A stretch of DNA of 25,604 bases from Vitrella brassicaformis CCMP3155 (lineage: Eukaryota > Protista > Chromerida), in NCBI GenBank assembly GCA_001179505.1, contig CDMY01000740.1, positions 1-25,604 on the forward strand, read 5' to 3'. A program made the position numbers and the translations under genes. How positions within the stretch are numbered: position 1 is the first letter of the stretch; every line of letters begins with the position of its first letter. Positions 1 to 25,604 of the stretch are shown piece by piece. The notes under the pieces were generated by a model. It did not search any database. It was not told where the DNA came from and worked only from the letters and a program-made list of their open reading frames with translations.

Positions 1-42
1 GTGGTTGGTTGGTTGGTTATTGTGGTTGGTTGGTTATTGTGT
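1..42. repeat. (GGTT)n-like microsatellite, probably intronic
   Basis: gtggttggttggttggttattgtggttggttggttattgtg lies just upstream of a candidate acceptor cag at 59-61. Confidence 0.8.
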
Positions 43-61
43 TTAACGGGACTCGCGTCAG

Positions 62-1302
62 GCCGAGAAAAACGACAGGAAGCCGCCCACGTTCGTCAGC
101 GTCGCTCCTCCTGCCACGGCTGATCCCCCAGACATCCTCAGACAATCATCTTCTGAAGTGGACGTCCCGATGAAAAGGCCAGCGGAGTCCTCAGAGCACC
201 AGCCGGAGGCTGAAGGAGATGGCAAAGGCGGCACTCGGCTCTCAGACATCCCCACCACTGTCTCGACATCGGTCTCCACCCCTGCAGTGGACGATGCTTC
301 GCCTGAGGAGGCTGATCTGTGGGGCTTTCTGGTGCTGCGGACTGGCTGTGTGACCTTTGGCTGACGGACTACCCTCTGAGGCACTTTCTTCTCATCATCG
401 GCCTCGTACTGATCTATGCACTCTGGTGTTGGGGCGGCGAGGAACTGTTCGAGGAGATGTCACACGGTCTTTCTTATGACGGATGGCCCTTTTCTGGGGT
501 GGCGGCTATAATTTTTGCACCGCCATTTGTGATGCTCCTCATTTGGTGGGGCATTGGATGCCTCATTTATTTTTCGATTGCTGTCGCCATCGTCTTATCC
601 GGGGTCATGTTCTTGTTGAACCCTCTCGATGACCCGAATTTCCGGATTTATTTGCGTTCCGGCCGTTTCGACACACTGGCGTGGTTGACTGGTGCGGTCC
701 TTCTGCAGGTTACCCTCTTCATTGTCATCTCGGAGCCGCGTGTTCTCCGTGCATCGACCAACCCGACGGGTGGAAGGGATCTCAACGTCGATTACGACCG
801 TCTCTCATGCTGCGGCCGTCGGGCAGGCTGGAGACCCTCGGCGACGGCCGAGCTCATAGCCAAGGCTCGGCGAACAAAGCCCTTCCTGTACCGCTCGGTG
901 ATCAAGCGGTGGCTCAGGCGGATAGACTTTCTCACCTTCATTCGCTTGTCCAAAATGCTGGCCGTCATCGGGACAGCCGTGGACTTCACTACTGATGCGG
1001 CGGTGGGGATGGAATTGATCTTGTGGGCGACGTTGCACAATCCGTGGCTTCGTGCAATATCTATTTGTGGCTCCCCAGAATCTTGGTCGGAGTATAAGTG
1101 CGTGACGGCCACGATGAGCCGTCTAGGAAGAGAACCGCAGGATAATCTAGCGCGTTACCTAATTATCGGCCTCGTCATTCTGGCCTTATCGTTGGCTGAC
1201 GTCGCATCGCTATTCATTCACTGCGAAGCGCTGAGTCTTCAAAAAATATCCGCAATACACACATCCAGGCATGCAGAACCAAATAGCGATGGCCAAGGCT
1301 GA
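62..1302 (+). CDS. Multi-pass membrane protein, 5'-partial; model exon 62-318, intron 319-380, exon 381-1302
   Basis: The frame of ORF 158..364 is open back to acceptor cag (59-61), with an in-frame TAA at 44-46. A GT(319)..AG(380) 62-nt intron joins it in phase to ORF 319..1302 (EEADL|HFLLIIGLV). About 6-7 hydrophobic segments follow (FLLIIGLVLIYALWCW; WPFSGVAAIIFAPPFVMLLIWWGIGCLIYFSIAVAIVLSGVMFLL; LAWLTGAVLLQVTLFIVI; YLIIGLVILALSLADVASLFI). Family not recognised. Confidence 0.55.
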
Positions 1303-1639
1303 GAGACAGACTCAAGGATAAACTGACGACATCGATACAGACGCTGCCGAATACAGAAGAGGCCCCAAGCGAGACGAGCGTAAGCTCAAGCAGCCAAACT
1401 TCCAGGGCGGCAGCCCCCAATCTTTTTGGTACACAGGGACGAACGACAGGGGGAGCACGATACAGCTGCATTTTTCTTCTCGAGATCTAGAGGTGCGTCG
1501 ATGGGATGTGGCAAGGCACAAAGTCAGCCTAAGTTCGAAGGGTGCAAGCCCAGAACTCAATGGCATAGCGGCATAAGGTCAAAGGCAATGGCACGGGGGC
1601 CCATGTGCGAAGGCTGCAAGCCCAGAACCCAATGACACA

Positions 1640-2480
1640 GAGGGAGCAGCGGTTTCAGGGAGCACCCTAGGTGGCCTGACGGCCAAGTCCCTTGTCGGTC
1701 TGTCCAACATGAAACACGCACCCTAACATGCAACCCGGACACGCAACACGCAGCACGCAGAGGGCAGATGCAGCAAACAGGTGGATATGCAATGCGCTGC
1801 GGACGACGGCAACATACAAGCAGGCACAGAACGTCGCACACGCGCCACCCCAGCAACCTGAAGGCGGCGTGCGTGCGCGCGTGGTGCACCATGACTCGAT
1901 ACGTACGTAGCGCCCATCCCCAGGTGGCCAGCTAGTGCAAATCGACCAGTCACACGCAAACACGCCCCTATAACAACCACGCACGGGGTGCTGGGGTTCT
2001 CTGCAAGTCGACCGCACCGCCGCCCCGGTCTCCACGGCGGAGAGGGGCGGCAGGCGGCCGACCCGTAGACACCCTCATGGCACACCCAGACAGAGATCAC
2101 CGGAGGGAAAAGCAGAAGGGCGGCCAGACACACACACAGACCACGCCCAGACCCGCACTCACATCCCTACACACACGCACACCCACACTCGCACACCCAC
2201 ACACGCACACCCACACCCACACCCACACACCCACACACACACACACACACACACACGAATACCAATACCTTACCCGCATACCCACACCCATACCCACTCA
2301 CACCCCAACACACATACGCCCTCACACACACACACACACACACACACATACAGGCCCATGGAAGGCACAGTGTGGCGAGGAAAAGACCTAGTGGGGTGAA
2401 TATGGGCCCCTCCCCCAGACCTCGTCTCTGGGGAAGGGGCGGATGAATGGTGTGGCGGCCTCACTCTTGCCGCGCACCGT
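1640..2480 (-). mobile_element. 5'-truncated REL non-LTR retrotransposon, family X, copy A (last ORF codons plus long 3' UTR with a (CA/TG)n tract)
   Basis: It is the reverse-complement homolog of 17942-18730. Its element-5' end (rc acggtgcgcggcaagagtgaggccgccacacca) matches the ORF end of the copy at ~4888 (acggtgcgcggcaagatcgaggccctcacgcca). Confidence 0.7.
2160..2350. repeat. Compound (CA)n/(CACC)n microsatellite inside copy A
   Basis: Direct reading of the cacacac/cacccac runs. Confidence 0.9.
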
Positions 2481-2523
2481 AAGAGCACACTCACGCCTGA
2501 CTGCACACGACAAGAAGACCCAC

Positions 2524-2690
2524 CATGCACGTCTGGACTTGGAGTGTGTCTATACAATGAATGTCTCTGTGCGCACACCTACACATGCACGCATCGGCTT
2601 AGAGTGTGTGTATATTATGAATGTCTCTGTGCGCACACCTGCGCATGAGTGTGTGTATACGATGAATGTCTCTGTGCGCACACCTGCACA
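2524..2690 (+). repeat. 60-bp minisatellite array A1 (TG orientation, ~3 units)
   Basis: Units match the consensus gagtgtgtgtatatgatgaatgtctctgtgcgcacacctgcgcatgcacgcgtcgacttg. Confidence 0.9.
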
Positions 2691-3320
2691 TCGAACTCCC
2701 AATTACAGGAAAGATTCCAACCACAGACTGACAAAACAGCGCCTGTTCGTCAGCTTCACTAAGAGCTCAACCATACGTTGATGATGTCAAGAACTCAAGG
2801 CTTCTCGATAGTAGCAAACACGCTGAAGGCGTCCGATAATTCGGGCGTCTACGCAGTGTTTCGAGTTTGACTGACTTTATACTTGAGTCGATACTTGAAT
2901 CTAGAGATGTGTCTTAGACATTCAGCTTCTAAAGATAGCTGCGAAGCTCCTTCTTCTCCTGTGGGTCTATTCGTAAATGGTTGCTTCTCAGTCTGCTCCA
3001 TTGGTTTGTGTTTTAGGAGGACGGATGCGGATTGCCTTGGACTGCTGCATCCTCACTGATTTTTCGGTTGAGTTTCGTCTTCTATCAAGTGAGTGATGGG
3101 AGGAAGACACGGGGAGCAGAGCGAAAGAAGAAAGCGAGGGAGACGGATGGAGCAGGGATGCTCTGAACCACGGCATAAGCAATCTTATGCGGAAGCCTTA
3201 ATTTCTTGACATCATCAACGTATGGTTGAGCTCTTAGTGAAGCTGACGAACAGAGCTGACGAACAGGCGCTGTTTTGTCAGTCTGTGGTTGGAATCTTTC
3301 CTGTAATTGGGAGTTCGATG
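2689..3320. repeat. Long inverted repeat: arms 2689-2804 and 3192-3320 around a ~390-bp spacer
   Basis: catcgaactcccaattacaggaaag...gtcaagaactcaaggcttc is the near-exact reverse complement of gaagccttaatttcttgac...gggagttcgatg. The right arm carries an extra 13-bp tandem copy (agctgacgaacag x2). Confidence 0.9.
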
Positions 3321-4712
3321 CATTGAGGCGTCACTTGTGTGAAGGGTGCATATGATAAAACCGTCCAGAAAAGACAAAAAGGTGTGACAAAGCCTGTTGT
3401 ACGGGCCTCAGCCAATCAAGTGTTTCTGATATTTCTTCCGGGTTCAACGGAGTTTTGCAGAGTCTCCGGAATGGATCGCTGAACAGCCGGCGTCACTAGT
3501 GTCGCATAAGAGATGGTTTTCAAGTTTTCAAAGTCAAAGTGAATTGAATGCGTTCCATGCCATGTTACTATATTCAGGCTTTCCCTGTTGGGAACGCTTT
3601 CAAGCGGGATATGCACATCTTTGTTCTCTTTGTCGCTAGCACGTGATCCATCAACAAAGAGTACGTACTCTCTGCAAGCAATGGCCCCAAAAGATTGTGT
3701 TGAAGGTTCAAGTCAATCGAATATTACTTGCTGCTGAGTCTGACGACAAGGTCTATAGAGGTTTGTGCTTTGTTCTGTGTCTGATGTGTCAGGAAATCTG
3801 TAGACTCGCCTTGGATGAAATGCCGGATGAAGACGAGGGAAAGTACTTTCGGAATCTCCCTGACGGCAAAAGCCTGCTTAGAATGAAAGTATCGCCTCTA
3901 ATGTATGCGAATCCAGCGGTCCTTTTCGACGGATTTGAAGTGTTGAACGGTGTTCGCCCACATGCCATTCCTTCCCGATCGGCGGATTCTGATCTCGTTT
4001 TCATTCTTTTGTCGTTGTTTCATCAAAATGCAGCACCTGCAATATGTAATGATATGATATGTTCGATAACAAAAGTTTTCTGTCAATTTTCCTGGTGACA
4101 TTGGTAGACTGAAGTGCTTATAGAGCTCCTAATCGGCAGTATCCCATAAGCATTTCGAAACAGTCCTTGTCTTTATTTAACCAGTGTATCATAAACAGTG
4201 CATCTTGAGAATTGTCACGCTTGAAGTAGCACAGCATTATGCACAGGGTCCACGAGATGAAGGCACTGTCGGCGCACTATTGTGCCGCTACATGCATTTC
4301 GTCGTCGACTCGTGAGTCCTCTCAGGTCTCATAGCATCCAGGTCGCGTAGAAACAACTGCATCTCTACCTAGTCCCCACCATCACGTCAATTACTGAAAA
4401 AGAGCACTGAACAAGAGCCGCAGTACCATGTCTGCACTAATTCGCCACGTTTTCAGATGATGTCCGGCCTACACCTTAGGTCTATCTAAGGGACGAGGAG
4501 CTGAGGAAGGAATGGGGACACTCAATCAATTCTAGGGACACTTTGATTGCGCCCAGCTAGTCACTCTGCAGCCTACGGACAGGCTCCCCCCATGTGCAGT
4601 CCCATCGCATTAGGGGCGAAGCCTCAATTCGCGTCCCGCAAGGATTGAATCCGACACACCAGTTGGCGCCGTAGCGGTACGGACAGCATCTGCTGCGATG
4701 GAAGCAGCAGCG

Positions 4713-5690
4713 ATCTCTGTCAATTCCTATGGCCACTGGTCGAAGGCCATGGAAACGTTTTTACACAAGCTGGCCAAGGGGGTGAGGGAGGCGTAATATA
4801 AGGACGACAAGGACATCTAGACGGGCCGCATCATGCAGCGGTGATGGATCATGCTGTCGGTCGCCATCACGTTTAAGTATGCCGCCACGGTGCGCGGCAA
4901 GATCGAGGCCCTCACGCCATCCATCCGCCCTTCCCCGTGGAGGACGTCTGGGGGAGGGGCCCGTATGCAGCACACTAAACCCCTCACCTACTCACCGGCC
5001 CCTCTTTTGGTGTTTTCCTGGGTATGTCTGAGCTCTCTGTGTGCATGCCGTGTGCGTGTGTTTTGTGTTTGTGACTAGGATGAATGTTGCGTTGCTTGGC
5101 TTTGTGTCATGTGTGTGAGCGAGTAGTGTCTATGTGACATGTGTGTGTGTGTGTGTGTGTGTGTGAGTCGGAGTAGGTAGATGTGTGAGGCTGGATGTGA
5201 GCAGGGGCTGTGTGTGTGGCGGAGGGTGGATAAGTGTTGATCCGTGGTCTGTAGTTGATTTGTACGTTCGTGCTTTTGCAACTTTTCAAGGGAAAGAGCT
5301 TCTATGCTTGCGTTTTGCTAGTCGGCTGCCCCCTGTCGCGTCACTCCCGTCGTGGGGCAGTGGAGTTCCTACGTGTTCGTGCTGAGAACATATTTGTGGC
5401 TGCCCGATGGGTATGCACCGGTCAGCAGACAGGGTATATGCGTGTAGGGCCGTAGTGTGATGCGCACGTCGCCGGGCTTTTCTGAAGGGCCGATGGCCAC
5501 CCCACGCCGGCCGTCAGCCGGGGCGACGTGCGTGTGATGTTGCGCGTCTATATGTATATAGCCCTCTTTCGCAACGCCTCTGCAGATCTGCCAGTCTGCT
5601 TCTGCCCTCTTCGTGGTGCGTGTTGCATGTTGCGTGTTGCATGTTGCATGTTGCGTGTTCAGACGAGCATGGGACCAGGCCGGTGGCTAC
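4713..5690 (+). mobile_element. Decayed REL (CRE-like) non-LTR retrotransposon 3' end, family X, copy B
   Basis: Translation SVNSYGHWSKAMETFLHKLAKGVREA*YKDDKDI*TGRIMQR*WIMLSVAITFKYAATVRGK fits the C-terminal REL-endonuclease pattern (G-W...FL..LA...R..LSVA) with 3 in-frame stops. It is followed by the family-X 3' UTR (ccatccgccc..cccc..gtctgggggaggggccc, a (TG)n tract at ~5140-5166, and ttgcatgttgcgtg at ~5620-5660). The 3' boundary is approximate. Confidence 0.65.
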
Positions 5691-6244
5691 CTATCAATCC
5701 GTCCAGAAGTGGACAGATTGGGCATAAACAGGCGAGAAAGAGTCCAGTTCCAAATACACACGAATATGGAACTGACACAATCGGCGAGGATGCAGAAGAG
5801 CAATGCATGCAGACACACACACGTGTTTCTGCCTGTCGTCTCTTCGATGTTGGTCATCCCTTCGCCCTTTTCTCCTTCTCGCCGATATCTGTATGTGTAT
5901 ACGAGCATGTATATGCGAGCATGTATCCATATACGTACGCGCCACGCATCTCTGCTTCCCGTTGATGCGACTTGCACTGCTCTTTGTCCCTCTGGGGGCA
6001 AGCTCGCGCTCAATGCGGGCTTGCGAAGGAATTCTTACCGCCAGATGCTGCGAGATGTACGCATCTTGGGTCACACGTACATACCTGTAACCCATATACG
6101 TGCAGGGCGGGTCCTGGTGCTCCGTCGTCCTCAAATCCTTGCATGAATGTGCTGCATGGTGTGCATTCATTTGTGACTGCCGGGTTAGAATGGCTGGATG
6201 ATTCGAGTTTTTTCGTCAATGTAAAGGCTGTCTTGCCTTCGCGA

Positions 6245-6825
6245 TTCTCGACTTGACGATTCTCTGCGCGCACACCTGCGCATGAACGCGTCGACTTGGA
6301 GTGTGTGTTTATGATCAATGTCTCTGTGCGCACACCTGCGCATGAACGCGTCGACTTGGAGTGCATGTGTACATGATGAATGTCTATGTACGCACACCTG
6401 CGCATGCACGCGTCGACTTGAAGTGTATGTATATATATGCACGCGTCGACTTGGAGTATATGTGTATATGATGAATGTCTCTGTGCGCACACCTGCGCAT
6501 GCACGTTTAAACTTGGAGTATGTGTTTATGATGAATGTCTCTGTGCGCAGGTGATGATGAATGTCTCTGTGCGCACACCTGCGCATTCACGTTTGGACTT
6601 GGAGTGTGTGTATATGATGAATGTCTGTACGCACACCTGCGCATTCACGTTTGGACTTGGAGTGTGTATATATAATGAATGTCTCCAGGTGTGCTTGGAG
6701 AGTGTGTATATATGATGAATGTCTGTGTGCGCACAACTGCGCATACTAAACCCGTAACCCCTAGAGACATTCATTGTATACACCACCAACTCCCAGTCCA
6801 AACGTGCTTGCGCAGTGTGCATTCA
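6245..6825 (+). repeat. 60-bp minisatellite array A2 (TG orientation to ~6745, then one inverted partial unit at 6763-6825)
   Basis: Consensus units are present; orientation flips after the spacer at 6746-6762. Confidence 0.9.
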
Positions 6826-6835
6826 CTCAATTGCG

Positions 6836-8468
6836 TTAAGAAAAGCACCCACTCTCCTTCCCTTTCTTCTCTTCATCACCATGTATCCGTACCTTTAGCT
6901 GCTCCAGCTTTAGGCAATCGGCGATGAGGCGGTCAGGACTGCCGCACGCGAAGCACGCCCGCACCTTTCCTTTCCCAGTCTTACCACCCTTGCCGGCACC
7001 CTTGCCACCACCCTTGGCACCCTCGGAGCCCTTGTGGGGCTTCTTCTTGTTGCTGATGCCCGCTTGATGGTCTGCTGGCTGTTCGGTGGCTTCCCGTGTC
7101 CTTTCTTGCCCTTGGTCTTACTGACGGTCACCTTCTGGGCAGAGCACAGCATCATCTCCTCCAGCTGGCCAGCAGCCTGGCTGCCCTGTGCGACAGAGGG
7201 ACGCTGCTTCAGCATGTCGTTCCTCTGACGGCACATCGTGAGCAGCTCCCTGAATGACGGCTTCAAGCGGATATCCTCCGCGAGCTTCCCCTTTATCATT
7301 CCCCTATATGAATTCTCCGACCGGGGTTTTTTCCACCTGGAATTCCGATGCGTGTAGGCAGCGTATGCGAGAGCTGTTTTGGTTAAGCAAAACTAGACAG
7401 TATGCTCTCGCTTCTGATGCCATCCACATGTCGTTCGGCAGCTGAACAAAGGAGGGAAAAAAGAAAACGATTTATGGCAATCCCTTCCAGTTTCCCGGAT
7501 TTCCCCTTTACTGTTTTACGGACACGCCTGCCCTTCGGGCAGGCACTCCACTTGTCCCTGTGAAGGCTTCAGGGAGTCCCTTGAAGAAGAATTCCGCCTT
7601 CTGCACGTCCGCCAGGGGTGCGATGTCCAGGACGTCAGCCAGCGCATTGCAGTCTGTCACATATATGTTGAAGACCGCAATCGCCTGCTCGAGCGTCCAG
7701 TCCTGCTGCCAGCAGAAGGACACCAGCTTGCTGAATGCCGACGCGTGGTGCCTCGGCCGATCTGGCTGGTAGGTGGCCCTGAGGGCCTCCCACGCCACCA
7801 CGCCGTCCGCAGCGCCGTCTGCCTGCTGCAGCACCGCCAACGCCTCAGGATTGCCCTCGAACGATTGCCCTCGAACCCCCTGTCGTTAGACGAGACCGCC
7901 TTTAGCAGTACGCGTAGAGATGTTGGCTGTCCTTCTCGTACTGTTCAGGGTTGAGCTCCTTCATGGCTTCCCGCTTCCTCGCGTTGAGCAGGTAGTCAAC
8001 CTTGGCGAGCTCCATGCACTTCTCGGCATGCCAGTTGAAGGTCAGGTAGGGGTTCTTATTGTCCCTGTCATCCGGCTGCTTCAGTGGGATTAGGTCGAGC
8101 TTCTTGCGCTTCAGGACAGGCTGCTTGTCCTTATCGCGCTTCCGCTTCTTGCCCTTGCTCCGCTTCGACTTGTCGGACGAGACAGACATGCGCTCGTCGT
8201 TAGCCGACGTGACTTGGCCATGAGCAGCCGCTGCTGCGTCCGCCATGTGTACATCACCGAAGTGACCTCCCTCCGCGCCAGATCCGTCCATCTCGCCGCT
8301 TGGCGGCTCGACTTCGGGACCGGCGGGGTGATGCCCTCCGGGTGGTGCTTCCTTGCACTGATCTGGGTTTCCGCCACCACCGCTGGTATCGCTGTCCATG
8401 TCTCCTTGACCCTCATCATCGTGTGGAGGCTCCCCATGTTGAGATCTCTCATCATCCGCACCGTTCAT
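6836..8468 (-). pseudogene. gag: Ty1/copia-type gag pseudogene (frameshifted; pol absent)
   Basis: ORFs 7902..8468, 7508..7840 and 6910..7299 plus a shifted frame can be stitched together. They give LYA(Y)LLKAV...DGVVAWEALRATY...KAEFFFKGLPEAF (copia gag signature) and a degenerate zinc knuckle CFACGSPDRLIADC at 6914-6955 (CX2CX4HX4C with H to R). Lesions: a 1-nt deletion near 7908, a 14-bp tandem duplication (7849-7862/7863-7876), an insertion at ~7296-7510 and further 1-nt shifts. Confidence 0.8.
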
Positions 8469-8504
8469 GTCTCAGCTGAGTGCTTGTTGGCTATCTGCAG
8501 CTAG

Positions 8505-8514
8505 TGGGCTCATA
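8505..8514 (-). other. Primer-binding site of the half-tRNAiMet type
   Basis: Minus-strand TATGAGCCCA is complementary to the initiator tRNA anticodon arm UGGGCUCAUA. It lies 3 nt after the putative LTR end (TTAAGA) and ~37 nt before the gag ATG. Ty5 and Drosophila copia are known to prime in this way. Confidence 0.6.
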
Positions 8515-8517
8515 GTC

Positions 8518-8769
8518 TCTTAAAGTCAGACAGCTTCACGAGTTCACCAGCGCCAACCAAATCAAAGAGCTTCACAAGTTAACCACCGCCAGACAAGCGA
8601 GAGATTAAGTGATGCACGAAGGAGTCTGAGGCACCAGCCAGTAACTACGATCTACTAGCGATCCAAGTGCGCGACGTCGCTCGGGATTCCCTTCACTCTT
8701 GTGCCTCAGGCGTTCATCTGCCATGGCTGCCAGCCTTCCCTGAGGCTGTGGGCGTCCGCACTTTCAACA
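8518..8769 (-). mobile_element. Putative 5' LTR (~252 bp, TG...GA termini) of the minus-strand copia element
   Basis: The minus strand begins TGTTGAAAG at 8769 and ends TTAAGA at 8518, directly before the PBS. No second LTR is in the window, so the outer boundary is inferred. Confidence 0.45.
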
Positions 8770-8799
8770 GCTCTCACTGTGGCTTCCTGATTCATTCGC

Positions 8800-10661
8800 A
8801 TGGGATTGCCAAGGGAATTCAATCGGGTGCTGCACGAGCACCTGAAATATTACGCCGCCTGGGAGCCCATCAGCAACCACTTCGTCCTCGGGAACTGGGG
8901 CGTCATTGAGAACGGCGTGTTTGTGTCACATGGGAACATCCGTGACTTAGACCCTGCCCTGAGTGACATCATCAGGGAAAGCGGAGTCAGCCGTGAGGCC
9001 TTCGAGGATTTCCGCTCCAGCGTGACCGTCAACGTCAGGACTGCCGGGGAGGGCACGGCCGACCTTCAGGTGTTGGATGGCGATGTCGCGGCCTCTCTCG
9101 AGTTCAAGTTCACAGAACGCAACGCTGTCCTGTTCAAGGGGTCTGTCGAGACCGTCAAGATTCTCAACGTGGACGAAGTATTGGGGCGGCTTGTCTCTCT
9201 TCCTGGCTGGAAGCGCCACTTCCGAGTTGTGGTGGGCCTCCGTAGAGGCAAGAACTGCACCATCGTCGCCGCAAGGGAGGCGGGTGCTACGGTGGCCTTC
9301 GGTGGCAGAGCAGAAGTGCTGCGGAAAATCCAAGCTGGCGCGATGGTAGCTGCCGGAGACTTCACAGTGCACGGAGAGGGCGCTACGAGCCTGTGCATTG
9401 TCGGCAAAGAAGGGGTGGTGGGTCTCGATTTGAGACGCGCCAAAGTGTCCACGTTTTCTTTCCGCTCTGACAACCTTCCCCTCCCCCTGGTTGCCCCGCT
9501 GAATGAGCCGCCGATTGGTCCTCGACGCCTGCCCCCGGTTACCGCGCTGAATGAGTCGCCGGTTGCTCCTTGCCAGAACGGCTCCTCGCCCATCAGCCGC
9601 TGCTTGGCTTCTTTCCTGAAGGCGAGTGCGCTGTGCATAGCGGTAGTGGTCGGCACCCCACTGTTCGTGGTGTTGCTCCTGCTCATAAGTGTGGTATTGG
9701 GGATCTGCTCGCCGTTCCTTCTCATCGCGAAGCTCCTGAAACCCTGTGCCCCTGATTGCTGCCTGCCCTTCCTGGATCGTTTGAATCTCGTGACGGAAGG
9801 AATAATTGGGGCGATTGGTTTACAGTCGGTGGCCTTCGCGTCCCCCCACCTTGCCGCCCCCCCGGCAGCCGCCGCCCCTCCCTTGCCGTCCCTCATTGGT
9901 TTACCGTCGGCGGCCTCCACGCCCCCCCGGCGGCCCCTCAGCGCCTCCCCCATGCCNNNNNNNNNNNNNNNNNNNNNNNNNNNNNNNNNNNNNNNNNNNN
10001 NNNNNNNNNNNNNNNNNNNNNNNNNNNNNNNNNNNNNNNNNNNNNNNNNNNNNNNNNNNNNNNNNNNNNNNNNNNNNNNNNNNNNNNNNNNNNNNNNNNN
10101 NNNNNNNNNNNNNNNNNNNNNNNNNNNNNNNNNNNNNNNNNNNNNNNNNNNNNNNNNNNNNNNNNNNNNNNNNNNNNNNNNNNNNNNNNNNNNNNNNNNN
10201 NNNNNNNNNNNNNNNNNNNNNNNNNNNNNNNNNNNNNNNNNNNNNNNNNNNNNNNNCCCCCCCCCCCCCCCCCCCCCCCCCTGCACCCCGCCGTGCAGGG
10301 GATGTCGAGCAAATGTGGCGAGGAAGGTACGGATCTATCGATGGCTGAGATGGACTGCTCGCTTGGCACGTTGAATGTCGTGTCTGCCCCTCTCTGTGTA
10401 TATGTCAGAGCTCGTCGAGGGAGCTTGTGGCCCATTCCACCATCAGTTCAGGGGGATCTTGGGAGTGTTGAGTTGCACTGTGATGAAGAAGCGGAGTTCC
10501 ATGAGTTCTACGAGGCCCCTCAGGTGTCGTCTTATCGGGTCGTGACTAAAGATGCGGAGGGGTCGACAGTCGTATTGGAAGTCGAAATGGATTGGGGTGA
10601 TGAGCTGTCCGATGACATGACGGAGGAGGCGTCTGGTGAAGATAGCGAGTTTCCGATGTAG
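8800..10661 (+). CDS. Gasdermin-like pore-forming protein with C-terminal membrane hairpin (continuity across the gap is inferred)
   Basis: ATG at 8800 follows an in-frame TGA at 8788, and the frame is uninterrupted to the gap at 9957. Residues 1-215 show gasdermin N-domain hallmarks as I recall them for bacterial/fungal-type members: YYAAWEP...LGNWG, an amphipathic beta region, ILNVDEVLGRL, W-x3-F-x-VV-x2-L-x2-G-x2-CTI and terminal VVGLDLRR. A Pro-rich linker and the uncharged stretch A275-A310 follow. After the gap, poly-Pro plus an acidic tail end at 10661 (frame of ORF 9756..10661). Confidence 0.72.
9957..10256. other. Assembly gap (300 N) within a GC/poly-C Pro-coding stretch
   Basis: N run; the true length and reading frame across it are unknown. 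Confidence 0.99.
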
Positions 10662-10974
10662 GAGGGACCATAGATTATCTTTCTGCTTTTCCAGTATGCT
10701 CTATGGGGTAGTTCTTTTTAGTGTCATGGGCTGATTGTCAGTCATGGGAGGGGAGGAGGTTGGAGGGGAAGAATGGACGGAGGCCTCGGACTTTGCTGTG
10801 CTTCTTGTGCTAGTCCGAGGCCAACTCGGTTGCTTTTGTGATAGTGCCGATATGGTAGATTTTATTAGTGTACATTTCTCCTGTTCTTTCTTTCTGCCTG
10901 ATGTGCATGACTTCTTAATGTATGACTCCACTCGCTACCTCACATGAGTCTCCCTCTCTTCGGTTTCTCTGTGT

Positions 10975-11735
10975 GTGTATGTCTGCCTCCCTTCCTCTAT
11001 GCGCACGGACCTCGTCTTGTCAAGCGAGGCCATCTACATTCAACATCCACGCGGACACAATCCAGGATTTATTGTCATCAACTATCTATCTGTCATCAGA
11101 CGTGCTGTATGTCCCTGTGACTCCTCCCTCCCTCTTGTCAAGCGAGGCCCTCTGCATTGATCACGTATGCGTACACATACAGATTTCTTCATCATCGACT
11201 ATCTATCTGTCATCAGACATGCTGTATGTACCTCTGTTCCCTCCTCCCTCTCCTCGTACGGACCTCCTTTTATCAAGCTAGGACCTCTGCATTTATCATG
11301 TATGCGTACACAAATACAGAGTTCTTCATGATCGACTATCTATCTGTCATCAGACGAGCTGTATACATATACCTGTGTCCCTTTCCCCCTCCCTCCCTCC
11401 CTCCCTCCATGCATACGGACCTCCTTTTACCAAGCGAGGCCCTCGCTGGAGTGTGATGATGCAGAGACAATTGATACCGTGCAAGTTCTCTACAGCGAGG
11501 CCCTCGGCATTCATCATATATGCGTACGCAAATACAGAGTTTCTCATCATCGACTATCTATCTTTCATCGGACGTGCTGTACGTACTTGTGTCCCTCTCT
11601 CCCTCATACGCACGAACTCCTCTTGTCAAGCGAGGCCATCTGCATTCATCATGTATGCGTACAAGAATACAGAGTTCTTCATCGACTATTCATCTGTCAT
11701 CAACTATTTATCTGTCATCAGACGTGCTGTATGTA
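10975..11735 (+). repeat. Second tandem-repeat family B (~6 degenerate units, mostly ~120-155 bp)
   Basis: The anchor caagcgaggcc or a variant occurs at 11021, 11139, 11274, 11431, 11493 and 11627, with recurring actatctatctgtcatcagac. Confidence 0.9.
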
Positions 11736-11829
11736 ATCCACCATCACCGCCCCCTGCGCCTGCGCAAGATATGGCAGTGGTCGCCTTGGAAGGCCCCATC
11801 ACCGGCACCTCCACTGCGCCTCTCTTTAC

Positions 11830-12008
11830 CGTGTTCACCATAGCAGAATGAAAGCTCGAAAAAGCGAATCTGGCGTAGCCTGCTCAGCGCTCCATTCTAG
11901 ACTCTGCGAAGCTCCATTGGACCTCGAAAATACAATGCTTTTGGGAGAATACTAAGAAAGTGTTCTTATCGTGTTAACCATAGCAGAATGAAAGCTTGAA
12001 AAGCCGTG
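11830..12008 (+). repeat. Degenerate direct duplication with a 140-bp period in an AT-richer segment
   Basis: cgtgttcaccatagcagaatgaaagctcgaaaa at 11830 and cgtgttaaccatagcagaatgaaagcttgaaaa at 11970. Confidence 0.8.
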
Positions 12009-12340
12009 TCTCAGGCAGCGTGTTCCGCTGTCCACTCCAGATTCTTCTGCAAACATTCATCGAACCTGAGAGAACTCAGTGGTGAAAAGACGTTTGGCAC
12101 ATTGAAGATGAGCAATATGTAAATGACACAGGCACTAACAAGTTCGTCGTAATGGATGGAAATAATAAGATACACTATGCTACGATGACGCTTAATGATT
12201 TCAGTGTCACCGTAGGAATTCCGCCTGATATGAGCAGTTATTTAGCGGAAGATGAATTCTTAAGACTGTGAATAATTCAGCAATTGGATTCAATGCTCCT
12301 TTTTTCGGCGACCATAATTTAAGGATAGGTTTTCAACCAA

Positions 12341-13882
12341 CTGCGCATGCACGTTTGGATTTGGAGTGCGTGTATATATGATGAGTGTCTCTGTGTGCAC
12401 ACCTGCGCATACACGTTTGGACTTGGAGTGTGGGTATATGATGATGAGTGTCTCTGTGTGCACACCTGCGCACACACGTTTGGACTTGGAGTGTGGGTAT
12501 ATGATGATGAGTGTGACTTGGAGTGTGGGTATATGATGATGAGTGTCTCTGTGTGCACACCTGCGCACACACGTTTGGACTTGGAGTGCGGGTATATGAT
12601 GATGAGGTGTCTCTGTGCGCACACCTGCACATGCACGGTCTCTGTGCGCAGACCTGCACATGCACGTTTGGACTTGGAGTATGTACATATGATAAATGTC
12701 TCTGTTCGCACACCTGCGCATACACGTGGCGACTTGGAGTGTGTGTATATGATGAGTGTCCCTGTGCGCACACCTGTATGCACGTTTGGATTTGGAGTGT
12801 GTGTATATATCATGACCTGCGCATGCACGCGTCGACTTGGAGTGTGTATATGACGATTCTCTGCGCGCACACCTGCGCATGAACGCGTCGACTTGGAGTG
12901 TGTGTTTATGATCAATGTCTCTGTGCGCACACCTGCGCATGCACGCGTCGATTTGGAGTGTGTATATGATGATTGGCACGCGTCGACTTGGAGTGTGTAT
13001 ATGATGATTGTCTCTGTGCGCACACCTGCGCATGAGCGTCGATTTGGAGTGTGTGTACATATAGTGAAAGTCTCTGTGCGCACACCTGCACATGCACGCG
13101 TCGCCTTGGAGTGTGTGTAGATGATGAATGTCTCTGTGCGGCACTCGTCGACTTGGAGTGTATGTATATGATGAATATCTCTGTGCGCACATCTGCGCAT
13201 GCATGCGTGGACTTAGAGTGTGTGTATATGATGGATGTCTCTCTGCGCATACCTGTTCATACACGCATCTACTTGGAGTATGTGTTTATGATGAATATTT
13301 CTGTGCGCACACCTGCGCATGCACGCGTTGACTTGGAGCGCGTGTATATGATGAATGTCTGTGTGCGCACAGCTGCGCATGCATGTTTGGACTTGGAGTG
13401 TGTGTCATGCATGTTTGGACTTGGAGTGTGTGTATATGATGAATGTCTCTGTGCGCACACCTGTGCATGCACGTCTGTATGTGTATATGATGAATGCGTG
13501 TGCGCACACACCTGCGCATACACGTTTGGACTTGGAATGCGTGTATATGATGAATGTCTTGTGCGCAGGTGATGATGAATGTCTCTGTGCGCACACCTGC
13601 GCATGAACGCGTCGACTTGGAGTGTATGTATATATGATGAATGTCTGTGTGCGCACACCTGCGCATGCACGCGTCGACTTGGAGTGCGTATATGACGATT
13701 CTCTGCGCGCACACCTGCGCATAAACGCGTCGACTTGGAGTGTGTGTTTATGATCAATGTCTCTGTGCGCACACCTGCGCATGCACGCGTCGATTTGGAG
13801 TGTGTATATGATGATTGGCACGCATCGACTTGGAGTGTGTGTATATGATGAGTGTCTCTGTGCGCACACCTGCGCATGCATG
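12341..13882 (+). repeat. 60-bp minisatellite array A3 (TG orientation, ~25 units)
   Basis: Consensus units, with an internal higher-order duplication (~12817-12998 vs ~13658-13838). Confidence 0.95.
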
Positions 13883-14164
13883 TGTTGGTCGCATCGTTCC
13901 CTGCTCACTGACCTCCGGCCTCTTTGATAAGTCTGCGTGATTTCTGCACGAAGTCTTCGCCGCTGGCTGGCAGTGCCCCCAATGCCGCAGACAACAGCGA
14001 CAATAGCAACCACGCCTTCATTAGAATGTCGCGCTTCGAAAGATTGGCTACATGTACCGAACGCAGGCAGGTGTACGGAAGGCCCTAACGGAAAAGTGCG
14101 CTGGGTGAGTTTTCGTGATCTTCTCTTTGCGAGCAATTAATCGCATTTCAAGCGGGCTCCATCA

Positions 14165-14742
14165 CCATCATATACACACACACTCCAAGTCGGCGTGTGC
14201 ATGCGCAGGTGTGCGCACAGAGACGTTTATCATATACTCACACTCCAAGTCCAACCGTGCATGCATAGGTGTGCGCATACAGACATTCATCATATACTCA
14301 GACTCCACGTCCAAACGTGCATGCGCAGGTGTGCGTACAGAGACATTCATCGTATACAAAGAGACACGGTGGATGGTGTGTGGGGCAGAGAGGCCAATGG
14401 TTTTTTCAGCCGCCTGGTTGAGAAGCTGCGCACCAAGGCTGCGTGGGCAGACAAGTCGTATGGCCACGTGATGGGGTGGGTTCGTGCCCGTCTGTCTGTT
14501 GCGTTGGCGCGTAGTGCGAGTATGTGTGTGCGTGGTGGGCGGCGCCGCTGGAAGATACGCCAGGCGGGCGCTGAGGATGGTGCTGGCATGTTTGTCGCAT
14601 GATTGAGGGTTGGTCGATTGACGCAGTTCCTTTCATGAGAGACCGACAGACTCTGCCTGCCGTTGCGCTATGAGTTAACGTATTTCCACACCTATACAAA
14701 GAGACATTCATCATATACACACACAGAGACATTCATCATATA
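14165..14742 (-). repeat. 60-bp minisatellite array A4 (CA orientation), interrupted by a retroelement insertion
   Basis: Reverse-complement units at 14165-14352, resuming at 14707-14742. Confidence 0.9.
14353..14706 (+). mobile_element. 5'-truncated CRE-clade non-LTR retrotransposon (family Y) with 14-bp target-site duplication
   Basis: TATACAAAGAGACA occurs at 14353-14366 and 14693-14706. The insert encodes TVDGVWGREANGFFSRLVEKL...WADKSYGHVMGWVRARLSVALARSASMCVRGGRR...DGAGM* (REL C-terminus, stop at 14600-14602) plus a ~90-bp 3' UTR. Confidence 0.85.
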
Positions 14743-15405
14743 TCGATTGAAGTGATTCAACAAATTGGCCCACAACGGGTCTGACACACACAATGACGCG
14801 TGACAGACACGCGCTGTGGTTTTGTCGGTGTCTCTATGGATGCATCCCAATAATTCAGCGGGTATGTGTGCACATTTGTTGGAGAAAAAGGGCTGCGCGA
14901 GGATGTCTCCCCTTGCGAGCCTGTTGGGGGCCTTCGGGGGCGTGAGGTTTTGAACACGCACAAGGAGATAAGCATCGGAGCCGTGAAGATCATGGTGTGG
15001 GCCCTCTTCTTACTTTTGCTCGCCATTCGCCACGAGAGAGCCTTCACCTTCGGGCCATGTGAGTGAATCACAGAGGATTCATTGATGTCATCTGTGTTGT
15101 GTCGTCACATACAAATGAGGATTTCTTCAAGGCGCTGTTTGGTACCTCTGACTTCTTATCGCCGTCCTGTGCTTCCACGATGACCGTCACGAGCGGAGCT
15201 GATTCTGGGGTCGGCACGCTCAGGGAGGCACTTGGCACGCTGGAAGCACAAAACCCCGAGACAGAGACGGCCATACGATGCGTCCGCGTTTCGGCAGGGA
15301 TCACGGACATTGTTGTAGGGAGTCCTCTGACTTTCGGAGGTGCTGAATCGTGCATTCTTACATATGCGAGTGGTGGCATGCCTGTCTCTCTTTGTCTTAC
15401 CGACT

Positions 15406-17640
15406 TGCATACGCAGGTCGCATGCACAGGTGTGCGCACAGAGACGTTCAGCATATACACACACTCCAAGTCCAAGCGTGCACGCGCAAGTGTGCGGACA
15501 CATTCATCAGGTAAACACACCTCAAGTCCAAAAGTGCATGCGCAAGGGTGCTCACCCATACATTCATCATATACACAGACGCCACGTCCAAACGTGTATG
15601 CACAGGTGTGCGCACAGACATTCATCATATACACACACTCCAAGTCGACACGTGCAGGACAGCAGTGCGCACAGATACATTCATCATATACACACACTCC
15701 AAGTCAACACGTGCATGCGCAGGTGTGCGTACAGACATTCATCATTATACACACTCCAGGTCGACGCGTGCAGAGACATTTATCATTAAACACACTCCAA
15801 GTCGACGCGTGCATGCGCAGGTGTGCGTACAGAGACATTCAAACGTGCATGCGCAGGTGTGCGCACACACAGACATCATATACACACACTCCAAGTCGAC
15901 ACGTGCACGGCAGGTGTGCGCACACAGACATTCATCATATACACACACTCCAAGCCGACACGTGCATGGGCAGGTGTGCGCACAGAGACGTTCGACGTAT
16001 ACACGCACTTCAAGTCGACGCGTGTATGCGCAGGTGTGAGCATACAGACATTCATCATACATACACACACACTCCAAGTCGATGCGTGCATGCGCAGGTG
16101 TGCGCACACGGACATGTCGACGCGTGCATGCGCAGGTGTGCGCACAGAGACATTCATTATGTATACACACACTCCAAGTCGACGCGTGCATGCGCAGATG
16201 TGCGTACAGACATTCATCATTACACACACTCCAAGTCGACGCGTGCATGCGCAGGTGTGCAGACAGAGACATTCGACATTCATCATATACACACACTCCA
16301 AGTCGACGCGTGTATGCGCAGGTGTGCGCACACATTCATTAGGTATACACACCCCAATTCCACACGTGCATGCGCAGGTGTGCATACAGACATTCATCAT
16401 ATACACACACTCCAAGTCGACACGTGCACGGCAGGAGTGCGCACAGAGACATTCATCATATACACACACTCCAAGTCAACACGTGCATGCGCAGGTGTGC
16501 GTACAGAGACATTCAAACGTGCATGCGCAGGTGTGCGCACAGGGACATTCATCATATATACACAGACTCCACGTCCAAACGTGCATGCGCAGGTGTGCGC
16601 AGACAGACATTCACCATATACACACACTCCAAGTCAACACCTGCATGCGCGACATTCATCATTACACACACTCCAAGTCCACACGTGCATGCGCAGATAT
16701 GCGCATAGACACGTTCATCATATATGCACACCCTCCAAGTCCAAACGTGTATGCGCAGGTGTGCGCACAGAGACATTCATCATAGACACACACACTCCAA
16801 GTCGAAATTTCGAAACGTGCTCGTACAGGTGTGCGCAGAGAGTCATTCATCATGTACACACAATCCAAGTTGGCGCGTATATGCGCAGGTGTGCACACAC
16901 AGGTATTCATCATATACACACACTCCAAGTCCACGCGTGCATGCGCAGGTGTACGCACACAGACATTCATCATAGACACACACATTCCAAGTCAACACGT
17001 GTCCAAGTCAACACGTGCATGCGCAGGTATGCGCACAGAGATATTCATCACAGACACACACTCCAAGTCGACGCGTGCATGCGCAGCTGTCTGCACAGAG
17101 ATATTCATCATTACACACACTCCAAGTCGACGCGTGCATGCGCAGGTGTGCGTACAGAGACATTCATCATATACGCACACACAGACATTTATTATATACA
17201 CACACTCCAAGTCGACACGTGTATGCGCACGTGTGCGCAGAAAGACATTCATCATACACACACATACTCCACGTCCAAACGTGTATGCGCAGGTGTGCAG
17301 ACAGAGACATTCGACATTCATCATATACACACACTCCAAGTCGACGCGTGTATGCGCAGGTGTGCGCACACATTCATCAGGTACACACACCCCAAGTCCA
17401 CACGTGCATGCGCAGGTGTGCATACAGACATTCATCATATACACACACTCCAAGTCAACACGTGCATGCCCAGGTGTGCGTACAACACACTCCAAGTCGA
17501 CGCGTGGCTGCGCAGGCGTGCTCACAAAGACATTCAATACATACACACACTCCAAGTCCACGCGTATATGCGCAGGTGTGCACGCAGAGACATTCACTAC
17601 GTAGACATACTTCACGTCGAGCTCCAAGTCGACGCGTGTA
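15406..17640 (-). repeat. 60-bp minisatellite array A5 (CA orientation, ~37 units)
   Basis: Reverse-complement consensus units, with a higher-order duplication of period ~1038 bp (16261 vs 17299). Confidence 0.95.
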
Positions 17641-17941
17641 CATCAAGCAAGCTGAGTTCATTCCTGGCCAAGGCATGTAGAACGAAGACGTCTGTGCCAG
17701 GATCTGATTGTGTTATCGTGTTTATTCTGCCGCCCTCGAGCGCATTCACGAAGTCACTGCATGAGGACGCAATCATAAGTTGTATCGAGTGTGTTCGCTA
17801 GTTCGTGAGACAGACACTTTACCTGAAATGCTTCCTGATTACGCCCCTGGACCTTTCTGGTTTTTTTATGGTTGCCTCGAGACTAGCGCCTTCCACACAC
17901 GAGAGGCCACCAGATGGGGCCGGCTCGCAGGCCACCGTTAT

Positions 17942-18730
17942 AGAGTGAGGCCGCCACACCATTCATCCGCCCCTTCCCCAGAGACGAGGTCTGGGGGAGG
18001 GGTGCTTATTCACCCCACTAGGCCTTTTGCTCGACACACTGTGCCGCGCCTTTCTTTCGCATGCATGTGACTTCAATGTGCCTCTGTGTGTGTGTGTGTG
18101 GGTGGGTGTGGGTGTGTGTGTGTATGGGTGTCTACGTCTGAGGCTGGGGTGTCGGTATTCGTATGAGGGCGTGTAGCGAGGGGTGGGTATGTCGGCACGG
18201 CATTCGATTGCGTCTGGCTGTATGTGTCTTGCCCTTGTGGTTTTCCCTGCGGTGATGTGTGTGCGGGCGTGCTTTGTGGGTGTCTGCAAGTCGGCCTCCT
18301 GCCGCCCCCTCTCCGCCGTGGAGACTGGAGCGGCGGTGCGCCCCACTTTCGGACACCCTCATCTCCCCGCGTGTGTTTGTGTCAAGGGCATATTTGTGTG
18401 TGACTGGTCGATCTGCACTGGCTGGCCAGCTGGGGATGGGCGGTATGTACGTATGGAGTCATGGTGCAGCACGCACGTCGCCTTCGGGCTGCCCCTTCCA
18501 GCCGCGTGCTGGGGCGGCGTGCGTGTGACGGTATGTGCCTGCTCGCTCGTATGTTGCCGTCGTTCGCAGCGCATTGCATATCCACCTGTTTGCTGCATCT
18601 GCCCTCTGCGTGCTGCGTGTTGCGTGTCCGGGTTGCATGTTGGGGTGCATGTTGCATGCTGGGATGGACAAACATGGAACTGGGCCGTCAGGCCGCCTAG
18701 GGTGCTTCCTGAAACCGCTGCTGCTGCCCT
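17942..18730 (+). mobile_element. REL non-LTR retrotransposon family X, copy C (3' UTR only)
   Basis: Colinear homolog of the reverse complement of 1640-2470. It includes a (TG)n tract at ~18083-18125 and ends ~120 bp upstream of the lipase ATG. Confidence 0.7.
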
Positions 18731-18846
18731 TTTCTTTCAAGAGTCCCAGATCTTCAAAGATTCGTGTCCTCTCACACTCCTGTATCGGATTTTCGAACAC
18801 GGTCCTCGGGAGTTTTTGGACGGTCATTCTGTCATCCAAACGACGG

Positions 18847-20087
18847 ATGGAGCGCCTTCTCTGTGGCTACTTGTTCTTGTTGTTGCTGGCTAGCTCTCTG
18901 GCGAGAGGCGAGGACAAGCCCCACTTCCACTTCTCCTATGGAGGCATCAAGACGCATCTCGCTCTTTCGACGCTGGTATACCATTATGGGAAGCTTCTGG
19001 AACCCCCCGACATCCATTTCTCTACAGCCGGGAATGAGACGATTGTGACCGATAGCGTCGGGGTAGGCAGCCTCACAATGGCGCTATGTGTGGCAACGTG
19101 TGCTTTCTTTTCATCCTCAGATGCCAGAGTCAACGCCTCAAGACAGCAGATATAATATTCTTGAAGCAGCGCGCTACCTCAAGGATACATTCCCCCAGGG
19201 CAGAGTCACTTGGTACGCGTGAAGATGAGTTATGGCTGCGTTTCACCATCTCATTATTACGTTACATCTCATGAGTTGCGCCTGCTCTTAGGTTTCGGGA
19301 CCTCCGCAGGACTGACCTCCAGGTCGGCCTCACCATAAGCGCTAAGTCTTCAGCGATGGCCGTTGTTTTCCGCGGGACAGAAACGTGGTTTGACTGGGCC
19401 GTCGATCTCAAGTGCGCGAAGCACAGCTGAACAAAGGAGTATGAATAAGCATCAAACACTGCCTTTTCTTCTTCCTGTGTCTACAGGATCTCGAAAAAGG
19501 CGCTCCCTGGTGATGTCGACAGTGTGTACGTGCACGAGGGCTTCTTCTGGAAGCTTTTCAGCAAAGGAGACGACGGCCAAAGTGTCTATGACCTGATTCT
19601 TCGAGCGGTCCGGGAGGAACTAAAGAAGCATCAATACGAATACATCTATGTGACCGGCCACAGTCTTGGTGGAGCGCTTGCGACCCTCTGTGGCTACCAA
19701 TTGGCGAAAGACCTGCCGGATCGCCAGATTTGGGTGGTTTCGTTTGCGAGCCCCCGAGTCGGCAACCAAGCATGGAAAGATGCCTTCCACATGACGCCCA
19801 ACCTAGAGCATGTCCGAGTGGCTGTTCATGGTGATCCGGTAACTTCAGGGCCACTGATCCGGTACAAGCATGTGGGCGATGTCATCAAGCTGTATGAGGA
19901 CAAGGTGCTCTTCTTCCAGAAGCATGAGGACAGCATGACGAGATTTTGGTGGTTCAATGTGAAGTGGAACTTTGAAGGGGCAAAGAGGGACCACTCGCTG
20001 GCCCAATATTGGGCGAATCTCGGCAACAACTGGTGGTCGTATCACTCGAGACAAGTTGAGACGTGTGTGGTAGAAGGGGAGCTGTGA
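18847..20087 (+). CDS. Secreted class-3 (fungal-type) lipase, alpha/beta hydrolase; join(18847..19062,19121..19212,19292..19411,19487..20087), 342 aa
   Basis: Signal peptide MERLLCGYLFLLLLASSLARG. Three phase-compatible GT-AG introns (58, 79 and 75 nt). Lipase_3 motifs VVFRGT-W-DW-DL, VHEGF, YVTGHSLGGALA (nucleophile Ser), SFASPRVGN, GDPV (Asp) and DHS (His). Confidence 0.93.
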
Positions 20088-20743
20088 TGAAACGGAAGCA
20101 TTGCAAGGAATGAGTGCCAGTGATGGGCTTATTTTTCTAACAGGGAGCCGACTGGGAGCCGCCCATATATATACAGGCTTCTTCTTTTTCTGGTGAGAGC
20201 AGAGCGCTGTGCTGTGCATCTGTTGTGTCGGCGGGCATGGTGTGTTGGCCCGTCTCTCTTATTTATGAAATGACATACGGCATCGTTTTATGCATAGATG
20301 TGTTTGCTGTCAATCACAATGCATGGCCATCTATCGCACGTGTGTGGTTCACGAAAAGGGTGTGCTTGCGTGATGGACAATGTGTATGTGCTTTTATGTG
20401 TGATCTTTCTTACGTGTACGGATGGCCTCCTCTTTTTATACATGTGCCTGCTGTACGCCTTCCTTTCTTTTTACGCATGGTCGCCCGCTGTTCATGAGAA
20501 GACACGAAGATATGGTACGAAAACACTGCGACTGAGAAGTTCATGTATACAAAGCGTTGACGGCGAGTCGAGTGAGTGGATGTAGGAAATGGATAAATAT
20601 AGGCATAACCATCTATCCTCATGTTCTTAATTAGCGTACCTCACCAATCTACACATACGCGCACGCACAGAGGGTACACACACACACACACCTACACGAT
20701 GCATCCATGCAAGTACCACCCCCTGCATATATATATTATATAT

Positions 20744-21500
20744 GTGCAGGTGCGCGCACAGAGATATTCTTAATATGCACACTCCCAACTCGACGCGTGT
20801 TCTCCCAACTCGACGCGTGTATGCGCAGGTGTACGGACAGAGATATTCTTTATATACACACACTCCAAGTCGAATCTGATGAATGCCTGTGTGCGCACAC
20901 TGCGCATGCACGTTTGGACTTGGGGTGTGTGTATCTGATGAATGTCTGTGTGCGCACACTGCGCATGCACATTTGGACTTGCACTGTGTATATGGCGCAT
21001 GCACGCGTCGAGTTGCAGTGCGTCTGAGATGAACGTCTCTATGCGCACACCTGCGCATGCGCGTTTGGACTTGGGGTGTTTGTAAATGATGAATGTCTGT
21101 GTGCGCACACCTGCGTATACACGTGCCGACTTGGAGTGAGTGCATATGATGAATGTCTCTATGCGCGCACACTTGCGCATGCACGTTTGGACTTCAAGTG
21201 TGTGTGTATATAATGATTGTCTCTGTGCGCACACTGGCAAATGCTCGTTTGGACGTGAAGTGTGTGTGTGTAATGAATGTCTGTCTGTGGACACCTGCGC
21301 CTGCACGTTTGCACTTGAAGTGTGTGTACATGATGCATGTCTGTGTGCGCCCTGCGCGTGCACGTTTGGACGTGGAGTATGTGTATATGGTGAATGTCCC
21401 TATGGGTACATGGTGAATGTCCACCTGCGCATGCACGTTTGCACTTGAAGTGTGTGTATGATGAATGTGTGTGTGCGCCACCTGCGCATGCACGTATGGA
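20744..21500. repeat. 60-bp minisatellite array A6 with an internal orientation switch (CA orientation to ~20872, TG orientation from ~20876)
   Basis: ...cactccaagtcga is joined almost directly to tgatgaatgcctgtgtgcgcac...; the units are more diverged than those of A3/A5. Confidence 0.9.
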
Positions 21501-22538
21501 CACGTCGAAAGCCTCGTTACCGACATCTCACACACAATCTGTCTCTGACACAGTAGATGACATCGCAGAGCACAGAGGAGAGGCGCTGACTTTGAAGAAG
21601 GAGAAGAAGCCAGAAGGACGAGAGAAGTAAGGCGTCCTTTTCCAGGAAGGTATTTGACGATTCGGACGATTCAGGCCCTCGACTTTGACAGGCTTCTTAA
21701 CCACCCCCATCAACGGTGTACTGGGTGTTCTGGATGCAGTCAGACCATGTATCTGTCCTCCTTTAGAAAGATGATCACGGAGAGAAACAGAGGGTGCAGT
21801 GCTTCAAAAAGACGGCACGGATGAGAAGTGCAATGAAGATTCCAGCAACGCTCGTACGCGGCTTGACAAAACGACAGTGGATGCAGAATTGGAGGGCGGT
21901 GAAAGAGATGAAAGCAAAGCACTCCTCTTTCCATCCTATTAACGCAACCGTACTCTTGAGAGCAGCACTGTTGAGAGTCGCAATCGACTTGAGACCATAA
22001 GACTATCGAAAAGCACTCAGTAGTACACATGCCCAATCATATGATGTCGAGAGCAAAAGAAAGCGAGTACGTCTGGATGACTAAGAGAAAGCCGCCAAGA
22101 AAAGACAGTTGTCGTCATCCGTATCTTTCGTACAGTTGTTGTACTCCTTATCGCGTAGAAGACCCATCATGCCTACATGCCGAGCGTCTACATACGTACA
22201 AGTCGGAACGACGAAGGCACATGCAGTGAGACGAAAAAAAGGAACATTCTGTATGAACCAAGAAATCACGAAAACAACGTAACCCCATATCACCATGCGC
22301 ACTATGCGACAGAAGGAGGGAGGTCTCAGATTGACAGTAACAAAGTACATAAGCGGCACTACAAGAAGGGGCTACTACGAAGCCTCCTTGCCAGACCTGC
22401 CCCCCTCTTGTGGAGATGCTGAAAGAGCACGATTTGTCCTGCACTTCGCGTCCGGACGCCTGAAGGACAACAGCAAGTAGCAACCGTCGGGAACGACTGG
22501 GCACTATGTCGGCAGACCACTGCTCTGTGTTCGCTTAC

Positions 22539-22802
22539 CTATTCTGCGGCAGTATCAGACCGCTCAATGCCGGTCACAGCACCAGCAAGTTCACAGGGCA
22601 CTTCTGCATTACCCTTGTGAGCCACTGCTCCTTTCGGCATGTCCTCTTGGGTCCGCAAGAGTTCACGACGCGTAGGGCGGCAGCAGGCACCCGATGGTAG
22701 GCAGTAAGGAGGAGAACATCCGGAACCAGGGCAAGGGACACACTGTTGCACCGACGGCTGAAGGACGGCTAGAAGAATGAGGAGAACCAAGACGAGCTTC
22801 AT
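22539..22802 (-). CDS. Probable small secreted cysteine-rich peptide precursor (87 aa as one exon; C-terminus may be spliced)
   Basis: Internal Met of ORF 22539..22913 gives MKLVLVLLILLAVLQPSVQ (signal peptide), then QCVPCPGSGCSPPYCLPSGACCRPTRR with six Cys in C-x2-C-x4-C-x4-C-x5-CC, then a dibasic RR. Possible donors gtaatg (~22611) and gtaagc (~22538) lie on the minus strand. Confidence 0.5.
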   Translation of the reverse strand: MKLVLVLLILLAVLQPSVQQCVPCPGSGCSPPYCLPSGACCRPTRRELLRTQEDMPKGAVAHKGNAEVPCELAGAVTGIERSDTAAE

Positions 22803-23025
22803 AATGCTTGCGGGGTGGATGAAGAGGTGTTCGAAAGAGGTGCTTCGTGACGAAGGAATTTGTCGATCCGGTGAGCCGCAAGAAGCCCTCAAGAAGCTGA
22901 TCACCATACACATGACGACACACCAATCAGTGCGGAGAATGTCGCGTTGCGTGTCAGCCTACGCCTGCATACCCCAGTGTCGTTGGCGAGGCTGATGAGG
23001 GCTTCATTGCTGAGTGCTTTGATCG

Positions 23026-23326
23026 TGTTGGAATTTTGGCATGTGTTTTACGAGTCATAGTGCTTTACCTACTGTTTTGCCACACTTGAGCGTTGACTGA
23101 CTTTCCTGCCTGTCTTCCTGCCTCTGCCTTCATGTAAGTGGGTCGCCGATAAGCCCAGCCAGCCTGCATGTCATCGTGGGTCGCCGATAGCCCAGTTCGC
23201 CAAGGCCACGTGCATTTTCGTGTTCGCCTTCGTGTTTGCATGCCTGCTTGTGTATGTTGGACCTCTCTGCCGCTCTTTTATCAACGCTCGTGGTGGGACT
23301 CTGCTCTCCACACAACAACTTCAACA
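23026..23326 (+). mobile_element. Ty1/copia 5' LTR (301 bp), second family, copy 1
   Basis: Homology with 25039-25341 starts exactly at TGTTGG in both copies. The inferred end TTCAACA gives TGTTG...CAACA inverted termini and is followed by TGGGCGC (candidate PBS). Confidence 0.7.
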
Positions 23327-23354
23327 TGGGCGCGGCAAGAACTGGACTACAGCG

Positions 23355-23794
23355 ATGACCGAGAGTCAGCTTCTCGCCGCTGCTCAACTCCTCTGCGAGG
23401 TCACTCTCGATGACGTCAAGCTCTCTGTGCCCGTCCTCGATGGAGATGAGCTCGACTACTACCGCTGGCAGCTTCGTGTGAGCAGCCTGCTCTCAGAAGA
23501 CTACGCAAACCTCCTGCCCGAGACAGAACCTGCAGCAGACGCCATCAAGAAACCATCAGAGGAGGGTCCCACCCTTACTGAGGACGACTGGAAGAAGGTG
23601 AAGGCCGTGTGGCGTCTTCTTGTGTCGGTCTGCCAGGGCGAAGCCGCTGCCTACCTCGCCAACGTCCCCGTTAACAAGAGAGGCAACGGATCGTATGCGT
23701 GGTTCTATCTGCGCAAGTGCTTCCTCGGTGATGGATCCGCTATTGGTGATCGACTGCTGGATGAGCTGCGGAGCTTCAAGTGGTTCAGCTACCA
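23355..23794 (+). CDS. gag: Ty1/copia gag N-terminal part (runs into the gap)
   Basis: MTESQLL...VPVLDGDELDYYRWQLRVSSLL...KAVWRLLVSVCQGEAAAYL...GNGSYAWFYLRKCF carries the copia gag N-terminal pattern (P-L-G--Y--W) and the G--AW--L motif. Confidence 0.8.
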
Positions 23795-24094
23795 NNNNNN
23801 NNNNNNNNNNNNNNNNNNNNNNNNNNNNNNNNNNNNNNNNNNNNNNNNNNNNNNNNNNNNNNNNNNNNNNNNNNNNNNNNNNNNNNNNNNNNNNNNNNNN
23901 NNNNNNNNNNNNNNNNNNNNNNNNNNNNNNNNNNNNNNNNNNNNNNNNNNNNNNNNNNNNNNNNNNNNNNNNNNNNNNNNNNNNNNNNNNNNNNNNNNNN
24001 NNNNNNNNNNNNNNNNNNNNNNNNNNNNNNNNNNNNNNNNNNNNNNNNNNNNNNNNNNNNNNNNNNNNNNNNNNNNNNNNNNNNNNNNNNNNNN
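23795..24094. other. Assembly gap (300 N)
   Basis: N run that joins a copia gag to an unrelated CRE 3' end. Confidence 0.99.
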
Positions 24095-24357
24095 TGACCT
24101 TCTGCCCTCTGGTGGTGACGTGTGACGGTGTGTGGGGACACGATGCCAACGTGTTCATCGCCCACATGGCTCATGCGCTGTTGGAGAAGGAGGGGTGGAA
24201 GGGTCGGGGGTTCAGTCATGTGTCTGGATGGATTCGCTCTCGCTTGTCTATCGCCCTCGCGCGTGCGACTAGCTTCTGTCTGCGTGGGGGAGGGAGGGGA
24301 GGGTTTGCGGGACTGGGGTGTGCTGATGGGGCGGGGATTGATCCCTCCTCCCCTTGA
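24095..24357 (+). mobile_element. CRE-clade non-LTR retrotransposon ORF 3' end (family Y-like)
   Basis: TFCPLVVTCDGVWGHDANVFIAHMAHAL...FSHVSGWIRSRLSIALARATSFCLRGG...DGAGI aligns with the 14367 insert and with the CRE REL C-terminus. Confidence 0.85.
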
Positions 24358-25038
24358 GCCTGTTTGACTCTGCGTGCTGATGGGACTGTATTTGTATGAG
24401 TATCACGGACACACAGACGAGTGTTACGGTTAATGACAGTTTCTCCCCCTGTATGAGCTGCATGTCGTGTGCCTGCCTGAAGCTGGCTGGAAGGAGTGGC
24501 TGGACATCAGTGAGAAGAACGGGCTCTTTTTATCCATGTACAGACAATGCATGGCCGTCCATTGCGCTTCTTGTTCCGATTGGCACTGGTTTGCGCCGGC
24601 AAGCGCTGGTTGAGATACGAGCTGACTGACTGACGAGCTCTCTGAGACTTGTACACAATGATTTGCGTTCCTAAGCGAAGCGAGAGAGATACTCTGCTTA
24701 CTCGGTATGCCAACCGACTTAGACACACACATTCACCCAGTCCTTTCTAGGCCAGTGGTCTTTGCAGCATATCGTAAGTAGATGCTGATGTCCATGAGTG
24801 GTGAGTGGGAGTGCCGAGATGCGGCTGTGAATGAGGATCAATCACCGGACGCTCAACGTTGATGTAATCAACCCAACCAAGCGCAACGAACCCGAGCCAC
24901 ACAAACGAAGAGACAAACAAACAAACAAACACACCTGAGTCCACACACCATACACACACGCAGCACCACATCCACAGAGGTCCGCATGTAACGAGTGTGT
25001 GTGTATGTAGTGTGTGTGGGTCCGAAGAACGTACCCAG

Positions 25039-25341
25039 TGTTGGGATTTGCCATGTGTTTTACGAGTCACAGCGCTCTACCTACTGTTTTGGCACACTTG
25101 AGCGTTGACTGACTTTGCTGCCTGTTTCCTGCCTCTGCCTTCATGTAAGTGGGTCGCCGATAAGCCCAGCCAGCCTGCATGTCATCGTGGGTCGCCGATA
25201 GCCCAGCTCGCCAAGGCCACGTGCCTTTTCGTGTTCGCCTTCGTGTTTGCCTGCCTGCTTGTTTATGTTGGACCTCTCTGCCGCTCTTTTATCAACGCTC
25301 GTGATCTGTGGGACTCTGCTATCCACACAACAACTTCAACA
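25039..25341 (+). mobile_element. Ty1/copia 5' LTR (303 bp), second family, copy 2
   Basis: Highly similar to 23026-23326, with the same TGTTGG start and TTCAACA end. Confidence 0.7.
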
Positions 25342-25369
25342 TGGGCGCAGCAAAAACTGGACTACAGCG

Positions 25370-25604
25370 ATGACCGAGAGTCAGCTTCTCGCCGCTACTC
25401 AACGCCTCTGCGAGGTCACTCTCGATGACGTCAAGCTCTCTGTGCCCGTCCTCGATGGAGATGAGCTCGACTACTACCGCTGGCAGCTTCGTGTGAGCAG
25501 CCTGCTCTCAGAAGACTACGCAAACCTCCTGCCCGAGACAGAACCTGCAGCAGACGCCATCAAGAAACCAACAGAGGATGGCTCCACCCTTACTGAGGAC
25601 GACT
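25370..25604 (+). CDS. gag: Ty1/copia gag start (runs off the window)
   Basis: MTESQLLAATQRLCEVTLDDVKLSVPVLDGDELDYYRW... is near-identical to the gag at 23355. Confidence 0.8.
   Translation, partial: MTESQLLAATQRLCEVTLDDVKLSVPVLDGDELDYYRWQLRVSSLLSEDYANLLPETEPAADAIKKPTEDGSTLTEDD

Follow-up and report, generated by a model that had tools for sequence, protein, structure and literature searches.

A probable latent gasdermin-fold pore-former in the alveolate alga Vitrella brassicaformis

Gasdermins are a prime example of immunity common to bacteria and animals. In the literature searched, descriptions are confined to animals, fungi, bacteria, archaea and poxviruses; neither alveolate gasdermins nor gasdermin and Vitrella together were found there, and protists and algae are unmentioned in a 2024 microbial-gasdermin review as well as in two papers from 2026. 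Bacterial gasdermins (bGSDM) of known structure are those from Vitiosangium (7n51, 8sl0, 9a84), Runella (7n52) and Bradyrhizobium (7n50) (Johnson et al., bioRxiv 10.1101/2021.06.07.447441). Most bGSDMs carry a palmitoylated N-terminal Cys (C3/C4). Two compact fungal proteins, RCD-1 and HET-Q1, serve regulated cell death. RCD-1 needs no cleavage, its activation coming from heteromeric allele interaction, and HET-Q1 is cut by a subtilisin-like protease encoded next to it.

The DNA investigated here, referred to as the window, is a stretch of 25,604 nucleotides from Vitrella brassicaformis CCMP3155, an alveolate alga and photosynthetic chromerid kin of malaria parasites. A first-pass annotation made from the letters alone had correctly guessed such an alga as the source, and had proposed a gasdermin-type pore-forming domain. 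According to our analysis the window probably encodes a latent gasdermin-fold pore-former whose origin is a bacterial defence cassette of the "gasdermin plus protease" type and which now belongs to a small eukaryotic gene family.

Gene structure at the locus

The open reading frame (ORF) begins with an ATG at 8800 on the + strand and is open up to an assembly gap at 9958. Its aa 1-225 are identical to the annotated protein P0001 of the same strain, which comprises 452 aa and bears "uncharacterised" as its sole annotation. A chance ORF was ruled out by this identical annotated protein and by 286 cluster representatives matching the domain at E<=1e-3. The features of the gene are as follows.

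8800..9444, + strand: gasdermin-like, putatively pore-forming domain, aa 1-215, in one exon (HMMER family match aa 1-217; AlphaFold2 pLDDT 90.5; top structural matches gasdermins only)
9445..9591, + strand: Pro/Ser-rich linker, aa 216-264, with the short repeat LVAPLNEPPIGP / VTALNESPVAP; candidate cleavage region, by composition
9592..9750, + strand: strongly hydrophobic stretch, aa 265-317 (Kyte-Doolittle 19-residue mean up to 3.0); candidate membrane hairpin or anchor
9751..9957, + strand: Cys-, Ala- and Pro-rich continuation of the ORF to the gap (open frame; run X3 contig)
9958..10257, no strand: assembly gap, 300 N inside the ORF with C-rich, proline-coding flanks (sequence)
10258..10326, + strand: proline-rich exon end (...PPPPAPRRAGDVEQMWRG), spliced to the last exon (run X3 contig; open frame in phase with the last exon)
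10327..10408, + strand: 82-nt intron, GT..AG, donor AAG/GTACGG (joint of 10326 to 10409 in the spliced run X3 contig)
10409..10660, + strand: last exon with the acidic C-terminal region, stop at 10658-10660 (matches P0001 aa 369-452)
10545..10619, + strand: tail module within the last exon, aa ~415-439 (...VVLEVEMDWGDELSDDM); candidate autoinhibitory peptide, shared with the paralogs C839 and C761 and with locus L013

The linker region has 11 Pro in 51 residues. It lies outside the fold, the AlphaFold2 pLDDT dropping to 59 past aa 220, and a protease may cut within aa 216-264. The hydrophobic stretch is confined to the window paralog; P0053 is without one.

The exon structure rests on assembled contigs from sequencing runs. 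The run X3 contig reads through the annotated donor at 9906 as far as 9950; on the other side of the gap it covers 10294-10324 and then jumps to 10407 (cut +2). The resulting intron uses the same acceptor as the annotated model P0001 and a different donor. Contigs from all four runs end at the gap, whose real length and content may differ from the 300 N. The last exon is covered by contigs of runs X1, X2, X3 and X7. Contigs of two runs start just 5' of the ATG and span the ORF and the last exon; the gene is therefore likely expressed, the RNA nature of these runs being a guess. Since the last exon contains the tail and a PIPP motif, as found after the gasdermin-like domain in the paralogs, we conclude that the N-terminal ORF and the last exon belong together.

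The earlier description of the gene as intronless holds for the gasdermin-like domain but not for the gene as a whole, in which the intron and the 300 N interrupt the reading frame. Likewise, an intron-containing lipase gene had been placed beside it. A lipase is present on the contig (Lipase_3, E 2e-24, 19362-20087) and probably has introns, because stops fall within the Lipase_3 match, but it lies ~8.7 kb downstream beyond a repeat-rich stretch. Repeats of eukaryotic type are present on the contig. A Pfam scan of ten large window ORFs gave no matches; several of the ten are artefacts that arise from repeats rich in CA.

Family and predicted fold of the N-terminal domain

The aa 1-215 belong to a large family of ~240-aa bacterial proteins without a Pfam name. 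The cluster representatives mentioned above (74 of them at E<=1e-10, best 4.7e-27) match over their full length to ~240-aa proteins, with a highest bacterial identity to the window protein of 37%. All motifs quoted in the first-pass annotation are present, namely the N-terminal helix, YYAAWEP-x6-LGNWG, VTVNVRTAG, ASLEFKF, ILNVDEVLGRL, WKRHFRVVVGLRRGKNCTI, TVAFGG, FTVHGE and VVGLDLRR. The most conserved columns of the family are AAW.P and LGD[YF]G (W21, P23, G31, G34, G45). Position 32 is D in 90% of the family and N in the window protein. Of the ten further columns that are invariant or nearly so and could be checked, nine are kept (M1, W21, P23, G31, G34, G45, S73, G202, G205), W137 being the one unconfirmed by eye. 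The N-terminus, MGLPREF, offers no palmitoylatable Cys, and only one of 114 relatives has a Cys among its first six residues.

The sequence link between this family and known gasdermins lies at the edge of detection. The Pfam models Gasdermin (PF04598) and Bact_GSDM (PF26164) matched neither the window protein nor, even at E<=1, any of 110 family members. The window protein alone gave no useful match in Pfam, PDB-sequence or NCBIfam scans, and word-index homolog searches returned the query itself or two profile members only. The family profile searched against the PDB found bGSDM 7n50 at E 0.0045 as the sole match below 0.1 (next 0.28). PADLOC bGSDM weakly matched 14 of the 110 members at E<=1 (best 8.1e-5) and was the only model matched by more than one family member; NCBIfam prok_gasdermin matched two of 80 (best 0.0011).

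The AlphaFold2 model of aa 1-225 (pLDDT 90.5, pTM 0.85) predicts long beta-strands, the would-be hairpins, at high confidence. With Foldseek, ranks 1-11 were all gasdermins (best E 8.2e-4, prob 1.00), at modest TM-scores of 0.23-0.44 to solved gasdermins. Realignment of this list with VIA-align placed gasdermins at ranks 1-21, led by 8sl0 from Vitiosangium (rmsd 3.9, 151 aligned) with Z 9.7, a value only modestly higher than the 7-8 attainable by models that lack a clear match. An exhaustive VIA-align search of 48,161 PDB representatives gave gasdermins at ranks 1-14 (Z 9.7 to 5.7); the first non-gasdermin, a CDC-like protein, had Z 5.7 and thus equalled the weakest gasdermin, with unrelated folds at <=4.7. 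In the ESM Atlas, search by shape yielded bacterial hypothetical clusters (TM 0.74-0.77), a bGSDM cluster (0.52) and gasdermin-C (0.48), and search by features a cluster at 0.96 in which 11% of the members are annotated as Bact_GSDM. The bacterial member P0032 was modelled with pLDDT 92.6; its Foldseek ranks 1-15 are all gasdermins, its Z to 8sl0 is 10.9, and when it is aligned to crystal structures of inactive bGSDM (7n50, 7n51, 7n52), the match extends into the C-terminal peptide on both sides. On these models, aa 1-215 are predicted to adopt the gasdermin N-terminal fold, with a twisted beta-sheet core, an N-terminal helix and extension regions.

Gasdermins came first in the Foldseek and exhaustive VIA-align comparisons of the AlphaFold2 model, which supports the proposed domain. 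Of the compact gasdermins of bacteria and fungi to which it had been likened, the bacterial ones are the closer match and fungal RCD-1 the weaker (Z 6.2-7.0). Could another beta-rich pore-former of CDC/MACPF or aerolysin type, or an unrelated beta-sandwich, merely resemble a gasdermin in the model? The structures are predictions, and CDC-like and MACPF proteins are listed at Z 3-5.7. Gasdermins, however, stand above CDC/MACPF in three independent rankings, with two models and different alignments; CDC/MACPF proteins were lower or tied with the weakest gasdermin, and aerolysin was absent. Sequence profiles point to bGSDM alone, and size, domain limits and protease neighbourhood are as in bacterial gasdermins. 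We regard another fold as very improbable.

Paralogs, C-terminal tail and proposed activation

Related copies occur at three more places in the Vitrella genome (C745, C839, C761). For two of these paralogs the connection to ubiquitin exons across introns is clear, for the third it is probable. C745 and C839 are 33-36% identical to the window copy; C761 is a degenerate gasdermin-like remnant, and C745 has a truncated second start. One paralog was also found in an independent MMETSP transcriptome. In a tree of 66 rows (LG+G4), three Vitrella copies group with one from another eukaryote-like assembly in a single clade that lies among bacterial sequences; the sequence relatives found included none outside bacteria or this small eukaryotic clade. 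Such a topology fits an acquisition of the domain from bacteria, the presumed direction of transfer.

Between pore domain and tail, the window gene has the hydrophobic hairpin and the paralogs have ubiquitin. In C839, C761 and, in another eukaryote, L013, the tail module comes after ubiquitin. At L013 the same "ubiquitin plus tail" cassette is attached to a Lipase_3 effector. The presence of the tail module at four eukaryotic loci suggests that a latent-effector logic is still under selection. The far C-terminus of the window protein carries an acidic "DWGD.L.DD" tail resembling the C-terminal end of the bacterial relatives, which end in a similar motif. In the AlphaFold2 model of P0032 the linker has pLDDT 54-60 and the tail >90. 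A profile of the bacterial tails scored 6.0 bits against the Vitrella tail, compared to 7.2 for the best shuffled control, and since the score is below the best shuffle, homology of the two is a suggestion at motif level. In a complex test, aa 1-225 combined with aa 400-452 scored 0.58 versus 0.00 for the best control and were graded "weak support", a mark reached by 51 of 78 solved complexes and two of 108 mismatched pairs, with scores <=0.60 found for five of the 78 solved complexes and all 4 passing mismatches. The runs shared at least 71% of contacts at a partner pLDDT of at least 55.

Proteases adjoin the bacterial relatives. They were neighbours of a ~240-aa relative or fusion in all five metagenomic contigs inspected; of 37 ORFs neighbouring a relative in 25 named bacterial genomes, twelve contained CHAT, and one a subtilase. 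The types observed are CHAT, trypsin-like, caspase-like and subtilase, some with TPR sensors; at locus L005 a Trypsin_2-Lipase_3 gene adjoins the bacterial relative. The large window ORFs contained no recognisable protease, and a search around the Vitrella copies yielded no protease partner for any of them. CHAT had no match in the Vitrella genome, and caspase-like (C14) domains occur at only three loci, all on other contigs. Operon-type protease linkage is not expected in a eukaryote.

For the window protein we infer pore formation, autoinhibition and a trigger of the following kind. The short acidic C-terminal peptide (...VVLEVEMDWGDELSDDM) would lie across the beta-sheet core and keep the domain inactive, as in bacterial gasdermins, although here it would be positioned some 200 or more residues from the domain, behind proline-rich linkers and the hydrophobic hairpin. 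Through the hairpin the protein would be held at a membrane, its two ends facing the same side. Cleavage of a linker by some protease would release the tail, and the freed domain could then oligomerise and insert its beta-hairpins to give a large pore that kills the cell or opens the compartment carrying the anchor. In the paralogs, ubiquitin ending in GG precedes the tail, which suggests a ubiquitin-specific protease for the activating cut. In a more far-reaching scheme, which we consider doubtful, death effectors would be gated by ubiquitin in Vitrella and in one or more further eukaryotes. Bacterial-derived effectors, both gasdermin-like pore-formers and the class-3 lipase of L013, would be kept latent by a portable cassette made of ubiquitin-GG and the acidic DWG tail. 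Infection or stress might switch on a ubiquitin-specific protease, which would cut after GG and remove the tail, replacing the ancestral caspase-like protease. The window copy would be a variant anchored to a membrane by its hairpin instead of ubiquitin.

Alternatively, the protein might have the gasdermin fold but make no pores and, once domesticated, bind lipids or membranes or have a regulatory function, its anchor serving structure or trafficking. Pejvakin and the poxvirus A47 gasdermin homolog, which are not known executioners, provide a parallel. A hydrophobic anchor unlike that of any described gasdermin, the exchange of D32 for N, the lack of a nearby partner protease and of CHAT in the genome, and the weak tail evidence from complex test and profile would fit such a role. 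It is nevertheless unlikely in view of the nine conserved columns, the confidently predicted hairpin strands and the retention of the tail module at four loci. A decaying or mis-assembled gene, in which the ORF is a relic of transfer, the C-terminal exon foreign and the full-length protein not made, would account for the N gap, for the annotated intron contradicted by the run X3 contig, for the C761 remnant and for the second start in C745. We consider this improbable, as at least 386 codons are intact and retain the residues conserved in the family, ORF and last exon are both covered by contigs of the two presumed RNA runs, and tail and PIPP motif match the paralogs.

Bacterial contamination or a chimeric contig, a concern raised together with the original proposal, could be suspected from the bacterial closest relatives and the single-exon domain. 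The spliced contig with GT..AG ends and the diverged paralogs at three other genome places, with ubiquitin exons and introns, show that the contig is not bacterial contamination. The MMETSP paralog, the lipase gene with probable introns and the eukaryote-type repeats on the same contig, and a bacterial identity of 37% at best agree with this, leaving contamination extremely improbable. The preferred reading remains the latent gasdermin-fold pore-former.

Significance and comparison with known systems

New are the Vitrella/eukaryote clade, the ubiquitin-fused paralogs, the displaced acidic tail and the 82-nt intron of the window gene. As chromerids are the free-living photosynthetic sister of apicomplexan parasites, a gasdermin-fold family in them would extend regulated pore-forming death to alveolates. 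It would further provide a datable bacterium-to-eukaryote transfer of a death effector and offer new regulatory designs, i.e. membrane anchor, ubiquitin fusions and displaced inhibitory tail. Since a large CHAT-adjoining bacterial family is missed by the Pfam gasdermin models, the census of bacterial gasdermins may be an underestimate.

The window protein equals bGSDM in pore-domain size and is matched best by bGSDM in structure, with Z 9.7 (the bacterial relative reaches 10.9). The bacterial relatives are also similar to bGSDM in the CHAT, caspase-like, trypsin-like or subtilase genes adjoining them and, in the model, in a short C-terminal peptide after a flexible linker which aligns with the crystal-structure peptide. 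Among the differences, sequence similarity to bGSDM is barely detectable (Pfam Bact_GSDM 0/110), and the window protein is without the N-terminal Cys of most bGSDMs. The Vitrella gene is eukaryotic, intron-bearing and without an adjacent protease, and its product is extended at the C-terminus by ~240 residues or more, the hydrophobic hairpin lying between domain and tail.

Like RCD-1 and HET-Q1, the window protein would be a compact gasdermin-fold protein of a non-animal eukaryote, yet these, matched in structure at Z 6.2-7.0 (8jyy, 8jyz, 8jyx), are further from it than bGSDM in structure and sequence; neither the allele interaction of RCD-1 nor the protease arrangement of HET-Q1 is seen in Vitrella. 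Animal gasdermins (GSDMA-E, Trichoplax GSDM, pejvakin) share the N-terminal pore-forming fold (Z 5.7-7.4) and autoinhibition by a C-terminal part, as proposed for Vitrella. Unlike them, the window protein has no ~200-aa helical Gasdermin_C repressor and no Pfam Gasdermin match, and the proposed inhibitor would be a ~25-aa peptide.

In prokaryotic defence, protease-activated latent effectors comprise alpha/beta-hydrolase, MBL-fold and other modules (bioRxiv 10.1101/2025.11.14.688446). The abstract of that preprint names effector modules other than gasdermins, which the text mentions, and the link to our family consists of neighbourhood and short tail only. In the proposed mechanism the Vitrella protein would resemble those latent effectors as a death effector freed by site-specific proteolysis, a likeness that takes in the Lipase_3 cassette of L013 and the Trypsin_2-Lipase_3 gene of L005.

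Gene model and predicted fold of the N-terminal domain

On the forward strand of contig CDMY01000740.1, the frame starting with the ATG at 8800 stays open as far as a 300-N assembly gap (9958-10257). All sequence motifs quoted in the first-pass annotation occur in this ORF. Over residues 1-225, the ORF product shows full identity to the beginning of P0001, the 452-aa 'unnamed protein product' deposited for V. brassicaformis CCMP3155 (genome of 72.7 Mb). A Pfam scan of the window protein revealed no domain, and searching the PDB by sequence gave no match.

With 80 relatives as input, AlphaFold2 produced a model of aa 1-225 with a mean pLDDT of 90.5 and a pTM of 0.85. The gasdermin-type fold proposed from the motifs was supported by comparison of this model with the PDB. 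Foldseek ranks 1-11 were all gasdermins, including GSDMA3, GSDMD, RCD-1, GSDMB and Trichoplax GSDM, and the Vitiosangium bacterial gasdermin (bGSDM) pore 9a84 was matched with E 8.2e-4 and prob 1.00. Realignment of the Foldseek candidates with VIA-align placed gasdermins at ranks 1-21 (8sl0 with Z 9.7, rmsd 3.9, 151 aligned), followed by CDC/MACPF proteins with Z of at most 5.4. When all 48,161 PDB representatives were aligned exhaustively with VIA-align, independently of Foldseek, gasdermins made up the entire top 14 (Z 9.7-5.7); a CDC-like protein tied at Z 5.7, unrelated folds reached at most 4.7 and rank 50 scored 2.9. Similar results were obtained for a second model, that of the full-length bacterial relative P0032 (110 other sequences as input, pLDDT 92.6), with gasdermins at Foldseek ranks 1-15, a best E of 3.7e-5 and Z 10.9 to 8sl0. 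By shape, the nearest ESM Atlas entries were unnamed bacterial clusters (TM 0.74-0.77), compared to 0.52 for a bGSDM cluster and 0.48 for gasdermin-C; by language-model features, a cluster with Bact_GSDM on 11% of its members scored 0.96. The structural models show a gasdermin fold for the N-terminal domain.

The gene model was checked with contigs of four public runs placed on 8400-10900. In run X3, one contig joins 10326 to 10409 across an 82-nt GT..AG intron and hence derives from spliced RNA. A second X3 contig crosses the annotated donor at 9906 unspliced and reaches the assembly gap, so that the annotated intron 9906-10408 is probably wrong and the deposited 452-aa protein probably too short. 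This intron of the public model spans the gap. Most likely, the ORF continues across the gap, which would conceal a proline-rich region; acceptor and last exon agree with the annotation. In two small runs, contigs cover the gene only from 8773, just 5' of the ATG, which is in accordance with its transcription, the RNA label of these runs being a guess.

Bacterial relatives and their protease neighbourhood

An exhaustive HMMER search with aa 1-225 against 1.84 billion cluster representatives yielded 286 relatives at E<=1e-3 and 74 at <=1e-10. Nearly all are proteins of 230-270 aa matched end to end with 25-37% identity (best E 4.7e-27). The motifs 'AAW.P' and 'LGD[YF]G', already noted in the first-pass annotation, are the best-conserved columns of this bacterial family, together with a 'G..G' pair at ~202-205. 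With one genome scanned for each GTDB species, the family was located in bacteria of several phyla (Actinoplanes, Paractinoplanes, Larkinella, Spirosoma, Aquiflexum, Nannocystis; MAGs of Pirellulaceae, Gemmatimonadales, Acidobacteriaceae and Pseudomonadota).

None of 110 members matched the Pfam gasdermin models, even at E<=1. The PADLOC bGSDM model was matched by 14 of the 110 at E<=1 (best 8.1e-5), and no other PADLOC model by more than one; NCBIfam prok_gasdermin matched 2 of 80. Searched against the PDB, the family profile matched 7n50, a bGSDM of Bradyrhizobium, at E 0.0045; the second-best match had E 0.28. The link to known gasdermins at the level of sequence is weak, though consistent, and we read the family as a divergent branch of bacterial gasdermins outside the current curated models.

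Protease genes were found beside or near the ~240-aa relative, or the fusion P0050, on all five metagenomic contigs examined:

Contig with Trypsin_2 fused to Lipase_3
Contig with TIR and CHAT
Contig with two CHAT genes
Contig with CHAT-TPR plus TIR-Trypsin_2
Contig with CHAT plus Peptidase_C14

In 25 named bacterial genomes, CHAT occurred in 12 of 37 scanned flanking ORFs (11 of the 12 with a TPR-S sensor), typically as a ~630-aa ORF directly after the gasdermin-like gene, and one further flanking ORF encoded a subtilase. Near the window gene no protease was found, and the Vitrella genome gave no CHAT match.

Fusion proteins were also observed on metagenomic contigs (L011, L012). P0050 carries an N-terminal ParA/AAA_31 ATPase and the gasdermin-like domain at aa 547-750, and P0075 a TIR_2 domain N-terminal to it. 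P0138 has a peptidoglycan-binding domain downstream, resembling the bGSDM-LysM fusion (Sci Adv 2026, PMC13475620).

Vitrella paralogs, ubiquitin fusions and the C-terminal tail

The window gene is homologous to the bacterial family and resides in a eukaryotic genome. Related copies lie at three more places in Vitrella. In C839, and judging by the ORFs also in C745 and C761, the gasdermin-like part appears joined across an intron to ubiquitin, matched by Pfam at E 1e-10 to 1e-16:

Contig C839 (P0053; loci L003/L004), 512 aa: gasdermin-like domain, linker, ubiquitin at aa 361-430 (E 1.7e-16) ending in RAGG, acidic DWGDKLTDHDI tail
Contig C745 (L002), 1147-3326, + strand (E 3e-24): N-terminal extension of ~105 aa, gasdermin-like domain, ubiquitin ending in RLRGGG
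Contig C761 (L015), 4327-5994, + strand, at the contig end: degenerate remnant with the C-terminal part of the gasdermin-like domain, ubiquitin ending in RGGGG, linker, tail, acidic run

P0053 also occurs in the MMETSP transcriptome. On C745, a second, truncated gasdermin-like start (GSQMKLARCLNM) follows the ubiquitin and leads on to an N-terminal domain of glycosyl hydrolase family 2. On C761, an apparent Macro domain start (GDITTLKCDAIVNNANQ) follows the acidic run right before the contig end; Pfam did not report a Macro domain on this fragment. A fifth gene, P0156, was found in the eukaryote-like assembly GCA_029979955.1 (locus L013; JARPNH010007142.1, 800-4542), with 43% identity to P0053 over 210 tree-alignment columns. 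In a 66-row tree, a single branch (SH-aLRT 93) separates the three Vitrella N-domains plus P0156 from the remaining rows; in a 121-row tree, the window copy adjoins the other three (Vitrella and P0156) unsupported. A single acquisition, presumably from bacteria, followed by duplication would agree with this pattern. In P0125 (438 aa; L014, run ERR4592243), a gasdermin-like N-domain precedes a Ser-rich and then an acidic stretch, and the protein terminates in basic KRKR; the 1.7-kb contig that carries it might be the transcript of yet another eukaryote.

Behind the fold, the window protein comprises:

aa 216-264: Pro/Ser-rich linker
aa 265-317: strongly hydrophobic stretch, Kyte-Doolittle up to 3.0, absent from P0053
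C-terminal to this: Cys/Ala/Pro-rich segment, then the assembly gap
C-terminal end: acidic, containing ...VVLEVEMDWGDELSDDM

The tail module of ~25 residues recurs behind ubiquitin in P0053 (...IVFLLHTDWGDKLTDHDI), on C761 (...VVFFVRTDWGDELPDDV; 47% identity over 38 aa, E 7.8e-5, six-frame search of the whole genome) and at L013, and is conserved. At L013, the P0156 gene and a Lipase_3 ORF are arranged head to head; the latter is succeeded on its own (minus) strand by two ubiquitin-domain ORFs, the second of which terminates in ...IEFEVHKDWGHEVADDF. If these three consecutive ORFs form one Lipase_3-ubiquitin-ubiquitin gene, as they appear to do, a 'ubiquitin plus tail' cassette would be attached to two effector types.

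Many bacterial relatives carry a similar terminal motif, e.g. IKIEYSEDWTELDDDL and EADWGEDLPSDL: 51 of 114 have an acidic-acidic-hydrophobic end and 21 the fuller [WF]...DD-hydrophobic pattern. The P0032 linker is predicted to be disordered (pLDDT 54-60), whereas the last 14 residues exceed pLDDT 90, and the structural alignments to inactive bGSDM crystals include part of the C-terminal peptide of either partner. In solved bGSDMs this peptide is an autoinhibitor that is cleaved off by a protease (bioRxiv 10.1101/2021.06.07.447441). For the Vitrella protein the evidence on the tail is thinner. The bacterial-tail profile scored it at 6.0 bits, below the best shuffled control (7.2). A two-chain test pairing aa 1-225 and aa 400-452 gave 0.58 against 0.00 for the best control, graded 'weak support' by the tool, with agreement between runs in no fewer than 71% of contacts and a partner pLDDT of 55 or more; in calibration, 51 of 78 solved complexes reached the pass mark, as did 2 of 108 mismatches, and passes at scores of at most 0.60 comprised only 5 of the 78 complexes and all 4 passing mismatches.

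In the window, a Lipase_3 gene (19362-20087, + strand, E 2e-24), which accounts for one of the genome's 14 Lipase_3 matches, sits 8.7 kb 3' of the gasdermin-like gene, and the bacterial relative P0002 adjoins a Trypsin_2-Lipase_3 fusion (L005, 381-2723). Together with L013, gasdermin-lipase linkage may be conserved (chance ~0.004, a post hoc estimate). Degenerate repeats at ~14200-17800 and 20600-21500 create long spurious ORFs on both strands, such as 15063-17801, 912 aa of 'HTHSKSTRACAGV'-like units that match nothing in Pfam.

Proposed mechanism and comparison with known gasdermins

The N-terminal domain would be a latent pore former, held closed by the distant acidic tail. The hydrophobic stretch could serve as a hairpin anchor, leaving both protein ends on the same membrane side, and proteolysis of a linker would free the N-terminal domain; in the paralogs, cleavage might occur after the ubiquitin GG.

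A literature search found no paper pairing gasdermin and Vitrella, and protists and algae are absent from a 2024 microbial gasdermin review, a 2026 family review and a 2026 'primitive pyroptosis' study. Surveys of bacterial immune genes with homologs in eukaryotes name gasdermin only as a case yet to examine. Judged by the models, the window protein represents a gasdermin-fold protein of a new lineage and architecture and a putative pore former; the ubiquitin fusions and the tail module were verified in this analysis. Unlike bGSDMs, it has no N-terminal cysteine, D32 is replaced by N, and its gene has neither a nearby protease nor a CHAT match in the genome. Its bacterial relatives, in contrast, share the adjacent-protease arrangement by which gasdermin systems of bacteria are defined (Johnson et al., bioRxiv 10.1101/2021.06.07.447441).

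What the first reader, a model, noticed from the sequence alone, without database searches (positions are those of the whole stretch)
9445..10661. Unusual gasdermin C-terminus: cleavage-site candidate, membrane hairpin and acidic tail instead of a soluble autoinhibitory domain
Seen: after the pore domain come KVSTFSFR222-SD, a Pro-rich linker with two 16-aa repeats (PLVAPLNEPPIGPRRL / PPVTALNESPVAPCQN), 36 uncharged residues A275-A310 (9622-9729) broken by Pro287 and Pro305, flanking Cys (C258, C268, C279, C303, C316, C320-321), poly-Pro and, past the gap, a D/E-rich tail. Knowledge: characterised gasdermins are soluble and inhibited by a short peptide (bacteria, fungi) or a globular domain (animals), and proteolysis releases them; metacaspases, the caspase relatives of protists, cut after Arg or Lys. 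Inference: a hairpin-anchored, possibly palmitoylated gasdermin held on a specific membrane until cleavage at about R222, which would be a distinct activation architecture. The N-terminal Cys lipidated in many bGSDMs is absent (start MGLPREF).
Basis: partly seen in the sequence, partly recalled or inferred. Interest (0 to 1): 0.8.

Follow-up and report, generated by a model that had tools for sequence, protein, structure and literature searches.

The report
Membrane-anchored algal gasdermin keeps inhibitory tail
A gene of the alga Vitrella brassicaformis encodes a bacterial-type gasdermin pore-forming domain. A unique stretch with a membrane-anchor-like segment separates that domain from the family's conserved acidic end-peptide, so the tail is probably the usual brake, not a replacement for it.

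Summary

The N-domain (aa 1-~216) is a gasdermin fold. The AF2 model has pLDDT >90, the top 22 structural matches are all gasdermins, and the best Z is 10.4. No Pfam gasdermin model matches. Its relatives are ~240-aa bacterial proteins encoded next to CHAT or caspase-like proteases.

The new point is that these bacterial proteins end in a conserved acidic motif, and the Vitrella tail carries it (DWGDELSDDM, 10590-10619). The tail is therefore the ancestral short C-terminal peptide. It is predicted to dock on the pore domain, with weak support.

The hydrophobic, Cys-rich and Pro-rich stretch is an orphan insert at the position of the bacterial cleavage loop. Three paralogs carry a ubiquitin-like domain there instead; the scan has already noted those on other DNA of this genome.

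Across the gap, RNA-like contigs run into it from both sides. An 82-nt intron (10327-10408) is spliced out. The annotated gap-spanning intron (9906-10408) is not seen. Frame continuity is still unproven.

Hairpin topology, palmitoylation and cleavage at R222 are untested.

The parts
8773..8799 (+). Likely 5' UTR: RNA-like contigs of two runs begin at 8773 and 8787, just upstream of the ATG at 8800
   Evidence: table 8. The ORF starts at the first ATG after a stop, and the homology to bacterial proteins starts at residue 1.
8800..9465 (+). Gasdermin-fold pore-forming domain, aa 1-222 (folded core to about aa 216). No N-terminal extension, signal peptide or early Cys.
   Evidence: Profile search: 476 hits, colinear over 1-221. 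Profile against PDB sequences: 7n50 at E 2e-4, then 7n51 and 8sl0. AF2 pLDDT >90. Foldseek top 11 and VIA-align top 22 are all gasdermins, best Z 10.4.
9466..9621 (+). Pro-rich linker with two 16-aa (48-nt) repeats. It starts where bacterial relatives have a short loop before the end-peptide.
   Evidence: AF2 pLDDT 44-57, so it is modelled as disordered.
9622..9729 (+). 36 uncharged residues A275-A310: candidate membrane anchor, either a single span or a monotopic hairpin
   Evidence: Kyte-Doolittle 19-residue mean up to 3.01. AF2 helix 264-300, a break at 301-304, then helix 305-312. In RNA-like contigs. No paralog or database relative.
9730..9813 (+). Juxtamembrane Cys cluster (C316, C320, C321) and the start of a predicted helix (aa 322-339)
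9814..9956 (+). Pro-rich repeat of 81-nt period (27 codons) that runs into the gap. All three frames are open here.
   Evidence: An RNA-like contig of X3 reaches 9950 with no joint.
9957..10256 (.). Assembly gap of unknown true length. For one continuous exon the true length must equal 2 modulo 3 and hold no stop.
   Evidence: Frame arithmetic. No contig of X1, X2, X3 or X5 bridges it.
10257..10326 (+). Exon piece after the gap: run of C (poly-Pro), then a basic stretch. Codons start at 10259. It is spliced to 10409.
   Evidence: The X3 contig covers about 10288-10326 joined to 10409. Translation.
10327..10408 (+). 82-nt intron, GT..AG. It is absent from the RNA-like run X3 and present in the DNA run X5.
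   Evidence: tables 5 and 8; sequence read
10409..10661 (+). Tail exon: a beta-hairpin (aa 410-416 and 422-428 of P0001), the conserved motif DWGDELSDDM (10590-10619), acidic residues to the stop (10659-10661)
   Evidence: MAFFT places the bacterial C-termini on it. An HMM built from bacterial tails alone ranks it second of 945 six-frame pieces, E 0.033. A paralogous tail lies on C761, E 1.4e-5. AF2 pLDDT 77-90. Two-chain test: 0.55 against 0.01.

Best explanation
The gene (Vitrella brassicaformis CCMP3155, database protein P0001) encodes a member of a bacterial-type branch of the gasdermin superfamily.

In bacteria this branch is a protein of about 240 aa. It has a pore-forming domain, a short loop and an acidic C-terminal peptide of about 20 residues, with consensus D-W-G-x-D/E-L-x-D-D-hydrophobic at the very end. 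It is encoded next to CHAT or caspase-like proteases. By analogy with characterised bacterial gasdermins, the peptide holds the domain inactive until the protease cuts the loop.

The Vitrella protein keeps both the domain and the peptide. The loop between them has been replaced by an insert of more than 190 residues: a Pro-rich repeat linker, a 36-residue hydrophobic segment flanked by Cys, and a Pro-rich repeat array that spans the assembly gap.

Most likely working (inferred): the hydrophobic segment holds the still-inhibited protein on a membrane. The tail docks back on the pore domain, which needs both ends on the same side, so a hairpin or monotopic anchor. A protease cut anywhere between about aa 217 and the tail breaks the link, lets the tail leave and frees the pore domain beside the membrane.

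Shown: the fold, the homology, the tail motif, transcription and the 82-nt intron.
Inferred: same polypeptide across the gap, membrane anchoring, topology, inhibition by the tail, proteolytic activation, and which protease.
For: Identity and relatives:
- P0001 is the database protein for this gene.
- No Pfam, NCBIfam or PADLOC hit. A profile search found 476 relatives, mostly 235-255 aa and colinear from residue 1.
- The profile of these hits solved bacterial gasdermins as the three best PDB sequences (7n50 at E 2e-4).

Fold:
- AF2 with 107 sequences: N-domain pLDDT >90, tail 77-90.
- Foldseek: top 11 all gasdermins, best E 1.7e-4.
- VIA-align: top 22 all gasdermins. Best Z 10.4 (rmsd 3.8 A over 160 residues for 9a84_A); MACPF/CDC proteins reach Z 5.4 at most. 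Aligned ranges run to model residues 431-440, so they include the tail.
- ESM Atlas neighbours include Bact_GSDM clusters.

Tail motif:
- 34 of 101 bacterial tails end exactly in DD plus a hydrophobic residue. The median net charge of the last 20 residues is -6.
- In the alignment D438 faces D in 85 of 107 rows and D437 in 67.
- An HMM built from bacterial tails alone ranks the tail of the C761 paralog and this window's tail first and second of 945 six-frame pieces.

Tail docking: ESMFold2 ipSAE 0.55, 0.55 and 0.60 in three runs, best control 0.01. The verdict is 'weak support'. Runs agree in at least 69% of contacts and partner pLDDT is at least 52. The mark was reached by 51 of 78 solved complexes and 2 of 108 mismatched pairs. 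Scores of 0.60 or under were seen in only 5 of those 78 solved complexes and in all 4 mismatches that passed.

Protease neighbours: all three bacterial contigs with enough flank have one. Two have a CHAT+TPR-S gene directly downstream; one has Peptidase_C14 and a weak CHAT upstream.

Known bacterial gasdermins: a short C-terminal peptide bound in cis, a cut in a loop of about 12 aa before it by a CHAT protease, and toxicity on truncation (bioRxiv 10.1101/2021.06.07.447441).

RNA and coding:
- RNA-like contigs cover 8773-9660, 8600-9950, and about 10288-10326 joined to 10409-10900.
- Coding-type GC3 runs through the insert.

Paralogs: three have a ubiquitin-like domain in the same slot followed by the same tail motif.
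Against: - The gap is not closed, so an in-frame link between 9956 and 10257 is assumed. The RNA-like contigs on the two sides differ in depth (17 against 60).
- AF2 draws one continuous helix over 264-300 with no central break. A single span would put the tail and the pore domain on opposite sides, which does not fit inhibition in cis.
- The two-chain test is only 'weak support'.
- The AF2 tail placement partly reflects an alignment in which bacterial tails were laid on it.
- The insert has no relative anywhere, so conservation cannot vouch for its function.
- This copy sits on a long branch (1.6 changes per column) and is lowly represented in two RNA-like runs. It could be a decaying copy.
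- No CHAT protease was found in the Vitrella genome.
Confidence: 0.55

Rival explanations
1. The membrane hairpin itself replaces autoinhibition: the protein is held on a membrane, perhaps palmitoylated. A metacaspase cut after R222 releases the pore domain. The acidic tail has no inhibitory role.
For: The hydrophobic stretch and flanking Cys are real. R222 lies just after the folded core. The genome has at least three Peptidase_C14 (metacaspase-like) loci.
Against: The tail carries the family's conserved terminal motif, is modelled with confidence and is included in the alignments to gasdermin structures. The two-chain test scored 0.55 against 0.01 for the controls. Nothing singles out R222: R242, R243, R267, K274 and the basic stretch just before the tail exon are equally available.
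Confidence: 0.12
2. A single-pass (type II) membrane protein. The pore domain is cytosolic, and the Pro-rich repeats and acidic tail lie in a lumen or outside. The tail motif is then a relic or has a new role, and the domain is controlled in some other way.
For: AF2 predicts one continuous helix over 264-300, with about 26 hydrophobic residues. There is no helix breaker in the middle of the 36 residues. Extended Pro-rich repeats are common in extracellular stalks (general knowledge).
Against: The tail motif is intact where a relic would be expected to decay. Docking is predicted. Uncharged segments of 30-36 residues are typical of monotopic hairpins such as reticulons and caveolin (general knowledge, not tested here).
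Confidence: 0.2
3. Two products or a broken gene. The ORF from 8800 ends inside the gap, and the tail exon belongs to a separate or aberrant transcript. This copy would be a decaying paralog with no working C-terminus.
For: The gap is unread. The window frames before and after it differ. RNA-like depth differs across it. This copy has a long branch. The annotated intron that bridged the gap is not seen in RNA-like contigs.
Against: RNA-like contigs run into the gap from both sides on one strand. The 81-nt repeat period keeps the frame. The tail exon encodes exactly the motif expected at the C-terminus of this family, and the same motif follows the domain in the paralogs. The exon piece 10259-10326 is open up to the gap edge.
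Confidence: 0.13

Closest known systems
Bacterial gasdermins (bGSDM of Runella, Bradyrhizobium, Vitiosangium; PDB 7n50, 7n51, 7n52, 8sl0, 9a84)
   Same: The pore-domain fold is shared (Z 10.4 and 8.1). A weak profile link exists (E 2e-4). Both have a short C-terminal peptide rather than a globular domain. The bacterial relatives of this protein sit next to CHAT or caspase-like proteases, as bGSDMs do.
   Different: The Pfam Bact_GSDM and Gasdermin models match neither this protein nor 105 of its relatives. There is no N-terminal Cys for the buried palmitoyl. This branch has a conserved acidic end motif. Here an insert of more than 190 residues with a hydrophobic segment stands in place of the roughly 12-residue cleavage loop. 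The gene is nuclear, in an alga, and has an intron.
Vitrella paralogs on contigs C745, C761 and C839 (C839 = protein P0002)
   Same: They share the same domain (28-37% identity). P0002 and the C761 copy have the same tail motif after it. Holding the eukaryotic rows as one clade gives a better tree (lnL +16.3; p-AU 0.77).
   Different: They carry a ubiquitin-like domain ending in a Gly-Gly-type motif (RLRGG, ARGGGG, LRAGG) between the domain and the tail (Pfam ubiquitin, E 5e-11 and 1.7e-16). They have no hydrophobic segment. The C761 copy runs on into a macro-like stretch.
Animal gasdermins (GSDMA3, GSDMD, GSDMB, GSDME)
   Same: The N-domain fold is shared (Z 6-7.5), as is the general logic of a C-terminal brake released by proteolysis (general knowledge).
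   Different: Animal gasdermins use a globular C-terminal domain of more than 200 residues and are soluble. This protein has a short peptide and a hydrophobic insert.
Fungal RCD-1 / HET-Q1 type and Trichoplax gasdermin
   Same: Gasdermin fold (Z 7.0-8.2) with a short C-terminus or none.
   Different: Those are reported to be activated by pairing, by redox change or by a subtilisin-type cut (general knowledge). None has a membrane segment or this acidic motif.

Membership tests
Gasdermin superfamily | Pore-forming N-domain fold (twisted beta-sheet core with an N-terminal helix) | tested here: met
   The AF2 model has pLDDT >90 over aa 1-220. Foldseek top 11 are all gasdermins, with probability 1.00 for the top three. 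VIA-align top 22 are all gasdermins, Z 10.4 down to 5.8, and the next families reach Z 5.4 at most.
Gasdermin superfamily | Match to the curated sequence models (Pfam PF04598 Gasdermin, PF26164 Bact_GSDM) | tested here: not met
   No hit at E up to 1 for this protein. No hit at E up to 0.01 for any of the 107 aligned members. PADLOC gave nothing either.
Gasdermin superfamily | Detectable sequence relationship to experimentally defined gasdermins | tested here: met
   Searching the PDB with the family profile gives bGSDM 7n50 (E 2e-4), 7n51 (0.15) and 8sl0 (0.33) as the three best, all colinear. The link is weak but specific.
Bacterial-type gasdermins | Short C-terminal peptide that binds the core in cis and inhibits it | tested here: inconclusive
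   The conserved terminal motif is present. The tail has pLDDT 77-90 and is part of the structural alignments. The two-chain test gave weak support: 0.55 against a best control of 0.01. Inhibition itself cannot be tested here.
Bacterial-type gasdermins | Partner protease, and activation by a cut before the peptide | not testable with these tools
   Bacterial relatives have CHAT or Peptidase_C14 neighbours on all three informative contigs. In Vitrella no CHAT was found, and at least three Peptidase_C14 loci lie elsewhere in the genome. No cleavage data exist.
Bacterial-type gasdermins | N-terminal Cys carrying a buried palmitoyl (present in most bGSDMs) | tested here: not met
   The first Cys is residue 153. 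In relatives position 2 is Gly or Ser.
Gasdermin superfamily | Forms membrane pores; the truncated domain is toxic | not testable with these tools
   This needs expression and liposome or growth assays.
Integral or monotopic membrane protein | Hydrophobic segment long and hydrophobic enough to enter a bilayer | tested here: met
   36 uncharged residues with a Kyte-Doolittle 19-residue mean up to 3.01. AF2 models the segment as helical.
Integral or monotopic membrane protein | Hairpin (both ends on one side) rather than a single span | tested here: inconclusive
   AF2 gives one helix over 264-300 with a break at 301-304, not a central turn. The length of 36 lies between one span and two. Predicted tail docking argues for same-side ends. 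No topology predictor was available.
Integral or monotopic membrane protein | Segment conserved in relatives | tested here: not met
   There is no paralog of 9466-9954 in the genome and no database relative. The segment is absent from the paralogs and the bacterial relatives.

The most novel reading that the evidence does not exclude
The loop between pore domain and inhibitory peptide in this gasdermin branch works as a plug-in slot. In Vitrella it has taken up either a ubiquitin-like domain (three paralogs) or, in this gene, a monotopic membrane anchor with Cys that may carry lipid. This copy would then be a gasdermin parked in its inhibited state on one particular membrane, with both ends in the cytosol. 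A cut on either side of the anchor would fire it there, giving an organelle-addressed cell-death or permeabilisation switch. Nothing like this is described for any gasdermin.
Probability: 0.25. Interest if true: 0.8.

Novelty: new variant of a known kind. Interest (0 to 1): 0.6.

Why it matters
Gasdermins are known from animals, fungi and bacteria. The held literature has no paper that links them to Vitrella or Chromera.

This gene shows three things. First, a bacterial-type, protease-associated branch that the Pfam models miss is present and transcribed in a photosynthetic relative of the apicomplexan parasites. Second, that branch has a recognisable acidic end-peptide. Third, the link between pore domain and end-peptide tolerates large inserts: a membrane-anchor-like segment here and ubiquitin-like domains in the paralogs.

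If the anchor works, this would be the first gasdermin tethered to a membrane before activation. It would offer a simple system for asking how the site of pore formation is chosen.

The finding also corrects the public gene model. The annotated intron over the gap is not supported, and the protein is probably longer than 452 aa.

Tried and rejected
- Pfam, NCBIfam and PADLOC scans of aa 1-385 and of the tail gave nothing meaningful. The MPS-4 hit on the hydrophobic part (E 0.05) is chance.
- phmmer of the domain against PDB sequences gave nothing.
- Word-index searches with 385 aa, 222 aa and the insert (aa 255-345) found only the protein itself.
- AF2 with only three sequences failed (pLDDT 34) and was not used.
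No named bacterial genomes were obtained, so the relatives are unnamed metagenomic proteins.
- Closing the gap failed: no contig of four runs bridges 9951-10287.
- Four contig look-ups were too short to show neighbours (and the second locus).
- A free quick tree split the eukaryotic rows and joined this copy to another long branch. The constrained tree was better, so I do not read the split as separate origins.
- Idea considered and left open: the gap hides a ubiquitin-like domain. The piece just before the tail exon has no ubiquitin-like sequence and is preceded by poly-Pro, so this is unlikely but not excluded.
- Pepco and EACC1, the other protease-associated bacterial pore formers (PMC12642450), were rejected. 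Pepco is 117 aa, and the fold here is gasdermin.
- Two literature searches were badly posed and returned nothing relevant.
- The exon piece 10259-10326 joined to the tail exon was translated once in a script, for reading only. It was not sent to any search or fold tool. Searches and folds used window references or the database protein P0001.
Full report
**What the window is.** The ORF at 8800 matches a database protein of Vitrella brassicaformis CCMP3155 at 100% identity. That protein is P0001, 452 aa, unnamed. The genome is 72.7 Mb in 1064 contigs. P0001 is a two-exon model: 8800-9905 joined to 10409-10658. Its intron (9906-10408) swallows the assembly gap.

**Checking the observation.**
KVSTFSFR is aa 215-222. 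The two 16-aa repeats are aa 229-260. The uncharged stretch is A275-A310 at 9622-9729, with P287 and P305. Cys are at 258, 268, 279, 303, 316, 320 and 321.
- The DNA repeats are real: two 43-nt copies 48 nt apart, 84% identical.
- The hydrophobic stretch is far above the usual membrane threshold, with a Kyte-Doolittle 19-residue mean up to 3.01.
- GC by codon position is the same in the N-domain, the linker and the hydrophobic part (GC3 0.70-0.72). It drops to about 0.5 in the intron and UTR.

**The gap, tested first.**
- I laid the contigs of four public runs on 8600-10900.
- X5 behaves as DNA. It has a 225-kb longest contig and an unspliced piece over 10294-10900.
- X3 behaves as RNA. Its only contig over 10294-10900 lacks 10327-10408, which has GT..AG ends. 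No unspliced contig covers that stretch.
- X1 and X2 are guessed to be RNA and are shallow. Their contigs begin at 8773 and 8787, cover parts of the ORF up to 9660, and then cover 10505-10900.
- So the gene is transcribed and has an 82-nt intron at 10327-10408.
- The annotated donor at 9906 is not seen. The X3 contig runs on to 9950, and on the far side the exon reaches back to the run of C at the gap edge.
- No contig bridges the gap. It lies in an 81-nt-period Pro-rich repeat (copies at 9814 and 9895) next to 25 consecutive C. That explains why assembly broke there.
- After the gap the coding frame has codons starting at 10259: poly-Pro, a basic stretch, then the splice into the tail exon.
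From 10410 onward it is right.
- For one continuous exon the true gap length must equal 2 modulo 3. This is an inference, not a result.

**Is the N-domain a gasdermin?**
- Curated models say nothing. Pfam, NCBIfam and PADLOC give no hit, and word-index searches find only the protein itself.
- A profile of this protein and two paralogs, scored against 1.84 billion representatives, found 476 proteins at E up to 1e-3. Of these, 124 were at 1e-10 or better. Nearly all are 235-255 aa and colinear from residue 1.
- None of 105 of them matches the Pfam gasdermin models.
- A profile of the family picks solved bacterial gasdermins as the three best sequences in the whole PDB (7n50 at E 2e-4).
- With 107 sequences AF2 gives pLDDT >90 for aa 1-220.
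- Foldseek's first 11 PDB matches are all gasdermins: bacterial, GSDMA3, RCD-1, Trichoplax, GSDMD, GSDMB and GSDME.
- VIA-align's first 22 are all gasdermins. The best Z is 10.4 (rmsd 3.8 A over 160 residues for 9a84_A). MACPF/CDC proteins follow at Z 5.4 or less.
- ESM Atlas neighbours point the same way.
- I take the fold as established. The protein belongs to a branch that the Pfam models do not reach.

**What the bacterial relatives are.** On all three contigs long enough to show neighbours, the gene sits beside a clan-CD protease. In two cases a 620-629-aa CHAT+TPR-S protein is directly downstream. In the third, Peptidase_C14 and a weak CHAT lie upstream. This is the operon logic of characterised bacterial gasdermins. 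In those, a CHAT protease cuts a loop of about 12 residues before a C-terminal peptide of about 20 residues that binds the core in cis, and truncating that peptide is toxic (bioRxiv 10.1101/2021.06.07.447441).

**The key result: the tail.**
- The bacterial relatives end in a conserved acidic motif. Its consensus is an acidic residue, W, G, x, D/E, L, x, D, D, then a hydrophobic last residue.
- 34 of 101 tails end exactly in DD plus a hydrophobic residue. The median net charge of the last 20 residues is -6.
- The Vitrella tail has DWGDELSDDM at 10590-10619. MAFFT, unprompted, laid the bacterial C-termini on it across a 200-residue gap. D438 faces D in 85 of 107 rows.
- An HMM built from bacterial tails alone was run on 945 six-frame pieces of the window and three paralog loci. 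Its two best hits were the tail of the C761 paralog (E 0.017) and this tail (E 0.033). The scores are modest, as expected for about 12 residues, but each hit lies exactly where the family predicts.
- AF2 models the tail with pLDDT 77-90: a beta-hairpin at 410-416 and 422-428, the motif, then a short helix. The structural alignments to gasdermins extend to model residues 431-440.
- A two-chain test of aa 1-222 against aa 396-452 gave ipSAE 0.55, 0.55 and 0.60, with a best control of 0.01. The verdict is 'weak support'. Runs agree in at least 69% of contacts, and partner pLDDT is at least 52. The mark was reached by 51 of 78 solved complexes and 2 of 108 mismatched pairs. Scores of 0.60 or under were seen in only 5 of the 78 solved ones and in all 4 mismatches that passed.
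- Given the homology, I judge tail docking likely, about 0.65.
- The motif is also the best argument that the tail exon belongs to the same protein as the domain, despite the gap.

**The insert.**
- Residues from about 217 up to the tail have no paralog in the genome and no relative in the protein collection.
- The genome has three other copies of the domain, on C745, C839 and C761.
- In those copies the same slot holds a ubiquitin-like domain ending in a Gly-Gly-type motif (Pfam ubiquitin E 5e-11 and 1.7e-16).
- A tail with the same motif follows that domain in P0002 (the C839 copy) and in the C761 copy.
- This window's tail exon is 42% identical to that of the C761 copy (E 1.4e-5).
- Holding the four eukaryotic rows as one clade gives a better likelihood than the free search (+16.3 lnL; p-AU 0.77). 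One origin followed by diversification of the slot is therefore compatible with the data. This copy has a long branch.

**Mechanism.**
- The best reading is a gasdermin that keeps the short-peptide brake of its bacterial relatives. It has acquired a membrane-anchor-like segment in the former cleavage loop.
- If the tail binds in cis, both ends lie on one side, and the 36 uncharged residues would form a monotopic hairpin. That length is typical of reticulon- or caveolin-type hairpins (my knowledge, not tested here).
- Against this, AF2 draws one continuous helix over 264-300 with a break only at 301-304. That shape would suit a single span. I could not run a topology predictor.
- Which protease acts, and where, is open. 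The genome has no CHAT but at least three Peptidase_C14 loci.
- R222 is one of many basic residues between the core and the tail, and nothing favours it.
- The Cys cluster beside the hydrophobic segment could be lipidated. This is untested.

**Verdict.** The C-terminus is unusual, but not in the way proposed. The acidic tail is the ancestral inhibitory-type peptide, and the novelty is the orphan hydrophobic, Cys-rich and Pro-rich insert between it and the domain. Earlier notes of this scan on other pieces of the same genome describe the ubiquitin-containing paralogs and reach the same view of the end-peptide. I had reached it before reading them.

Noticed in passing
L002 (G000:C745:6127-9606), about 1447-2660: A paralog has the gasdermin-like domain followed by a ubiquitin-like domain split by an intron and ending in RLRGG (Pfam ubiquitin E 5e-11). 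Soon after comes a second copy of the N-terminal start (GSQMKLARC...), and then a Glyco_hydro_2_N match in the same ORF. This could be a polyprotein relic or a mis-join.
   Followed up: partly
L007 (G000:C761:21152-23275), 175-1842: A paralog holds the C-terminal part of the domain, a ubiquitin-like domain and the acidic motif (RTDWGDELPDDV). It then runs on into a stretch that looks like the start of a macro domain. Only the end of the pore domain was detected on this contig.
   Followed up: partly
window 9906-10408: The public gene model (P0001) places an intron over the assembly gap. RNA-like contigs do not use that donor. The real intron is 10327-10408, so the true protein is probably longer than 452 aa.
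   Followed up: yes
window 11011-11404 and 11679-11720: Tandem repeats of 117-137 nt (about two copies each, 78-80% matches) and an 18-nt repeat lie downstream of the stop codon at 10659-10661. They may inflate the mean depth of the 3' RNA-like contig.
   Followed up: no
L010 (NCBI GCA_029979955.1, contig JARPNH010007142.1), 3580-4542: A 320-aa protein with the same domain (E 3e-45 to the profile) occurs in another assembly that looks eukaryotic. Two ubiquitin genes and a lipase_3 gene lie nearby on the other strand. The model ends right after the domain with no acidic motif. The organism was not identified.
   Followed up: partly
proteins P0042, P0074, P0079, P0093 (metagenomic): Bacterial-type relatives occur as fusions. 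One has a ParA/MinD-like P-loop N-terminus with the domain at the C-terminus (772 aa). One has an N-terminal region that looks TIR-like to me, a hydrophobic stretch, then the domain (368 aa). Two have the domain followed by long C-terminal extensions (728 and 438 aa). These readings are by eye only.
   Followed up: no
window 15063-17801 (+), and 7902-8468 (-): A 912-aa ORF and the neighbouring 188-aa acidic and Lys-rich ORF have no Pfam match. The X3 contig that covers the gasdermin gene extends about 600 nt upstream of 8600, over the 188-aa ORF on the other strand.
   Followed up: no
window 9256-9258 (Cys153): Cys153 is invariant in the three Vitrella copies aligned. It is Cys in 25 and Ala in 32 of the 107 family rows. 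It is the first Cys of the protein.
   Followed up: no
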